From assembly GCA_041690355.1 (NCBI GenBank), contig JAWLHK010000004.1, positions 62,001-126,000 on the forward strand: a DNA stretch of 64,000 nt, in the 5' to 3' direction. Position 1 is the first letter of the stretch. The number at the start of each line of letters is the position of its first letter. This DNA comes from a bacterium (GTDB lineage: Bacteria > J088 > JAWLBW01). Below are positions 1-64,000 of this stretch, piece by piece. Both the position numbers and the translations under genes were made by a program. A model generated the notes under the pieces. That model did not search any database and was not told the DNA's origin. It saw nothing but the letters and a program-made list of their open reading frames with translations.

Positions 1-294
1 CGTCACGCCGCCCGGAACGAGGATGAACGCTCCGCGCGGAGCATCGGTCCACGTTTCGCCCAGGAGAATGCTCATCGTCCCCTCGAGCACGAAGAAGATA
101 TCGTCCTCGGGATGCGCGTGCGCGCCCGGCCCCTTCGTGCGCGGTTCGAGCCACCACTCCGAGACGGAATAGCCGTCGGCCGTTTCGGCTCCATCGGCCT
201 TGAAGACCGCCTGAATGCGCCCCATGTCGTAGACGCGCCCTTCGCCGGGGCCAAGCAGCAGCGGTTTGCGGTTGGATAGCGGTTCTCCTGACAT
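1..294 (-). CDS. Cupin-domain protein (3' end runs off the window)
   Basis: Manual translation from ATG at 294: MSGEPLSNRKPLLLGPGEGRVYDMGRIQAVFKADGAETADGYSVSEWWLEPRTKGPGAHAHPEDDIFFVLEGTM...; HxH...FFVLEG cupin motif. Not in the ORF track. Confidence 0.8.
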   Translation of the reverse strand, partial: MSGEPLSNRKPLLLGPGEGRVYDMGRIQAVFKADGAETADGYSVSEWWLEPRTKGPGAHAHPEDDIFFVLEGTMSILLGETWTDAPRGAFILVPGGVT

Positions 295-331
295 TCCCTG
301 CACTCCTCTCGTGCGATATCGATCGTGCAGC

Positions 332-739
332 CTACCAGTTCGCGCTCCCCTCGACCGCACCGCCGGGACCGATGACGGCCGACGCGCGGTAACGGGGTAC
401 GCCGGGGGTGACGTAGCCGAAGCTGTGCTCGAAGCGGGCACCGTCGGCCAGGGTCCCCGCGACCCGGTAGGCGGAATCCTGCCGCACCACGAACCCGACG
501 GTGACGCTCTCGCCGTCGGCCAGCGATTCCGCTTCATACCGCGCCGCGCCGACCTCGACGGCGAGATCGGTGACGGTCTGTCCGCTCGCATTGCGCACCA
601 CGATACGATGGCTGTCGTCGGCCAGCACCGCAAGACCGTAGCCGGCGGCGACGCCGAGCGCAAGCAGCAGCAGCCTGCGCAGCACGGCGAATCCCCGCGA
701 CCGGCTCCGCACTTCGGCCCCGCGCACGCCTGAACTCAC
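332..739 (-). CDS. Hypothetical membrane-anchored/exported protein
   Basis: 135-aa ORF with an N-terminal hydrophobic segment; start overlaps the upstream GH105 stop. Confidence 0.65.
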   Translation of the reverse strand: MSSGVRGAEVRSRSRGFAVLRRLLLLALGVAAGYGLAVLADDSHRIVVRNASGQTVTDLAVEVGAARYEAESLADGESVTVGFVVRQDSAYRVAGTLADGARFEHSFGYVTPGVPRYRASAVIGPGGAVEGSANW

Positions 740-1911
740 CGCGCCGTCAGCAGCAGGAGCACCGCGCCGACGCCGTAGTGGATGTCGTCGTCGACGGGGA
801 GGCCGGCGTAGTAGTCCAGTCCGCCCGGCTGGGTGGGGCCCGAGGTGCCCGTGACCGTCGCCTTGCCGTCCTTCGTCACGATGCGGGCGCGCACGCCTTC
901 GAGCGCCTTGCCGTGGGCCGCCGCGGCGATCCCCGCATCCACCAGGCCGAGTTCGGCGCCGCGCCGGATCGCGTCCGCAAACAACGCCGTGGCCGAGGTT
1001 TCCAGATAGCCTTTATCCGGATGGTTCACGACCGTCCACCATTCCCCGGTCGGATCCTGCGTCGCGAGTACGCCGTCGAGAATCTGTTTTTCCACGGCGG
1101 CGACTGCGTAGTATCGCGGATGATCCTTCGGGAGGATCGAGAGAAAGCGCGAGAGGATGTTGGCGACCCAGCCGTTACCGCGGCCCCAGAAGACCGGCGA
1201 GGCGGGCCACGGCGACTCCTGCACGAGCGCATGGCGGAACAGGCCGGTCGATTCGTCCTGAAGCTCGGCGGCGAAGATCAGAATCTGATCCGCATACAGG
1301 TCCCAGTCGGGCGCGTGATCGTAGAGCTCGCCGCGCGCCATGAGAAAGCTGCCGAACATGAAGAGAGAATCAATCCACAGCTGCGGAGCTTCGGGCTGCA
1401 ACAGGCCGAGATGGCCGATGCCGCCCGCCTCGGTGCGCGGCGCGGTGTGCAGATAGGCCCACGTGCGGTGGATCGTTTCGAGCAATTCCCCGTCGCAGGA
1501 CCAGCGGGCCAGCCGGGCCGCCGCCGAAGCGGGGGCCACCGTGTCGCTCCAGATCATGGGGAACGAGCCGGCATGATGTTTCTGCCACGCTTCCACATAC
1601 TGGCGGTACTTCATGTCGCCGGTCGCCTCGTACAGGTCGAGCATGCCGTAGGAGAGTACGGCCGGACCCCAGTCCCAGTGCATCGTTTCGGGCGGATGCC
1701 GCTCGATCCACGCATCGGCCACTTCGCGGGCGAGCGCTTCTTCGGCGAAGGCGCGCGGCGCCGGCGGATTTCCCGGAACGCACGCAGGCGGCTCACTGAT
1801 CCGCGAGTCGAGGGGAACGGTAGCGGCCGGTTCCGTTCCGCACGCGAGGAGGAACGCCAGTCCCGCGAGGGGGAAGCGCTTCGCGGCTTTGGCCGATGTC
1901 ACAGCTTTCAT
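736..1911 (-). CDS. Glycoside hydrolase family 88/105 (unsaturated glycuronyl hydrolase), lipoprotein
   Basis: Start MKAVTSAK at 1911; lipobox FLLAC; motifs WDWG, QLWIDSLFM, FWGRGNGW, YLETSATA, YGVGAVL. Confidence 0.85.
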   Translation of the reverse strand: MKAVTSAKAAKRFPLAGLAFLLACGTEPAATVPLDSRISEPPACVPGNPPAPRAFAEEALAREVADAWIERHPPETMHWDWGPAVLSYGMLDLYEATGDMKYRQYVEAWQKHHAGSFPMIWSDTVAPASAAARLARWSCDGELLETIHRTWAYLHTAPRTEAGGIGHLGLLQPEAPQLWIDSLFMFGSFLMARGELYDHAPDWDLYADQILIFAAELQDESTGLFRHALVQESPWPASPVFWGRGNGWVANILSRFLSILPKDHPRYYAVAAVEKQILDGVLATQDPTGEWWTVVNHPDKGYLETSATALFADAIRRGAELGLVDAGIAAAAHGKALEGVRARIVTKDGKATVTGTSGPTQPGGLDYYAGLPVDDDIHYGVGAVLLLLTAR

Positions 1912-4145
1912 GGTTTCACCTGAATCGGCGCTTTGTCGCCGTCGAGGATTGTCGTCGACCCGACCCGCAGCTGCGAACCGTCGGCGACAAGCCCGAAGGA
2001 GCCATCGACGGCGGCGATGGCGACCTGTGCGTCGGTCGTGACCAACGGACCGCCGGGGATCTGCAGGGTTCCGGGCGCGCCCGCTTCCCGCAGCCAGACG
2101 ACGTCTTCGCCCCACGCTCCCTTCACGAGCCAGGCCGCCCCTTTCACGGCCGAAAGCGAAGTCACGGTCAAGCGGCCGTCGGGAGAACCGGCAGCGGCGT
2201 CCGTGCGGTACGGCGCGAGAACAGCGAGAAAATCCGGTGCGACGGCATGCACGGTGGCATCCACGACGGCGTGATCGGCCGCGTAGATTTCCTGCTCGAG
2301 CAGTTGGTGCACGTGGGGCGCCTTCAGGGGAACATACGGCGGTTCCACGAAGATCGGCGCGCCGACCGTCGAGGTCACGGCCGCGTCGAGGCTCCCCTTC
2401 TCGCGGAAGATCTGCACGGTCTGGCCGGTCACGGCAAAGGCGCCGCCGACGTCGAAGCCGGCCCACAGGTGCGACCGCCACTGGAAGTCGCGCGCCGAAG
2501 CGACCTCGCTGGCGATGCGGTCGGCCACGACGAAGTAGCGCTCGCGCACGAAGGCGACGCCGCGGCGCACCGTGATCCCCTCGTACTGCATGCGCGCCTC
2601 GCCCCAGGCGATGCGCTCGCCATCGATGAGGTTCTCGAGGAAGGCATCCGTGTCGCCCCAGCTGTTCAGCAGGCCGCGGATGGGGCCGCCCTTGCCGTCG
2701 ACGAGCACGACGTTGTGCGAGGGGTGATTCATGGTCACCGGATTGTCGAGCGGATTCGGCTTGTAGTAGCCGGTGTCGATGAGCAGCGGTTCTCCGTAGC
2801 CGTACAGCGCGAACGCCGTCCCGTCGGCATGATTGTGAATGGAACGGCGGGCGGCGCCATGATCGCCGACAAGCATGAACCAGAGATCGTCCGCTTCCCA
2901 GCCGGAGCGGAAGACGGCCTGTCCCGTGTCGGGAAAGAAACGGTTCTTCCACGCCGGCGGCTGCGCGGCGACCGTATCGTCCACGTAGGCGAGGTACCAG
3001 GGCGCCAGGTAGAAGAAGCTGTGCATCTCCATCGGACGCTCTTCGCCGGTGAGCCAGTCCCAGAGCAGATACCCCTCGCCGCCGAAGCCTGTGAGCAGCA
3101 CCGAGGCGACGTGCGAGACCGTCTTGGAATCGTTGACGTGCGCGCGCAGACCCGAGGGGAGGCGCACGGCGGTCAGCCACTCGGCGGTCTTGCGCAGCAG
3201 CGGGGAGTGAAGCGGATTTTCAAAGACGAACGGTTCCCCCTCGACGCACACCTGGTCATCCCACGGCGGCAGCGGGTTGCGGCTCTTGCAGATCCGCTCA
3301 TAAAGGCGCTGCGGAGACTGCGTGTTGTCGACGGCGATGAGGAATGGAAGGGCAGGCCCAAGCGCAAACTGGCCATAGAACGGACCCTCGCTGATCCCCC
3401 CGTCGGCCTGCACGTACTTGCCGTCGGGTCCGAGCAGATCGGCGATGTCGCTCACGGCCCAGTTCAGCCAGCGATCCGCGTCGTAATGGTGCGGAAAAGC
3501 AAGCGCCACGTACCCGAAGGCGGCCAGCGTGCGGATGGGATGGTTGTTGCGCGTGACGACGAGGCCGATGATGCGGAAGAAGGGGTTATCCAGAAAGCGG
3601 GTGGAAAACTGATCGGTGACCTCGAGAATGCGCCGTTCAGCTTCGGCCGACTCCTCGGGCGTGAACCACGGCGTGGCCGAAAGCAGGTCCCAGGCGTTCA
3701 CGTAGGAAATCAGCACGCGCGGCATGCCGATGTTGATGTCGAGATGCTCGTTCGAGTCCCAGTCAGTGTCCAACGTGAGCAGCAGCGTCTTCGCCTTTTC
3801 GGCGGCGGCCTTGTCGTCGAAGACCCACGCGAGCACGGCGTTGGCCTGCGCGATGTGCGCGTTCTCGCTCCACACGCCGACGTCCCAGACCTCGAGCGGC
3901 TCCCGCGGTTCTGCCGCCGCCTTGGTGCGAAGTTCCGTCAGCATGGTCGCATACGGTTCCCGGCCGACCCGCGCGCGGATGATCTCCTTGTGCTCGGGAC
4001 GGTACATCAGATGCGGGTGCACGACCGCTTCGCGCGCCGCAGGCTTCTCTGGCAGCTCGTCACAGGCAGAGGTGGACAGGGTAAGGGCCGCGCCCAACAG
4101 CAGCGCGCGGAAGGAGAAATGCCGGGGAAGGCGGAAGCGAATCAT
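1908..4145 (-). CDS. Heparinase II/III-like polysaccharide lyase, lipoprotein
   Basis: Start MIRFRLP at 4145; lipobox-like STSAC; NNH, DGGISEGPFY, FRSGW, HNHAD, LLIDTG, SHNVVLVDG motifs. Confidence 0.85.
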   Translation of the reverse strand: MIRFRLPRHFSFRALLLGAALTLSTSACDELPEKPAAREAVVHPHLMYRPEHKEIIRARVGREPYATMLTELRTKAAAEPREPLEVWDVGVWSENAHIAQANAVLAWVFDDKAAAEKAKTLLLTLDTDWDSNEHLDINIGMPRVLISYVNAWDLLSATPWFTPEESAEAERRILEVTDQFSTRFLDNPFFRIIGLVVTRNNHPIRTLAAFGYVALAFPHHYDADRWLNWAVSDIADLLGPDGKYVQADGGISEGPFYGQFALGPALPFLIAVDNTQSPQRLYERICKSRNPLPPWDDQVCVEGEPFVFENPLHSPLLRKTAEWLTAVRLPSGLRAHVNDSKTVSHVASVLLTGFGGEGYLLWDWLTGEERPMEMHSFFYLAPWYLAYVDDTVAAQPPAWKNRFFPDTGQAVFRSGWEADDLWFMLVGDHGAARRSIHNHADGTAFALYGYGEPLLIDTGYYKPNPLDNPVTMNHPSHNVVLVDGKGGPIRGLLNSWGDTDAFLENLIDGERIAWGEARMQYEGITVRRGVAFVRERYFVVADRIASEVASARDFQWRSHLWAGFDVGGAFAVTGQTVQIFREKGSLDAAVTSTVGAPIFVEPPYVPLKAPHVHQLLEQEIYAADHAVVDATVHAVAPDFLAVLAPYRTDAAAGSPDGRLTVTSLSAVKGAAWLVKGAWGEDVVWLREAGAPGTLQIPGGPLVTTDAQVAIAAVDGSFGLVADGSQLRVGSTTILDGDKAPIQVKP

Positions 4146-4189
4146 CGTGCGGGGCCTCTGTGTACCGGGGGACGCGAAGGTATCGCTAT

Positions 4190-4218
4190 ATTGTGGCGAT
4201 TGCGGCACGGCTTGTCCA
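4190..4218 (-). promoter_or_regulatory. Putative sigma70-like promoter TGGACA-N17-CACAAT for the lyase operon
   Basis: Hexamers with 17-nt spacing on the - strand; a near-copy lies at 5657-5685. Confidence 0.4.
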
Positions 4219-4290
4219 AGCAGGGGGGCGGGCTGGCCGCGGGTCGTGCAAAACCGGTCACCGAGTCGGTGAAGGTTCGACGCCGGGCGT

Positions 4291-5544
4291 CTACTTAACC
4301 TTTCGTCCGAGTACCTTGCCGAGCGTTCTGCGAAGATCGAAGACCGGAACCCGTCGAAATTCCGGGAGCGCCCGCACTGTGGCCACGAAAAAAGGAATGG
4401 ACTCCGCAAGCTCGGCCTGAGCCACGCCAAACCTGCTGCCGACGGCGACCGCCAACCATAAAGGGGTCAGCCTTACAATCCACTGGTCCATGAGTTTCGT
4501 GCGTTTCCGGCGGTATTCCTCTCCGAACGTTTCGCCCAGAACGGCCAGAACGATGTCGTCGAATTCGGCAATTCGTGTCTCTCCAAGTGGCCGTCCGGCA
4601 TCCATGTCCTCTTCGATTCTCGCCGCAAACGCCGACCACTTGGCACTCTGCCGCAACGCGATCACCGCGGGCCAACTGACCAGATCGGAGATTGGCTCCT
4701 GCTTCAAATTCTCGACACGAGCGACAAGCTGTGCATGCGCCTCCCGGGTAAGGAGTCTGCGCCGGTCATCGGGGACAATTTCGTCCGGCGACTCAAACCA
4801 CGAGGGGAAACATGCGGGCTGGTGATAGGCCTCCGCTTCTATCTGTTCCATCCGCCGGTACGCATTGGCGACGTCGACCACCGCGCGTAAGTCACGCCGG
4901 CCCTCCGAAGACAGAATCGGGCTCTCCCTGAGCACTTCGTAAGCCTGACTGCGCGAAGTACAAGCGAGCAGCCTCCCCAGGAAGGCCTCCTGTTCCTGCG
5001 TGCTGATGCCAGGCAGACACTTAAGCGACGCGCTCTGGAGACCGAGCGCGCGCAGATACGCTGAAATCGGTGTTTCGTCCCGCCGTGGGAACTGTTCAAT
5101 TCCGCCTATCGACGTGAGTGCGCGCTCGTACGCGTCAAGAGCCCCTTCTCCATGTCTGTCCGCGTGCAGGCGGCGAAAGGTATCATAGCGCTCTCGCGAG
5201 GACCGAAGCGTGCGAATCCGCTGGTTATCATCCACCGTGAGGGAAGAGAATTCCATGCCCTCGTCCAGTGCACGCACGATACTGTCCTCAAGACTATCGG
5301 AGTCACCGCAGAAACGAAGAAACCGGTGCTCCTGAAGAGCATCCATGAAGCTCCTATCCGCAGCAGCCTGGATGACGAACGCTTGCAGGCCGGCATGGTC
5401 AACCAGTTGATCGCGGGAAACCGCGATTTCGCCCGCCGCCATGGCCGCCACCGACAGGAGGTCCTGGACCGTATCGGCCCTGGTAAACGCTTCTGCCTCG
5501 CGGCGTTGGTGCACCGTATCGAGTCCGTCGATCCAGACACGCAT
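4291..5544 (-). CDS. Hypothetical protein, no family recognised
   Basis: Likely start MRVWIDGLD at 5544; lower GC than the flanks. Confidence 0.65.
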   Translation of the reverse strand: MRVWIDGLDTVHQRREAEAFTRADTVQDLLSVAAMAAGEIAVSRDQLVDHAGLQAFVIQAAADRSFMDALQEHRFLRFCGDSDSLEDSIVRALDEGMEFSSLTVDDNQRIRTLRSSRERYDTFRRLHADRHGEGALDAYERALTSIGGIEQFPRRDETPISAYLRALGLQSASLKCLPGISTQEQEAFLGRLLACTSRSQAYEVLRESPILSSEGRRDLRAVVDVANAYRRMEQIEAEAYHQPACFPSWFESPDEIVPDDRRRLLTREAHAQLVARVENLKQEPISDLVSWPAVIALRQSAKWSAFAARIEEDMDAGRPLGETRIAEFDDIVLAVLGETFGEEYRRKRTKLMDQWIVRLTPLWLAVAVGSRFGVAQAELAESIPFFVATVRALPEFRRVPVFDLRRTLGKVLGRKVK

Positions 5545-5656
5545 CACGTACTCCCATCGCACCGGCTCATTGGCCGTGCCGTTGAAGACCGTTCTTTCGC
5601 AATGCCGTTCATCGTGCGGGGCCTCTGGGAGCGGGAACGCGCAAGGATACCCCTGT

Positions 5657-5685
5657 ATTGTGGCGACTGTGAGCGGTCTTGTCAC
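5657..5685 (-). promoter_or_regulatory. Putative promoter GTGACA-N17-CACAAT, similar to 4190-4218
   Basis: 5656-5683 matches 4189-4216 at 21/28 positions. Confidence 0.4.
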
Positions 5686-5688
5686 GCT

Positions 5689-6207
5689 TTGTCGCTGGCA
5701 AGCGATCTGGGCGGTTTCGCCTTGCTTCCGCTGGCGGCAGGTCTGCTGACGCTGCAGAGCGATCGGCCGGGAGGAACGCTGCTCATCGTGGGCGAGAGCG
5801 TGGTCACGACCGCGCTGCTGAACCAGGCCGTCAAGTTCGGCGTCGGCCGCTCGCGCCCCTACGCGCGGAACGGAAACGATGCCGGCGTGGATCCGAAGAA
5901 GGGGGACGATCACCTCTCGTTCTTCTCGGGGCATACGGCGGTGAGCTTCAGCCTGGCGACCGCGACCTGGGGCTGGATGCACGCAGAAGGTTCCCCACAT
6001 GCGCCGTGGGCGGGAGGCGCGCTGCTCGCGGGAGCCGCCTTCGTCGGCTACTCGCGCATCGCCGCTGACCGTCACTATCTGACCGATGTGCTGACGGGCG
6101 CCGTCATCGGTTCGGCCGTGGGCTGGCTGACCGTCAAGATGCACCGGGCACCCGCGGGGGGAACGTCCGAGGTTCCCGCCGGCGTCGCGCTGACGTGGCG
6201 GCTGTAG
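5689..6207 (+). CDS. PAP2-family phosphatase, possibly N-terminally truncated
   Basis: KFGVGRSRP, SFFSGHT and SRIAADRHYLTDV PAP2 motifs; nearest plausible start is TTG at 5689 with no clear RBS. Confidence 0.7.
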   Translation: MSLASDLGGFALLPLAAGLLTLQSDRPGGTLLIVGESVVTTALLNQAVKFGVGRSRPYARNGNDAGVDPKKGDDHLSFFSGHTAVSFSLATATWGWMHAEGSPHAPWAGGALLAGAAFVGYSRIAADRHYLTDVLTGAVIGSAVGWLTVKMHRAPAGGTSEVPAGVALTWRL

Positions 6208-6230
6208 AGTTTACGGGGGGTGCGCCAATA

Positions 6231-6884
6231 TCAGGGGACGATGGCCGGCGGGGGTTCCGTCGGCCGCTCGCCGAAGTTGCGCGCATAGGCTTCGCCGATC
6301 CGCGTCACGAGGAGCAGCGCCGCCACGGCGAGGCCGACGTCGACGGCATCAGACAGCGCGTACACGATGGCGGAGCTCGCATACGCCGAAGCATCCTCCG
6401 CGGCCAGCACGAGCTTCACCGCCGCGCGCCCCACGACCGTCGAGAGGATCCAGAGCGTCCACCAGGCGCTGAGGAGCCCCGGCGACGCCGCTGGATCGCG
6501 ATGGCTCACCTGCCAGATCTCCTGCATGGCCTGATACGGCTTCACGAGGTTGGCGATGGGGACGAAGTACCACCCGACGGCCCACCCCGGCGTGAACCGC
6601 ATGGCCTGCCCCGACAGCGCGCCCAGGTTCTGGTTGCTGCGGTAGATCCAGCGCAGAAACGTGATGCCCGTGGCGAGACCAAGCAGCACCTGTACGCCGC
6701 CCACGGCGAGCGAAACGAGGTCGGCCGGAAGCATCGTCTCGTTCGGATCGAGCCCTGGGGGAAGGTTCGCGTAGGTGTGGTACTCGAACAGGCCCGCGGG
6801 GATGGCCGCCGCCGTCACCACGATGGTCGCCTGCAGGAGAAACCGGAGGGTCTGCGTCAGATCGGCATGGGATTTCAGCTGCAT
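6231..6884 (-). CDS. DUF4328-like membrane protein
   Basis: FLRWIYRSNQN...FTPGWAVGWYFVPIANLVKPYQAMQEIW signature. Confidence 0.8.
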   Translation of the reverse strand: MQLKSHADLTQTLRFLLQATIVVTAAAIPAGLFEYHTYANLPPGLDPNETMLPADLVSLAVGGVQVLLGLATGITFLRWIYRSNQNLGALSGQAMRFTPGWAVGWYFVPIANLVKPYQAMQEIWQVSHRDPAASPGLLSAWWTLWILSTVVGRAAVKLVLAAEDASAYASSAIVYALSDAVDVGLAVAALLLVTRIGEAYARNFGERPTEPPPAIVP

Positions 6885-6977
6885 GGGGATTCCTCGCCTT
6901 TCAGTCCCTCAGCATATCGTATCGCTATGCATACGGGCAAGCGGGAAGATTCGCGGGCATATAGGCGCGGCGGGCGC

Positions 6978-7379
6978 TTACTCACTTTCGGTCATTCCGG
7001 CAAAACGGAGCAGGTCCTTCCAGAAGACACCGCACAGGGGTGCGGTTACGAGTAATCGGATCCAGGTCGAGCAGAACGTATATTTCGAACCGATACCAAA
7101 GGACGTCAGGTCCAGAATACCGATAATTGCAATGCCTACCAGGAAGTCATAGGCAGAAAGTCTGAATCGCCGATCATGAGCATTGCTGAAAAGCTTCACG
7201 AAAAAGTACCCGAACGGCAGTGCGAGAAAAACATATGCAAACGGGACTTCGCACGTTGAGAAACCAGGCTTCATCAGCGCGCTCGCGACGTCCAGGACGA
7301 GTAGATATGTCCATCCAAGGATGAATGGGACCGCGATACGCCTGAATTCCCGGTCGATGATGTCGTCGGGTGAGGACAC
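6978..7379 (-). CDS. Hypothetical multi-TM membrane protein, low GC
   Basis: 133-aa ORF with about four hydrophobic segments; GTG start just after the DUF3999 stop. Confidence 0.45.
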   Translation of the reverse strand: MSSPDDIIDREFRRIAVPFILGWTYLLVLDVASALMKPGFSTCEVPFAYVFLALPFGYFFVKLFSNAHDRRFRLSAYDFLVGIAIIGILDLTSFGIGSKYTFCSTWIRLLVTAPLCGVFWKDLLRFAGMTESE

Positions 7380-7387
7380 AGCTTAGT

Positions 7388-8797
7388 TTAACTGGCCTTC
7401 TCCGATTCCTGCAGTTCCCCGTACAGCCGCCAGGCCATCCAGGCGACGGCGAGAACGATGAGGATCAGGAGCGACCAGAGGGCGGCCTGTTTCCAGAGCG
7501 GAACCGCGGGCCTCGGGCGCAGCAGGTCTTCGCCGCCGAGCACCATGGCCGATTTCAACTCGGCGCGCCCGGGCGCAGGCGCCCTCTCGATCCCCCTTTC
7601 GCGCAACATCCGCTCGAAGTGCTCGAGGCCGCCGGGGCGGCGATCGATGTCGGCGCGCCCGTAGGCGAGCGTGAACGGCCCCGTGCCGCGCGGCAGAAAG
7701 ATCATGCGGTGAGGCACCCAGCCGAACGCGACCGGCGGAAGCGCGGCGCCCCCCGACTCGATGCGGATGCGCCAGTGGCGGTGCGGCACGGCCGGAAACG
7801 TGACGGTGTCTTCCTCGAGCCCGCCGGGGGCGAAGCGGGCGCGATACACCGTGCCGCGGGCCCGCGCCTGCCACGACGTCTCCGGGTCTGCACGGGACTC
7901 GACGACGAGGCGAAGGAGCATGTTCTCCTCCAGCGCCACACGGACCCGGTCGATCGGATACGAGCCGTCGAACGCGAACTCGAAGCTGCGTTCGGCCTCG
8001 CCGGCCCGGGCGGGAGCCGTGAGCCACCGCGGCTCGGCGCGGCTGCGGGCGTGGCTGCGGCCGATCACCTCGCGCACGGTGATGCGGGGCGACCCCGGGT
8101 CGAGCACCCGCAGGCGAAGATAGCGCACGCCGAGCCCGTGCAGCGGGACGGAGTCGCGGATCAGCGCTTCGCCCTGAAAGGAAAGGCGCGCCAGGTTCCA
8201 CACCGGATGCACCGTGCGCCAGGACTGCAGATCGGGGCTGCTCTCGACGGCCACCCGAAGCAGCGCCTCGGCCGCACTCGTCGCCGATGCGGGCGCGGTC
8301 CAGTCGAGCCGGATCTCGGAGACCGGCGCATGCGTTTCGCCCAGATCGACGAGCAGGCTCTGCCCTTGGGAAACGGGTTCCTGTCCGGGCGACCCACCCG
8401 GCGGTTCGGCGCCGATATAGCGGAATGAGACCGCGCCCCCCGCCGCCCGCAGCTCGACCAATGCCGAGTCGCCGCTCGCGGAACCGCCGAGGATCGGATA
8501 CTGACGGAAGGCGACCGTGACGTCGGTCGTCACGTCGGCCCACGGCTTGTGCTCGAGCCTGAAGGGGAGCAGTTCGCCGACGGCGTTGAAAACCGCGACG
8601 TCGCGCAGATCGGGCCAGACCACGGCGCGGTAGACCTCGGGCGGAATGTCGGCCCCCCAGGTGGCGTACGTGCCGGGGGCGCCCATGCCGACGCCGTACG
8701 CGAAGTCATCGGGACCCAGGCCCCCCGTGTCGGCGCGGGCGGCGGGGGGAGCCAGGAGCGGAAGCAGAAGGAGAATCCATGCGGGAAGACGCATCAC
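7388..8797 (-). CDS. DUF3999-family protein
   Basis: Signal peptide, DLRDVAVFNAVGELLPF, GPFTLAYG, C-terminal TM (ALWSLLILIVLAVAWMAWRL); follows a DUF2339 gene. Confidence 0.8.
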   Translation of the reverse strand: MMRLPAWILLLLPLLAPPAARADTGGLGPDDFAYGVGMGAPGTYATWGADIPPEVYRAVVWPDLRDVAVFNAVGELLPFRLEHKPWADVTTDVTVAFRQYPILGGSASGDSALVELRAAGGAVSFRYIGAEPPGGSPGQEPVSQGQSLLVDLGETHAPVSEIRLDWTAPASATSAAEALLRVAVESSPDLQSWRTVHPVWNLARLSFQGEALIRDSVPLHGLGVRYLRLRVLDPGSPRITVREVIGRSHARSRAEPRWLTAPARAGEAERSFEFAFDGSYPIDRVRVALEENMLLRLVVESRADPETSWQARARGTVYRARFAPGGLEEDTVTFPAVPHRHWRIRIESGGAALPPVAFGWVPHRMIFLPRGTGPFTLAYGRADIDRRPGGLEHFERMLRERGIERAPAPGRAELKSAMVLGGEDLLRPRPAVPLWKQAALWSLLILIVLAVAWMAWRLYGELQESEKAS

Positions 8798-11595
8798 ACG
8801 ACCCTTTCCTTGTCATCCTCTTTGCGCGGCGGGATGGGCGCCAGGTAACCGATAGCGAGCAGGAGCACGCCGGTACCGAGAAACGAGACGACGCGGGCGA
8901 TGGTCCCCGTCGCCGCGAGATCGACAATCAGCAGCTTGGCCATGACGAGTGCGAGCAGGCCGGCCCCCGCGATCCAGACGCGGCGCCATCCCCTGCGGTG
9001 CGCGACGAACATGAGGCCCATGGCGCAGGCGGTCCAGAACAGAGAGAGCGAAGTCTGGAGCACGGCCGATCTCCAGAGCGCGGCGCTGCGCCAGGGAACG
9101 CCGGCGAAGTGATGGACGGCGCGCACGACCCCGGCGGTCCACCACACGAAAGCGAACGCGCCGGCCGCCGTGGCGAAGGGCGCCGGGGGGAAATCCGCGC
9201 GCCAGTCGGCGGGCATCACGTTGCGGTACCAGCGGATCGAGGCGAGCAGCAGGAATCCGGCCCCGAGATCGAGCGGGTTGATGAGCGGAAGATACGAGAG
9301 GCCGGCCGTCGCACCCGACGACGCGAGGTGACCCGCCAGCGCCGCGAACAGGGCGGCCCCGAAGAGAACCGTGGCGCCGGTCCCCGCGTACAGCCGGGGC
9401 GCAAGCCGCACCGGGAACGCGCCGGACCGCCCGCCGGCGAGCGCGAACAGCGCGGGAACGATCATGGCGACGGCGAGCACCCACTCGGCGCCGCGCAATC
9501 GGTATTCCGGATCCGTAAGCTGCAGCAGCTGCCAGCCGATCTCCCACGCCACGAGCAGCGCCCCCAGCCACCAGCCGGCCAGGTGCGCAACCGGAATCGC
9601 GGCGGATGCGTTTCCGGCGTCACGCGCGAGGTGGCGGTAATGCACGATCGCCACCATGAGCCAGGCGGGCGCGCCGATGCCGGCGAGCGGATGCCAATCC
9701 CCGGCGCTGACGAGTCCGAACAGAAAGAGCCAGGCGGCCGGAACCAGTCCCAGCCAGGCCGCGCCGGGCGTCGCCCACCGCAGGCGGCGCGCGCACCAGG
9801 AGGCGAGGACGGCGGTCGCGGCCAGATAGATCAGATACCCGTGGACGAGAATCCCGGCCGCATACGCGCCATGATGCCAGTCCCGCTCGGAGGCGACGCG
9901 ATACCACTCGGCCCAGCCGCCGCCCAGCCACCAGGCGGCCGCCAGAAAGAGAAAGGGCCAGGCCGAGGCGCGCTCCCACCGGGCGATGCGGGATGCGGTG
10001 CCGGCGAGCAGCCAGGCGACCAGCAACGCGCTGGCGGCGAGAAGGAGCGTGCCGATGGCGGCGGCATTCAGGACGGGAACCGCATCGGCGCCGGGCCCGC
10101 CGGCCTTCACGAACGCAATGGCGGCGCCGCCCTGCAGCAGCATTCCGGCCAGACGGGCAAGCCGCGCGCCGCGGCGCACCCCGCTCCACACGAGCACGAC
10201 CCCTTCGACCGCCCAGGCCGCCGCGGTCCACCGGCTGTCGAGCGCGAGGGGAATGGCAAGCGTGTTGAAGGCGATGCCCAATCCGAGAAAGATCCGCGCC
10301 AGCGCGGCATACCGCTCGCGCGCCCGGCTGAACAGGAGGGTGGCCAACCCGACATAGAGCACACCGAGGAGCGCCGCGCTGGCCGCGAGCGCCCAGGGAA
10401 TGCCGCCCACAACCTGTGTCTGCAGACCGAAGGCGGTCAGGGGGAGCCCGAAGATCAGGGTGTTATCGATGCCGTCCAGCCCCTTGCTGCGCCGGGAGTA
10501 GAAGAGCACGCCGACGGCGAGATAGAGCAGGAAGAAGAAGATGAGGAACGGCTCGACCGTTCCCGCGAGCTCGGGCTTGTAGGCGTCGGCCCCCCAGGCC
10601 GCACCGACGCCGAAGGTGAAGAGAAAGCCGAGCAGGTTGAGCGAACGCCACGCGCGGTACCGGGCCACGGCGAGAATGCCGAGATTGAGCATGGCGTAGT
10701 AGGAGAAGAGGGCGACGTGATTCCCCTCGCCCGAGGACGCGAGAATCGGCGCGAGAAAGCCGCCGCTGACCCCGAGCACGGCGAGCACCTGGGCGTTCTG
10801 GAGAATCGCGAGGATGGCCGAGAGAACGGCGGTCGTGAGCAGCAACGCGAACGCGAGTCCCGAAGGGATCAGGTGGTAGAGCTGGTAGCCGCCGAAGACC
10901 GTCAGGTAGAAGACGCCAATGCCGCCGCCCTGCAGAATGAGCCCGAAGGCCCGCTTCGTGCTGCGCAGCCGCCAGCCGAGGCCCGTCAAGGCGAGGGCGC
11001 CCGCCGCGGCGGCGCCGAGGCGCACCTCGATGGGGAGAAATCCGCGCTCGCCAACGTATTTGAGGAGGAAGGCGACGCCGACGAAGAGCACCAGGATGCC
11101 GATGCGGGCGATGGGATTGCCGGTCGTGAAGTACCGCTTGACCGCCGCGACGGCCTCATCGATGGGGCCTGGCTCCGCGGGCGGGCCCGGTTCCGCAGGT
11201 TCCGTTGGCGGAACGCTTTCCGCTTGTGCCGAGGAAGGCCTGGACGCCTCGCGCAGCTCCGTGGCGAAGTCGTGCCCGGACTCGCCGGACTCGCCGCGAG
11301 CGGAAGGCGGCGGGGGCGCTGCGAACGGCGGCGGTTCCACCGGCTGCGCCGGGGGTGGCGCGGGCGGTTCCCCCGCAATGGGGCCGGCCCCCGTCTGCTC
11401 GAGCCTCTCGATCCGCGCGAGCAACCTGCGCTCGCGCAGCAGGGCCGCGCGCTGCTCCTCGCGGAGGGAGTTCCGCAGCTGGAACACCAGGACGAAGAGC
11501 GCGCCGACCGCGCCGCCGAGGAGGACGCCGCTGCCGGTCAGAAAGGCGAGCAACGCACCGGCCGCCGCGGCAAGAAGGAGAGGAGCTACAGGCAT
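8794..11595 (-). CDS. DUF2339-family polytopic membrane protein
   Basis: 933 aa; TGNPIARIGILVLFVGVAFLLKY, GGFLAPIL, C-terminal KLLIVDL...RVVSFLGTGVLLLAIGYLAP. Confidence 0.88.
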   Translation of the reverse strand: MPVAPLLLAAAAGALLAFLTGSGVLLGGAVGALFVLVFQLRNSLREEQRAALLRERRLLARIERLEQTGAGPIAGEPPAPPPAQPVEPPPFAAPPPPSARGESGESGHDFATELREASRPSSAQAESVPPTEPAEPGPPAEPGPIDEAVAAVKRYFTTGNPIARIGILVLFVGVAFLLKYVGERGFLPIEVRLGAAAAGALALTGLGWRLRSTKRAFGLILQGGGIGVFYLTVFGGYQLYHLIPSGLAFALLLTTAVLSAILAILQNAQVLAVLGVSGGFLAPILASSGEGNHVALFSYYAMLNLGILAVARYRAWRSLNLLGFLFTFGVGAAWGADAYKPELAGTVEPFLIFFFLLYLAVGVLFYSRRSKGLDGIDNTLIFGLPLTAFGLQTQVVGGIPWALAASAALLGVLYVGLATLLFSRARERYAALARIFLGLGIAFNTLAIPLALDSRWTAAAWAVEGVVLVWSGVRRGARLARLAGMLLQGGAAIAFVKAGGPGADAVPVLNAAAIGTLLLAASALLVAWLLAGTASRIARWERASAWPFLFLAAAWWLGGGWAEWYRVASERDWHHGAYAAGILVHGYLIYLAATAVLASWCARRLRWATPGAAWLGLVPAAWLFLFGLVSAGDWHPLAGIGAPAWLMVAIVHYRHLARDAGNASAAIPVAHLAGWWLGALLVAWEIGWQLLQLTDPEYRLRGAEWVLAVAMIVPALFALAGGRSGAFPVRLAPRLYAGTGATVLFGAALFAALAGHLASSGATAGLSYLPLINPLDLGAGFLLLASIRWYRNVMPADWRADFPPAPFATAAGAFAFVWWTAGVVRAVHHFAGVPWRSAALWRSAVLQTSLSLFWTACAMGLMFVAHRRGWRRVWIAGAGLLALVMAKLLIVDLAATGTIARVVSFLGTGVLLLAIGYLAPIPPRKEDDKERVV

Positions 11596-11641
11596 CCCTT
11601 ATTCAAGCAAAGAGCCGGCGCGGCGGCAAACCTTGCGCCAT

Positions 11642-11676
11642 GCGAATGGCAGATGACAAATCGCAAATGGCAAATG
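11642..11676. repeat. Degenerate heptamer tandem repeat (GCAAATG-like x5)
   Basis: gcgaatg gcagatg acaaatc gcaaatg gcaaatg. Confidence 0.7.
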
Positions 11677-11817
11677 CACAACCCGTTCGTCGCGAGCTGA
11701 CGGCGGGAGCTTTCCGCTGCCGCGGCCCCCACCTCGTGCACATCGTGGTCCATGGCTCCCCCGGGGGAGCATCCATTGCTGCACGTGCTTGCGGAGGACT
11801 GAGAAGGAATAGCCCGG

Positions 11818-12513
11818 TCATTGCGGTCTGGCGATCAGCTGCCGGTCGTCTACGACGGTGAAGGTGGCAAGTTCTACCTCGGCCGCCCGGATATCGGAGC
11901 GAAGCGAATAGAGGATGAGGCCGTTCCCGTTCTTCAACAGAGCGGCTCCTTCAAACCCGTCGACATGCGGGAGCACCACCTTGTACTGTTCACCCGTCGG
12001 ACGGGAGAGCGCAATCGCCTTGTCGTCTTTCTGAGAAATGCGCCGGTCACCGTTGGAGTCGCTCTCGGCGACGACATAGAGAAACGCCTGAGGTGCAGGC
12101 TTCGGATCGACATATCCGGCTTCGGGGATGTTCTCGGTCGAGAGAATCAGCCCGCTCGGTTCGGGACGTAACCACCTCGTTGTGCGGCTCTCCGGATCGA
12201 AGAACAGGTAATTCCTGGTCGAGAGCGCCTGCTTGCCCGAGCCGAAGCCGCCGTCGTATCCCTGGTCCAGATACAGCTCGGCACGCAGGACATCGGTCCC
12301 GTCGATCGCCCGGAAATCTCCGAGACGCGTGGATTCGCTTACACCCTGGCCTTTCTCGACGAAGGCCACATCCTGCACATGGCGGGTACGGAACGCTTCC
12401 GCAAGAATGAGTCCGAGGGCGCCCACACCTGCCGCAGCGGCGACGAGGCCGGCGAGGAAGATGATGACCGCGTTGGCCTTCCACAAGGCGGCGAAAAACT
12501 TCTCAGACGCCAC
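11818..12513 (-). CDS. Hypothetical protein with N-terminal TM helix and EF-hand-like DSNGDRRISQKD loop
   Basis: Probable GTG start at 12513 (VASEKFF...). Confidence 0.65.
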   Translation of the reverse strand: MASEKFFAALWKANAVIIFLAGLVAAAAGVGALGLILAEAFRTRHVQDVAFVEKGQGVSESTRLGDFRAIDGTDVLRAELYLDQGYDGGFGSGKQALSTRNYLFFDPESRTTRWLRPEPSGLILSTENIPEAGYVDPKPAPQAFLYVVAESDSNGDRRISQKDDKAIALSRPTGEQYKVVLPHVDGFEGAALLKNGNGLILYSLRSDIRAAEVELATFTVVDDRQLIARPQ

Positions 12514-12750
12514 GCAACACTCCGTTCCGCCGGTGAATACCGGCAGGCAATACCTTACCGGGCAGAGCGCATCGGCGCAAACGCGCTCAGGGATGCGGGC
12601 GGGGATTCTCGGCTGCGAGCGGATATTGCTGACGGCACTGCAGCTCACACATGGCCTCGTCTGCGCACTGCTCGAGACAGGCGTACAGCGGTTCGCCCCG
12701 GATACTGAGGCATCCGGCCAAGATGAGCATCGATGCTGCGAGGAGCCGGA

Positions 12751-13575
12751 TCACTGCCCCTCCCCTTCCCTTCGCAGCAGTTCGCGCTTGCGTTCGACAC
12801 CCCAGCGATACCCCGCGAGATCGCCGTCACGGCGCACGACGCGGTGGCACGGGATGGCCACGGCGAGGGGATTCGCCGCGCAGGCGCTCGCGACGGCGCG
12901 CACGGCGGCGGGAGAGCCGATGCGGCGCGCGAGCTCGGTGTAGGTCACCGTCGCGCCGGGGGGAATCTTCTGCAGCGCCGTCCACACGCGATGCTGGAAC
13001 GCCGTTCCCCGGATATCGAGGGGCAGCTCGAAGCCGACGCGCGGCGCTTCGACGAACCCGACCACGGCGGCCACGACCCGCTCGAAGGCGGCGTCGCCGC
13101 CGACCAGGTGCGCCCTGGGGAACCGGTCCTGCAGGTCGCGCACGAGCGCCTCGGGATCGTCGCCGAGCAGGATGGCGCACACGCCGCGCTCGCTCTGCGC
13201 CACGAGGAGCGCCCCGAGCGAAGTCTCGCCGACGGCGAAGCGGATGGTCGCTCCGCCGCCGCCCGCGCGGTAGCGCCCGGGGGTCATGCCGAGCATGCCG
13301 TCGGCATCTTCATAGAAGCGGCCGGTGGACCGGTAGCCGGCATCGAAAATCGCGCCGGTCACCGACTGCCCTTGCGCGAGCGCGCGGCGCACCCGCTCGC
13401 CGCGCTGCGCGGCCGCCCAGGCGCGGGGGGTCAGTCCCGTGACGGCCTTGAAGGTGCGGTGCAGGTGCGAGGGGCTCAGCCCGGCGCGGCGCGCCAGCTC
13501 CGCGAGCGCGGGGGGCTGTTCGGCGGCGGCGAGCAGACGGCAGAGTTCGGCCACGGTGTCGGCATGCCTGGTCAT
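12751..13575 (-). CDS. ada: Ada-like AraC HTH + methylated-DNA--protein-cysteine methyltransferase
   Basis: GLSPSHLHRTFKAVTGLTP HTH; GTAFQHRVW; active site IPCHRV; GYRWG. No N-terminal Zn-binding domain. Confidence 0.85.
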   Translation of the reverse strand: MTRHADTVAELCRLLAAAEQPPALAELARRAGLSPSHLHRTFKAVTGLTPRAWAAAQRGERVRRALAQGQSVTGAIFDAGYRSTGRFYEDADGMLGMTPGRYRAGGGGATIRFAVGETSLGALLVAQSERGVCAILLGDDPEALVRDLQDRFPRAHLVGGDAAFERVVAAVVGFVEAPRVGFELPLDIRGTAFQHRVWTALQKIPPGATVTYTELARRIGSPAAVRAVASACAANPLAVAIPCHRVVRRDGDLAGYRWGVERKRELLRREGEGQ

Positions 13576-13659
13576 GGCTACATCTTAGGCGGAAGCCCGC
13601 GTCCGCGCACTCCGGATCCTGCCATGCCCCTGGCCCCCCCCTGCCCCCGGGCCCGTACA

Positions 13660-14331
13660 CTACCGCGCGCCCACGTACTTGCACTGGGGCGCGAAGCGCA
13701 GAATGTCGCGGTAGCTGGCGGTTTCGCACCGCCAGCGCAGGCCGCCGCGGGCGTCGACTTCGGGCACCAGTTGAATCGTGGCGGGTGCGCCGTCCACCTT
13801 CTCGGCGTAGGCGAGCGTCACGACACCGCCGTCGCCGACCCGCATGGAGACCAGCGCCTCGGTCTGATACTCCCCGGGCGCGTCGAGTTCGGCTTCTTCG
13901 TTCGACGTGGGGAACTCGCCACGGTTCGCATAGTACTCGGTCACCGCGACCTTGGCGCCCATGCCGACCTGCAGCCCTTCGGCGACCAGGGCGGCCGACA
14001 GATACCGTTCGCGCAGCGCCTCGGCCTCGCGCTTCTCGGCGGCGATGGTCTCCTGGAATTCAGCGGCGCGCCGATCGAGCGCGTTCGCCTGCTGCCGCAG
14101 CGCCTTGCCCGTCTGCCGTCCCGTCTGGCGCACTTCCTGCCGGACAGCGGCGGTCTGTTCATCGAGCCGTTCGTTCAGATCGGCTACCTGCCCCTGCAGC
14201 GCCTCGGCCTGCGCCCGCGCCGCCGCCGCGGCCTGCTCTAGCTGCGGCCGGCGAAAGAAGATTTCGTATGCCGCGAGCACGGCCGCGAACGCGAGCCCCG
14301 TCGCGATAATCTGCAGAAGAAACTTTTTCAT
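13660..14331 (-). CDS. Pilin-domain protein with TM anchor and coiled coil
   Basis: Start MKKFLLQ at 14331; C-terminal EGL...KVAVTEYY...GEFP.SN...WRC...PQC pilin head. Confidence 0.7.
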   Translation of the reverse strand: MKKFLLQIIATGLAFAAVLAAYEIFFRRPQLEQAAAAARAQAEALQGQVADLNERLDEQTAAVRQEVRQTGRQTGKALRQQANALDRRAAEFQETIAAEKREAEALRERYLSAALVAEGLQVGMGAKVAVTEYYANRGEFPTSNEEAELDAPGEYQTEALVSMRVGDGGVVTLAYAEKVDGAPATIQLVPEVDARGGLRWRCETASYRDILRFAPQCKYVGAR

Positions 14332-14452
14332 GGAAACGCCTCCACCGGTTCGCGGGGGGCCGCCCGGCTGCTCACGAAACGTGTACTGTAGCAGCGTCGG
14401 GAATCCGGCGCACACGGCCTTTCGGCAGGGTCAGCCTTCGCGCCCGCCAGCT

Positions 14453-14920
14453 TCATTCAGGGTCGGAATGCTCGTGAGCCGCGACAAGCCCGTCGAGCGA
14501 GGCGCCCGCCATCCGCATGGCGACGCGGCAATGGGAAACGCCCGGGGTTGCCTGCGATTGCAGCACGACAAACTGTCCGCCCGCATGGCCGACAATCGCG
14601 CGGTCGAACTCCATCATGCGGAAACACGCCTGCACGTCGCCCGTTCCCCGCAAGGGACACGGCGTGTGAATCTCCGCATACACGGTATCCTCGGTGACGG
14701 ACGTCACGGGCACCTGCTTCGCCGAGGGGAACGAACGCTGCCAGAGGGTCCCCAGCTCGGCCAGCGAAGCCGCGCGTCCAATCCGCTTGCTCCGGATGGC
14801 CACCGCTGCGAGCGCATGCGTGAGCCCGTCGGAGAGGGGCCTCAGGAGTGGACGGCGGGCCACGGCCGCCAGCGTACCCAGAACCAGCTGCACGGAGGAC
14901 TTGATAAGCCACTTCTGCAT
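14453..14920 (-). CDS. Hypothetical protein with three Cys (CP...C...C; V4R/ATC-hydrolase-like)
   Basis: Start MQKWLIK at 14920; EIHTPCPL, ACFRMMEFD, SHCRV. Confidence 0.55.
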   Translation of the reverse strand: MQKWLIKSSVQLVLGTLAAVARRPLLRPLSDGLTHALAAVAIRSKRIGRAASLAELGTLWQRSFPSAKQVPVTSVTEDTVYAEIHTPCPLRGTGDVQACFRMMEFDRAIVGHAGGQFVVLQSQATPGVSHCRVAMRMAGASLDGLVAAHEHSDPE

Positions 14921-14981
14921 GACGACCGACCTTTCATGGCCTCGCGGCCGGAAGAGAACCTTGCGGAATGCGTCTGATGGA

Positions 14982-16244
14982 TCAAGCCGCGGCCGACGTG
15001 TCGACATCGGCCAGGGCGATTCGATCCCGCCCGGCCGCCTTGCCGGCGTAAAGCGCCGCGTCGGCGCGGCGGATCAGGGATTCTCGGTCCTCACCAGCGT
15101 GCCATGCGGCGACGCCGATGGTCACCGTAATTCGAAGGGATCCCTGCGCGGTTTCAAGCGGAATTTTTGCGAGGCGCGCGCGGAGCCGTTCGAGAACCTC
15201 GACCGCCTGTCTGGGCGAGGTGTCCGGAAGCACCAGGATGAACTCCTCGCCGCCGAAGCGGGCGAGGACATCCGTCGCACGAAGACCCTCGCGGCAGACG
15301 GCGCTGAACAGCCGCAACGCCTCATCACCCGCCGCGTGACCGAAGTCGTCGTTGACGCGCTTGAAGCGATCGATGTCCATCAGACAGAGCGTGAGCGGCG
15401 TGCCGTTTCTCGCAGCCCGCGCGATCTCCCGGGCGAAGAGGACCTCGAATCGGCGGCGGTTCAGCAGTCCCGTCAGCGGGTCGGTCTCGGCCAGGTGGGT
15501 CAGTTCGGCCAGCAGCGCATATTCGCGCCGGCGCAAAGTGGCGAATCGCCAGGCCGCGATGGCGCCGATGATCGCGGGAAAGGAGACGAGAAGCCCGATG
15601 CTCGCGATCTCGGGTCCCGACATGTCGCCAGCGAACGAGAGCGTCGCCAGAAACCCGCCGACTCCGGCCGTGGCGACGGACAGCATGAGCGGAAACCGAT
15701 TCGGCACAAAACTGAAGAGGCCCACGAGCATGGTCATGACAATGCCCAGATGCCAGGCGAGCTCCTCCGGGCGCGCGTGCACGACGACGAAATAGGCGGC
15801 GAACGAGAGCGCCTCCAACCCTGATACGATGCGTCCGTCCTCGATCAGCACCGGCCGGCGCCATGCCAGCGCGGCGCCCGCCGTAAGCAGGCCTGCAATT
15901 GCGATGCGCACGGCAAGCAGCCGCAGAAACGGATCTGCGCTGCCGAAGGCGACCCAATCCGGATAGGCGAAGACGAGAAACAGCAGCGCCATGACGAGCA
16001 GCGACACGGCGGTCTGGCGCCCCTTCTGCCCCCGGTACCGCGCGCGGAACGCGGCTTCGGCGGCCGATTCCGTGAACTCGGCCGTGAGGCGCGAGAGGGT
16101 CCACTCCGCAGAAGAGGGCGCGTCGCGGCGGAGTCGGCGTCCGCCCGGCGACTCTTCCACGAATGGCCCTCGCACGGCGTGAAGGGCTCCCGAATCATGC
16201 AGCGGAAGCGCTCCATCCGCGTTGTCGGCGTGGACGGTAGTCAT
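14982..16244 (-). CDS. Membrane-bound diguanylate cyclase (GGDEF domain)
   Basis: TDPLTGLLNRR, DIDRFKRVNDDFGH, RFGGEEF, ADAALYAGK; several N-terminal TM helices; start uncertain. Confidence 0.9.
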   Translation of the reverse strand: MTTVHADNADGALPLHDSGALHAVRGPFVEESPGGRRLRRDAPSSAEWTLSRLTAEFTESAAEAAFRARYRGQKGRQTAVSLLVMALLFLVFAYPDWVAFGSADPFLRLLAVRIAIAGLLTAGAALAWRRPVLIEDGRIVSGLEALSFAAYFVVVHARPEELAWHLGIVMTMLVGLFSFVPNRFPLMLSVATAGVGGFLATLSFAGDMSGPEIASIGLLVSFPAIIGAIAAWRFATLRRREYALLAELTHLAETDPLTGLLNRRRFEVLFAREIARAARNGTPLTLCLMDIDRFKRVNDDFGHAAGDEALRLFSAVCREGLRATDVLARFGGEEFILVLPDTSPRQAVEVLERLRARLAKIPLETAQGSLRITVTIGVAAWHAGEDRESLIRRADAALYAGKAAGRDRIALADVDTSAAA

Positions 16245-16430
16245 CCACTGTATTGAACCTGTTTTCGGACATGAGCGCTGTGACGCAGGTAACAGGAGTG
16301 AGGATGGTGCGGATGGATCCGGGAATTTCATTTGTTCCCCCTCCTCCTCGCTGGAGGAGGAGGGCGCCATGCGCGGTCAGCGCAGGCGGGAGGAGGTGGT
16401 GACCGCCTGCCGCCGTGGGTATCATGGACC

Positions 16431-17261
16431 ATGGCCTGGAGGAATCCGCTGGCGCCCCCGCGCCCCGCCGGGATGAGCGACGAAGAGGCGCGCCTCGCCG
16501 CCATCCTGCCGCCCGTGGGGCACACGGTTCCGCCGGCGACCGTAGCGGAACAGGTGCGCGGATTCGCACGCGTGCTCCGCTTCTCGGCCCGGTTCCTCCT
16601 GCGGATGCGCGCGCTCGAGGACATCGCGCTCGGCTCTCCCGCATTCCGCGAGGAATCGAGCGCCTTCCTGCGCACCCTCGGCATCCAGGTGGAAATCCGC
16701 GGAGAAACGCATCTGCAGCGCGACGGCCAGGTGCTCATGTGGAATCAGACGAGCCACCTGGATCATCTCGTGCTCGGCGTGGCGATCCCGGTCGCGTTCC
16801 GCTCGCTCTACAATGTGGAACTCGCCAAGGTTCCCCGCTACGGTCCCTGGCTGCGCAAGCAGGGGCACTTCTTCGTCGATCGCTTCGACGAGGCGCAATG
16901 GCGCGCTTCGATTGCCGAGGCGGCGGCGTGGATCCGGGAGGGGAACACGGTGCTCGTCTCGCCTGAGGGGACGCGCAGCTGGGACGGCCGACTGTTGCCG
17001 ATGAAGCGCGGCGCCTTCCTGCTCGCCGTCGCGGCGCAGCGTCCCATCGTGCCCGTGGTCGTCCGCGGCGCGCAGCCGCTTCTGCCGCGCGGGCGGTTCA
17101 CGGTCAAGCCGGGGATCATCGCGGTGGAATTTCTCGAGCCCATCCCCACGGAAGGCTACACCGAGGAAACGCGGACCGCGCTCGAAGCCCATGTGGCGGA
17201 ACGGTTTCGCGAGGCGCTGCAAGACGGCCCCCCTGTCGTCCCCCGAAGGGTGACCCGCTGA
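16431..17261 (+). CDS. Lysophospholipid acyltransferase (PlsC family)
   Basis: NQTSHLD variant of NHxSxxD, FVDR, SPEGTRS, MKRGAF, PIVPV. Confidence 0.8.
   Translation: MAWRNPLAPPRPAGMSDEEARLAAILPPVGHTVPPATVAEQVRGFARVLRFSARFLLRMRALEDIALGSPAFREESSAFLRTLGIQVEIRGETHLQRDGQVLMWNQTSHLDHLVLGVAIPVAFRSLYNVELAKVPRYGPWLRKQGHFFVDRFDEAQWRASIAEAAAWIREGNTVLVSPEGTRSWDGRLLPMKRGAFLLAVAAQRPIVPVVVRGAQPLLPRGRFTVKPGIIAVEFLEPIPTEGYTEETRTALEAHVAERFREALQDGPPVVPRRVTR
17226..17257 (-). repeat. GC-rich REP-like element inside the 3' end of the acyltransferase gene
   Basis: Reverse complement matches 55976-56007 at 30/32 positions. Confidence 0.7.
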
Positions 17262-17380
17262 GCAATGCTGTGCGATAAATCAGAATCCGGGAAGAGACAC
17301 CGCTCTTGCTTCGGCCCTGGCTTCTCCCCCCCTCTCCCCCTCCCCCACTCCCCCACTCCGAAGGGTTCCGTGAAGTGACC

Positions 17381-17725
17381 CTACTTGGCCTTCTTCACAA
17401 ACTCCGACTTCAAGCTCATCGCACCGAAGCCATCGATCCGGCAGTCGATGTTGTGATCCCCCTCGACGAGGCGGATGTTCTTGACCTTGGTGCCGGCCTT
17501 GAGCACGCCGGAGGAGCCCTTGAGCTTGAGGTCCTTGACCACGATCACGCTGTCGCCGTCGGCGAGCTGCGTGCCGTGGGCGTCCTTGACGATCAGGCCG
17601 CCGGCGCCCTCTTCGGCAGCGGCTTCGGGCGACCATTCGTGCGCGCACTCGGGGCACACGAGCAGGGCGCCGTCTTCATAGGTGTACTGGGATCCGCACT
17701 GCGGACATTTGGGTAGTTCAGACAT
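17381..17725 (-). CDS. yjdM: YjdM/PhnA zinc-ribbon protein
   Basis: [19 protein letters not shown]...CPECAHEW...LKVKG-like LKLKGSS...[23 protein letters not shown]. Confidence 0.9.
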
Positions 17726-17769
17726 TCCCCCATGGTAGCAGCCTGCGGCATGGACTGGCGACCCATGGT

Positions 17770-18348
17770 TCACGCCTCGCGCCGGAGCAACGCGATTCTC
17801 CGGCCCGCCGCCGAATCCTCGATCAGCGTGTCGAGCCGGCGCCGGCGCGTCGCCTCGCGCTTCGCGCTGACGACCCACCAGAGGGCGGCCTTGCGATACC
17901 CGGGCGGTTGTGCCCGGAAGTACTTCCATGCGGCGGCGTTCGCACGGAACCGGGCCGCCGCCTCCCGGTCGAGCCGCGGCATCCGGTCCTGGGAGAAGGA
18001 GTACCCCGCCTCGTTCCCGGGATCCCGTTCGGCAAACACACGCAACCCGGCGGGGCGCATCCGGCCCTGCGCCGTCAGCTCCGCGACCTTGCGGATGTTG
18101 ACGGCGCTCCAGACGCTGCCGCGGCGGCGGGGCGTGAAGCGGATGCTGTACCGCTCGGCGTCAATCGACCGGCGGACGCCGTCGATCCAGCCGAAGCACA
18201 GCGCTTCGTCCACCGATTCGGACCACGTCATGCTCGGGCGGCCCGACCCCTTTTTGTAGTAACCGACGAGGAGCTCGGCCGCCGTCGTGTGGTGCTCTTC
18301 GAGCCACCGGCGGAAGTCTGCGGGCGTGGGAAAAAAGGTGGGCTTCAT
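17770..18348 (-). CDS. YdeI/OmpD-associated family protein
   Basis: [43 protein letters not shown]. Confidence 0.9.
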
Positions 18349-18548
18349 GCGGGGTGCGGTTCCGAACGTCTCCTGTGCAGGTGCATCTGCCCCCAGCAAT
18401 CGCTGTGTCGGAGTATCCGGCTGCCGAACCCTGCGCGCTGGAGTCGTCCACACTGTATCAAGGTTCCGCATCCATTTGTCATGAAATCCTGATTCCCTTT
18501 TTCTCACCGCTCCGGCGCAATGGCAGACGCTTTCATTACGGGGTTTCC

Positions 18549-18665
18549 ATGAAGGAGTCCTTCGACTGCTGGGGCGACAACGCGAACGACCAGGTCGGCG
18601 ACGGAAGCGACGCGATGTTCACCCCTTCCGTTCCCGATCCGTCGCCGGTCACGCTGGCGCAGTAG
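18549..18665 (+). pseudogene. 3' remnant of an RCC1-repeat protein
   Basis: CWGDNANDQVGDG resembles the RCC1 CWGxNxxGQLGDG motif; followed by a terminator. Confidence 0.5.
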
Positions 18666-18686
18666 GAACGGGGCGCGAAGCAATCG

Positions 18687-18712
18687 GGCCCGCCGCAAGG
18701 CAGGCCTTTTTT
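18687..18712 (+). terminator. Rho-independent terminator
   Basis: GGCCCGCC-GCAA-GGCAGGCC-TTTTTT. Confidence 0.7.
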
Positions 18713-18842
18713 ACCTTGGCGCGGTCGCCGGCGGCGTCCGCGGCGGCGATGGATTCAGGCGAACCGCCCTGAAACCGGTCTTCGGTGTACTGAAATCCTA
18801 TTCCCTGATTCGCCCCGCAACGCAAGCGAGCACGATCGGAAT

Positions 18843-19250
18843 TCAACCCGCGAACGCCCACCAGGCCAGGACGCCGAGCACGAGAATCATGACGCCGCAG
18901 CCTGCCAGTCCGGCGCCCGGAGACAACTCATGCTCGGGGACAGCGACGTCCGTAAGATCTTCGCCCTCCTCACCGAAGACACGCGCATTCAAGCAGACTG
19001 CGAGCTGCTGCATCTTCCGCAAAGCCGCATGGGAGGGCGTAGTGACCGAGATCGCGCCCGACTCGAACACAAAGGAGACCGGGCTCGATTCCGCGGAGAC
19101 CCGCCACGGGAATTCGTACGGGCCCGCCTCGGATTCGGCGGACGTGCAGGACAGTTCGCCGAACGAGGCGTCTTCGGCGATAGCCGCGCGCACATCGGCG
19201 ACACACAGGCCGGGGCCGTTCGGGCGTCTTATGGTTACGACGTAGCTCAT
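18843..19250 (-). CDS. Hypothetical protein with C-terminal TM helix
   Basis: MSYVVTIRR...LNARVFGEEGE; cassette-like in size. Confidence 0.6.
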   Translation of the reverse strand: MSYVVTIRRPNGPGLCVADVRAAIAEDASFGELSCTSAESEAGPYEFPWRVSAESSPVSFVFESGAISVTTPSHAALRKMQQLAVCLNARVFGEEGEDLTDVAVPEHELSPGAGLAGCGVMILVLGVLAWWAFAG

Positions 19251-19394
19251 CTTGCTGCCTGCCATTCAGCGGTGCGCCTGCAGGGAGCGCCGCGTACCCA
19301 TCATATCGCCTCGCCCTTTCGCGTCGCAACGGAATGCTCGGGGGCGTCCGGAGCGAACAAGCCGCTCTCAGGAGCCGAGGGGCTCCTGCCGCAA

Positions 19395-20459
19395 CTAGAA
19401 CTGAATCCCGTCCAGCTTGCTGGTATCCAGCAAGGGCATCGTTATGTCGCGATCGAAGATGATGGTGCCCAGCGACGGCGGAACTTCGAACTGCTTATCC
19501 GCCGGGAAGGCATATACATTCATGGTCGCGCACATCTCGCCGTATTGCCCGAATCCGTAGGTGAGCTCGTGATCGGTCTGGTTGAGGTAATGGCAGGTAA
19601 ACGTGATCCCCATCCCCTTCTTCAGGCTGATGGGCGGATCCACGACCACGATGTTGGGGCTGTCCCACTGTTCATTGGTGTAGATCACCTTGTCGAGCGT
19701 TCTGGTTCCGTCATAGATACGCGCTTCGAATTTCGTGAGATACGCATGCGCGTGCGACGCGAGGAGAACGAGGTCGAGGTCGAACGGCACGATGCACGTG
19801 CCGGTAATCTCGCCCTCAGACTGCGGAGCGACCGTGATGTCGCGGTTGTCGCAATTCAGAATATTGGCCGGATGCGGCGTCTCATCCAGCGGCCGGGTAT
19901 AGACATTGAAGCGGCCATGAATGTTGACTTCCTTCCCCGACAGATTGAGCACGTGGTGACTGGTGATAAAGCGACCTGGGGTGGCAATGGCCAGGCCGTA
20001 CCCCTCGGGCATGCGGTACGAGTACTCGCCGACGCCCGCGCCGAACACCAGTTTTCCCTGGTTGAGGCCTTCATGGTCGGGGCGTACTGAATTCTCGAGG
20101 TCGTTTTCGAAGGGGACCAATGGCGAGTCGCCGACGCACGGCGCCTGCTCGGTCAATGGCTCGGGGCTGTGGGCCATGAAGAAGTGATGGGTTCCCCGCG
20201 ACAGATCCGAGTCGACGCCCGTAATCGCGAACGGTGTTTCCGCATACGGAGAGGGGATGGGCATCTGCAAGCAGTACATGGCCTCGGAATAGGCCGCGAG
20301 CGCAAAGGTTCCCGGGTCCAACTGAAACCCGCCGTCTGCCGGCGGGGGGGCCAGCGAGGATCCATCCGGGTCTTTGTCGGCGGCAAGTCCACAGGCCATC
20401 ATGGAGGCAAACGCGACAGGCAGGAGCGTCGCTGCCAGGGTTCTCGATATGGTCGTCAC
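19395..20459 (-). CDS. Copper type II ascorbate-dependent monooxygenase-like (PHM/DBH fold) lipoprotein
   Basis: Candidate Cu ligands THHF, SHH, SHAH and GEMC; lipobox-like MMAC. Confidence 0.7.
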   Translation of the reverse strand: MTTISRTLAATLLPVAFASMMACGLAADKDPDGSSLAPPPADGGFQLDPGTFALAAYSEAMYCLQMPIPSPYAETPFAITGVDSDLSRGTHHFFMAHSPEPLTEQAPCVGDSPLVPFENDLENSVRPDHEGLNQGKLVFGAGVGEYSYRMPEGYGLAIATPGRFITSHHVLNLSGKEVNIHGRFNVYTRPLDETPHPANILNCDNRDITVAPQSEGEITGTCIVPFDLDLVLLASHAHAYLTKFEARIYDGTRTLDKVIYTNEQWDSPNIVVVDPPISLKKGMGITFTCHYLNQTDHELTYGFGQYGEMCATMNVYAFPADKQFEVPPSLGTIIFDRDITMPLLDTSKLDGIQF

Positions 20460-21148
20460 CGGGGCTCTCCTTTACCCGTCCTTGGGGAACGGCTCACGTG
20501 TTTCGATCCCGTCCGGCTCGGCGCGGATTCGGCCTCGAGCGCCACGAGTTCGGACGGACGCACGGCGCCGCCCGCCCAGATGGCGAGATGCTGCCGGAGG
20601 ACGGCCGCGGGGGGCTGGTTCATTTGCCTGCAATAGTGGACGTCGGCCGCCCGCTCGATCAACGCTTTCAGGGCGTGCAGCGCGATGGTCGGGTCCCGAT
20701 CTTCGCGCACGATGGCGACGAGGTTCCGGCCTCCCTGCATCATGAAGGCAGCGTATTCTTGATCGATGATCGCCTGGGCTTCGGGAAAATCGCGGGCCAG
20801 CTGGCGCCAGAAATCCGGGCTGAAGGACGTCACATAGGCTATCCAGCTGGCGGCGAGTCGATGGATGCGGTGCAGGGCAGGCATCCTGGCCTTGAGTTGG
20901 ATGTCGCGCATGGTCTGCCAACCGGCGACCCGGTGCCTGATGAGCGCGGTGACGAGGTCTGCTTTGCCTGGGAAGTGGCGATAGAGCGTCCGGGTGCTGA
21001 TCCCCAGCTCCGAGGCCAGCCGCGTCATGCCAACATGCCGCGGTCCGACGGCTCGGGCCGCCTGCTCGAATTTTTCGAGAACACGGATTTCCTCGGTGGA
21101 GAAGTCTGCGGGACGACCGGAGGCAGGAGAAACGATGGTTTCGGGCAT
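20456..21148 (-). CDS. TetR-family regulator
   Basis: LASELGISTRTLYRHFPGKADL HTH; stop overlaps the monooxygenase start. Confidence 0.85.
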   Translation of the reverse strand: MPETIVSPASGRPADFSTEEIRVLEKFEQAARAVGPRHVGMTRLASELGISTRTLYRHFPGKADLVTALIRHRVAGWQTMRDIQLKARMPALHRIHRLAASWIAYVTSFSPDFWRQLARDFPEAQAIIDQEYAAFMMQGGRNLVAIVREDRDPTIALHALKALIERAADVHYCRQMNQPPAAVLRQHLAIWAGGAVRPSELVALEAESAPSRTGSKHVSRSPRTGKGEPR

Positions 21149-21569
21149 GGAGGCATCCCCCTGGGGGCTTGGAAAATTTCGAGTACCATACATTTTCCGC
21201 ATTTTCTACCGCCCGGTACCTGCACGGTTCCCCGTTCCAGAAGAGCTTCCGCGGAAACGGGGGTTCCTGGCTTAGGCCTCACGGCGACAGACGTCGCGTT
21301 GTCGGAAGCTCGCTCAGGTCCTGAGGACTTTCCGGAGGCGGACGATGGGACGAAGCAGCCGGCCCGGCAGGCGCAGGGGACTTTTCCCGATCGCGCGGCG
21401 GGCGGCCGGACGGGCGCGAATCAAAGCCGGCGTCGCACAAGGAGCGCACGTGCCAAAAGGCCAGCCGAGAACAGGGGCGTCAGCAGGCCGGGCTCTCCAC
21501 TTTTCCTTGCGGGATGAACTCGCATTTCCAGTCGACGACTCTGACCCTGGAACCCCGGAAGTCCTGCCC

Positions 21570-22001
21570 TCAGTCGCGCAGCGGGTTGACCCAGCGCACG
21601 CCTTCGAAGCGGGCAAAGTCACTGTCGTTCGAAAAGATTTCTGCGCCGTACTCCATGGCAAAGGCAGCGATCTGAACGTCAGTGGTAAGATTGCCGCCCG
21701 TGCCGAGTGAGCGGAGCAGTCGAAAGGCTGTTTCCAGATGGCGAGTACCGGCGACGAGCAGGTTTGCCTGCGGTCGTTCAAGCCAGCGTTCAACGCGGCC
21801 GATCGCATCTTCGACAGGCAGCGGGTCGGTGAGGACGCGGCGGTTTGTGGCGAGACGAATGAACCCGAAAACGCAGACAGGTGCAAAACCGATCTGACGC
21901 GAGTCATTCATCACCCCTTCAAACCACCTTCGCGCCTTCACGTGCTGCGGAAACGCGTCGATCTCGGCATAGAGCAGAAGGTTGATGTCGGGGACAATCA
22001 C
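21570..22001 (-). CDS. vapC: VapC PIN-domain toxin
   Basis: IVPDINLLLYA, GNLTTDVQIAA, SNDSDFARF, WVNPL. Confidence 0.9.
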   Translation of the reverse strand: MIVPDINLLLYAEIDAFPQHVKARRWFEGVMNDSRQIGFAPVCVFGFIRLATNRRVLTDPLPVEDAIGRVERWLERPQANLLVAGTRHLETAFRLLRSLGTGGNLTTDVQIAAFAMEYGAEIFSNDSDFARFEGVRWVNPLRD

Positions 22002-22264
22002 CGCCCACCACGCAGGCGCCCGGAGATCGCGTCATCCTCGAGTTCGTCGGCCAGGCGGTTCAGCGCTCCGGAGTCGATCCCCGGCCGGAGGCTCGTCCGG
22101 TGGGGTTTCACACGAAACTTGCCTCGTGGCTCAGCCTGGCCGGAGGATGCGAGCCCTCTTCTGAGCGCGTCGTTCACGACGTCTTTAAATGGCCGGCGCT
22201 GGCGATGCACTTCGTCCCGCAGTAATTTCTCGACGTCCGGCTCAAGCGTCAAGGTGGTTCTCAT
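21998..22264 (-). CDS. vapB: VapB-type (RHH) antitoxin
   Basis: MRTTLTLEPDV...FKDVVNDALRRGL; overlaps the vapC start. Confidence 0.85.
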   Translation of the reverse strand: MRTTLTLEPDVEKLLRDEVHRQRRPFKDVVNDALRRGLASSGQAEPRGKFRVKPHRTSLRPGIDSGALNRLADELEDDAISGRLRGGR

Positions 22265-22266
22265 AC

Positions 22267-22282
22267 AGACATCATGATGTCT
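22267..22282. promoter_or_regulatory. Perfect 16-bp palindrome, probable TA autoregulation operator
   Basis: AGACATCATGATGTCT immediately upstream of the antitoxin ATG. Confidence 0.6.
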
Positions 22283-22568
22283 ATACGACTCTCTGTCAAG
22301 ATGTGTTCCCCCCGAGCGCCTGAAAGCGCGACACGCCAGCCGTAGCAAGCCTTATCGAGATGGCGCGAACCACGCGCGAGAGCGGAATCGGGCCATCCGA
22401 CAGCTCGGGGATGTCGGGCTGTCTCCGAAAGGTTCCTCTGCGAGGTCTGGAGCGTGCCGCCCGAGCGACATCCTTTTCGATGGCCACGGTTCAGGTGCTC
22501 ACATCCTGCTTGCGGAAATCGGATAGCGGCATCCATCTTTAACCGTTACACTGCGGAGTCGTTACGCC

Positions 22569-22850
22569 TTGTGCGGCCTTCCGGTTCTGGGCTTGCGCGC
22601 CAGTGAAAGCGTCTCGAGCCGCAGCTCGGCCGAGGCGATCAACGGCAGCGTCATCTCCTCGGCGGGCGACAACGGCGGCATCGCACCGGCAGCTACGCGA
22701 CAACTGGTCGACCATGGCGAAACCGTTGATTTGACCTTTGCGCCCGATGCGAATTACACGATGGAATCGGACATCACCACGTGCGGCAGTGACTGCTTCG
22801 CGCAGCTCACCTTCATGGTTCAGGCGATCGGAGTGATGCCGCACAATTGA
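22569..22850 (+). pseudogene. Fragment of an InlB B-repeat-like domain
   Basis: SSAGDNGGIAP...VDHGETVDLTFAPDANY...TTCG resembles the repeat in the following gene; no signal peptide. Confidence 0.45.
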
Positions 22851-22866
22851 CCTCACTGGAGCCCCC

Positions 22867-25800
22867 ATGCTACGTCGTATTCTTGTTGGTGTCCTCTTTG
22901 CACTGTCCTCGCTTATCGCCTGCAGTGATGAACCCGCACCGGACAGGCGCAACCAGGATCTGCCCGATGATTCGGATGATGATCTGGACCCCGAGACAGT
23001 TACGATTCAGGCCATCGCAGGCGCCGGCGGAAGCATTGTGCCGGCCAGCCTTCAGGTTGTCGTCGGCGAAACCGGTGCGTTCACCGTTACGCCTGACGTG
23101 GGGCATGAAATCGCCGGAGTCTCCGGATGCGGAGGGACGCTTGACGGCGCCTCGTTCAGCACGGCAGCGGTAGTCGAAGATTGCCAGGTTGAAGCGACGT
23201 TCGAGAAATTGAGTTATGCAATCGGGGGCACGGTCGCCGGCCTGGAGGGCGCCGGGCTCATCCTGCAGCTGAACGGCGGCGGCGACTTACCCATCACCGC
23301 GAATGGCTCCTTTGTCTTTACCACTCCGCTGGATTTCGGGAGCACGTATGCGGTAACCGTGGCGCAGCAGCCCGGCGAGCCGGCCCAGATCTGTTCGGTC
23401 GAGCAAGGTGCCGGTGAAGTGGAAGACACCGTTACGAATATCCAGGTCAGCTGCATAACACAGTATCCGCTGGCCGTTACCGTGGCAGGCCTGGAAGGCG
23501 GCAGCGTGCTTCTTCGTACGCATGCCGGCGACGAACTGCTGGCGGATGAGAACGGAACCTATGTTTTCACAGCGCTGTATGCCGAAGGCACTGACTATAC
23601 CGTCACGGTTGCCACCCAGCCCGCTACGCCGGGACGCAGCTGCAAAGTGCATGGCGCCACCGGTACGTTGGAACGGCCGGCGTGGGCCCGGGTGCAGTGC
23701 AGCAATTACGCATTGCACTTCGGTGGCGGCAACGGCCAGGTTACCTTTGCACCGGATTTACCGCTTCCGGCAAACGGCGCAGCGTACACCGTCGAGGCCT
23801 GGATCCGCCCCGAGCAGATGGGCCTTCAGGGTATCGTGACCTGGGGCAACCTGGGCAGCGATAATCAGTCCATGGTACTGGGCCTGACCGCCACCGCTCT
23901 GCAGGTATCCTGGCGCGGAAGCGGAAATGTGCTGGAGGCGCCGGTGTCTGATCTCTCCGACACATGGCATCATGTGGCGGCAACGTGGGATGGAGCGACG
24001 CGCAAACTGTTTCTCGACGGCGTCGAGGTGGCCGCCGAGGCCGCCGCGCTCCATGCCGTGCCCGACGGAAGCAATTTTCGTATCGGCCAGGGATTTGCCG
24101 GCCAGTTCTTCAACGGCGCCATCGACGATGTGCGCATCTGGGGCGCCCCGTTAACCGCGGCGACGCTTCAGGCGTGGCGGTTTACCGATGTCATGGATGA
24201 GCACCCCCACCTGGCCGATCTGGTCGGCGCCTGGTCGTTCCGGGCCGGCCTGGGCGACAAGGTTACCGAGGCGACCGGCAAGGGCACGGCATTTAATGGT
24301 CTTCTGGAAGGTGACGTCACCTGGGAGCGGGTCCATGCCCGGGTCAGTGTGACGCCAGCGGCCCTGCGCATCAACACCGACGGCTCGCCCGCAGCGCTTG
24401 CCGCCGCGGCCTACGACGAATATCACAATCCCGTCTCCATCGCGACGTGGTCGTGGGAAAGCGATCATGCGGCGCGCGTAACCGTCGTGGGCGATGGCGC
24501 CGATGCCGTTGTGCAATCGACGACGACCGATACGGGCTTCGGCCATGTGACCGTCGCCGTTGAGGAGCTGGGTGCTTCTGCGACGGCGCTCATTTACGCG
24601 CGCCCGCTCGGCACGTCAGGCACGAGGCAGGTGATCATGGTAAACCACCTGCAGCAATCGAACCCTGTCCGCGGCGTAACCTGGGGCGACGCGTTTGCAA
24701 GGCTCGATGAAGCGCTCCTGGTTGCCGGCGAATACGACGACATCTGGGTTGCCGAAGGTACTTACACCCCCAGCCCGGGCTCGGATCGAAGGGCCGGCTT
24801 CAACCTGAAAAACGGCATGCGCATCTATGGCGGCTTCGACGGCGTCGATACCCGGTTCAATCGCCGGAACCCGGGTACGTATGTGACGACCCTCTCGGGG
24901 GTGTTGCCCGACGGCATTTCCCGCAGCTATCAGGTTGTGAAGGGCGTCAATCTCGATGCCACAGCCTTGTTCGATGGCTTTACCATCACGGGCGGACGCG
25001 CCGATGGCCTCGGTGACCTCGGTTCCGGCGGCGGCCTGTTCCTGTTGAATTCAGCGCCGACCCTGGGTCAGTTGGTCTTCCGCGGAAACCAGGCGGTTTA
25101 TGGCGGCGGTCTTGCGGCCACTGCCAGTAACGTCACCCTCACCAACGCCTATTTCGAAGCCAACACGGCGACCACCGGCGGCGGCCTGTACGCCGACGGC
25201 GGCAGCCTGCAGTTGACAACCGTTGACTTTACAGAAAACCTGAGCAGCAGTGCCGGCGGCGGGTTCCGAACCGTGGCCGCCAGCCCGGTGACCGTGTCCG
25301 ATGTCAGCCTGCTCCAGAATAGCGCCAGCTCGGGTGGCGGCGCCTATGTTGCCGACGCCGGCTCTGCATCGTTCAGCAATTCCGTCTTTGAAGGGAATCT
25401 GGCCACGACGTCGGGGGGCGGACTCTGGGGTAACGGCAGCGTAACCTTGAGCAACGTCAACTTCCAGGCGAATGTGGCCCGCTCCAGCGGCGGCGGCATG
25501 TGGAGCCAGAACAACCATGGCTTCTTTACCGACGTCGTCTTTTCGGAGAATTCGGTGGAGAATACCGACGGCCTGGGCAGTGGCGGTGGGGGTGGACTCT
25601 ATCTGACGTCCGGAATGGACGTCGCCCCCCAGATGAACCGGGTTCAGTTTCTGTCGAATCACGCCCGAACCGGCGGCGCAATGACTCTGCTCAATACCAC
25701 GCCGGTCATCACGAACAGCCTGTTCCGCGGAAATCATGTGACGACCCAGGATCACATCACGCCCGCGGGGGGGGCCATCTGGCTCCAGACCACGTCCAAT

Positions 25801-26400
25801 CTGACCACGACTCTCACCAACGTCGTGTTTGTGGGCAACACGGCTACCACCGGTGGCGCGATATACGGCAAAAATCAGAATTCCTACGTGCGCATGACGC
25901 GGCTGAATGTTCAGAACGCCACGTTTGCCGGGAACGCCGGCCGCCCGGGCGGCATCCTTTTCACAGGGCGCTACCTGCGCGTGAAGAATTCGATCATGTG
26001 GGATAACGATTCGACCACCAGTGGCTTCGGAACGAATCTGCATCATTTCTACGACGTCAATGACGGCACCGATGCCGAGGTGGTGGTTGAAGATTCGCTG
26101 CTGGAGGGGGGCTGCACGCTCGACAGCATATCCGGCAATCATTCGACGAGCTACAGCGCCCTGACGTGCACCAATGTGCTGACGGCAGACCCGCTCTTCG
26201 TGCAGAGCCCGGTCGGCACCGACGGCATTGCCGGTACCGGAGACGACATCGCGGGTAATCTGCAACTCCAGGCCGGCTCTCCGGCACTGGATGTGGGCGA
26301 CAATACGGTCTTTGATGGAGTCGTCAGCCCCGTCGACCTGGCGGCAAGCCCGCGAATCGTCAATACGACCGTTGACCTGGGGGCTTATGAGCGGCAGTGA
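22867..26400 (+). CDS. Large surface lipoprotein: InlB-B-like/Ig repeats, LamG, right-handed beta-helix, choice-of-anchor-Q-like C-terminus
   Basis: 1177 aa; LIAC lipobox; YTVEAWIRP/WHHVAATWDG/FNGAIDDVRIW (LamG); IWVAEGTYTP; GGG/FxxN repeats; ends PRIVNTTVDLGAYERQ. Confidence 0.85.
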   Translation: MLRRILVGVLFALSSLIACSDEPAPDRRNQDLPDDSDDDLDPETVTIQAIAGAGGSIVPASLQVVVGETGAFTVTPDVGHEIAGVSGCGGTLDGASFSTAAVVEDCQVEATFEKLSYAIGGTVAGLEGAGLILQLNGGGDLPITANGSFVFTTPLDFGSTYAVTVAQQPGEPAQICSVEQGAGEVEDTVTNIQVSCITQYPLAVTVAGLEGGSVLLRTHAGDELLADENGTYVFTALYAEGTDYTVTVATQPATPGRSCKVHGATGTLERPAWARVQCSNYALHFGGGNGQVTFAPDLPLPANGAAYTVEAWIRPEQMGLQGIVTWGNLGSDNQSMVLGLTATALQVSWRGSGNVLEAPVSDLSDTWHHVAATWDGATRKLFLDGVEVAAEAAALHAVPDGSNFRIGQGFAGQFFNGAIDDVRIWGAPLTAATLQAWRFTDVMDEHPHLADLVGAWSFRAGLGDKVTEATGKGTAFNGLLEGDVTWERVHARVSVTPAALRINTDGSPAALAAAAYDEYHNPVSIATWSWESDHAARVTVVGDGADAVVQSTTTDTGFGHVTVAVEELGASATALIYARPLGTSGTRQVIMVNHLQQSNPVRGVTWGDAFARLDEALLVAGEYDDIWVAEGTYTPSPGSDRRAGFNLKNGMRIYGGFDGVDTRFNRRNPGTYVTTLSGVLPDGISRSYQVVKGVNLDATALFDGFTITGGRADGLGDLGSGGGLFLLNSAPTLGQLVFRGNQAVYGGGLAATASNVTLTNAYFEANTATTGGGLYADGGSLQLTTVDFTENLSSSAGGGFRTVAASPVTVSDVSLLQNSASSGGGAYVADAGSASFSNSVFEGNLATTSGGGLWGNGSVTLSNVNFQANVARSSGGGMWSQNNHGFFTDVVFSENSVENTDGLGSGGGGGLYLTSGMDVAPQMNRVQFLSNHARTGGAMTLLNTTPVITNSLFRGNHVTTQDHITPAGGAIWLQTTSNLTTTLTNVVFVGNTATTGGAIYGKNQNSYVRMTRLNVQNATFAGNAGRPGGILFTGRYLRVKNSIMWDNDSTTSGFGTNLHHFYDVNDGTDAEVVVEDSLLEGGCTLDSISGNHSTSYSALTCTNVLTADPLFVQSPVGTDGIAGTGDDIAGNLQLQAGSPALDVGDNTVFDGVVSPVDLAASPRIVNTTVDLGAYERQ

Positions 26401-26445
26401 TCGAGCCCCCTGCGAATGGCCACGACGGCAGACTCACGGCCCGCG

Positions 26446-27489
26446 TCAGACCAAGCGGGCAAGCTCTCTCGAAGGCGATTCCCCGAAAAGCCGTTTGTAG
26501 TCACTGGCGAAGCGGCCGAGGTGGAGAAAGCCATAGCGAAGCGCGACCGTGGTCACTGTCGTCTCGGCGCCCAAGGCAAGCAGCTCGCTGCGCACGCGGT
26601 TGAGGCGGCACACCCGCAGGTAGGCGAGCGGCGTCATTCCCACGTAGCGCCGGAACGCGTACTGAAGCGTGCGCTCCGAGACATTCACGGCCGTGCAGAT
26701 TTCGGGAATCGTGGGGACAAAGCCCGCGGCAAGGCTGTCTGCAATCAAGGCACGTGCCTTGCGGCAGACGTCGAATGCGCGTGCCCGGTCGCGCGCGTGT
26801 GGCAGCGCGTTGCCCGACGTCGAGCCCACGGTACTCATCAGGACCAACTGCAACGTCAGGTCTCGCAGAACGGACGGATCCAGTGAATGTCCCGAAGCCG
26901 CGGCCCGTTCAATCTGGGCGACGGCATCCAGGAAAGCCGTCTGCGGAACGCCCGTAAACATGTCCAGCTGAGCGGGCGGGCGCTCCCACAACTCGGGAGC
27001 GAGCGCCCGTGCGCCTCGGACGAACTCATCCTGGTCAAAGCTGACATAGGTCGTGCAGGCTCCGGCCGGCACGTGGATGTCGAACTCCGTGTTGCGTGGC
27101 AGGAAGAAAACCGCAGCGGCAGCATCCGACGAGAATTCCGAAAGGCGCGAGCCCGGCATCGGGGTGCAGGATGAAACCGTGCATTGATTCTCGCCGGTCG
27201 CACCCAGCTTGTGAATCGCCGCATACTGCGACTCCCTGACGATGTGCCGGCCACCCAGATCCAGAAGGTCAACCTGCGCCAGACGAGTGCCCCGGCTCAG
27301 CTGATAGCACTCCAGCCTGAACCAGGGCTGCATGGAGGCCTGCACCTCGGCGGCCTCGATGGCGACGGAGCGCATGCCGTTTCCGGCGAATGTCATCGCG
27401 CCGTCGGGCGCTTCCTGCGCTACACCTTGTTGTGTCGGCGTGACTTCTCGCGCGATCGCGACGGGTGTTGGATGCCCCTTCATTCCCAT
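26446..27489 (-). CDS. AraC-family regulator (EutR-like)
   Basis: VSERTLQYAF...GMTP...RLNRVR...GFLHLGRFASDYKRLFGESPS; start uncertain. Confidence 0.85.
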   Translation of the reverse strand: MGMKGHPTPVAIAREVTPTQQGVAQEAPDGAMTFAGNGMRSVAIEAAEVQASMQPWFRLECYQLSRGTRLAQVDLLDLGGRHIVRESQYAAIHKLGATGENQCTVSSCTPMPGSRLSEFSSDAAAAVFFLPRNTEFDIHVPAGACTTYVSFDQDEFVRGARALAPELWERPPAQLDMFTGVPQTAFLDAVAQIERAAASGHSLDPSVLRDLTLQLVLMSTVGSTSGNALPHARDRARAFDVCRKARALIADSLAAGFVPTIPEICTAVNVSERTLQYAFRRYVGMTPLAYLRVCRLNRVRSELLALGAETTVTTVALRYGFLHLGRFASDYKRLFGESPSRELARLV

Positions 27490-27542
27490 AGCTCCGGCAA
27501 GACTTCAATGGTAGCAGGAGGCACGCTTCACCCTGCTGGCCG

Positions 27543-29150
27543 CTATTTCACCAACGGCTCAGCCGGCCAGACCGGTGGTTGATCGCCAAGGGGTCCTTCA
27601 TTGGGCTGTACCGGGGGCTTCGGGTCGCGTTTAATCCTGGCAATGACCTGAAACAGATCCGAGCGCCGGTCGAGCAGGGGCGTGACCGTACCTAATGTGC
27701 GCGCTTCATGCAGCGTGTCCAAATCGAGATCGCAGACCAGAACCGTCTCTTCGTTCGAATCGGCTTCGGCGGCAATGCCGTCACGGGCGAACGCAAAGTC
27801 TGACGGGGTAAGTACGGCGGCTTGCCCGTATTGCACGTCCATGTTCATGACGTCCGGCAGATTTCCGACGTTGCCCGCCATGGCGACGTAGACCTGGTTT
27901 TCGATGCATCGCGCCTGCGCGCAGTAGCGCACGCGCAGGTACCCCTGGCGGTTATCGGTGCAGAAGGGAACGAAAATGATCTCGGCGCCCTGGTCGGCCA
28001 GGAACCGGGCCGTCTCGGGAAATTCGGTGTCGTAGCAGATGAGCACGCCGATTTTGGCCTTGGGCGTTTCGATCAGCCGCAGGGTGTCGCCGCCGCTGAT
28101 GCCCCACCAGCGGCTCTCATTGGGCGTGATGTGAAGCTTGGGCTGCTCGACGATGCGCCCGTCGGGAAGGCATACGTAACAGATGTTATACAGCTTTCCG
28201 TCTTTTTCGGTCGGATGGCTGCCGCCGATGATGGTCACGCCGAACCGCAGCGCGAGATCAGACAGTGACTTGGTGAATTTCTCCGTAAACGAGGCCAGGT
28301 GCAGGATCCCCTCCCGCGGCGTGCGCCCGTCGGCCATGGAGAGAAGCTGCATCGAGAAAAGTTCGGGGAGCAGAATATAGTCGGAGCGGTAATCTGCGGC
28401 GATGTCTACAAAGTAGGTCAGCTGCCGCAGAAACTCTTCGTAGCTTTCGATCTTGCGCATCTGATACTGAATGCAGGCCACCCGGACCTTTCGGGCGCCG
28501 CTTACCCGTGGTTTGTAATCGGGGTTGAGCCATTCGATCAGGCTTGCATGGTTCTTGCTCTTGGGATCGCGCAGATAGTTGGGCATCACGCCGCGCAACT
28601 CGAAGCCTTCGCGAAGTTGAAAAGAGAGCACGAGATCGCGGATTTTACCATCCACAACGCGCTGCGCGTATTCCTCGGGTGAACATTGATCGGCGTAATC
28701 CGAATAGTTCCACAAGCGCCCACCGGCTAGGATACGCCGTAGATTCAATTTGCGGCAGAGATCGCGGCGGGCTTCGTAAAGCATGTGTCCGACGCCAAGA
28801 CCCCGGGCATCGGGATGAACATAGACGTCTGCGCCATAGAGCGTGTCGCCGCTCTGATCATGATTCGTAAAGTAGCCGCTGTCGGTGATTCCCGACCAGG
28901 TATGAAGGCGTAGCGGGTTCGGGCCGAGCTTGACGATCAATGAAGCGGCCGCGCCAACGATGCGACCGTCGACTTCGGCGACGAGCTGCCCTTCGGGAAA
29001 CACCGCCAGGTGGCTGGCCAGATGGGTCTCGCCCCAGATGATGTTTTCCTTGGCCAGTACCGGGTACGCGGCCTTGTTGAGCGCGACCAAAGCCGGCAGG
29101 TCGCCCCGCGTGGCCTTGCGTACTACGACTTTGGATTGGGATGAAGACAT
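27543..29150 (-). CDS. Bifunctional GNAT acetyltransferase / carbon-nitrogen hydrolase
   Basis: VHPDARGLGVG (GNAT); nitrilase triad in LPELF, QPKLHIT, LICYDTEFPE. Confidence 0.92.
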   Translation of the reverse strand: MSSSQSKVVVRKATRGDLPALVALNKAAYPVLAKENIIWGETHLASHLAVFPEGQLVAEVDGRIVGAAASLIVKLGPNPLRLHTWSGITDSGYFTNHDQSGDTLYGADVYVHPDARGLGVGHMLYEARRDLCRKLNLRRILAGGRLWNYSDYADQCSPEEYAQRVVDGKIRDLVLSFQLREGFELRGVMPNYLRDPKSKNHASLIEWLNPDYKPRVSGARKVRVACIQYQMRKIESYEEFLRQLTYFVDIAADYRSDYILLPELFSMQLLSMADGRTPREGILHLASFTEKFTKSLSDLALRFGVTIIGGSHPTEKDGKLYNICYVCLPDGRIVEQPKLHITPNESRWWGISGGDTLRLIETPKAKIGVLICYDTEFPETARFLADQGAEIIFVPFCTDNRQGYLRVRYCAQARCIENQVYVAMAGNVGNLPDVMNMDVQYGQAAVLTPSDFAFARDGIAAEADSNEETVLVCDLDLDTLHEARTLGTVTPLLDRRSDLFQVIARIKRDPKPPVQPNEGPLGDQPPVWPAEPLVK

Positions 29151-29262
29151 AGGTAAGTATCGCAGCTCACCATGCGCACTTCAATCCATGCGGGTTTGTT
29201 TCACCGCTCATGAAAGAGCGCCCGCCAAGCGGACCCTATTATGGTGCTATGATGCCAAGGGC

Positions 29263-29576
29263 ATGGCTGAAGCAAAACGAACCACGGTCTACTTTGAAAC
29301 GGACCTGCACCGGGCGCTCCTGCTCAAAGCCGCGGAAACCGCGCGCTCCGTCTCTGCGCTCGTGAACGAAGCCGTTCGCGCGCGGTGGGAAGCTGTAAGG
29401 TCGTTCTCACACGCTCCGCCGCCAGGGAGCTCGAGGACGTTCCCCGGAAGGACCGGCAAAAGATCGTCGCCAGGATGCCGGCACAGGGGAACGATCGTGT
29501 CCTCTACCAGATCGGTGACGGGGCCGTCGTGGTGACCGTAGTTCGGGTCGCCCGCCGCCGCGAAGTGTATCGATGA
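29263..29576 (+). pseudogene. Decayed CopG antitoxin / RelE toxin pair
   Basis: MAEAKRTTVYFETDLHRALLLKAAE...VNEAVR lacks its C-terminus; the RelE-like KVVLTRSAARELEDVP...RVLYQI...VVRVARRREVYR lacks its central part. Confidence 0.7.
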
Positions 29577-29617
29577 TACTCGATAGAGCCCATTTTCGCT
29601 GAACGCGCCCTCAGCGG

Positions 29618-30013
29618 TCAGGGGTCGACGATCACAGCGCCTGCGATCGCGCCTGCCACGATACCCTTCAGCCACCCCGCAATGAACCAGCCCCAAGCCA
29701 GCGAAAGCGGAACCGGCATGTGAATGAACGTCCCGAAGCCTGACGACGTTCCCAGGGCCAGGCCCAGAAACGCCCCGAAGACGAGACCGCCACGCAATGA
29801 CTTCGGCCTCACGAGCAGTGAATACATGCCGATGAAGACGCCAATCAGAACAACCGTCACGGTGTAAATGAGAACTACGTTCATCTGATCGAACGGCCGC
29901 CACAGGCCCGAGTTCGCTTCATAGAGTGGCGCCAGAAAGAAGCGGTGCGCGATCAAGTCGAGCAGCATCCAGGCAACAAGAATTCCGAAAGCAGCCGTGA
30001 GCAGGCGTTTCAT
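29618..30013 (-). CDS. Hypothetical 4-TM membrane protein
   Basis: Hydrophobic ORF with a GGAG RBS; preceded on - by GTTACGT. Confidence 0.7.
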   Translation of the reverse strand: MKRLLTAAFGILVAWMLLDLIAHRFFLAPLYEANSGLWRPFDQMNVVLIYTVTVVLIGVFIGMYSLLVRPKSLRGGLVFGAFLGLALGTSSGFGTFIHMPVPLSLAWGWFIAGWLKGIVAGAIAGAVIVDP

Positions 30014-30442
30014 CAAGGGCCTCTCCTGTGAACGTAACAGGTCGTTCCGCGCGCCGCACCACGCGCGCTACGCGGCGATTCATTGACATCAGTGTTCACG
30101 TCGTCCGCGGGCACCTCAAGGTGGTGCGTGAACCTTTCCGCACCCGGTTCGGCGTTAATCGTGCCGAGACAAAAAGGCCACCTTTCGGGCGGCCTTTCGT
30201 TTGGATAACGCGTTTCCATGGTCCATCTATTGCCGGCGCCTGGTTGAATCGTCAGCCAGATCGATTCCGGCTGCTCCGCCAAGAAGAAGCATCCCCAACA
30301 CTGGGTGTTGGTTGCCATGCTCTACGTGTCAAATCTACGTGGCAATGGTTCTTGAGGTGCCGAGTATCCCGCGAGAGTACGCGCACTGAAAGACCTGGTA
30401 TCCGCTTTCCGGTTTCAGGACGAAAGGGACGGCTCGTGACGG

Positions 30443-30874
30443 TCACGTCTCCGCGGTACTCTGCCCCGCGGTTTTGGCGCGGGGCCAGAAATGCGCCAGG
30501 AGAGCCGCGGTCCATACGGCGCCGATGGCCTGCTTCAACCGGAGATAGGTCGTTCCGGTAAAATAGGCGTTATCGGCGTAGGCGAATGCAACGCCCACGA
30601 CCGAATAGGTAATCAGCAACGCGGAGAGCAGTCGCCGATCTGCCTTGCCGAACCAGGCCCAGACAATGGTTACCGTACCCGCATACAGCGAGAATGCGCC
30701 AATGCGGCGAAAAAGACTCATGCTCAAGTCAGCCGGAACGCTTGGGGCGAGGCTCCAAACGGTTTCCCGACCGTGGGCGAGCCATGGTTCGGGCGAGGCG
30801 AGCAGGAATGCACCCGTCGCAAAGTCAAGCATTCCGATAAGGACGACGACGACCAGTACAAACCGCTCACGCAT
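30443..30874 (-). CDS. Hypothetical 4-TM membrane protein
   Basis: 143 aa; starts 11 nt after the FAD-oxidase stop. Confidence 0.7.
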   Translation of the reverse strand: MRERFVLVVVVLIGMLDFATGAFLLASPEPWLAHGRETVWSLAPSVPADLSMSLFRRIGAFSLYAGTVTIVWAWFGKADRRLLSALLITYSVVGVAFAYADNAYFTGTTYLRLKQAIGAVWTAALLAHFWPRAKTAGQSTAET

Positions 30875-30885
30875 ACAAAACCTTC

Positions 30886-32769
30886 CTACGCTGGACTCTT
30901 CTCTTGGGAAGAAAGGCTTCCCCCGACCGAAAAATGATTCGCCGAGAACAAGCCTTGGGGGTCGAACCGCTGCTTCGTTCGCAGCACGCGCTGGTACACC
31001 TCTTCGCTGTCATAGAAATGGTCGTGCAGCGCGTCGAGGTCGGGGGGAACTCGCTTGGTATCGTTCCGGAAAACATCGAAGGGGTCGAACATGTATCGAG
31101 CGTCACGCTCGGAGAAGAACGCGTCTTTGGAGCCTACGACACGCCGGTCATACTGCGCCACCCACGCATTCAGTCGCTCATGGGCACCTTCAATGTCCGG
31201 GTCGTAGAAATAGTCAGTCATCCACGCGATACCCGAATTGCGGTGCGGCATGGCCGATCGGGTCGTTTCGGCATTGCGCACGACGCTGCTCTCGGAGCCG
31301 CCGAGGTAGCCCCACGCGCAGACAACCACGTTCCCACTCCAGGGCGCGTCCGCCTTCGAGAAAATGCTGTGCGTAAACGGCTCGAAGAGTAAGGCTGATT
31401 CCCGTGCAAATCCCCGTTGGGTGAGATCCGTCTCATAACCGGCCCAATTCCGCTTTATGTAGGGCAAGTCGAATTCCCGGTCGCCTTTGAAAGTAAAGGC
31501 GTCGATGATTTCGGTGACCGGCAGGTGCTTGTCGGGGTTCACAACCTTCATCGACTTCTGAAGCAGGCGTCCGGCAAACCCCTGAGGCAGGTAGGGCAGA
31601 GCCAACTCGTCGAGTTCACGGAAGTAGGCCTTGACGTTCTCCCCGTAATCCTGCGCGTCGCCGCTCAGGTTGTTCCACGAAGCCTGGACGATAATGACCG
31701 GGGCGACAGACGCTTCGAACAGCGGGTTTCTGCCGCCGGAACTTCCAAACGCCTTGCGGAACAGGCGCAGCGATAGGGAAGCGCACGTCGCCGAAAAACG
31801 GTTCGATGTCCGTCGCTCAACCTTGAGGAGCAGCTGCTCCAAAACGGCCGACAGCGTGGTCAGAAGATCGCGAAAGATTTTACCCCACGTCAGGTACTTC
31901 GGCGCGGCGCTCGCCAGGGCGACGTGGAAACAGAAGTCGGCCGGCAGATCGCCACGGTCGTTGATGCGGGCCATATGGCCAAGAAGAGCCTCGATCAGTT
32001 TCGTGCCGTTCTTCCGCGTCCACAGGTACGACTGCATGTAGGCACGGCTCGCCGGAAATTGACGGTCGTGGAGCAACCGCACGGTTACCTCTGTGCAGAC
32101 GCCAAAGTTGCCTGGCCCGCCCCCCAGGACCGAAAACCACAGGTCGTCGTTGTCTGGGTCGGGTGCTGTTGGGTTGGGCCTCCTCACTTCGCGTACGACC
32201 CCGTCGGCTGTGATGATACGAAAGCGTTCGACATAGTCGATAAACAAACCGAACGAGCGCGATTGCATTGCGTAGCCGCCCGTATGCAAGTGACCGCCGA
32301 CACCAACCGTGGCGCAGTTCCCGTGCGCGAAAAAGTAGCCCTTCGTGGCGAGTCCTTTATAGTTGGACTGCATGTTCCGTTCGACTTGCCCCAGGCGCCA
32401 TCCAGTTCCGAAGGTGAGCTGCTGCGCCTTTTCGTCAAAGCGCCAGACCTTGCAGGCCGCGCACCGGGTGGTGTCAAGCTGGATGTTATTGCCGCCGGTC
32501 GAAGAACCGCCGTGGTAGGCGTGACCGCCCGATCGCACGGCGACGGAGACCCCCGCGTCGCGCGCATAGCGGATAACCGCAACGATATCCGCTTCCGTCG
32601 CCGGATAGATAACGTATGCCGGCTGCATCTGCCGCATATCCGGCGCCGACGAAGTCGCGTACTGGCGCATCGCGCGGGCGTACCCGCTGTCGGGATCGAT
32701 GGGCCCCTCGGGGCGCTCGTATACTTCGGCCTCGGGAGAGAGGACCGGAAAAGGCGTGGATAAACTCAT
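30886..32769 (-). CDS. FAD-binding oxidoreductase (VAO/berberine-bridge-enzyme-like)
   Basis: Start MSLSTPF (ATGA overlap); RSGGH, GNCATVGVGGH, GGGPGNFGVCT, KQRFDPQGLF. Confidence 0.85.
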   Translation of the reverse strand: MSLSTPFPVLSPEAEVYERPEGPIDPDSGYARAMRQYATSSAPDMRQMQPAYVIYPATEADIVAVIRYARDAGVSVAVRSGGHAYHGGSSTGGNNIQLDTTRCAACKVWRFDEKAQQLTFGTGWRLGQVERNMQSNYKGLATKGYFFAHGNCATVGVGGHLHTGGYAMQSRSFGLFIDYVERFRIITADGVVREVRRPNPTAPDPDNDDLWFSVLGGGPGNFGVCTEVTVRLLHDRQFPASRAYMQSYLWTRKNGTKLIEALLGHMARINDRGDLPADFCFHVALASAAPKYLTWGKIFRDLLTTLSAVLEQLLLKVERRTSNRFSATCASLSLRLFRKAFGSSGGRNPLFEASVAPVIIVQASWNNLSGDAQDYGENVKAYFRELDELALPYLPQGFAGRLLQKSMKVVNPDKHLPVTEIIDAFTFKGDREFDLPYIKRNWAGYETDLTQRGFARESALLFEPFTHSIFSKADAPWSGNVVVCAWGYLGGSESSVVRNAETTRSAMPHRNSGIAWMTDYFYDPDIEGAHERLNAWVAQYDRRVVGSKDAFFSERDARYMFDPFDVFRNDTKRVPPDLDALHDHFYDSEEVYQRVLRTKQRFDPQGLFSANHFSVGGSLSSQEKSPA

Positions 32770-33734
32770 TTCTCGACTCTGAAAAATGAGCCGCCACCCG
32801 TGCCGATATAGTCGATGGCCGGCTCGCCGCTCGCCAGAGCACGCTTGACGAGGGCGTCGTACGGCGCATACCGCTCGGGCTTGTACCCGTGCGCCCACAT
32901 CTGCTCGAGAATGCCGATATTGAACAGACGCGGTGCGGCCCACCACTCGTCGATGGTGCCGTAGACGCTCTGCAGCGCCGTGCGCACGGCGTTTACGACC
33001 ATCCGCAGCGGCGGATTACGATTGCCGGACGGTCCCAGAATGAACTCGGGAACCGACTGCCACTTGCCCGTGCCGGTGACACGCGGCGGAAGCTTGGGCT
33101 CGGGGCCGTGCGAAAGCGCCTGCAGGAACGAGAACACGCCCATCCATAAGAAGGGGTTGTAAGCGAGCGGCATCGGGTCATACCAGGGACGCGCAGCCGC
33201 GTCGGGGTAGGCGAACGTCTGATCATAGGCGGCGGCGCCGGCGTACAGGATGGTCATGAGGACAGCCATGACCAGGCCCCATGCGTAAAACCGCCACTTA
33301 ACGCCGAGAGCTACATACCAGGCGGTGAGCACGGCGGCAAGGATGAGCCCTGCGTTGAACCCGGCGAAGGAGAACTGCATGAGCGCAACGATCATCATGA
33401 ACACATTTGGCGGCATGCAGGTCTGGTGCCCGAAGCGCGCCGTCCTGGTGGTGTGGAAAATATCATAGAGATAGGCCTGGTAATCCAGGTTCATGAAAGT
33501 CGTGTGCGCATACGGCGCCACGGCGAAGACATGCCATGCGCGCGCCAAGAGGTTTCCGCGGCCGTCTTGCGGCGCGTACAGCCATGTAAACGTCCGCGTC
33601 AGGAACCGCTGTTCGGAACCCGGCGGGACAAATGCCTCGGCCTGATCGATCCCCGGTGCTTTGACGAGGGGAACGGCGGATGCGTGGCTTTTCTCGCCCG
33701 CAGACGGATTGATGGGCGGTTGCACAGTCGACAT
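32766..33734 (-). CDS. Hypothetical His-containing membrane protein (Mpo1/DUF962-like?)
   Basis: Y..FH.T..ARFGHQTCMP and QALSH.PE..PP motifs with several TM helices. Confidence 0.6.
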   Translation of the reverse strand: MSTVQPPINPSAGEKSHASAVPLVKAPGIDQAEAFVPPGSEQRFLTRTFTWLYAPQDGRGNLLARAWHVFAVAPYAHTTFMNLDYQAYLYDIFHTTRTARFGHQTCMPPNVFMMIVALMQFSFAGFNAGLILAAVLTAWYVALGVKWRFYAWGLVMAVLMTILYAGAAAYDQTFAYPDAAARPWYDPMPLAYNPFLWMGVFSFLQALSHGPEPKLPPRVTGTGKWQSVPEFILGPSGNRNPPLRMVVNAVRTALQSVYGTIDEWWAAPRLFNIGILEQMWAHGYKPERYAPYDALVKRALASGEPAIDYIGTGGGSFFRVEK

Positions 33735-33778
33735 TTGGCTTCCTTAGTATTGCGCGCGAAGCGGCAGACGGTAATGAT

Positions 33779-33794
33779 TTAACCATTTGGTCAA
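33779..33794. promoter_or_regulatory. Imperfect palindrome in a divergent promoter region (possible operator)
   Basis: TTAACCATTTGGTCAA between the operon start (33734) and the Rieske remnant start (33830). Confidence 0.45.
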
Positions 33795-33829
33795 ACCGAG
33801 GGCAACCCTTATTTCAAACGGAAACGCCG

Positions 33830-34067
33830 ATGTATAGTCCACACCTGAGCCCGTATCCCACCGGCTGGTATAAGGTCGCCTTCAGCGACGAGTTGACGGC
33901 AGGGAACGTGATAACGGTACCCTTTTGCGGCCAGGATGTCGTGCTCTTTCGTACCGAGCAGGGCACGGCGGCGGCCTTCGACCCAGGGCGACGGTCCTGT
34001 CGGGGCTTACCGGAAATGGGCGCGTCAGTTTTACGCGGATCCGGTCGAAGATCCCCTGCGAGTATGA
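33830..34067 (+). pseudogene. Rieske oxygenase (KshA/Neverland-like) with a large internal deletion
   Basis: N-terminus PYPTGWYKVAFSDEL...FCGQDVVLFRTEQG...AFDP is joined out of frame to C-terminus GDGPVGAYRKWARQFY; no CxH Rieske motifs remain. Confidence 0.75.
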
Positions 34068-34171
34068 TCGTCGGGTAGGCGTACGGAATGAACCTCGGTA
34101 ACTTCGTCGGCAACGGATTCAGCTGATTGCCGCCGAGGAAGGAGGCACTGCCGCTGCACCATCCCTGGGGG

Positions 34172-34263
34172 CTCTAACGGCTGGGCGAGTTGCGGTGGCG
34201 CCAGCCTTCACTTGGTTATACCATGCGCGCCGTTTCGCCATCCGCAAGATCGCCTTGTTAGGC
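34172..34263 (-). other. attC site (orphan)
   Basis: On -: GCCTAAC-AAGGC-GATCTTGC...GCAACTC-GCCCAGCC-GTTAGAG; clearly related to the attC at 43003-43091. Confidence 0.8.
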
Positions 34264-34463
34264 TAGGGGCGAAAACCACGCGCCTGTCGCTTATCAAGCA
34301 CTGACCATACATCTTCCAAGGTGAAGGCCGTCCTGCACGAACGGTCGCTGGGTCGATCTGCCGCCAGGTTCGTCAACTGCACGTATCCAACAACAACACG
34401 ACTGGCGCCAGGAGTGAGCGCCGAGTGCCAGGTGTCGCTTGCAAGGTTGCATCGTCTGAGCAA
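34263..34463 (-). pseudogene. Probable 3' remnant of a cassette gene
   Basis: ORF stop TAG overlaps the R'' box of the orphan attC. Confidence 0.4.
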
Positions 34464-34497
34464 ACCCGTTTTAATGCAAAGAACTTACCGAAGCGGC

Positions 34498-35325
34498 ATG
34501 TTCACTTCACAGGAACAAAAAGAGGCGATCTATCTTCTCTGGGATCGAGTTGCCGATTGCGATCGCGCCGACGCCGACGCGTCCATGACGGTTTTGCTGG
34601 AAGGGGCCTGCGCCCTGCTCTCGGCCGGCAACTGTCGTATCGCCATTACCGTGCGACTACCATTCACGGATCCGAGGGATCCACTGCAAGGCTGGCGATT
34701 CCGGGAGCTGATCCACCTATGGGATCAGAAGTCCCTCGCTGCAGTCTGCATAGAGCACGTCGCCGAAACCGAACAGGGCGTCGCCACGGAAGTGGCGATT
34801 GGCTTGTTTCGCGAAGCGGGCCGGTTTCGCGCCGACTTGCTCCAGGACCTCGCCACTCCGGACTATTTCGATACCCCGGACTTTGCCCGCCACTTCGGAG
34901 GCATCGGCGTCAGCGACGCGCTTTTCGTGACGACCCCTCTCGGCGACGGGGCGGAGGTCGGTGTCACGTTTTATCGAATGCATGGGGAGCCGCCGTTCAC
35001 GCCAACGGAGGGGGAACTGGCCGCAGACATCCTGCGTCCGATGAAGTGGCTCCTACGCCGGTTTGCCCTGAGCTACGGGCTGCTGGCCGCAGGCGCCCCC
35101 ATCACCCCGGCCGAACGGCGTGTTTTACAGCAGCTTCTGACGGGTCGCAGCGAAAAGGACATCGCCGCCGACCTCGGCGTGTCGTATCAAACCGTTCACA
35201 AGCACGTCAAACAGATCTACAAGAAACTGGGTGTGAGCAGCCGTGCCGGTGTCGCCGCGCTTTGGCTCGGAAATGGCGAAGACGGTAGCGACCGTTACCG
35301 CGCGCTCTTGCCCGCCCGTTCGTAG
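34498..35325 (+). CDS. LuxR-family HTH regulator
   Basis: ITPAERRVLQQLLTGRSEKDIAADLGVSYQTVHKHVKQIYKKLGVSSR. Confidence 0.85.
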   Translation: MFTSQEQKEAIYLLWDRVADCDRADADASMTVLLEGACALLSAGNCRIAITVRLPFTDPRDPLQGWRFRELIHLWDQKSLAAVCIEHVAETEQGVATEVAIGLFREAGRFRADLLQDLATPDYFDTPDFARHFGGIGVSDALFVTTPLGDGAEVGVTFYRMHGEPPFTPTEGELAADILRPMKWLLRRFALSYGLLAAGAPITPAERRVLQQLLTGRSEKDIAADLGVSYQTVHKHVKQIYKKLGVSSRAGVAALWLGNGEDGSDRYRALLPARS

Positions 35326-35410
35326 CGACCCGAAACTCGAAGCTCGCCCCACCGCTATCCCGATAACCAGGTTGTGCGTCCAGGATTCGCTTCTGCCTCA
35401 TCGTTCGTAC

Positions 35411-38400
35411 CTACTGCCGTTCGTACGGGCCAAGGTCTACGGTGGTATAGACAATGCGGGGATTCCCGTCCAGGTCGACCGGCAGCCACGAGGCCAACAA
35501 GGCATTGTCACCGTTGTTGAGGGCGGCAGAGCCCGCCTGCAGGCGGAAGTTGCCCCCATTCGGATCGACGAAAAGCGGGTCGCCGTTAGACACGCGTGTA
35601 CAGTTGACGATCTCCGAATAGTAGGTCCAGATGTTTCCGCCCACCTTGCAGCCGGCTTCCATGATCGAATCGATGAAGTACAGCTCGTTCCCCTCAGAGT
35701 CCCAGCCGTTTCCGCCGATGTTATCCCGTTCACTATCCCACGTAGCGGTGTTTCCCCACAGGATCGAATTCTGGAATACAAAGATGTGGTCCACGGGGTT
35801 GAGGTTGAGCCCAATACCGCCGTCGTATCTTGCGGTGTTCCGGGCTACGGTCACATTCGTAAACGTGGGATCGCTGCGGTATACGCGCATGCCCCCGCCA
35901 ACGTCTGCCTGATTGTTGACGACAAGCACGTTGAGCATCGTGACATCCCCAAAATAAATATTGATTCCGCCGCCGTCGCTGTCTGACGTATTGCCGTCGA
36001 ACACAGTGTTCACGATCAACGGAGCACCGGCCGCCAACATGCCGCCGCCCCTCATAGACGCCGAGTTACCGGTGAACGTCACCACATCCAACTGCGGTTC
36101 TGTATTGGAGCCAGTGACCATCCCTCCTCCGTCCGCACCGGATGAGTTATTACTGAAGGTAACGACCCATAGCAACGGATTGGAGCCGATGCCAAGATTA
36201 TATAGTCCCCCCCCGGAACCGGTCGCGGCGTTGGCAAAAAACGTAACACGCGTGAGTTCCGCGTCGCTACCGTCCATGTTGCTCATCCCCCCGCCGGGGC
36301 CGCCCGAAGTGTTCTCGTTGAACTCGACGTCGGTGAGCCTGGCGGCTTCGCTTTGCCCGGAGGCGGTCGTCAAATAGAGCCCTCCGCCATGGGCGCCGGC
36401 GTAGTTGGTTGTAAACGTCGTACCGGAGAGGTACACGGCACCTGAAGCGTACATCCCCCCGCCGTAGGCGGCCGTGTTATCGACGATCTCGAGCGAGAGA
36501 AGCCGTGCTTCGGAATCCGTGAGGAGGAGGCCGCCTCCGCGCCCTTCGTTCGCTGCCCCGTCGGCCTTGCCGCCGGTGATCGTGAAGCCGTCGAGCACAG
36601 CCGTCGAATCGGCGCCGGCTGCCGTGACGACGTGGTAGCTGCGCGACTGCCCGTCGGCCAGGATCCCCGACAAAGTGGTCAAATGGGTATCGGGGTCGCG
36701 TTGGCTTCGATTCGTCTCGGTTCCCTGAAAACCGCCGTAGACCTTGACGCCGCTCTTCAGCGCAAAGCTTGCGAAACGGTCCGTTCCGTCGCTTGGGGTG
36801 TACGTGCCTTCGGCGACCCAGATTTCGTCACCGGGCGTGCTCACCTGCATCGCATCCGCAAGGCTGGCGAAAGCTTCGGACCACGACAGGCCTGTTTCCG
36901 GATCGGCCGATTGATCGGGATCGACAAGGATTACGCGGCTCCCGCTCGTACGCGAATAGACCAGCGCCCGTGCACTCGCCCCGCCCTCAACCGTAGCATA
37001 GACGCGGCCAAGACCGACAATACCCGTCGTCACTTCGGCTTCATGCAAACCGGTGGCGGCCACGCTCACGACGGTCTCCCGATCGCTCACCCAGGAGTCT
37101 ACCGGCACGGGTGCGCGGTACTCGCCCCAGGTCGTAGCGGTCACCGTGGCCGTGCTGCCGCCGTTGGCCAAGCGAAATGCCGATGGCGAAAGCGTAACGC
37201 CCGGATCGACGGTGACCCAGGAGACGGCGCCGCTGAACTGACCCTGCAAGGCCGGTGACATTCGCGTCGTGTCGGTGATTGCCGTGCCCATGCCCTGGCG
37301 AAACGCCCAGGCGGCGGCCAAATCGTCGCGATTGGGGTGGTCATCCAGAACCTCCGTATGGCGCCAGGCATCGAGCGTGCCGGCCGTCAATGCCGTACTC
37401 CAGACGCGTACATCGTCGAGCGCTCCGTCGAAATACTGATTGTCATAGCCGAGACCGATGCGGAAGTCGCGTCCATCGGGAACGGCATGGGGCGCCGCCG
37501 GTGTATCGGACGCCACTTCGACGCCATCGAGAAAGAGGCGCCGCTCGATTCCATCCCAACTCGTGGCGACATGGTGCCAGCCGTCGGTGAGATTCACCTC
37601 AGGCGAAGCGAGCGTCGCCCCCCACCAAGAGGTCGAGAGGCCGGTTGACGTCAGTCGAAAGGCAATCGCTTCGTTCGCCGTGCCATAGTTTCCCCAGGCG
37701 GCGATCCCCAGAAGGCCCATGGTATCCGGGCGTATCCACGCCTCCACCGTGTAGGGCTGCCCATTGGCGGGCATGGAGACTTGGGTCGAAAAGGTCTGGG
37801 TCGGAAACGTAACGTGCCCGGAACTTCCGTCGAACTCGAGGGCGTAGTTGGTGCAGGCAATCCAGGCCCAGGCGGGTCGGCCCTGCAGCACGTCTTCTCC
37901 CCCGTGCACGCGGCAACTGCGGCCTGGAATGCCCGGCTGAGACGCGACGGTCACGGCGTAGGCGCTGCCGTCTTCGATCTCCATCGGAAACTCGTAGGTA
38001 CCGTTGGCGTCGACTTGCAGCTCATCGCTGCCCAGGTTGCGAAGGACGACCGTGCCGGAAGTCAGTCCGGAAACGGTGACGGCAACGGGAAACTCTTCCG
38101 TCACGCAGTGGAGGTGGAGCGTAGCGGCCTTGCCGTCCAGTAAACCGGTCGGCCAATCGAGGGTGCAGGTTTGCAGAGGGGAGGAAGGCTGTGCGACAAC
38201 GTCCACGGCGTAGGTGTGTAGATCCGGCAATGCGGAGGCGAAAATGTGCGTGCCGTTGCCATCGATGGCAAGATCGTCGCTCCCATTGTTCAAGAGGAGA
38301 AGGCCGTCGCCCAACAGCCCGGTCACGACGACTTCGATGGGATACTGGTTCGTGACGCAGTCGACGCGAACGTCCACATCGGCCGAGACGGTTCCCGACG

Positions 38401-38914
38401 TCTCCTCCACCGTACAAGTCTGATTGGGATACACGGGCTGGGCGGCCACGGCGACTTCCCACGTTTCTCCGTACGCCACGGGGGTTGGGAATTGGAACTT
38501 GCCGTCCCCGTCGGCGGTGCGTTCAACGCCGTCTTGGTTCCGCAGGAGCAAGCCGATGCCTTGCAAGCCGGAGACCGTACCGCCAAGGGTAAAGGTTTGC
38601 TTCGTGAATCGAGCCTCGACCTCGCAGTTCTCGTGGACGGGCGCCGTCGTGTAGACGTTGCCGTCGAGCGTACCGTCACACCCCTCGACGAAGTCGACGC
38701 GGTAGCCCTCGTCGGGCGTCACCGTGAATTCTGCGGTTTCGCCGTCCGTCACCCCCAGGCTTGCCGGTCCGACGGAGCCCCCTTGCCCGGCCGTGGCGGT
38801 GACGGTCCACTGAACCGCTCCGTTGCGGCGGGCAGGTTTGTCGTCGGAGGAACAACCAGCGACGAGGATGGCGGCAAGGGAAACCACACGCAGGGAATGA
38901 ATGAGTTTCGGCAT
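35411..38914 (-). CDS. Large surface lipoprotein, paralog of 22867-26400
   Basis: Start MPKLIHS at 38914; LVAGC lipobox; same domain order; ends PRIVYTTVDLGPYERQ. Confidence 0.85.
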   Translation of the reverse strand: MPKLIHSLRVVSLAAILVAGCSSDDKPARRNGAVQWTVTATAGQGGSVGPASLGVTDGETAEFTVTPDEGYRVDFVEGCDGTLDGNVYTTAPVHENCEVEARFTKQTFTLGGTVSGLQGIGLLLRNQDGVERTADGDGKFQFPTPVAYGETWEVAVAAQPVYPNQTCTVEETSGTVSADVDVRVDCVTNQYPIEVVVTGLLGDGLLLLNNGSDDLAIDGNGTHIFASALPDLHTYAVDVVAQPSSPLQTCTLDWPTGLLDGKAATLHLHCVTEEFPVAVTVSGLTSGTVVLRNLGSDELQVDANGTYEFPMEIEDGSAYAVTVASQPGIPGRSCRVHGGEDVLQGRPAWAWIACTNYALEFDGSSGHVTFPTQTFSTQVSMPANGQPYTVEAWIRPDTMGLLGIAAWGNYGTANEAIAFRLTSTGLSTSWWGATLASPEVNLTDGWHHVATSWDGIERRLFLDGVEVASDTPAAPHAVPDGRDFRIGLGYDNQYFDGALDDVRVWSTALTAGTLDAWRHTEVLDDHPNRDDLAAAWAFRQGMGTAITDTTRMSPALQGQFSGAVSWVTVDPGVTLSPSAFRLANGGSTATVTATTWGEYRAPVPVDSWVSDRETVVSVAATGLHEAEVTTGIVGLGRVYATVEGGASARALVYSRTSGSRVILVDPDQSADPETGLSWSEAFASLADAMQVSTPGDEIWVAEGTYTPSDGTDRFASFALKSGVKVYGGFQGTETNRSQRDPDTHLTTLSGILADGQSRSYHVVTAAGADSTAVLDGFTITGGKADGAANEGRGGGLLLTDSEARLLSLEIVDNTAAYGGGMYASGAVYLSGTTFTTNYAGAHGGGLYLTTASGQSEAARLTDVEFNENTSGGPGGGMSNMDGSDAELTRVTFFANAATGSGGGLYNLGIGSNPLLWVVTFSNNSSGADGGGMVTGSNTEPQLDVVTFTGNSASMRGGGMLAAGAPLIVNTVFDGNTSDSDGGGINIYFGDVTMLNVLVVNNQADVGGGMRVYRSDPTFTNVTVARNTARYDGGIGLNLNPVDHIFVFQNSILWGNTATWDSERDNIGGNGWDSEGNELYFIDSIMEAGCKVGGNIWTYYSEIVNCTRVSNGDPLFVDPNGGNFRLQAGSAALNNGDNALLASWLPVDLDGNPRIVYTTVDLGPYERQ

Positions 38915-39145
38915 GTTTTTCCGGCAAGGCGAGGAGGTTCGATGGATCCGTTCGCATTTCCAGCATGCCCACAGGAGAGAGCCAGCGGCTATGAAGAGGG
39001 CTTTGCGGACGGTACGCAAATGTCAACGTCCGCATTTTAGCCGAATCGGCCGATTCTCGCGGGCCCTAAATAGGGGGGGGCGGGGGGGGCAGACTGCCCT
39101 CAATCCATAGTGGACGGCAGTCGAACTGGAGAAGCGCCCGATGAG

Positions 39146-39226
39146 CGGTAACGTTCGCCATAAGCGGCGGGCAAAAGTAGAGCGAAGCGTCGCTTTTGCC
39201 CTTCCGAGTTGATCGCGTTGTTGGGC
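39146..39226 (-). other. attC site of the DUF3224 cassette
   Basis: On -: GCCCAAC-AACGC-GATCAACT...GGGCAAAAG/CTTTTGCCC stem...GCTTATG-GCGAAC-GTTACCG; R'' complements the cassette start GTTGGGC. Confidence 0.85.
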
Positions 39227-39300
39227 GACTTATCCATGAAGCGCTGCCTCCACGATATGCCGAATAACAGGGACCTCATCTTTTATCTTTCAAACAAACG

Positions 39301-39711
39301 CTAAGACAGGCCGCTCACATCAAACCAAATGTGATGTGTGCCCTCAGAATCGATTCGCATACCGCCGCCGCCCTTTATTGCCTTGAGGTCGCCTGTACCG
39401 CTGTTTTCTATGATCGAGAAAAACTCGTTGGTTCTGTCTTTTCCACTAGTCGCTGCTGAGTGAATGAAATTGAATGTTCCGCGTTTTCCGTTCAGAGAGC
39501 CCTCGAACGATTCCATAGCGCAATATGCACCCCGCCCGGATGCGGGGTCGAATGCCGCAGTGAATAGTGTCGCTGATCGCCCTTCGATTTGTCCGAAATA
39601 CTGCTTTTCCATGGTGGCAACTCCTGTCGGCAATCCCGTCTGGATTCCCGGCGAGGGCGAAAGGGCTCCCGGCCTAAAGTCTTTGGTCGTAAACGTGCCG
39701 TTGATTCTCAT
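39301..39711 (-). CDS. DUF3224-family protein (gene cassette)
   Basis: KQYFGQIEGRS, AYCAMESFEGSLNGKRGTFNFIH, SGTGDLKAIKG; bounded by attC sites. Confidence 0.85.
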   Translation of the reverse strand: MRINGTFTTKDFRPGALSPSPGIQTGLPTGVATMEKQYFGQIEGRSATLFTAAFDPASGRGAYCAMESFEGSLNGKRGTFNFIHSAATSGKDRTNEFFSIIENSGTGDLKAIKGGGGMRIDSEGTHHIWFDVSGLS

Positions 39712-39753
39712 TGATGTGTGCTTCTCTAGAATATGTGTATCGTCGTGGCGCGG

Positions 39754-39849
39754 GCCCAACGTACATGCCTGAGCGGGCAAGGCCCAGGAAATGCATATAG
39801 CCTACCAAAGATCGCTTCGGGCCGCAGTCCGCTCGAGGCGTTGTTAGAC
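39754..39849 (-). other. attC site
   Basis: On -: GTCTAAC...GCCT(C)GAGCGG/CCGCTCAGGC stem with an extra C...GTTGGGC; the gene stop TAA lies inside R''. Confidence 0.85.
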
Positions 39850-40404
39850 CCGGGCAGGGACTTCAAAATGCCGCCCTCTATACCAACATTGAAGAAAGGC
39901 TGGGTCTATCCGAAGTGATAGTGACTTAGCATCCGACGTCTCGAGGATCTTCCAGTCGGAGGAGCCAGACCATTTGACCGACGAGATTCGAGCGTTTTCA
40001 ACTAACACATGAAAATTGTGCCCGCACTTCTTGCACTTTGGATAAATCATTTGCCCATCGGGCCATGAGAATTCTGTTGTAGCAAGCATCTGAGTTATCG
40101 AATTCACCGCTGAACAATTCGGGCAGTGGAGCCCAAGCCAAGTTGTTTGAATTGGGCGCGAAGGTGTCTCGTCTTCCTTTGTTTGAGAGATCGTGTCGAT
40201 GTCCGAAGGATCAAAAGGAATATTCGTTTGCCCCTCGATTCCTAAGATCTCGTCAGGGTAAACAATGAGTATGCGATAGGTTTCGCCGTTTTTCAGGCGT
40301 ATCGAAGCAATTGACGTGTCTTGGTGAAACTCATCCAATCCCCCGGGTGGAAGAAGCGAAGCAGGAATTCTAAGTTCGCGAAAATCGTCAGAGAGAAACC
40401 ACAT
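39844..40404 (-). CDS. Hypothetical cassette protein with CxxC...CxxC
   Basis: 186 aa, low GC, CPNC and CKKC motifs, bounded by attC sites. Confidence 0.75.
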   Translation of the reverse strand: MWFLSDDFRELRIPASLLPPGGLDEFHQDTSIASIRLKNGETYRILIVYPDEILGIEGQTNIPFDPSDIDTISQTKEDETPSRPIQTTWLGLHCPNCSAVNSITQMLATTEFSWPDGQMIYPKCKKCGHNFHVLVENARISSVKWSGSSDWKILETSDAKSLSLRIDPAFLQCWYRGRHFEVPARV

Positions 40405-40481
40405 TGGACAAGAACTCGGATGGGGGGATGTGCGCTTGTGCTCGGCGAACCGTTCCCATAATTGGGGAAGAGGTATGTTCG

Positions 40482-40564
40482 GTCTAACGAATAGGTTTTA
40501 TCCGCCGGCCGAGTGCACGGGTAGTTGTCTCATTCGCGTCCCGGTGGATAAAAGCCCGTTGGAC
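40482..40564 (-). other. attC-like site at the transposase-distal end of the IS91-like element
   Basis: On -: GTCCAAC-G-GGCTTTTATCCACCGG...CCGGCGGATAAAACC-TATTC-GTTAGAC. Confidence 0.75.
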
Positions 40565-40809
40565 GTAACCGCGTACAGCAGAGCCGTAAGAGGAAGCGTA
40601 CCCCCTTCTATGGGGATTGTAAAGCTGAGGCACCTGGGCAAGCGAGTGCCGTGGATGGTTCACGCGGGAGTACTGGACGGCTGGGTAGATTCCTGTTCTG
40701 CAATGGAGTCAATCTGTGCCTCTGATTTTCGCAAAATTCGTCGGTTGTATAGATCTTGCCGTCGCGCCTTTTGCGCGGTCAATGCCAGTCACCCGGTTGG
40801 CTGTCGAGT

Positions 40810-42036
40810 TCATGAGGAATCGCAGTATCCTGCCCGCGCGTTTGCCACCTGACGCCCCCAGGAAGGAAGCAGGAGGACGATCAGCATCGTGCCCTGGCGA
40901 CATCGCTCACACTGGCCGGGCTCGCGGCCTGTAATCTTACGGATGAGGTCTTCTTCGGATGTTGCCCTCTCTGTCGAATTCGGCTGCTTTCCAAGAAGGG
41001 CGCGACACGTCGCAATCTTGGTTTCTTTGGTGCGATTGGCGAAAAGGCCATAATGTCGGATGCGCTGAAACCCCTTGGGGAGCGCATGCAGGAGAAAACG
41101 TCGTAAGAATTCGTCAGCTGGAAGCGTCATGCTTGCCTTGCGATCGCCCTGCTTCCGGTCGCGATAGGAGAATGTGACCGTCTTGTCGCCGATGTGACGA
41201 ATTCGTTCATTCGAGATGGCGACGCGATGGGTGTATCGGCCCAAGTAGCGGAGTACATGCTCTGGTTTGGAGAAGGGCTCTTTGGCGTAGACGACCCATG
41301 GCTTAGCGCGGAGCGTCCGGATCAGGTTTCGGAAAGCAGCTTCTGACGCGTAGACTGCGCTGCGGCCGGGAAATGCCAGCTTGCACTGCTTATATGCAGA
41401 CAGAAGATGGGTGAGATATTTGCCGCGAAAGACCTTGCCGAGCGCTTTGACGGGAAACAAATAGTTGGGTCTTGCGTCCGTCCACGCCTGCCCATCCTCA
41501 GATAGCGCGCCGGCAGGGACAAGGCAATGTAGATGATGATGATCGCCCAGGGTCTGATTCCAGGTGTGCAGGACGGCGAGCACGCCTACCGTACCACCGA
41601 GATGGTTCTTTCCAAAAAGGAGCAAGGTCTCCGAGACGGCACGAAAAAGCATGTTCAGGAGGACCTGCTTATTTACGCAAATCAGCGGATTTAGAGCATG
41701 CGGCAAAGTAAAGACGACATGGAAGTAACCGACCGGCAGGAGCTCTGCCTGGCGCGCTGCAAGCCACCTCTCACGAGGTAAGGCCTGACACTTCGGACAA
41801 TGTCGGTTGCGACAGGAGTTGTAGGCGACGACCTCGTACCCGCATCGATCGCACTGCTCGACGTGGCCGCCCAGCTTCGCTGTCCGGCACTGCTTGACTG
41901 CGCGCAACACTTTGCGCTGATCGCGCCCGAGAGGACGAGAGTTCTCAAGGTCGGCGCCGAAGCGGCGAACGATATCTGCAAGTTCGTGGCGAGGTCTTTC
42001 TGGCTTCCTTGTCGCTCCATGCTCGTGGAGCGACAT
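40810..42036 (-). CDS. IS91-family (Y2 HUH) transposase
   Basis: Zn region CRT..LGG...CDRC...YNSCRNRHCPKC; LHTW...HLHC HUH motif; YLGRY. Confidence 0.92.
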   Translation of the reverse strand: MSLHEHGATRKPERPRHELADIVRRFGADLENSRPLGRDQRKVLRAVKQCRTAKLGGHVEQCDRCGYEVVAYNSCRNRHCPKCQALPRERWLAARQAELLPVGYFHVVFTLPHALNPLICVNKQVLLNMLFRAVSETLLLFGKNHLGGTVGVLAVLHTWNQTLGDHHHLHCLVPAGALSEDGQAWTDARPNYLFPVKALGKVFRGKYLTHLLSAYKQCKLAFPGRSAVYASEAAFRNLIRTLRAKPWVVYAKEPFSKPEHVLRYLGRYTHRVAISNERIRHIGDKTVTFSYRDRKQGDRKASMTLPADEFLRRFLLHALPKGFQRIRHYGLFANRTKETKIATCRALLGKQPNSTERATSEEDLIRKITGREPGQCERCRQGTMLIVLLLPSWGRQVANARAGYCDSS

Positions 42037-42038
42037 GG

Positions 42039-42872
42039 CTACGCCATTCCCGCAAGAAGGTCGTCCTGTCCATGGCGGCGCTGTTGCCGCACCTGGAGGT
42101 AGACTTGTGTCGTAAGCAGCGATGTGTGCCCCAGATAGGTCTGTATCGTCCGCAGGTCGACACCCGCCTCTAACAAATGGGTCGCGAAGCAGTGGCGTAG
42201 CGTGTGGATGCCGCGACCACGTTGGAGCTTTGCCTTTCGCCGTGCAGCTTCGTACGCACGTTGGATGGCCGTATCCGATACGGGGCTACCCTGATCGCGA
42301 CCCGGAAAAAGCCAGGTCTCCGGACGATGCAAGCGCCAATAAGTGCGCAGCGTTGCCAGAAGACTGGGTGTCAGCAACGTATAGCGGTCCTTCGCGCCCT
42401 TGCCAAGTTCGACGCGGACCTGCATGCGGTCGCTATCGATGTCCTGGCAGCGCAAATGGGTGAGTTCCTGCAAACGTAAACCCGTTCCGTAGGCCGTCAT
42501 GAGCATCGTGCGGTATTTGCCCGGCCGGCAGGCGGCGAATAAACGCGTCACTTCTTCTCGACTCAGGACTTCGGGCAGTCGTTTAGCTGAACGACGCTCT
42601 GGAAGGACAAAGCTGGCCTCTGGATTCTTGAGGACGTGCACGTATAGAAAGCGCATGGCTGCAGCGGCTTGGTTTACCGAGCTCCATGCGAGCTTTCGTT
42701 CTGTCGTGAGAAAGTGAAGGTACGCCTGTGCTTCGTCATGGCTGATGTGCTCCGGTGAGCGGTGGTAGTGCTTTGCCATCTGGGCGATGGCCGACACATA
42801 GGCTTCGCGGGTCCGAGGAGAAAAACGCCGTAACTCCATCAGCGCGATCATGCGCTTGCGAAGTGGGGTCAT
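42039..42872 (-). CDS. Tyrosine recombinase of the IS91-like element
   Basis: TGLR, GKGAKDR, HTLRH, LGH, TQVY: full R-K-H-R-H-Y set. Confidence 0.92.
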   Translation of the reverse strand: MTPLRKRMIALMELRRFSPRTREAYVSAIAQMAKHYHRSPEHISHDEAQAYLHFLTTERKLAWSSVNQAAAAMRFLYVHVLKNPEASFVLPERRSAKRLPEVLSREEVTRLFAACRPGKYRTMLMTAYGTGLRLQELTHLRCQDIDSDRMQVRVELGKGAKDRYTLLTPSLLATLRTYWRLHRPETWLFPGRDQGSPVSDTAIQRAYEAARRKAKLQRGRGIHTLRHCFATHLLEAGVDLRTIQTYLGHTSLLTTQVYLQVRQQRRHGQDDLLAGMA

Positions 42873-43002
42873 GAATGCCTCCTTAACCTTGGTTATCGCA
42901 GGTGCAGCCTGCGGGAGTCATTCTATTTCGGGAGGAGCGGACCGAGGAAAAACAATCAACAAAAAAGAGGGCACATGCCCCCTCTACCGCGATAGCGGTT
43001 TC

Positions 43003-43091
43003 GTTCAACGTCTGGGCGATTAGCGGTGGCCCATCTTCACATAGTTATACCATACTGCATTTTCGCCATCCGCTAGATCGCCGTGTTAGAC
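43003..43091 (-). other. attC site
   Basis: On -: GTCTAAC-ACGGC-GATCTAGC...GCTAATC-GCCCAGAC-GTTGAAC; L'' carries the extra C. Confidence 0.85.
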
Positions 43092-43110
43092 CAATCGTGT
43101 CTTACTGGCC

Positions 43111-43527
43111 CTACTCTAAACCTGCGGCTCCCTTCTTTAACGAATAAAGATGGCCAAAGAAAGATACCGCCGTAATTACTAAAAAGTAGGCGGTCTCCTT
43201 GCCAAAACCGAAATGAAGAAAACCACCTACCCAGAAGAGCAGGGCTCCAATAGCCCACAAAACTTCAAGCGAAGGCTTAAGTCTGCCTGCAGCGATGAAG
43301 ATTGCGAAAACACCACCGGACGTTATCAAATAATACAACGCAGTCGAAGCAACGATAAGACTCACGGGGAACTTTAACAGGGCCGGAATACCAAAACCAA
43401 AAATGGACTTCGAATAAGCAACGAGAACGATAAAGAGTGCGAAGCTGTCCCATAAACGAGCGGCCAGGATGACTTTCGTAGGATGGGGATTAGTATTAGG
43501 TCGCATTTTTTCAGTGTTCATGGTCAA
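43111..43527 (-). CDS. Hypothetical 4-TM cassette protein
   Basis: 138 aa, AT-rich, ends 19 nt before an attC. Confidence 0.7.
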   Translation of the reverse strand: MTMNTEKMRPNTNPHPTKVILAARLWDSFALFIVLVAYSKSIFGFGIPALLKFPVSLIVASTALYYLITSGGVFAIFIAAGRLKPSLEVLWAIGALLFWVGGFLHFGFGKETAYFLVITAVSFFGHLYSLKKGAAGLE

Positions 43528-43572
43528 TCGCTTGATCTCCCTGCCGACCAGAATTTTGAATGATTCAAGTTC

Positions 43573-43878
43573 TCAGGCTCTTACGTTACGACCTGGAAAG
43601 ATGCTGCCCAAGAAAATCGACGCGGAAACTGCTGCCACAAGAATCCGCCCTTTCATGCTTGGTTGGTAGCCTCCGATGTCAGCTGTGTACACGAAGAACG
43701 GTTCGCCGATCCAAAGAAAAGGGAAATAGATTATGTTCTCAAGAAATAGATAGATCATGCCTATATCTGGACCTAGTCGATATGCAATCTCCAAAATAAG
43801 TGGGACTATGGCCATTATGGCAAAAATCCATTGTACTGCTCGCAAAATCATATAGTACACAGCCACCGAAGAAGCCAC
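43573..43878 (-). CDS. Hypothetical membrane protein in the cassette array
   Basis: 101 aa, hydrophobic, AT-rich. Confidence 0.55.
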   Translation of the reverse strand: MASSVAVYYMILRAVQWIFAIMAIVPLILEIAYRLGPDIGMIYLFLENIIYFPFLWIGEPFFVYTADIGGYQPSMKGRILVAAVSASIFLGSIFPGRNVRA

Positions 43879-43910
43879 TTTTTTAGATGGGCCGAGGCAA
43901 CCCGCTCCTT

Positions 43911-44705
43911 CTAAGAGTCGTCGTTCTCTAGCTTGTTCTTCCTAGTTTGGAGTTCAGCAATGCTTGCCTCAAGTACTTGTGCAACTTCAGATTTAAGCTT
44001 ATGTTTTTCGAGTTTGAACATTGCCCAATGTTGTTCTTTAGTTGCACCAGCCTGAAACAGAATTCCTCTAAGCGAGTTGTCGCTACGCATGAGGACTCTC
44101 GAGTGTGCGATGATATCCTCAATTCGCTCGGTTGTTTCCTCAATTGCAGCCATCAAGGTCTTCGCACCACTTTCAATGAACGCAAATGAACCCTTTAGAC
44201 CATTTTCGGTAAGCTGGCCCGCGAGCAGTAGAGTTTTCACTTCATTGTAAGAAGTCACCAACGTGCGCAAATCAACTTCGAAAGCATGCAAGTCCTCGTT
44301 AATCCTGTAGTTGAGGTTCATGACCTCATTGTTCAATATTTCCTTGCTGAGTAGTTCTGTATACTTGAAAGTCGGGAATGTCAGAGTCTGAAGCCTCTCT
44401 GGGTTTGCTAGTCCGTCAACTAAGCCCTGCAGCAAAAAAACAGTTTTGCCTAGGCGATTATAGTTGTGGTTCATGTCGGCATTAATGGTTACCAGGGCTT
44501 CGAGGTATCGTATGCCTCGGCTGAAGACGTGTTGAAAGTAGAGGGCAAAAAGGCCGAAGGTAAACGCAGAGAATGCACCTAAGAAGGCACCTGCAGCCTG
44601 ACTGCCGGCATCTGTGCCGATCAATGTGTATATGAGTACCGAGCCAAGAGCCAATATCCCTATAAACGTGAGCAGAATTTTCTTCACCCACTTCGTACCT
44701 AGCAT
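43911..44705 (-). CDS. Hypothetical cassette protein (2 TM + long helical domain)
   Basis: 264 aa, AT-rich, GGAG RBS. Confidence 0.75.
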   Translation of the reverse strand: MLGTKWVKKILLTFIGILALGSVLIYTLIGTDAGSQAAGAFLGAFSAFTFGLFALYFQHVFSRGIRYLEALVTINADMNHNYNRLGKTVFLLQGLVDGLANPERLQTLTFPTFKYTELLSKEILNNEVMNLNYRINEDLHAFEVDLRTLVTSYNEVKTLLLAGQLTENGLKGSFAFIESGAKTLMAAIEETTERIEDIIAHSRVLMRSDNSLRGILFQAGATKEQHWAMFKLEKHKLKSEVAQVLEASIAELQTRKNKLENDDS

Positions 44706-44798
44706 TTTAGCTCCCAGTGGTAAGGTGGCGATACGACGATATCTTCTCTCAAATCTCTTGGCTGCATGAATGCGGCTATGCCATGGAGGTCTAACACT

Positions 44799-44987
44799 CT
44801 ATTGGCCTTCGCCGTGCTCAGTCTCCTGTACGTCTGAGCCGAAAACCTCAGAGAAGAAGCGCAGAAACAAGACGTAACCAAGTAGCAGTCCGAAAAAGAG
44901 CCATGAGTTTTCGATGCGAGTGCTAAGTCGCTCGTGAAAAAAAGCCCAAACGGCGACGCCAACCAGATAAATGCGAAAACGGGTCAT
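44799..44987 (-). CDS. Small 2-TM protein, first position in the array
   Basis: 62 aa, between GTTAGAC cores at 45026-45032 and 44789-44795. Confidence 0.5.
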   Translation of the reverse strand: MTRFRIYLVGVAVWAFFHERLSTRIENSWLFFGLLLGYVLFLRFFSEVFGSDVQETEHGEGQ

Positions 44988-45025
44988 AGCTTGTCATGTA
45001 GAGGCTTGGTAGTTCGCTCTCGCAG

Positions 45026-45060
45026 GTCTAACTACTGTTTATGCCCCCGAAATGCCGGAT
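45026..45060 (-). other. Probable attI site
   Basis: On -: ccggcatttcgggggcataaacagta-GTTAGAC, upstream of and divergent from intI, at the GC-content transition. Confidence 0.65.
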
Positions 45061-45112
45061 GCGATCCCCCCAGATTTGGGATCGAATCCCCCTTTACGGC
45101 GGCCAAGTATCC

Positions 45113-45127
45113 GTTCTATATTTGTTC
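45113..45127 (+). promoter_or_regulatory. Putative LexA box upstream of intI
   Basis: GTTC-TATATTT-GTTC. Confidence 0.7.
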
Positions 45128-45174
45128 GAGAGGAGATTAGGCCCCCGAATACACGATCCCTTATATCCCAGATG

Positions 45175-46154
45175 ATGACGGAACACAAACCGGAACCGCG
45201 CCTGCTCGATCGGGTGCGGGAGTCCATCCGCCTGCGGCACTACAGCCTGCGTACCGAAGAAGCCTACGTGCACTGGATTCGACGCTTCATCCTGTACCAT
45301 GGCAAACGCCACCCGGCCGAGATGGGGCACGAAGAGGTGCGGGCGTTTCTTTCCTACCTCGCGCAGGAACGCACCGTGTCGGCCTCGACCCAGAACCAGG
45401 CCCTGGCCGCCCTGCTCTTTCTCTACGGAAAGGTTCTGGAACGCCCCCTCGAAGAGCTGCGAGAGGTCGAACGGGCAAAGCGCCGGTCGCGCGTCCCCGA
45501 GGTGTTCACGCCCGACGAGGCCCGCCGCGTTCTCGCCCACCTGCAGGGGACCCACTGGCTCATGGCCTCGCTCCTGTACGGATCCGGCCTGCGGCTGCTC
45601 GAGTGCCTGCGGCTGCGCGTCAAGGATGTCGACTTCGGCTATCGGCAACTCACCGTGCGCGACGGAAAAGGGGGCAAGGACCGCGTCACCATGCTCCCCG
45701 GCTCGCTCGAAGAGCCGCTGCGGCGCCAGATCGAGCACGCCGCCGCCCTTCACGCGCAGGACCTGCGCGAGGGATACGGGAGCGTCTACCTTCCCGATGC
45801 GCTCGCCCGGAAGTTTCCGCGCGCCGCGAGCGAGCTCGGCTGGCAATACCTGTTCCCCTCGGCGAAACGCTCGCGCGACCCGCGCAGCGGCCTCGAGCGC
45901 AGGCATCACCTCGACGAGAAGACCCTGCAGCGCGCCGTGCACGCCGCCATCCGCGCCGCCGGCGTACGCAAACATGCCTCCTGCCACACCTTCCGTCACT
46001 CCTTCGCCACGCACCTGCTGCAGGCCGGTTATGACATCCGCACGGTGCAGGATCTTCTCGGCCACCGCGACGTCAAGATGACCATGGTGTCACCCATGCG
46101 CTGCAGGCGGGCGCCTTCGGCGTGAAGAGCCCGGTGGACGGCCTCCTGGGTTGA
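45175..46154 (+). pseudogene. intI: Integron integrase, frameshifted at the catalytic Tyr
   Basis: [39 protein letters not shown], IntI-specific insert [14 protein letters not shown]...WQYLFP...[28 protein letters not shown] at 46087-46097 lacks the A of TAC. Confidence 0.9.
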
Positions 46155-46220
46155 CTGCCGGCAGGAGGACCTGGCCTCGGCGCCGTATGGTAAGAACCAT
46201 ATGAATCTGGGAGAATAGAG

Positions 46221-46517
46221 GTGCAAGGTTTTGAATGGGACCTCGCCAAGGATCTGGAGAACCGGGCGAAACATGGCGTCTCTTTTGCAGAGGCCGTGGA
46301 AACGTTCGGGGATCCCCGGGGAATCGTGTTGGAGGATATCGCCCACTCAGAGGACGCGGCCAGATTTTATTGGGTCGGACGCTCGCGAGCCGGCCGCGTT
46401 CTCACCACCCGGTACACGCGCCGGGGGTCATCCATTCGTATCTTTGGATGCGCGGAGTGGCGGCGATTCAGGAGATATTATGAAAGCGCCCAAAGCGAAG
46501 AACCTGCGAAAGAATGA
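46221..46517 (+). CDS. BrnT-family toxin
   Basis: FEWDLAKDLENRAKHGVSFAEA...F.DP...HSE..RF...IRIF. Confidence 0.85.
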   Translation: MQGFEWDLAKDLENRAKHGVSFAEAVETFGDPRGIVLEDIAHSEDAARFYWVGRSRAGRVLTTRYTRRGSSIRIFGCAEWRRFRRYYESAQSEEPAKE

Positions 46518-46758
46518 ACGGGAAACCGCGCGGATCCGCGCCTCGGCCCGCAGCACGCCCACGGTGAAAATCACCGTCAACATCGAGGCCGAGACGCTGG
46601 GGCAGCTGCGGGCCATGGCCGAGGCTTCTGGGGTGCCCTACCAGCGCTTGCTGAACAAGCTGCTGCGCGAAAGCCTGGGGCAGGCCGTGACCACCCAAAG
46701 CCGCCTCGACCGATTGGAACGGGAAGTCGCTTTGCTGAAGCGGAAGCTGGCGGCGTAA
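46480..46758 (+). CDS. BrnA/CopG-type antitoxin
   Basis: KITVNI...LRAMAEASGVPYQRLLNKLLR; overlaps the toxin end. Confidence 0.8.
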   Translation: MKAPKAKNLRKNERETARIRASARSTPTVKITVNIEAETLGQLRAMAEASGVPYQRLLNKLLRESLGQAVTTQSRLDRLEREVALLKRKLAA

Positions 46759-46810
46759 GGGCACACCAATTCCGGCGAGCGTCCGCGCGAGGGGATTTCC
46801 CCGAGGTGCG

Positions 46811-47245
46811 TCACCGACCCTGAAGCGGATTCAGCCACCGAAGGTCTGGAAATTTCGCGAAATCCCGGTCCGTGCTGACCCACTCGGCACCGAGTTCAAT
46901 GGCGAGTGCGGCGTGGTGGGCATCGGCGACGAGCTTGTCGCGGGCGTTCAGTTTGCGACAGAGATCCGTAAAAACAGACCAGTGACGCGCCCCGGCTCTG
47001 AGGGGGCGGGCGTTCGGAGTTGCAACCAGGGAGTCGCAGAAGGCAAGGGCGCTCGTGGTGGTATCCGGTTGCTTGAAGATGCGCTTGCTGGTGACGATGC
47101 GGACAAAGCCGCTCAGCACCAGTTCAGAAATTCCGAACGGCTCGGTTGCTTGGCGCGTCGACTCGAAAAGCTCGCCGCAGCGGTCGTGATGTTCCAGATC
47201 CGGCCGATAAGCGTGAACCAGGACATTGAGGTCAACAGCGCGCGT
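46811..47245 (-). CDS. vapC: VapC PIN toxin whose expected start codon reads ACG (possible pseudogene)
   Basis: RAVDLNVLVHAYR, FVRIVT, LVADAHHAALAIE, STDRDFAKF, WLNPL. Confidence 0.75.
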   Translation of the reverse strand, partial: TRAVDLNVLVHAYRPDLEHHDRCGELFESTRQATEPFGISELVLSGFVRIVTSKRIFKQPDTTTSALAFCDSLVATPNARPLRAGARHWSVFTDLCRKLNARDKLVADAHHAALAIELGAEWVSTDRDFAKFPDLRWLNPLQGR

Positions 47246-47483
47246 CGTCGATATCCAGGTCGTGAAGCAGCTCGGACGTACTGTCGAGTTGAACACCGGG
47301 TTGCAGGCCGCCGCGGCAACGCGAAACCGGAAGCGGCGGTGGCGCCGGGCGGATTCTCACGCCCGGGTGAAGGTAGTCACGCAGAGCAGCCTCGATAATG
47401 GCCGTGACGGTGCGCCCCGATTCGGCAGCCACTTTCCTGGCCTCGCGAATCAATGCATCGTTCAAGTTGAGCGTCGTCTTCAT
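47232..47483 (-). CDS. vapB: VapB-type antitoxin
   Basis: MKTTLNLNDALIREARKVAAESGRTVTAIIEAALR. Confidence 0.85.
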   Translation of the reverse strand: MKTTLNLNDALIREARKVAAESGRTVTAIIEAALRDYLHPGVRIRPAPPPLPVSRCRGGLQPGVQLDSTSELLHDLDIDDARC

Positions 47484-47611
47484 GCGGATCAGCATATCAT
47501 CTGCTTCTGCATATCTGCTCAGGCTGTGGTTTGGCTCCCTGGCTCCCCCAGGCGCTGCTGCTCGCCGACGCTCGCGGGAAGGGCAAAGAAAAACAGCAGG
47601 GCCCTTCCGCG

Positions 47612-47659
47612 AACCCAGGACGGCTGTCCTGGGCAATATGCCGTCGCCCCTTCAGGGCT
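47612..47659. repeat. REP-like palindromic element
   Basis: CCCAGGAC-GGCT-GTCCTGGG hairpin followed by GCCCC-TTCA-GGGC. Confidence 0.55.
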
Positions 47660-47822
47660 CCAGAGGGAACCGGCCGGAACCACATGACGCACATGGATCC
47701 ACTGTAAAGCAGCACCGCTTGCTCCCCTGGGGGAGCCCTGGATCGCAGTGGTCACAAGGTGGGGGCCGCGACAGCGGGCCGCTCATGACCCGTCGTACCC
47801 ACCGGCCGGAAGCGGCTTGCCG

Positions 47823-48095
47823 TCAGCGCCCGCCCGGAACCCGTTTCGCCGCCGGCGGCTCTGCGTAAGGACGGACGGTCTGCTCCAGGCGTTCGGCAAG
47901 CCAGACCTTGATGATCGATTGCCGCGTGACCCCCAGCCGTTCGGCCTCGCGGTCGAGGGCCGCCAGCATCCACTCGGGAAAATCGACATTCACACGACGA
48001 ATCTCGCGCGACGAGCGGCGGGCGTGCCCGAGATCCAGGTAGGCGGTCACGTCCTCTCCGGCTTCGAACTTCTGCTCAAAACGCTTCGCTTTCAT
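47823..48095 (-). CDS. CopG/BrnA-type antitoxin
   Basis: MKAKRFEQKFEAGEDV...RRVNVDFPEWM...LDREAERLGVTRQSIIKVWLAERL. Confidence 0.88.
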   Translation of the reverse strand: MKAKRFEQKFEAGEDVTAYLDLGHARRSSREIRRVNVDFPEWMLAALDREAERLGVTRQSIIKVWLAERLEQTVRPYAEPPAAKRVPGGR

Positions 48096-48348
48096 ACACC
48101 TTTATCTCCTCGGGCCGCGCCCGGCGAACCGAGATGATACGGACGCGATCATCTCGATACGTGATGACTGCCGACCAAACCTTGGGCCCAAGCCGGCCGA
48201 TAACCAGATGCCGGGGCTCGTCCTCCGTCCGCGCCGGAATCTCGAGGATATCCGGGTCGTCCCACAGGGTCTGCGCCTCCTCGAAATCAATACCATGTTT
48301 GTCCAGGTTGGCGGCACTCTTGGCATGCGAATATTCGAACCGCGGCAT
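48076..48348 (-). CDS. BrnT-family toxin
   Basis: Start MPRFEY at 48348; KSAANLDKHGIDFEEAQTLWDD...RIISVRRAR. Confidence 0.88.
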   Translation of the reverse strand: MPRFEYSHAKSAANLDKHGIDFEEAQTLWDDPDILEIPARTEDEPRHLVIGRLGPKVWSAVITYRDDRVRIISVRRARPEEIKVYESEAF

Positions 48349-48429
48349 GGGTATGATAACTATACCATTTTTATTCCCAACGGCCGCGCAGGGGCCCCGC
48401 AAGCACCTCCAGCACAGAATGCTCCCCTG

Positions 48430-48577
48430 GGGGAGAAGCCGATTTCCCCATACGGAAGCCGCATTGAGATAGACCTGATTTTCGGGGGCGCCGAGAACCT
48501 CACGGGCTCGGGGAGAAAGGTCGCCAGGCGAATGCATCGTCCAGAGAGAGGATGCACGTATCGAGCACCAGGTTCAA
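48430..48577 (-). pseudogene. Frameshifted, truncated VapC PIN toxin
   Basis: Reconstructed across two frameshifts: (M)NLVLDTCILLWTMHSPGDLSPRAREVLGAPENQVYLNAASVWEI; the C-terminal half is absent. Confidence 0.7.
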
Positions 48578-48822
48578 CCGGCATCCCCTTCGAACCCGCG
48601 CACGACGTCCTCGGGGAGTTCCTCGAAAAACGCCGGGAGGATCTCGATGCTGCCGACGCACGCGAGCCCGAGCCGCCGAGGTTCGGTGCGGCGGGGGGCA
48701 AGCGGACGAATCTCGGCGATCGGCCTGTTCCGCCGGCAGAGGAGGATGGTCTCACCGGCTTCAATCCGCTTCAGGTAGCGTGAGAGATGGGTTTTGGCCT
48801 CGTGAACGTTCAAGCGAATCAT
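48574..48822 (-). CDS. Phd/YefM-family antitoxin
   Basis: LNVHEAKTHLSRYL...GETILLCRRNRPIAEIRPL...FFEELPEDVVRGF. Confidence 0.88.
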   Translation of the reverse strand: MIRLNVHEAKTHLSRYLKRIEAGETILLCRRNRPIAEIRPLAPRRTEPRRLGLACVGSIEILPAFFEELPEDVVRGFEGDAG

Positions 48823-49026
48823 GACTACATTCTAAATCGGAGTGAACAAACTTCAATATTCCGAGGTGTCCCTCTCGGCCATCGGGCATTGCACGTCGGG
48901 CATGGGCATGGCGCGAAGCGCAGGTGGTGTCCCCGCGAGCGCACACCGTTCCCTTCCGTCCTCTCCGCCGCCTACACTGCAGAGAAGGAAGGCGTCCCTG
49001 CCTTCCGTACGCATGCAGAGGCCGTC

Positions 49027-49755
49027 ATGAGGAATCGCTGGACATCCATCCTCTCGCTGGCCGTGCTTTCGGCCGCCATCGCCCTTCCCGCCCACGCGCA
49101 GGATATCTTTGAAGAGGAATTCCGGAACGGAACACTCCAGACCGGGGAACTCCAGACCGAAGCACTCCGCACCCGCGAGACGCCCCTGGAGCAAGAGACG
49201 CAGCCGGATTATATTCCCGCGCCGGCACCCGAGCCCGCTTCCGGACCGCACCCCAACCTCGGCATCGAACTCGGCGGCGGTTTTCAGACCTTTACCGGGG
49301 AACTGGGGGATCGGACCAACGCGGGCTTCGGCGTCAACCTCCGGGCGATACTCGGCGTCCGCAGCCGTGTCGGCCTCGAGCTCGGCTACCTGGGCGCGTT
49401 CAACGTGGCCGAGCGCACCGAGGACCTCGAGAAGACGACGGCCACGCTCTACTCCAACTCCGCCGAGGCGCTCGCGCGGCTCAGCTTCTCGGGACACCGA
49501 TCGGCGGTGCGGCCCTATATCGCGGGGGGCGTGAACTTCACCCGTATGGACACGCGCCTCAGCACCCCCCTGGGGTCGCGCGAGCTCGACAACCGCAACG
49601 GCATCGGCGTTCCCCTGGCCGCCGGCGTGCAGATCATGCCCGACGAGGGGTTCACCGTGAGCGCGCGCGCCAACTACAACGTGCTCACCGGCATTCTCGA
49701 CGAGCGCCTCGGCGACCAGTGGGGCGTCACCCTGGCTGCGGGCGCGCTCTTCTAG
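49027..49755 (+). CDS. Outer-membrane beta-barrel protein
   Basis: Start MRNRWTS; signal peptide ending AHA; amphipathic strands, RPYIAGG, C-terminal Phe. Confidence 0.75.
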   Translation: MRNRWTSILSLAVLSAAIALPAHAQDIFEEEFRNGTLQTGELQTEALRTRETPLEQETQPDYIPAPAPEPASGPHPNLGIELGGGFQTFTGELGDRTNAGFGVNLRAILGVRSRVGLELGYLGAFNVAERTEDLEKTTATLYSNSAEALARLSFSGHRSAVRPYIAGGVNFTRMDTRLSTPLGSRELDNRNGIGVPLAAGVQIMPDEGFTVSARANYNVLTGILDERLGDQWGVTLAAGALF

Positions 49756-49767
49756 CGCACGCCGCAG

Positions 49768-49804
49768 CATTCCTGATTCCTGATTCCTGAATCGGCAAGG
49801 GACC
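49768..49804 (+). repeat. TTCCTGA-heptamer intergenic repeat, copy 1
   Basis: CATTCCTGATTCCTGATTCCTGA...GGCAAGGGACC; related copies at 57631 and 63292. Confidence 0.7.
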
Positions 49805-49858
49805 ACTACCTGCCCTGTACGTTCCCCCGGGAAACGGAAAGCGGAAAACGGAACCCTC

Positions 49859-49899
49859 TTGACAAGTTCGACTTTCGTTCTATAGAATGAAACTCGAAC
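49859..49899 (+). promoter_or_regulatory. lexA promoter with overlapping LexA boxes
   Basis: TTGACA (49859) and TAGAAT (49883); GTTC-GACTTTC-GTTC (49866-49880) and reverse-type GAAT-N7-GAAC (49885-49899). Confidence 0.8.
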
Positions 49900-49921
49900 A
49901 CACCCCCGGAGTGCCGAGTTG

Positions 49922-50551
49922 ATGCTGACCCGAAAACAGCGCGAAGTCCTGGACGCCATCGAAGAGTTCGCCCGCGACAACGACTACATGCCGAGCGTGC
50001 GCGAGCTGGCCGAAAAGCTCGGCCTGGGCGTGACCACCACCCACTTTCACCTCTCGACCCTGCAGTCGAAAGGATACCTGGCCCACGACGGCACCGCGCA
50101 CGGCATGCGCCTCAAGAAGAAGTCCGCCCGGCCGCTGGTCGGACCGAACCTGCCAGATGAAGGCGGCGGCGGCATCCGCATCCCCATCGTCGGCACCATC
50201 GCCGCCGGCCGGCCCATCGAGGCCATGGAGTCGCGCGATCAGTTTCTGACCGTCCCCACCGAATGGGTCCGCGGCAACGGCGACAGCTACGTGCTGCGCG
50301 TCCGCGGCGATTCGATGAAGGACGACGCCATTCTCGACGGCGACCTGGTCGTCATCCAGCGCTGCGACAGCGTCGATGACGGAACGATCGCCGTGGCCCT
50401 GCTCGACGACGGCTCGGCCACCTTGAAACGGATTTACCGCGAGCGCGGCCGCGTGCGCCTGCAGCCCGCGAACACGAGCATGGAACCGATTTACGTCAAG
50501 AAAGTACGCATTCAGGGGAAGGTAACAGGGGTCGTTCGTTCGTACCACTGA
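49922..50551 (+). CDS. lexA: LexA repressor
   Basis: LTRKQREVL, PSVRELA HTH, IAAG cleavage site, GDSM Ser, ATLKR Lys. Confidence 0.95.
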   Translation: MLTRKQREVLDAIEEFARDNDYMPSVRELAEKLGLGVTTTHFHLSTLQSKGYLAHDGTAHGMRLKKKSARPLVGPNLPDEGGGGIRIPIVGTIAAGRPIEAMESRDQFLTVPTEWVRGNGDSYVLRVRGDSMKDDAILDGDLVVIQRCDSVDDGTIAVALLDDGSATLKRIYRERGRVRLQPANTSMEPIYVKKVRIQGKVTGVVRSYH

Positions 50552-50575
50552 GGAGAGGGTCCGCCAATAGGGTAG

Positions 50576-50601
50576 AGAGCGCGCCCCGGCGCGCTCTTTT
50601 T
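50576..50601 (+). terminator. Rho-independent terminator after lexA
   Basis: AGAGCGCGCC-CC-GGCGCGCTCT-TTTT. Confidence 0.7.
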
Positions 50602-50612
50602 ATCCCCACGGT

Positions 50613-50627
50613 GTTCTAGTTTTGTTC
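50613..50627 (+). promoter_or_regulatory. Putative LexA box upstream of imuA
   Basis: GTTC-TAGTTTT-GTTC. Confidence 0.75.
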
Positions 50628-50644
50628 TAGTTAAGCGCTCTACT

Positions 50645-51379
50645 ATGTCAGCCACCGCCGAACAGCTCGTGACCCTGCACCCGCAGGTCTACCGCGGCGA
50701 CGCCCTCCCCCCGGTGCGCGCCCTCGGAACGGGGATCGCCGCACTCGACGGCCTGCTCCCCGGCGGCGGATTCCCCCGCGGCCGGATTGCGGAACTCCAC
50801 GGCCCCATGGCCGGCGGGCGCATGACGCTCGCGCTCCACCTGATCCGCCACGCGCTGGATCGGGGAGAACGGGCGGCGGTCGTCGACCTGCCCGGCACCT
50901 TCGTTCCCCCCGAGACGTGGAATGGGGGAATGCCGCCGGCTCAGGGGGAACCCGATGCGCCGCGCGGAACGGCGGCCGGACGCGCCCCCGCCGGTTCCCC
51001 GCCGGATCTTGATGCGGAACGGCTGCTCATCGGCCGCCCCGCCGATCTGCAGCAGGCGCTGCGGGCCGTGGGGATCCTCACCCGCAGCCGCCAGTGGGGG
51101 CTCGTGCTGCTCGATCTGACCGGGGCGCCGCGCATGCCCTCTGCCGCCTGGCTGCAGCGGGTCGGCAGCGACATCCGCAGCGCCGACACCGTGCTGCTGC
51201 TGCTGCACGCGCGGCCGGTGAGCCCCCTCGGCAGCCCGATCACGCTGCGCCTGCACGTCCAGCGCCGATTGACCGAAGCGGGACGGGCCCTGCGCGTGCG
51301 CGTAGCGAAGAACAAACTTGCGCCCCCCGAGGGTTCCGTCGATCTCCCGTTCGCTTCCCCAGGAGTTCCCCATGCCTGA
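50645..51379 (+). CDS. imuA: ImuA (RecA-like) accessory protein
   Basis: TGIAALDGLLPGGGFPRGRIAEL with degenerate Walker A (GGRMT); precedes imuB-dnaE2. Confidence 0.85.
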   Translation: MSATAEQLVTLHPQVYRGDALPPVRALGTGIAALDGLLPGGGFPRGRIAELHGPMAGGRMTLALHLIRHALDRGERAAVVDLPGTFVPPETWNGGMPPAQGEPDAPRGTAAGRAPAGSPPDLDAERLLIGRPADLQQALRAVGILTRSRQWGLVLLDLTGAPRMPSAAWLQRVGSDIRSADTVLLLLHARPVSPLGSPITLRLHVQRRLTEAGRALRVRVAKNKLAPPEGSVDLPFASPGVPHA

Positions 51380-53009
51380 GAATTCCACGCCGCCGCTGCC
51401 GTTCGCCCCTTCCACCCCGCCGGCGACCTCGACAGCCGTCCCCACGGGCACGCCGCTGCGCCGCGTCGCCTGCGTGCGCATCCCCGCGCCGCATCTGGCC
51501 TTCTACCTGCGCGCCCGGCGCGGCGCGGCCCTTCCCCCCACGGCGCTCCTCGATGAAGCGGGGCTCGTGCGGGCCGCTTCGCGCGAGGCCCGCCAGGCCG
51601 GAGTGGAACCGGGGATGACGCGCAAACAGGCCGAAGCCATGGCCCCGCATGTGCGCTTCGACGCGCTCGATCCCCACGCCGAAGCGGCCGAGTGGGAACG
51701 CCTCGCGCTGCTGCTCGGCCGCTTCTCCCCCACGGTCGAAAAGGCAGAGGAGGCGGGCGTGTTCTACCTCGACGCCCACGGCCTGGGCCGCCTCTATCCT
51801 TCGCTGCGGGAATACCTGGCGCACATCCGTTTCACCCTGCAGGGCGAGGGCTACCAGCCGCGCGTCGCCGTGGCCGGGAGCCGCTTCGCCGCCCGCGCCG
51901 CCACGCACCTGAACGAGATCCACGTCGTGCCCCCGGGGCGCGATCCGGTGGCGCTGGCGCCGCTGCCGCTCGCCCTGCTCCCCCTGTCGCCCGGCCTGCG
52001 CGAGACCTTCGCCGCCCTCGGCCTGCGCGCCCTGGGCGATCTCACGGCCATCCCCGTCGCCGAGCTCGAAGCGCGCTTCGGCCGCGAGGGGATCGAAGCC
52101 GTCCGCCTGGCCCAAGGCGAAGATCCGACGCCGCTGCGTCCCTTCGCCACCCCGGAGCTGGCCGCGGTAGAGCTGGCGCTCGACGGCCCGCTGGAGCAGG
52201 GCGACGCCGTGCGCTTCCTGCTCGCAAACCTCGCGAACCGCCTGATCGACATCCTGAACCGCCGCGGGCTTGCCTGCGAAGAGGCGCGCCTCGTGCTCCG
52301 GCTCGACGACCGCAGCGAGCAGACGCTGGCGATCGAGCCGGCGGCGCCGACGCTCTCGGCGCGCCTGCTCGCCGATCTGGCCTTTCTCGCGCTGGAACGC
52401 AATCCGCTCCCGGCCCCCATCCTGCACGCCCGCCTCGAAGCGGCCCGCGCCGGGGCCGCCGCGCCGGATCAGAGGGTGCTCTTCGTGGAGCGGGGCGATC
52501 CCGATCGGGCGGAACTTGCCGTGGCGCGCCTGCGCAATCTGCTCGGCGACGAGGCGGTCCTGCGTCCGCGGCGGGTGGCGGCCTGGCGCCCCGAACAGCG
52601 CGTGCGCTGGGAAGAGTATCAGGAACGGCGCCTCCCGCCGCGCGATCCTTCCAGCTTCCGCCGGCCGCGCGAGGGGCGCACCGCCGGCACGTTCACCTCC
52701 CGCTCGGCGGTCGAATCCGACGCCGACGGGGCCGGCCGCTTTCTTCGCGACGAGGGGCTGCGCCTGTGCGCCCCGCCGCTGCCGGTCCAGGTGCGCGTCG
52801 ACGCGGGCGGACGGCCGGTCTGGTGCCAGAGCGCCTGGGCCTGGGGTCCGCTCGCCCGCGTCGAGGGACCCGAGCGCATCGGCGGCGACTGGTGGAGTAC
52901 GCCGTACGAGCGCGACTACTACCGCATCGACTGGCCCGGCGGCGCGGGCGCCTGGATCTTTCTCGACCGCCTCGCGAACGCCTGGTACCTGCACGGCATT
53001 TACGACTGA
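51372..53009 (+). CDS. imuB: ImuB (inactive Y-family polymerase homolog)
   Basis: GVEPGM...FSPTVE...YLD, LPLALL, GPERIGGDWW...RDYYR, WYLHGIYD. Confidence 0.88.
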   Translation: MPENSTPPLPFAPSTPPATSTAVPTGTPLRRVACVRIPAPHLAFYLRARRGAALPPTALLDEAGLVRAASREARQAGVEPGMTRKQAEAMAPHVRFDALDPHAEAAEWERLALLLGRFSPTVEKAEEAGVFYLDAHGLGRLYPSLREYLAHIRFTLQGEGYQPRVAVAGSRFAARAATHLNEIHVVPPGRDPVALAPLPLALLPLSPGLRETFAALGLRALGDLTAIPVAELEARFGREGIEAVRLAQGEDPTPLRPFATPELAAVELALDGPLEQGDAVRFLLANLANRLIDILNRRGLACEEARLVLRLDDRSEQTLAIEPAAPTLSARLLADLAFLALERNPLPAPILHARLEAARAGAAAPDQRVLFVERGDPDRAELAVARLRNLLGDEAVLRPRRVAAWRPEQRVRWEEYQERRLPPRDPSSFRRPREGRTAGTFTSRSAVESDADGAGRFLRDEGLRLCAPPLPVQVRVDAGGRPVWCQSAWAWGPLARVEGPERIGGDWWSTPYERDYYRIDWPGGAGAWIFLDRLANAWYLHGIYD

Positions 53010-53017
53010 GCCGCTCG

Positions 53018-56000
53018 ATGGATTCCCCCCGCTCCGGTTCCGGACAGCCCACCCCGTACCCCGGCGGCCCCCAGGCGCCGATCCGGGGCTACGCGGAACT
53101 GCATTCCCGTTCCAATTTCACCTTCCTCGGCGGCGGCACGCCCCCCGAGCGGCTGGCCGAGACCGCCGCCAGCCTCGGCCTGCGCGCCCTCGCGATCACC
53201 GACAAGGACGGCCTCTACGGCGTCGTGCGCTTTCACGAAGCGGCGGCGCAGATGGGCCTGCACGCGATCGTCGGCGCCGATCTGACGCTCGAAGACCGCA
53301 GCGCCGTCACGCTGCTCGCGCGCGACCGCGAGGGGTACGCGAACCTGTCGACGCTGATCTCGAAGGCGCGCACCGACTTCCCCCGTGGCGACCCGCGCAC
53401 GCCCGTCGACACGCTGCGCGCCCACGCCGCCGGGCTGATCCTGCTCGCCGGCCCCGCGAGCCCCGTGCAGCACGCGCTGCGGGCCGGCGACGAGGCGGCG
53501 GCCGCCACCTGGTTCCACCAGGCGCGCGAGGCCTTCGGGGCCGACCACGTCCTTCTCGAGGGGAACCTGCAGTTGCGCGCCGGCCAGGAAGAATGCTTCG
53601 GTCAGGTGCACGCCTTCGCGCGCCGCCACCGCTTTCCCGGCGTGGCCGCCAACGACGTGCGCTATGCGACGGCGGCCGACCGCATCCTCTACGACGTGCT
53701 CTCCTGCGTACGCGAGCGCACGACCCTCGCCGACGCGGCCCTGCTGCTGGAACCCAACGCGGAGCGGCGCCTGAAGAGCGCGGCCGAGATGCACGCCCTG
53801 TTCCGCGCGGCCCCCGACTGGATCGCGCGCACCGTCGACGTCGCGGCCCAGTGCACGTTCGGCATGACCGATCTGCACTACCGGCTCCCCGGTTTCCCCA
53901 CCGCAGGAGAAACGCCGGACGAGGCCCTGCGCCGCCTCGCCTGGGCGGGGGCTGCGCGCCGCTACGGGGAACCGTTTTCCGATCGCGTGCGCGCCCAGAT
54001 GGAGCACGAGCTGGGGCTCATCGGCCGCCTCGATCTCGCCGGCTACTTTCTCATCGTCTGGGACATCGTGCGCTTCTGCGGCGAGCGGGGAATCCTCTGC
54101 CAGGGGCGCGGCTCGGCCGCCAATTCCGTCGTCTGCTACTGCCTGGGGATCACGGCCGTCGACCCCATCGGCCTCGATCTCCTCTTCGAACGCTTCCTCT
54201 CCGAGGGACGCTCCGAAGCGCCCGACATCGACCTCGACATCGCCCACAACTACCGCGAGCAGGTCATCCAGTACGTCTACGAGCGCTACGGCCGCGACCA
54301 CGCCGCCATGGTCTGCGAGGTCATCACCTACCGCGGCCGCTCGGCCATCCGCGACGTCGGCAAGGCGCTCGGCTTCTCGCTGGAACAGGTGGATCGGATC
54401 GCCAAACGGATCGAAACCGTGAAGAAGCTCCTCGCCGGCGCCGCGGTTCCCCCCGCCGAGCAGGCGGATCTCGGCGTCGAATGGAACGGGGAGGCGATGC
54501 GCCGCCTGCTGTTGCTCACGGATCGCATCCAGGGCTTTCCGCGCCACATCTCGATCCACGTCGGCGGCATGGTCGTCTCGGCCGAACCGCTGCGCCGCAT
54601 CGTCCCCGTCGAGGCGGCCGCCATGGAGGGGCGCTCGATCATCCAGTGGGACAAGGATGACGCCGAGGCGCTGAAGCTCGTCAAGATCGACCTGCTCGGC
54701 CTCGGCATGCTCAGCCTGCTGCAGGACGGACTCCAGCTCATCGAGCGCCACCATGGCGCGCGCATCGGCCTGCACGAACTCGACTACGCGGATGCGCGCG
54801 TCTACGCGAGCCTCACCGCCGCCGACACCGTCGGGGTGTTCCAGGTGGAGTCGCGCGCGCAGATGAACACGCTCCCCCGCCTGAAGCCGAAGTGCTTCTA
54901 CGATCTGGTCGTCGAGGTCGCGCTCATCCGCCCCGGGCCGATCCAGGGCGAAATGGTGCACCCGTACCTGCGCCGCCGCGACGGCCTCGAGCCGGTCACC
55001 TATCCGCACCCCGACGTCGTGCCCATTCTCGCGCGCACCCTCGGCGTGCCGCTCTTTCAGGAACAGGGGATGCGCCTGGCCATCACGGCGGCGGGCTTCA
55101 CGCCCGGCGAGGCCGACGCCCTGCGCAAGGCCATGGGGCACAAGCGATCGCACGAGCGGATGCAGGGGCTGCTCGATAAGCTCGTGAACGGCATGCGCGG
55201 CAACGGCTACGACGAAGACGTCATCCGCCGCATCGTGCAGCAGCTCACCGCCTTCGCCGACTACGGATTTCCCGAGAGCCACGCGGCGAGCTTCGCGCTG
55301 CTCGTCTTCGCCAGCGGGTGGATGAAGGTCTACTACCCCGCGGTCTTCTACACGGCGCTGCTCAACGCGCAGCCCATGGGCTTCTATTCTCCGTCGACGA
55401 TCGTGAACGACGCGCGCCGGCACGGCGTCGAGGTGCGCCCGGTCGACATGCTGCGCAGCGGCTACGACTGCGCCATCGAAGACGGCGCCCTGCGGCTCGG
55501 GTTCCGCTACGTGCGCGGCATCGGCGAGGCGCAGCGCGAAGCGGTCGAGCGGATGCTTGCGGCCCGCCCGTTCCGCCATGCGGATACGGCCCTGCAGGCG
55601 ACGTTGGCGCTCCCCATCCACCTGCGGCGGAACCTGGTGCAGGCGGGCGCCTTCGACAGCCTGGGCCTCGACCGCCGCACGGCCCGCTGGCGCCTCGAAG
55701 GGATTCAGCGGGAACCCGCCGGCCCACTGCTGGATTCTCACCTGTATCGAGTTGAAGAAAACCGTTCGTATCGAGCCGACGGCGAAGGGCAGCGCCCCGC
55801 GCGACGGCGAGATGCGCACGAGCGCCCCCTCGCTGTCGGACTCCGCCCTGCTGCGCCCGGTCAGCTCGGGGCGAACGGGTTGGGACGCCTGCAGGAAACG
55901 GAGCTCCGCCAGTCGGGTGGCGGACCTGGGACGGGGGACGACAGGGGGTCCATTCGTCACTCGTCACTCCCTTTTCGGGTCCCCCCTCGGGGGACGACAG

Positions 56001-56458
56001 GGGGGCCGGGGGGCTGGACCCCCGCCCCCATGACCGCCGTCGAAGAGCTCCAGGCCGACTACCACCTCACGGGGCTCTCGGTGCGCCATGAGCCGATGGC
56101 CGCCTACCGCGACTACCTGCGCCGCCGCGGCTGCCGCCGCGCCGAAGAGCTGCGCCACGTGCCGGACGGAACGTTGCTCGAAGTGGCCGGCGTCGTCATC
56201 TGCCGCCAGCGGCCGGGCACAGCCAAGGGGATGCTCTTTCTCACCCTCGAGGACGAAACGGGGATGATCAATCTCGTCGTCTTCCCCGATCGCCTGGATC
56301 GCTTCCGGAGCATCCTGCTGCACCGCCCGCTGATCCTCGCCCGCGGCCGCCTCGAGCGGGCGCACGACGTCACGAACATTCTCGTCGATCACGTGGAAGC
56401 GCTCCCCCGCATGCAGGTGGGAGAACAGATGAGTTTTCAATCGAGGGATTTCCGATGA
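53018..56458 (+). CDS. dnaE2: Error-prone DNA polymerase DnaE2 (ImuC)
   Basis: YAELHSRSNFTFLGG, GRGSAANS, PDIDLD, GVFQVESRAQM, YGFPESHAASFA, RQRPGTAKG, C-terminal SRDFR. Confidence 0.95.
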   Translation: MDSPRSGSGQPTPYPGGPQAPIRGYAELHSRSNFTFLGGGTPPERLAETAASLGLRALAITDKDGLYGVVRFHEAAAQMGLHAIVGADLTLEDRSAVTLLARDREGYANLSTLISKARTDFPRGDPRTPVDTLRAHAAGLILLAGPASPVQHALRAGDEAAAATWFHQAREAFGADHVLLEGNLQLRAGQEECFGQVHAFARRHRFPGVAANDVRYATAADRILYDVLSCVRERTTLADAALLLEPNAERRLKSAAEMHALFRAAPDWIARTVDVAAQCTFGMTDLHYRLPGFPTAGETPDEALRRLAWAGAARRYGEPFSDRVRAQMEHELGLIGRLDLAGYFLIVWDIVRFCGERGILCQGRGSAANSVVCYCLGITAVDPIGLDLLFERFLSEGRSEAPDIDLDIAHNYREQVIQYVYERYGRDHAAMVCEVITYRGRSAIRDVGKALGFSLEQVDRIAKRIETVKKLLAGAAVPPAEQADLGVEWNGEAMRRLLLLTDRIQGFPRHISIHVGGMVVSAEPLRRIVPVEAAAMEGRSIIQWDKDDAEALKLVKIDLLGLGMLSLLQDGLQLIERHHGARIGLHELDYADARVYASLTAADTVGVFQVESRAQMNTLPRLKPKCFYDLVVEVALIRPGPIQGEMVHPYLRRRDGLEPVTYPHPDVVPILARTLGVPLFQEQGMRLAITAAGFTPGEADALRKAMGHKRSHERMQGLLDKLVNGMRGNGYDEDVIRRIVQQLTAFADYGFPESHAASFALLVFASGWMKVYYPAVFYTALLNAQPMGFYSPSTIVNDARRHGVEVRPVDMLRSGYDCAIEDGALRLGFRYVRGIGEAQREAVERMLAARPFRHADTALQATLALPIHLRRNLVQAGAFDSLGLDRRTARWRLEGIQREPAGPLLDSHLYRVEENRSYRADGEGQRPARRRDAHERPLAVGLRPAAPGQLGANGLGRLQETELRQSGGGPGTGDDRGSIRHSSLPFRVPPRGTTGGPGGWTPAPMTAVEELQADYHLTGLSVRHEPMAAYRDYLRRRGCRRAEELRHVPDGTLLEVAGVVICRQRPGTAKGMLFLTLEDETGMINLVVFPDRLDRFRSILLHRPLILARGRLERAHDVTNILVDHVEALPRMQVGEQMSFQSRDFR
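55931..56007 (+). repeat. Two REP-like GGGGGACGACAGGGGG units plus a TCGTCAC dimer inside dnaE2
   Basis: Direct copies near 55933-55951 and 55989-56007, flanking TCGTCAC TCGTCAC. Confidence 0.7.
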
Positions 56459-56462
56459 GAGA

Positions 56463-56599
56463 AAGCGCCAAGCACCAAGCGCCAAGCGCCGATAAGGCAA
56501 CGGCTTGGGATCCCGATGGTCCTTTCCGGAAAATCGTCACTCGTCAATCGTAAATCGTCAATTGCCCTGATTCGTCACTCGTCACTCGTAACTCGTCAC
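56463..56599. repeat. Heptamer tandem arrays (AAGCGCC x4; TCGTCAC-like 4+4)
   Basis: Read directly in the dnaE2-radical SAM intergenic region. Confidence 0.8.
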
Positions 56600-56612
56600 T
56601 TCCGCGCGCACC

Positions 56613-57608
56613 ATGAAGATCCAAAGAATCCACGCCGACCATCCCGAGACCCTGCGCACCCTCGCGCTGCGTCACCGCCGGCACGGCGTCGAGACGCCCG
56701 GCGATCGCGACATCGTGCTCGAACCCATCGACGTGAAAACGATTCTCACGCGGAATCCGAATCCGGGCCTGCGCCACTACTGGAGCATCAATCCCTACCG
56801 CGGGTGCCAGTTCGGGTGCACCTACTGCTTCGCCCGCTACACGGCGAAGTTCGTGGAGATGAACGATCCCCTCGCGTTCGAACGGCGCATCTTCTACAAG
56901 CGCAATGCGCCCGAAGTCGCCCGGCAGCTGCGCGATCGCGATTTCTACGGCAAGCCGGTCGCCCTCGGCACAGCCACGGATCCCTGGCAGCCGGCCGAGG
57001 GGGCGCTGCGGATCACCCGCGGTATCCTCGAAGCGCTGCTGCGCTACCCCAGCCTCGATCTCTTCTGTCTGACGAAGAGCTCGCTCATCCGCCGCGACCG
57101 CGATCTCTTCGCGCAGCTCGTGAAGAGCGGACGCCCCGTGAGCGTCGGCTTCTCCATCACGACCCTCGATGCAGAACTGGCACGCAAGATGGAACCCCAG
57201 GCCGCCGCCCCCAGGGAACGCCTGCGGGCGATGCGCATGCTCGCCGACGCGGGGGTCACGGTGGGGATCATGGCCATGCCGGTCGTCCCCCTGCTCACCG
57301 ATCGGGAAGAGGATCTGGATGCGCTGCTCGGCGCCGCCCGTGAGCACGGCGCGAGTTTCGCGGTCGGCGGCGCGCTCCACCTGCGCACGGAACCGAAGAA
57401 GCGCTTTCTACCGTGGATCGACGAGACCTTCCCCGAGTACGCGCGCCAGTTCCACAGCGTCTACGACTATTCCGCCTATCACACGGAAGCGTACCGGGAG
57501 GAAATCCGCGCGCGCATCGACGCGCTCAAGCGTAAACACGGTTTTCCTGAAACCAGCGCCGATGCCCGGCCCGCCCGCAAGGGCGAGCAGCTGCAGATGC
57601 CCTTCTGA
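56613..57608 (+). CDS. Radical SAM protein, spore-photoproduct-lyase-like (Rv2578c/PA0069 group)
   Basis: SINPYRGCQFGCTYCFAR, GTATDPWQPAE, TKS.LI.RD; ends EQLQMPF. Confidence 0.88.
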   Translation: MKIQRIHADHPETLRTLALRHRRHGVETPGDRDIVLEPIDVKTILTRNPNPGLRHYWSINPYRGCQFGCTYCFARYTAKFVEMNDPLAFERRIFYKRNAPEVARQLRDRDFYGKPVALGTATDPWQPAEGALRITRGILEALLRYPSLDLFCLTKSSLIRRDRDLFAQLVKSGRPVSVGFSITTLDAELARKMEPQAAAPRERLRAMRMLADAGVTVGIMAMPVVPLLTDREEDLDALLGAAREHGASFAVGGALHLRTEPKKRFLPWIDETFPEYARQFHSVYDYSAYHTEAYREEIRARIDALKRKHGFPETSADARPARKGEQLQMPF

Positions 57609-57630
57609 GCCGGCGCTGGCGCGCCGGCTC

Positions 57631-57677
57631 CATTCCTGATTCCTGATGCTTGATTCCTGAGCAGGCAAGTACCGGAT
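57631..57677 (+). repeat. TTCCTGA-heptamer intergenic repeat, copy 2
   Basis: 30-nt core matches 63292-63321 at 29/30 positions. Confidence 0.8.
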
Positions 57678-57727
57678 GCCGTGCATGACAAACCCGCAGA
57701 TTGCGGCCCCCCTGCCAACGGGGGACA

Positions 57728-57955
57728 ATGTTTACCCAGATGACTGATTCGCAGCTGACAACACCCCAGCCCGAATACGACGCCGGCGGCGTCGATGTGA
57801 CTCTCATCCGCTGGATGCTCAGCTTAACGCCGGCGGAAAGGCTCGACGTCCTGCAACAGAACGTCAACGCAGTCCTGGAACTGAGGAATGCAGCCCGCGG
57901 CCCGGCTCCTAAGGCCGAACGGTCACGTGCCGGACCTGTCCTTGGACGTTTCTGA
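57728..57955 (+). CDS. Small hypothetical protein
   Basis: GVDVTLIRWMLSLTPAERL motif, of a type I recall upstream of nucleotidyltransferase genes; no such partner here. Confidence 0.55.
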   Translation: MFTQMTDSQLTTPQPEYDAGGVDVTLIRWMLSLTPAERLDVLQQNVNAVLELRNAARGPAPKAERSRAGPVLGRF

Positions 57956-57969
57956 TCGGGAATCAGGAA

Positions 57970-58833
57970 TTAAGAATCGCCCGCGCCCGTCTCTGCGCGC
58001 ACGACGCGCACCAGCGACGGCGTCTTCTCGCGCGGCAGATCGAGCTGCTCGGTCCACGCGCTGGGGTCATGCACGGTGACCTCGCGGAATCCGGCCTGGC
58101 GGAAGCCGGTGGCGATGGCCGCGTCGTCGGCGAAGTGGAAGTAGACGCCGCCGCGCGTGAGCCCCGCGATCCCCAGGCGCGCCCCCTGCAGGATCCAGCG
58201 CGCCGGGTGGCGGCGCGGCTCCGGATACAGATCGGTCAGATACAGCCCCTGCGGAAAACCGGAAAGCGCCGACGCCAGCCGCCGCCACATCCCGCCTATC
58301 GTCCGGAGCGGAAAATAATTGACGAGTCCTTCGGTGATGGCCACGGTCGGAACCCCGGGATCGAGCGTGCGCGAAAGTACCGCTTCGATCGTCTCGTCTC
58401 CCGCGGTGGCGAGCAGATCGCAGACCTCGACTCGATGCCCCTCGCCGAGCGCGCCTTCTTTTTCCAGCAGCGCGCGCTTGCGGGCCGCCATGCCCGGCAG
58501 ATCCGTCTCCACGTAGCGGATCCGGTCGCCGTATTTCCGGCAGAAGCTCCACCCGCGCGGCGAAAGTCCCGATGCGAACTCGACGACCTGCGCGAACCCC
58601 TGCGTTTCGATCGCTTCCGCGAGCAGGTGATCCAGAATCCGGTGCCGCTGAATCAAATGCGGCTCCATGCCGAGGCCCAGCACCGCCTGCGAGCCGCGGA
58701 TGAACGGCTGGAGGGCGTGAAAGAGCAGCCGGCCCTGCGGGGTCACGAACGGATCGGCCGACAGACCGTTCCGGTGCCAGACGAAACCGGTGTAGTGCGC
58801 CGTGAGGCTGATTCGTTCGCTCGGGTTTTTCAT
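57970..58833 (-). CDS. Class I SAM-dependent methyltransferase (LCM-like)
   Basis: ISLTAHYTGFVW, QVVEFASGLSPRG, YVETDLP, ITEGLVNYF. Confidence 0.85.
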   Translation of the reverse strand: MKNPSERISLTAHYTGFVWHRNGLSADPFVTPQGRLLFHALQPFIRGSQAVLGLGMEPHLIQRHRILDHLLAEAIETQGFAQVVEFASGLSPRGWSFCRKYGDRIRYVETDLPGMAARKRALLEKEGALGEGHRVEVCDLLATAGDETIEAVLSRTLDPGVPTVAITEGLVNYFPLRTIGGMWRRLASALSGFPQGLYLTDLYPEPRRHPARWILQGARLGIAGLTRGGVYFHFADDAAIATGFRQAGFREVTVHDPSAWTEQLDLPREKTPSLVRVVRAETGAGDS

Positions 58834-58840
58834 GGAGACC

Positions 58841-60235
58841 CTACGGCCGCTTTCCCTCAGCGACGACGATGAAATTGCGATCGGTGTGCTGGGTCTCTTC
58901 GTCCCACTGGCCGAGGACAACCGACACCCTCGCCTCGCCGCGCGTATCGGGCATCATGCGCAGCGACCCGAACTCGTCGGGGTCCCAGACGGTATCGGGG
59001 TGATTGAAGACGTAGTTCATCGTCCCGGTCCAGTCCGGATCGAGTCGGATTTCGAAAGTCGCGCTCACGCCGTTGGTCTGCGACCAGATGCCCGCAATGT
59101 GCTCGTGAAAGTCGAAGGCCTGGTAGGTGAACTGGAGCCGCAGATCCGACCCGACGGCCGTCACCTCCCAGACGCCAGGAATCTTCTCGCGCACCGTCCC
59201 CTTCCACGTCAGGGTCTGCCGATCGCCGGTTTCGCTCGTCCCCTCGATGTGGCGCGTGAACGTCCCCCGGCCGTCCCGGGGCAGCGTGCCCGTGTCCTCG
59301 ACCTTCGTGAACCGCTGCCCGGCCGGAAAAACCTGCGTCCGCCGCCACTCCGTCGCCGTTCGGGTGCCCGACACGTCGGCGCGCATGTAGGTCTCGCCCG
59401 TCTCGATCCAGCTCGACGGCTCGCCGCTGAGCGAAGAGAGGGGGATTTCACGCCCGTCGGCGTAGGCGAGCAGGCGATCGATGCGCAGGCTGTCGCCCTG
59501 CAGCGACATTTCAGCGCGGGCCGACTTCAGATGCGTGTTCGATTCGTAGGTGGCCGCTTCGGCATAGGTCCAGCCCTCGGCGTCGCGCAGGAGCGTGCCG
59601 CCGCTCGCGTCTTCCTTCGTCATCAGGGTCCAGCTCAGCGAGGCCGGGACGGCTTCGGAGACCATCTCGGCGTACCGGGCCGTGCGGATCATCTGGACCC
59701 GCCTGTCCTGCCCCATGAACGTCACGGCCTGGCGCACGACCCACGGCCCGGCATCCGTCGGCGCCGTTGCGGCCAGATCGCTTATCGCCTGATCGCGATA
59801 ACGCAACTGGGCGGTGAAACCGAGCACACGGTCGTCGGCCGGTCCGGTCGCGCCGCGCAGATAGCTCACGGTGACCGTCTCATCGGTGCGCATGTCGCCG
59901 CGCTCGAATCTGCGCTCGATGTCCCGCACGCAGAACTGCGGTCCGCAGACGGTACGCCGCTCGACGACGATGCCGTCGACCGTGACGGTCACCGGGACGG
60001 GCGAAGGCGCGTCGCCGATCGACCAGTCCTGATCCTCGAGGGGCAGGCGGAAGCGGAGGTGCGGCGGGAGCCCCCCGTTCTCCTCCGCGGCGCGCAGGTA
60101 ATCGCGGAAAGCGTTTGCGTAGTTGTAGACGAGCACGGCCGAGTTGAGCCCGTACGCATCCGGTCCCGGTTCTTCGCCGAAGAAGCAGCCCCCGAGGGTG
60201 AGGCTGAGCAGGATTGCCGCGGCCGTCTTTCTCAT
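58841..60235 (-). CDS. Hypothetical lipoprotein
   Basis: Start MRKTAAA at 60235; lipobox LGGC; beta-rich. Confidence 0.7.
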   Translation of the reverse strand: MRKTAAAILLSLTLGGCFFGEEPGPDAYGLNSAVLVYNYANAFRDYLRAAEENGGLPPHLRFRLPLEDQDWSIGDAPSPVPVTVTVDGIVVERRTVCGPQFCVRDIERRFERGDMRTDETVTVSYLRGATGPADDRVLGFTAQLRYRDQAISDLAATAPTDAGPWVVRQAVTFMGQDRRVQMIRTARYAEMVSEAVPASLSWTLMTKEDASGGTLLRDAEGWTYAEAATYESNTHLKSARAEMSLQGDSLRIDRLLAYADGREIPLSSLSGEPSSWIETGETYMRADVSGTRTATEWRRTQVFPAGQRFTKVEDTGTLPRDGRGTFTRHIEGTSETGDRQTLTWKGTVREKIPGVWEVTAVGSDLRLQFTYQAFDFHEHIAGIWSQTNGVSATFEIRLDPDWTGTMNYVFNHPDTVWDPDEFGSLRMMPDTRGEARVSVVLGQWDEETQHTDRNFIVVAEGKRP

Positions 60236-60341
60236 CCCCCATAGTGTACCCCGCCCCCCGGCCGGCACGCGACCGCCGGAGGGGCCGGATGCTCGCCCGT
60301 CCGGGTTTTCGGTTTTCGCGCGCCGGGCGCTATAATGTGCC

Positions 60342-62210
60342 ATGCGAAAACTCCCCGTTGTCCTCGTGTTTCTGGCCCTCGGCGCCTGCGCGCAGTCTGA
60401 GCCGGCCACCGCGCTGGAAGCGCCGACCGTCGTCTACCATCCGGCCGGCCGCATGCTCCCCTTCCCGTCGGACCGCTATCTCAAGGAAGACGTGGACCCG
60501 CAGGACGACTGGGAGCAGGCCACCGGTTATCGGCTCGACGTGAGCGCCTTTCGCGCTTCCGATCCGATTCTCCGGACGGTCGACGGCATTGAGGAAGGGC
60601 TCGGCGCACTCGACGGATTCGGCACGTCGGCCGACATCGCCATCGAATTCACGGCCACCCCGGAGCTCGGCAGCCTGACCGACGAGTTCAGGGCCTTCGA
60701 AGATTCGATTGCCGACCAGTCGCCGATTCATCTGATCTCCATCGACCCCACCGATCCCGAGGCGGGAAAACCGGTCCCCTTCGTGGCCCGTGAGATCGCC
60801 GACGGAAACACCGTGTTTCTCACGCCGTGGCGCCCGCTGCGCCCCGCGGGCTGGTACGCGGTCATCGTGCGCCCGGGGCTCAAGGACGTCGTGGGCAGGC
60901 CGTTCACGGCGCCCGAAGCCTTCCGCGCCGATTACGCGAGCGGCCGCGGCGAAGGGCTCGAGGGGGCCGGCTACGCGCGCCTGCGCGAAGTCGTCGCCAC
61001 GACGCCCCTCTTTGCGGTCACGTTCCGCACGGCCTCGGTCACGCCCTTTCTCGAAGAACTGCTCGCCGACATCCGCGACGACGCTCCCGCGCCGTTCACG
61101 TGGACGACGGTCGCCCCCGGCGCCGGCCACCCGGAACTCAAGTGGATCGTGGAGGGGGAATTCCTGCGCCGCGATTTCCGCGACGCGCGCGGCAAGCTGC
61201 ACCGCGCCGAGCAGGGGAACGAGTGGACGAAATTCACGGTCACGGTTCCCCTCACGACCGCGACGCGGCGCGAACCGTTCGGCCTCGTGCTCGGCCAGCA
61301 CGGCCTCGGCGACCGGCGGCAGGCGGTGCAGCGCATGGCCGACGGGCTGGCCACGTACGGCCTCGCCACGGTGGCCATCGACGCCCCCGAGCACGGCAGC
61401 CGGAATACGGTCGAGAGCGAGCTGATCGCGAGCCTCGAAACCCGCCTCGGTCTGTGGACCGAGAACGGGCGCCTGAAGATGGAACCCTGGAAGTTCCGCG
61501 ACATCATCCGCCAGCAGGTCATCGACCACCAGCAGATTCTGCGCGTCATGCGGAACTTCGATGTGGACCTGGGTCAGGATCCGGGGACCGATATCGATGC
61601 CGACCGCGTCGCGTACAGCGGCCAGTCGATGGGCGGCATCATGGGGGGCGTCAGCGGCGCGATGAACACCGAGCTGCTGCGCGTGCTGCTCAACGTGCCG
61701 GGCGGGCGCATCATCAACATTTTCACGCGCAACGAGCTGCTCGGCCAGACGGGCCTCATGCTGCTCAAGCCCCCCACCTTTTCCGAAGCCGACATGTGGC
61801 GCCTGCTCGCCATGTTTCAGGCCGTCGTCGACCCGGGCGATCCGATCAATTACGTCGCGCGCATCCAGCTCGCGCCCCCGGCCGGCGACGAGCCGCGCCC
61901 GCTGCTGATTCAGGGCGCGTTCAAGGACGTCACGCTCGCCAACCACACGACCTTCGATCTGGCGCGGGCCGCGCGGGCCCCCTACACGGGCCCCTGGAAG
62001 GGATCGCTCGCCGACCTGCCCGAGATCGCCGTCCCCGAGAATGGCATCGACGCCGACGCCCCGGCCGCCTTCAGCCTGTATGAAGAGGTGATCGTGCGCG
62101 GCAAGCTCGAGACCGCCGGACATGGCAACCTCTGGGCCAGCGATACGGCCATCGAACAGGCGGGCCCCTTTCTCGCACATGGGATCATCCTCCCCCCGGT
62201 GGTTCCGTGA
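60342..62210 (+). CDS. Lipoprotein with Ig-like domain and alpha/beta hydrolase (lipase-like)
   Basis: LGAC lipobox; PFPSD, LDGFG, QHGL, AIDAPEHG, nucleophile GQSMGG, DPGDPINY. Confidence 0.8.
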   Translation: MRKLPVVLVFLALGACAQSEPATALEAPTVVYHPAGRMLPFPSDRYLKEDVDPQDDWEQATGYRLDVSAFRASDPILRTVDGIEEGLGALDGFGTSADIAIEFTATPELGSLTDEFRAFEDSIADQSPIHLISIDPTDPEAGKPVPFVAREIADGNTVFLTPWRPLRPAGWYAVIVRPGLKDVVGRPFTAPEAFRADYASGRGEGLEGAGYARLREVVATTPLFAVTFRTASVTPFLEELLADIRDDAPAPFTWTTVAPGAGHPELKWIVEGEFLRRDFRDARGKLHRAEQGNEWTKFTVTVPLTTATRREPFGLVLGQHGLGDRRQAVQRMADGLATYGLATVAIDAPEHGSRNTVESELIASLETRLGLWTENGRLKMEPWKFRDIIRQQVIDHQQILRVMRNFDVDLGQDPGTDIDADRVAYSGQSMGGIMGGVSGAMNTELLRVLLNVPGGRIINIFTRNELLGQTGLMLLKPPTFSEADMWRLLAMFQAVVDPGDPINYVARIQLAPPAGDEPRPLLIQGAFKDVTLANHTTFDLARAARAPYTGPWKGSLADLPEIAVPENGIDADAPAAFSLYEEVIVRGKLETAGHGNLWASDTAIEQAGPFLAHGIILPPVVP

Positions 62211-63280
62211 GCGTCGAGCGGCGGCGCGGGTTCTGCGCGGCGGCCCTTGCACTGCTCCTGCTCCCGGCGGGCGCATGCAGCGGTGCACAGCCGCCCGCGA
62301 AGGACGCGGAAGAGAAGCCGCTGCGCTTTGCCTATCCGCTCGACGACACGCTGCGGCTCAACCAGATTCGCATGAAGGGGACGCACAACAGCTATCACAT
62401 CGCCCCCGACCCGAAGCAGCTCGACGAATGGGACTACACGCACCTGCCGCTGGATAAGCAGCTTGGGGAGCAGGGGGTGCGCCAGTTTGAACTCGATATC
62501 CACTTCGACAGCGAGGCAGAGCGGTTTCTGGTTCATCACCTCCCGCTCGACAACGCGACTACCTGCGCGCTTTTCACCGACTGCCTGACCGTCATTCGCA
62601 CCTGGTCTGACGCGCATCGCGGACACCACCCGATTTTCGTCTTCATCGAGCCCAAGGACGACGTCGATCCGCAGCTCGACAAGATTGCCGGCCGCTATGA
62701 CCATCTCGAAGCCGAAATCCTCTCCATCTGGCCGCGCGAGCGCATCCTGACCCCCGACACCGTGCGCGGCGAATTTCCCACCCTGGCCGGCGCCATCCAG
62801 GCCCGGGGCTGGCCGACGCTCGGCGAAGTGCGGGGGATGGCGGTTTTCGTGCTGCTCGACAGCGATCACGAACCGGGCGCGCACCACTACAACTACACCG
62901 GCGGCAACGTCTCGCTCGACGGAAAACTTCTCTTCGCGACGGCCCACGCCGATGATCCCTACGCCGCCATCCTCTCCATCAACAGCTCCCTGCACGACGG
63001 CGACGCTGTCGCCGCGGCGGTCGAAGCCGGGTTCATCGTGCGCACGATGACCGACGACCGGATTGAGGACGGCGTTCCCCTCTCGCACGACCGGATGTCG
63101 GCGGCCATCGGGGGGATGGCGCAGATTCTCAGCAGCGACTTCCCCGTTCCCGGAATCATCGCCGGCTACGGCCTTTCGCTCACCGACGGAACCCCCTCGG
63201 TCTGTCACCCCACCCTTGCACCCGCCGGCTGCACCTCGGCCGACGTCGAGTCCCCCGACCGCCTGCAGCCGCTGCCCTGA
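62207..63280 (+). CDS. Ca2+-dependent phosphoinositide phospholipase C-like lipoprotein
   Basis: LNQIRMKGTHNSYH, QL..GVRQFELDIH, HHPIFVFIEPK, AQILSSDFP. Confidence 0.85.
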   Translation: MSVERRRGFCAAALALLLLPAGACSGAQPPAKDAEEKPLRFAYPLDDTLRLNQIRMKGTHNSYHIAPDPKQLDEWDYTHLPLDKQLGEQGVRQFELDIHFDSEAERFLVHHLPLDNATTCALFTDCLTVIRTWSDAHRGHHPIFVFIEPKDDVDPQLDKIAGRYDHLEAEILSIWPRERILTPDTVRGEFPTLAGAIQARGWPTLGEVRGMAVFVLLDSDHEPGAHHYNYTGGNVSLDGKLLFATAHADDPYAAILSINSSLHDGDAVAAAVEAGFIVRTMTDDRIEDGVPLSHDRMSAAIGGMAQILSSDFPVPGIIAGYGLSLTDGTPSVCHPTLAPAGCTSADVESPDRLQPLP

Positions 63281-63291
63281 GGCCGGCGGCC

Positions 63292-63338
63292 CATTCCTGA
63301 CTCCTGATGCTTGATTCCTGAGACGCAAGGACCGGGAT
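63292..63338 (+). repeat. TTCCTGA-heptamer intergenic repeat, copy 3
   Basis: CATTCCTGACTCCTGATGCTTGATTCCTGA...GCAAGGACCGGGAT. Confidence 0.8.
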
Positions 63339-63540
63339 CACCTGCCCGTGCCCTGAGCTCAACCCCTGTGCTTAACCCCAGCGCCAAGCGCCCAGCGACC
63401 TCCTCACTCGCCACCTGTCAAGGGGGTGACCGCTCGCTTACCGAGCGCCCCCCTTGCGACCCTTTACACGTCCTAACCTGAAGTCAGTACCGGACTGCGC
63501 GACCTTGCGGTCCACTACCCAAAAGGAGAGGACGAAGATC

Positions 63541-64000
63541 ATGAATAAACTCGTAAGCGGCGGGCTCGTACTCGGGCTCGCGTTCACCCTGGGCGCTTGC
63601 GGCGGGCCGACCAACGGCAAGGGGACGATGGGCTCCGACGGCCGCAACAGCTTCTCGACCGCAGACCACGAGGAGCCGAGCATTCTCTCGGGCACGGTCT
63701 GTATCGAGGGGACGAAGCGCTACGATCCATCCCTCGGCGAAGCCGGAGACAACGAGCTGGAAGGCGTGGCCGGCATTCTCATCGAACTCTACGACGATGA
63801 AGAAAACCTGCTCGATACGACCTTCACCGACAGCGAAGGTCATTACCAGTTCTGCGGCCTTGACGAGGGGGACTACGTCGTCGTCGAGGTGCTTCCCGAC
63901 GCCACCGAGAACACCATCTGGATTCCGATCGGCGACACGGCAAAGGATGCCACCGTCGAGTTCGATGAGGAATTCTCGGGGACTTCGGTCAAGTACGAAG
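63541..64000 (+). CDS. Lipoprotein with SdrD B-like domain (runs off the window)
   Basis: Manual translation MNKLVSGGLVLGLAFTLGAC...GVAGILIELYD...DTTFTDSEGHYQFCGLDEGDYVVVEVLP; AGGAG RBS upstream. Confidence 0.8.
   Translation, partial: MNKLVSGGLVLGLAFTLGACGGPTNGKGTMGSDGRNSFSTADHEEPSILSGTVCIEGTKRYDPSLGEAGDNELEGVAGILIELYDDEENLLDTTFTDSEGHYQFCGLDEGDYVVVEVLPDATENTIWIPIGDTAKDATVEFDEEFSGTSVKYE

Follow-up and report, generated by a model that had tools for sequence, protein, structure and literature searches.

A cassette-like mobile element that combines a relative of the integron integrase with an IS91-type transposase

Two neighbouring genes, one for a tyrosine recombinase and one for an IS91-type Y2 HUH transposase, lie between two attC-like hairpins in the manner of a gene cassette, and the question arises whether they are (i) cargo of the integron, (ii) an insertion sequence that landed there, or (iii) an element that places itself by means of its own recombinase. 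In the window, i.e. the whole stretch of 64,000 nucleotides that was analysed, both genes are intact and on the minus strand. They belong to one member of a widespread family of about 2.5 kb that is characterized by an IntI-sister recombinase, a Y2 HUH transposase and conserved ends, and we think that this member is probably a self-mobile, cassette-like element integrated by its own recombinase.

The element and its integron surroundings

The mobile element TTGAAC...G occupies positions 40488..43008 (2521 nt; here and below, features lie on the minus strand unless stated otherwise), with borders set via 56 related loci and nine copies in one genome, and is present as a single copy within its own genome. 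It is flanked by the attC of the preceding cassette and by its own attC-like hairpin. Like a gene cassette, it is bounded by G|TT on both sides, ends in a 3' recombination site and stands between two cassettes downstream of intI.

The recombinase (42039..42872, 277 aa) matches Pfam Phage_integrase (1.4e-35) and SAM_4, and its catalytic set is complete (R133, K158, H223, R226, H249, Y258). Against the integron-integrase model it reaches 199.9 bits, under the cut-off of 265, and those gene copies of its relatives that were searched match the corresponding profile only at positions 4-181 and 237-314, positions from about 182 to 236 being unmatched. The recombinase and IntI form sister clades in a tree, apart from two host Xer proteins (support 98/90), which agrees with a passage of the preprint 10.1101/542381 that groups these recombinases with IntI. 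Judged by its sequence, we take the recombinase to be a sister of IntI without the IntI-specific insertion, and not a member of IntI itself.

The transposase (40810..42036, 408 aa) is likewise intact and matches Pfam Y2_Tnp (PF04986, 8.6e-61) and Zn_Tnp_IS91 (PF14319) as well as the NCBIfam IS91 transposase NF033538 (437 bits, cut-off 125). Zinc-finger cysteines and the motifs HHHLHCLV and RYLGRYTHR are found, with both HUH and YxxxY present. An ori-like motif, ACAATCCCCATAG, follows 190 nt past the transposase stop (40608..40620; the plus strand of the window reads the reverse complement CTATGGGGATTGT) and lies 36 nt inside the inner edge of the right terminal repeat.

The left terminal repeat, TTGAACGAAACCGC (42995..43008), reads GTTGAAC together with the G at 43009 and thereby supplies an R'-type box, and the outer 7 nt of the right terminal repeat, GCGGTTACGTCCAAC (40558..40572), form the R''-type box GTCCAAC. 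Compared as GTTGGACGTAACCGC at 40558-40572 and GCGGTTTCGTTCAAC at 42995-43009, the two repeats are complementary at 13 of 15 positions. Taken by itself such a repeat is unremarkable, as it falls outside the 25 longest of 34 inverted pairs in 40400-43200.

Upstream of the element, the attC of the preceding cassette (43009..43091) carries its R'' box GTCTAAC at 43085-43091 and ends with the G at 43009, its R' box being completed by the element's TTGAAC. Its fold is that of a hairpin whose R''-side arm carries two additional bases (z -2.2 for one strand and -2.9 for the other), and a copy of it with 83% identity, which diverges at the crossover, is found at 34171-34263. The element's own attC-like site (40482..40564) consists of the R'' box GTCCAAC, a stem, a 34-nt loop, the second half of the stem, TATTC and G|TTAGAC, of which 40482-40487 belong to the next cassette. 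This following cassette (39754..40404) contains an ORF at 39844-40404 (186 aa, no family match) and an attC at 39754-39849.

The integron integrase gene intI (45172..46154, plus strand) encodes a product 55% identical to IntI1 over 305 residues, but runs out of frame near 46088, at the expected catalytic tyrosine codon; its match to the integron-integrase model is limited to positions 1-296 of 315, and another frame carries on. A putative attI core, GTTAGAC (45026..45032), is suggested 140 nt before the intI start by position and sequence. A strict attC pattern gave zero matches, and attC scans and folds did not resolve the cassettes between this putative attI and 43091. A search of sequencing runs returned one run with 6% of the words, and no RNA.

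Everything that the initial annotation had listed in the window is borne out by these data, namely an intact recombinase and an intact Y2 HUH transposase (by Pfam matches, catalytic residues and motifs), 15-bp terminal repeats, attC-type hairpins on both sides (40482-40564 and 43003-43091 both fold), the absence of a target duplication from the window sequence, an oriIS-like motif and a resident IntI that looks dead. The box GTTGAAC, which had been read as the R' box of the upstream attC, is indeed present; however, TTGAAC is the conserved end of the element, and only the G at 43009 belongs to the upstream attC.

Gene pair, borders and targets in the family

The family comparison comprised 80 related loci from many phyla, found via the recombinase, which share kinship, meaning that the counts and p-values given here do not represent independent events. 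The transposase lies directly downstream of the recombinase in 79 of these 80 loci, the sole exception stopping at a contig edge. The consensus of the left repeat, TTGAACTAAACCGC, recurs in 74 of 80 loci at no more than two mismatches and that of the right repeat, GCGGTTCAGTCCAAC, in 55 of the 68 loci with enough sequence at no more than three; 13 loci exceed this threshold, of which six, with four mismatches, look real by eye. The right repeat is also present in L049 and L059, which were dropped for a broken or interrupted right end. It is this recurrence of the same repeats at the same places that lifts those of the window above chance. The IS91 family is defined as being without terminal inverted repeats, whereas 15-nt repeats are conserved across the family described here.

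The left end is conserved for at least 15 nt past the core, which is not the case in ordinary cassettes. Its alignment (70 loci) includes a conserved subterminal palindrome, at 42986..42999 in the window, which reads ACCGC-GATA-GCGGT on the window's plus strand, i.e. the bottom strand of the element, and is followed by TTC, GTTC and, at the very end, AA. This arrangement of palindrome and GTTC on the bottom strand appears to match the terIS of the IS91 family, which a passage of PMC13181058 describes as a palindrome beside GTTC. At the other end, the ori-like motif is kept as CTTACAATCCCCATAG across the right-end alignment (57 loci) and is retained even in a gene-less miniature copy of 426 nt (L103), which keeps only the ends and the CCCCATAG motif.

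The right crossover is preceded by G in 54 of 55 loci and followed by TT in 49 of 55, and in 70 of 80 loci a G stands just ahead of the left end. The full TTRRRY follows the right crossover in 20 of 55 loci, compared with an expectation of 1 in 256 for random letters. Right flanks such as TTAGGC, TTGGGC and TTAGAC were found in place of the GTTC, CTTG or GTCC that, according to a passage of PMC13181058, mark IS91 insertions at the ori end. The nine copies of one genome, each at a different place, have exactly TTGAAC...TTCTTCG in common, and in six of them the G is not followed by TT; therefore the TT is part of the left end, and the G is part of the right end. The borders of the element are x|TT...G|, those of integron cassettes. 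Borders of the transposase type, GAAC...GTT, were rejected because the right-hand TT is missing in the same six copies.

With regard to targets, 8 loci have an intI gene upstream, which is divergent in seven of them (the window among these) and has the same orientation as the element in L050; a further 7 have an intI remnant there, which makes 15 of the 60 loci with at least 600 nt of left flank. One locus (L032) stands at an attI1-type site and aligns to class 1 integrons up to AAACAAAGTT, from where it diverges; Megablast found no match for this flank, and the alignment was obtained with blastn. In the class 1 integron of plasmid NZ_AP018145.1, the gene pair has aac(6')-IIa on one side and aadA4 on the other, with the junctions ...GGTG|TTGAAC and ...GATCG|TTAGGC. 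In three genomes that carry 9, about 4 and about 3 copies, a search for integron integrases gave no match over the cut-off of the model; three of the genomes without IntI are metagenome bins and possibly incomplete. The copies of the nine-copy genome are located at half-palindromic, non-integron sites. Across target sites, an inverted half-site is seen 6 nt ahead of the crossover (2.58 matches out of 6, compared with about 1.3-1.7 at most other offsets; 17 of 2000 shuffles scored as high).

The anatomy proposed in the initial annotation is supported by the relatives. As it had claimed, the element is built and placed like a cassette, with repeats that supply R''-type and R'-type boxes, its ends fall at the G|TT of the crossover, and the attC-like hairpin is its own and travels with it. 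The annotation had also named two observations that would speak against this anatomy, a hairpin not conserved with the element and true ends at the ori-like motif; the hairpin is conserved, and the true ends lie elsewhere than at that motif. Insertion at GTT crossover points was confirmed as such, but most relatives reside at attI-type simple sites or half-palindromic pseudo-sites and not at attC hairpins. As a whole, its interpretation of the element is partly supported, with a hypothetical role of the transposase in making the single-stranded substrate and a speculative mobilisation of neighbouring cassettes.

Diverged copies (80%, 91% and 96% identity) were also found as head-to-tail tandems, and the overlapping ends of two contigs give a unit of about 2.46 kb, although such overlaps can arise from tandem copies as well as from circles. 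The nine copies in one genome, compared for a shared transposase frameshift, differ by small indels, which are perhaps read errors.

The attC-like site and its strand bias

In the window, the element's site folds better on the plus strand, i.e. the bottom strand of the element (-17.4 kcal/mol, z -2.4), than on the other strand (-12.3 kcal/mol, z -0.3), and the bottom strand is the better folder in 36 of 49 sites of the family. The boxes are those of attC, with GTCCAAC...GTTAGAC in the window and GTCCAAC or GTTCAAC, G and, in 49 of 55 loci, TT in the family.

Across an alignment of these 49 sites, 89.2% of cells are paired, as opposed to 76.7% in shuffles, and changes on both sides of the stem affect 105 cells, compared with 29.8 +/- 4.5 in shuffles and 13-34 in slid controls. 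None of 500 shuffles reached the observed covariation score, and 11 of 14 stem pairs show compensatory change. The alignment omits two loci with long loops (L017, L083), two whose right end is broken or interrupted (L049, L059), two truncated by a contig end (L024, L033) and the duplicates L035, L042, L055 and L072. Loops range from 6 to 85 nt, and as in attC sites it is the paired structure that is kept rather than the sequence. Canonical attC sites have two extrahelical bases on the R''/L'' arm of the bottom strand, and the family does not conserve them; a single extra base is found in the element's site in the window, in contrast to two in the neighbouring attC at 43009-43091, and among the 49 sites such bases may be on either arm or absent. 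We rejected the notion that the hairpin is a target attC hit by a plain IS91, as it accompanies nine copies to nine sites.

The pairing of the two 15-bp repeats with each other (57 loci) comprises 746 Watson-Crick, 89 C.A, 4 G.T and 16 other pairs. Almost all mispairs are thus C.A in the top strand, which corresponds to G.T in the bottom one. Instead of forming G.T pairs, the two positions at which the repeats disagree could serve to mark the ends for proteins.

A model of movement, its alternatives and known systems

The moving unit is TTGAAC...G, with a 3' end composed of R''-type box, stem, variable loop, stem, short spacer and G. Once the ends are joined, the 15-nt terminal repeats pair and lengthen the hairpin at its base. 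If the element is indeed integrated by its own recombinase, this enzyme would exchange one strand, the bottom one, between the folded site and an x|TT target. Possible targets are the attI of an integron, an attC with its R' box, which would be the case in the window, the attC-like site carried by a second copy and pseudo-sites that are half-palindromic, and replication would resolve the product as it does in attI x attC recombination by IntI. The transposase would not choose the target. Most likely it would nick at CCCCATAG and copy the element or an excised circle by rolling circle, releasing the bottom strand as a single-stranded circle in which the site can fold, and we infer that it would in this way supply the single strand. 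As the ori-like motif lies inside the right repeat, rolling circle from an integrated copy would leave the hairpin behind, and consequently the model needs a circle or a tandem as template. In the window, entry would have occurred at G|TTAGAC of the attC at 43009-43091, leaving this attC whole, and the element's own site would have become the border to the next cassette.

Two other explanations deserve consideration. A gene pair that acquired an attC and is moved only by the host IntI, with its own proteins otherwise engaged or idle, would explain the exact cassette placement in the window and in the class 1 integron, the several loci at attI beside intI and the integron core TTRRRY on the right flank in 20 of 55 loci. 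We nevertheless regard it as unlikely, given the nine copies at nine non-integron sites of a genome without an integrase above the cut-off, the two further integrase-less genomes with several copies, a left end conserved for at least 15 nt past the core, unlike that of ordinary cassettes, the retention of the gene pair in 79 of 80 loci and the frame loss in the window's own IntI. It seems similarly doubtful that the Y2 transposase alone moves the element by IS91-type rolling circle, in which case hairpin and repeats would be the subterminal palindromes of oriIS and terIS, and the recombinase would be an accessory, e.g. for the resolution of multimers or cointegrates. This explanation draws on an intact and conserved transposase, on the terIS-like palindrome and GTTC of the left-end bottom strand and on an ori-like motif at a similar distance past the gene as the oriIS of IS91, for which a passage of PMC5737581 gives 167 bp. 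In addition, IS91 relatives insert without duplication beside a GTTC or GTCC tetranucleotide and form single- and double-stranded circles, as stated in parts of PMC13181058. However, the targets share G|TTRRRY, preceded at 6 nt by an inverted half-site, and not GTTC or CTTG, the crossover coincides with that of attI1, and the borders expected from cleavage after GTTC fail in six of nine copies. Moreover, the hairpin lies outside the ori-like motif and yet always travels with the element, and a search for an ori-ter junction without the hairpin found none among 117 loci.

That an IS91 landed between two attC sites by chance, with a meaningless overlap of repeats and R boxes, would be compatible with the unexceptional 13/15 repeat, but these repeats, this hairpin and these borders are found again in dozens of loci across many phyla, also outside integrons, and this family comparison refutes the idea to the point that we attach practically no weight to it.

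The element shares with integron cassettes and attC sites the G|TT borders, a single folded 3' site in which boxes of the types RYYYAAC and GTTRRRY enclose stems and a variable loop, the better fold of the bottom strand, insertion at attI or attC and a recombinase that is a sister of IntI. It differs in that it carries a recombinase of its own, without the IntI insertion, together with an HUH transposase, that a conserved left end pairs with the right one over 15 nt, that the canonical extrahelical bases are not conserved and that it multiplies in genomes where an integron integrase was not found. IS catalogues list a two-gene form of IS91 with an upstream integrase. With IS91 and ISCR elements, the family has in common the Y2 HUH transposase with its zinc-binding N-terminus, insertion without a duplicated target, a conserved motif past the gene and, at the upstream end, a palindrome with GTTC, but it differs by 15-nt terminal inverted repeats, a G|TTRRRY target instead of GTTC/CTTG and an attC-like hairpin that belongs to the unit beyond the ori-like motif.

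IS1111-attC elements and group IIC-attC introns, which are likewise mobile elements of integron recombination sites, insert inside attC by means of a DEDD transposase and a reverse transcriptase, respectively, whereas the present element leaves the site uninterrupted and adds a cassette-like unit with its own site. In CTX-type phage integration by XerCD, a folded single strand recombines with a double-stranded site through one strand exchange, and replication resolves the product. The likeness, which on the side of the element is inferred, consists in a tyrosine recombinase that joins a folded single strand to a double-stranded site; the phages use host enzymes, and the element encodes its recombinase beside an enzyme that could make the single strand. 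Such single-stranded integration of CTX-type phages at dif is mentioned in a passage of PMC9345347, and a passage of PMC12772301 refers to attC sites at the end of ISCR28, with data not shown there. A full-text literature search, with IS catalogues and supplements outside its scope, found no description of the conserved site, the borders or the strand bias; Figure S2 of PMC9229058 perhaps shows such a structure.

Two open questions about integrons are where attC and IntI originated and how cassettes gain a foldable single-stranded form, and the family bears on both, as it combines an IntI-sister recombinase, an attC-like site and an enzyme whose relatives make single-stranded circles. One could tentatively speculate that these elements are free-living relatives of the integron recombination module, in which a rolling-circle transposase makes a single-stranded circle, the folded end junction acts as attC and insertion at G|TT is carried out by an IntI-like recombinase. 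Integrons might then be a domesticated form of such an element, or the element might have escaped from them, and new attC sites and cassettes might arise from copies that have lost their genes or left their site behind. The family also marks a class of integron parasites that occupy attI and attC, often beside a truncated intI, and that have reached at least one clinical class 1 integron.

The element and its integron context

The element occupies positions 40488-43008 (minus strand) of the window, has the ends TTGAAC...G and, with 2521 nt, comes close to the family median of 2541 nt. As the initial annotation had proposed, an intact tyrosine recombinase (42039-42872) and an intact IS91-type Y2 HUH transposase (40810-42036), both with their catalytic motifs, lie between two attC-type hairpins (43003-43091 and 40482-40564), and the terminal inverted repeats, the R boxes and the ACAATCCCCATAG motif that it described were all recovered in their places. 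The attC scan returned a third hairpin at 39754-39849. The cassette array is on the minus strand, and the G+C content of the 39-46 kb region is 46-58% compared to about 60-74% in the remaining window. In the upstream attC (43003-43091), as in canonical attC sites, the R''-side arm has two additional bases. A relative with 83% identity lies at 34171-34263 and is similar only as far as the crossover. This second copy is situated 5.5 kb past the last recognised cassette, beyond the gene of a 1202-aa protein (35411-39019) and a LuxR-type regulator, and may be a further extension of the array or a stray site.

The intI gene (45172-46154, plus strand) scores 449 bits with the integron-integrase model and its product shares 55% identity with IntI1 across 305 residues. 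The model match is confined to positions 1-296 of 315. The frame is lost at the expected catalytic-tyrosine codon, with the rest of the protein encoded in a different frame, which could reflect either a true inactivation or an assembly error. Just past intI, a VapC-type PIN toxin gene was observed (46811-47296; NCBIfam, 122.7 bits). The genome contains six tyrosine recombinase genes, only one of them for an integron integrase, and a single copy of the element.

For the recombinase of the element, the best curated model is likewise the integron integrase (199.9 bits, cut-off 265), ahead of XerA (171.9) and XerC (152.9), and in the copies of its relatives from the searched multi-copy genomes the integrase profile matched only at 4-181 and 237-314. 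A tree was built from 33 family members, nine IntI, two host Xer proteins and one outgroup; its outgroup sampling is thin. The family forms one clade and IntI another (99/98 and 100/100), and the two clades join with a support of 98/90. According to one preprint, the recombinases of IS91 and IS3 elements are the closest homologues of IntI and do not have its insertion (10.1101/542381).

A family with conserved ends and a structured right-end hairpin

Relatives of the recombinase number in the thousands, with no identity above 58%, and many reside on contigs of 2.2-3.1 kb. A scan based on 33 aligned recombinases and covering a single genome for each species yielded 80 loci from many phyla, and the transposase immediately follows the recombinase in 79 of them, the remaining locus running off the contig edge. 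The left end reads x|TTGAACTAAACCGC with a small palindrome behind it (at most two mismatches in 74/80 loci). At the right end, 1-5 nt separate GCGGTTCAGTCCAAC from a stem (commonly GTTTATCCGCCG) that encloses, with its complementary arm, a loop of 6-85 nt, and a spacer of about 6-7 nt (commonly GCTATTC) then leads up to G|. Among the 68 loci with enough sequence, the right repeat has at most three mismatches in 55; six more have four mismatches and look genuine by eye, and the other seven also exceed three. The expectation that homologues would end at G|TT was borne out, since x is G in 70/80 loci and the right crossover is preceded by G in 54/55 and followed by TT in 49/55 (by TTRRRY in 20/55). 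A partial second copy of the own hairpin was seen immediately past the right end in L079 (about 6025-6060) and L071 (about 5857-5890), and three loci share the flank TTCAAG.

Across 49 aligned sites, 89.2% of the hairpin cells are paired versus 76.7% in shuffles, compensatory changes occur in 11 of 14 stem pairs, and two-sided changes amount to 105 cells versus 29.8 +/- 4.5 in shuffles and 13-34 with slid partners, although these counts are not independent events, as the hairpin sequences are related. When the right repeat was paired with the G-preceded left repeat, the arrangement that the joined form would have (57 loci, 15 positions), 746 Watson-Crick pairs, 89 C.A, 4 G.T and 16 other combinations were obtained; a C.A on the top strand corresponds to a G.T on the bottom strand. 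In the integrated site, the bottom strand folds better in 36/49 cases (median difference 1.3 kcal/mol), with -17.4 versus -12.3 kcal/mol for bottom and top strand in the window.

The closest plasmid-borne transposases (47-49% identity) are found in rhizobia, also behind an integrase gene, in elements that reside outside integrons. The terminal repeats of these elements match (GGATTGAACGAAGCCGC), the right repeat is immediately followed by a hairpin, and the CCCCATAG motif is present as well. In two rhizobial plasmid loci, L003 (2013-4530) and L005 (2003-4515), the ends are variants, GGATTGAAC ... hairpin ... AGATTCCC, and crossing over may take place at G|ATT instead of G|TT.

Insertion sites and the integrating enzyme

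The proposal of insertion at attC held for part of the family: only the window, L054 and L027 show a clear R'' box of the attC type within the 40-150 nt upstream, and most left flanks look like attI-type simple sites. Counting the window, intI or a remnant of it lies beside the left end in 15 of the 60 loci with at least 600 nt of left flank. In six loci (L024, L026, L029, L041, L063, L084), an integrase with 48-63% identity to that of the window is encoded divergently at a distance of 130-375 nt from the left end, and in L050 the gene has the orientation of the element. Seven others (L007, L008, L020, L032, L037, L053, L078) carry N-terminal remnants near the left end; mostly, the N-terminal part of intI is what is left, which hints at a link between these elements and intI truncation. 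In L032, the left flank aligns with class 1 attI1 up to AAACAAAGTT (at least 5000 plasmid records, about 87%), which is where the element and three distinct first cassettes begin to differ. The IncC plasmid NZ_AP018145.1, from a human isolate of E. coli, has a family member at the cassette position of a class 1 integron (locus L118, 5868-8447) and is the sole record of the plasmid collection with this element. The gene pair is flanked there by aac(6')-IIa and aadA4, and the element begins at G|TT of the attC of the first cassette and ends at G|TTAGGC ahead of aadA4.

The nine copies in the L034 genome occupy nine places and share the exact ends TTGAAC...TTCTTCG. Their targets resemble GCATAA-N5-x|TTATGC, with a good half-site on one side paired with a poor one opposite. 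With 57 sites scored, the inverted half-site at an offset of 6 nt ahead of the crossover gives 2.58/6 matches versus 1.3-1.7 at most offsets (2.14 at offset 7), a value reached by 17 of 2000 shuffles. In the L082 genome, a second copy of the element and an intact intI are 440 nt apart. A profile search of the L034, L038 and L055 genomes found no integron integrase above the model cut-off, and these genomes contain nine, about four and about three recombinase copies, respectively. A tyrosine recombinase as the integrating enzyme is indicated by the element borders together with the attI1 crossover and the pair of half-sites, and the copies in genomes without detected IntI point to the element's own recombinase.

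Substrate, circles and derivatives

A folded bottom strand is the probable substrate of recombination, judging from the covariation of the stems, the variable loop and the strand bias. The role of the transposase in mobility is the weakest step. Relatives of IS91 are described as producing single- and double-stranded circles, with an ori downstream of the gene and, at the opposite end, a palindrome together with GTTC (PMC13181058, PMC5737581), a description that the left end of the family fits when read on the bottom strand. Since the ori-like motif is located inward of the right repeat, the transposase would copy the hairpin only if its template were a circle or a tandem.

A 23-nt junction string taken from L019 is present in 15 metagenome contigs, and overlapping ends in L100 (55 nt) and L019 (121 nt) correspond to units of about 2.46 kb. 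Head-to-tail pairs with copies 80%, 91% and 96% alike were found in L096, L101 and L094, and in L105 a full element lies behind an additional copy of the element's own site. In L103, a gene-less copy of 426 nt (409-834) that retains the two repeats, the hairpin and the CCCCATAG motif is located directly behind the site of another copy and looks like a non-autonomous derivative. In L104 (1586-2100), a 14-nt left repeat precedes an unrelated small gene directly after an attC-like end, an arrangement that may represent a chimeric cassette.
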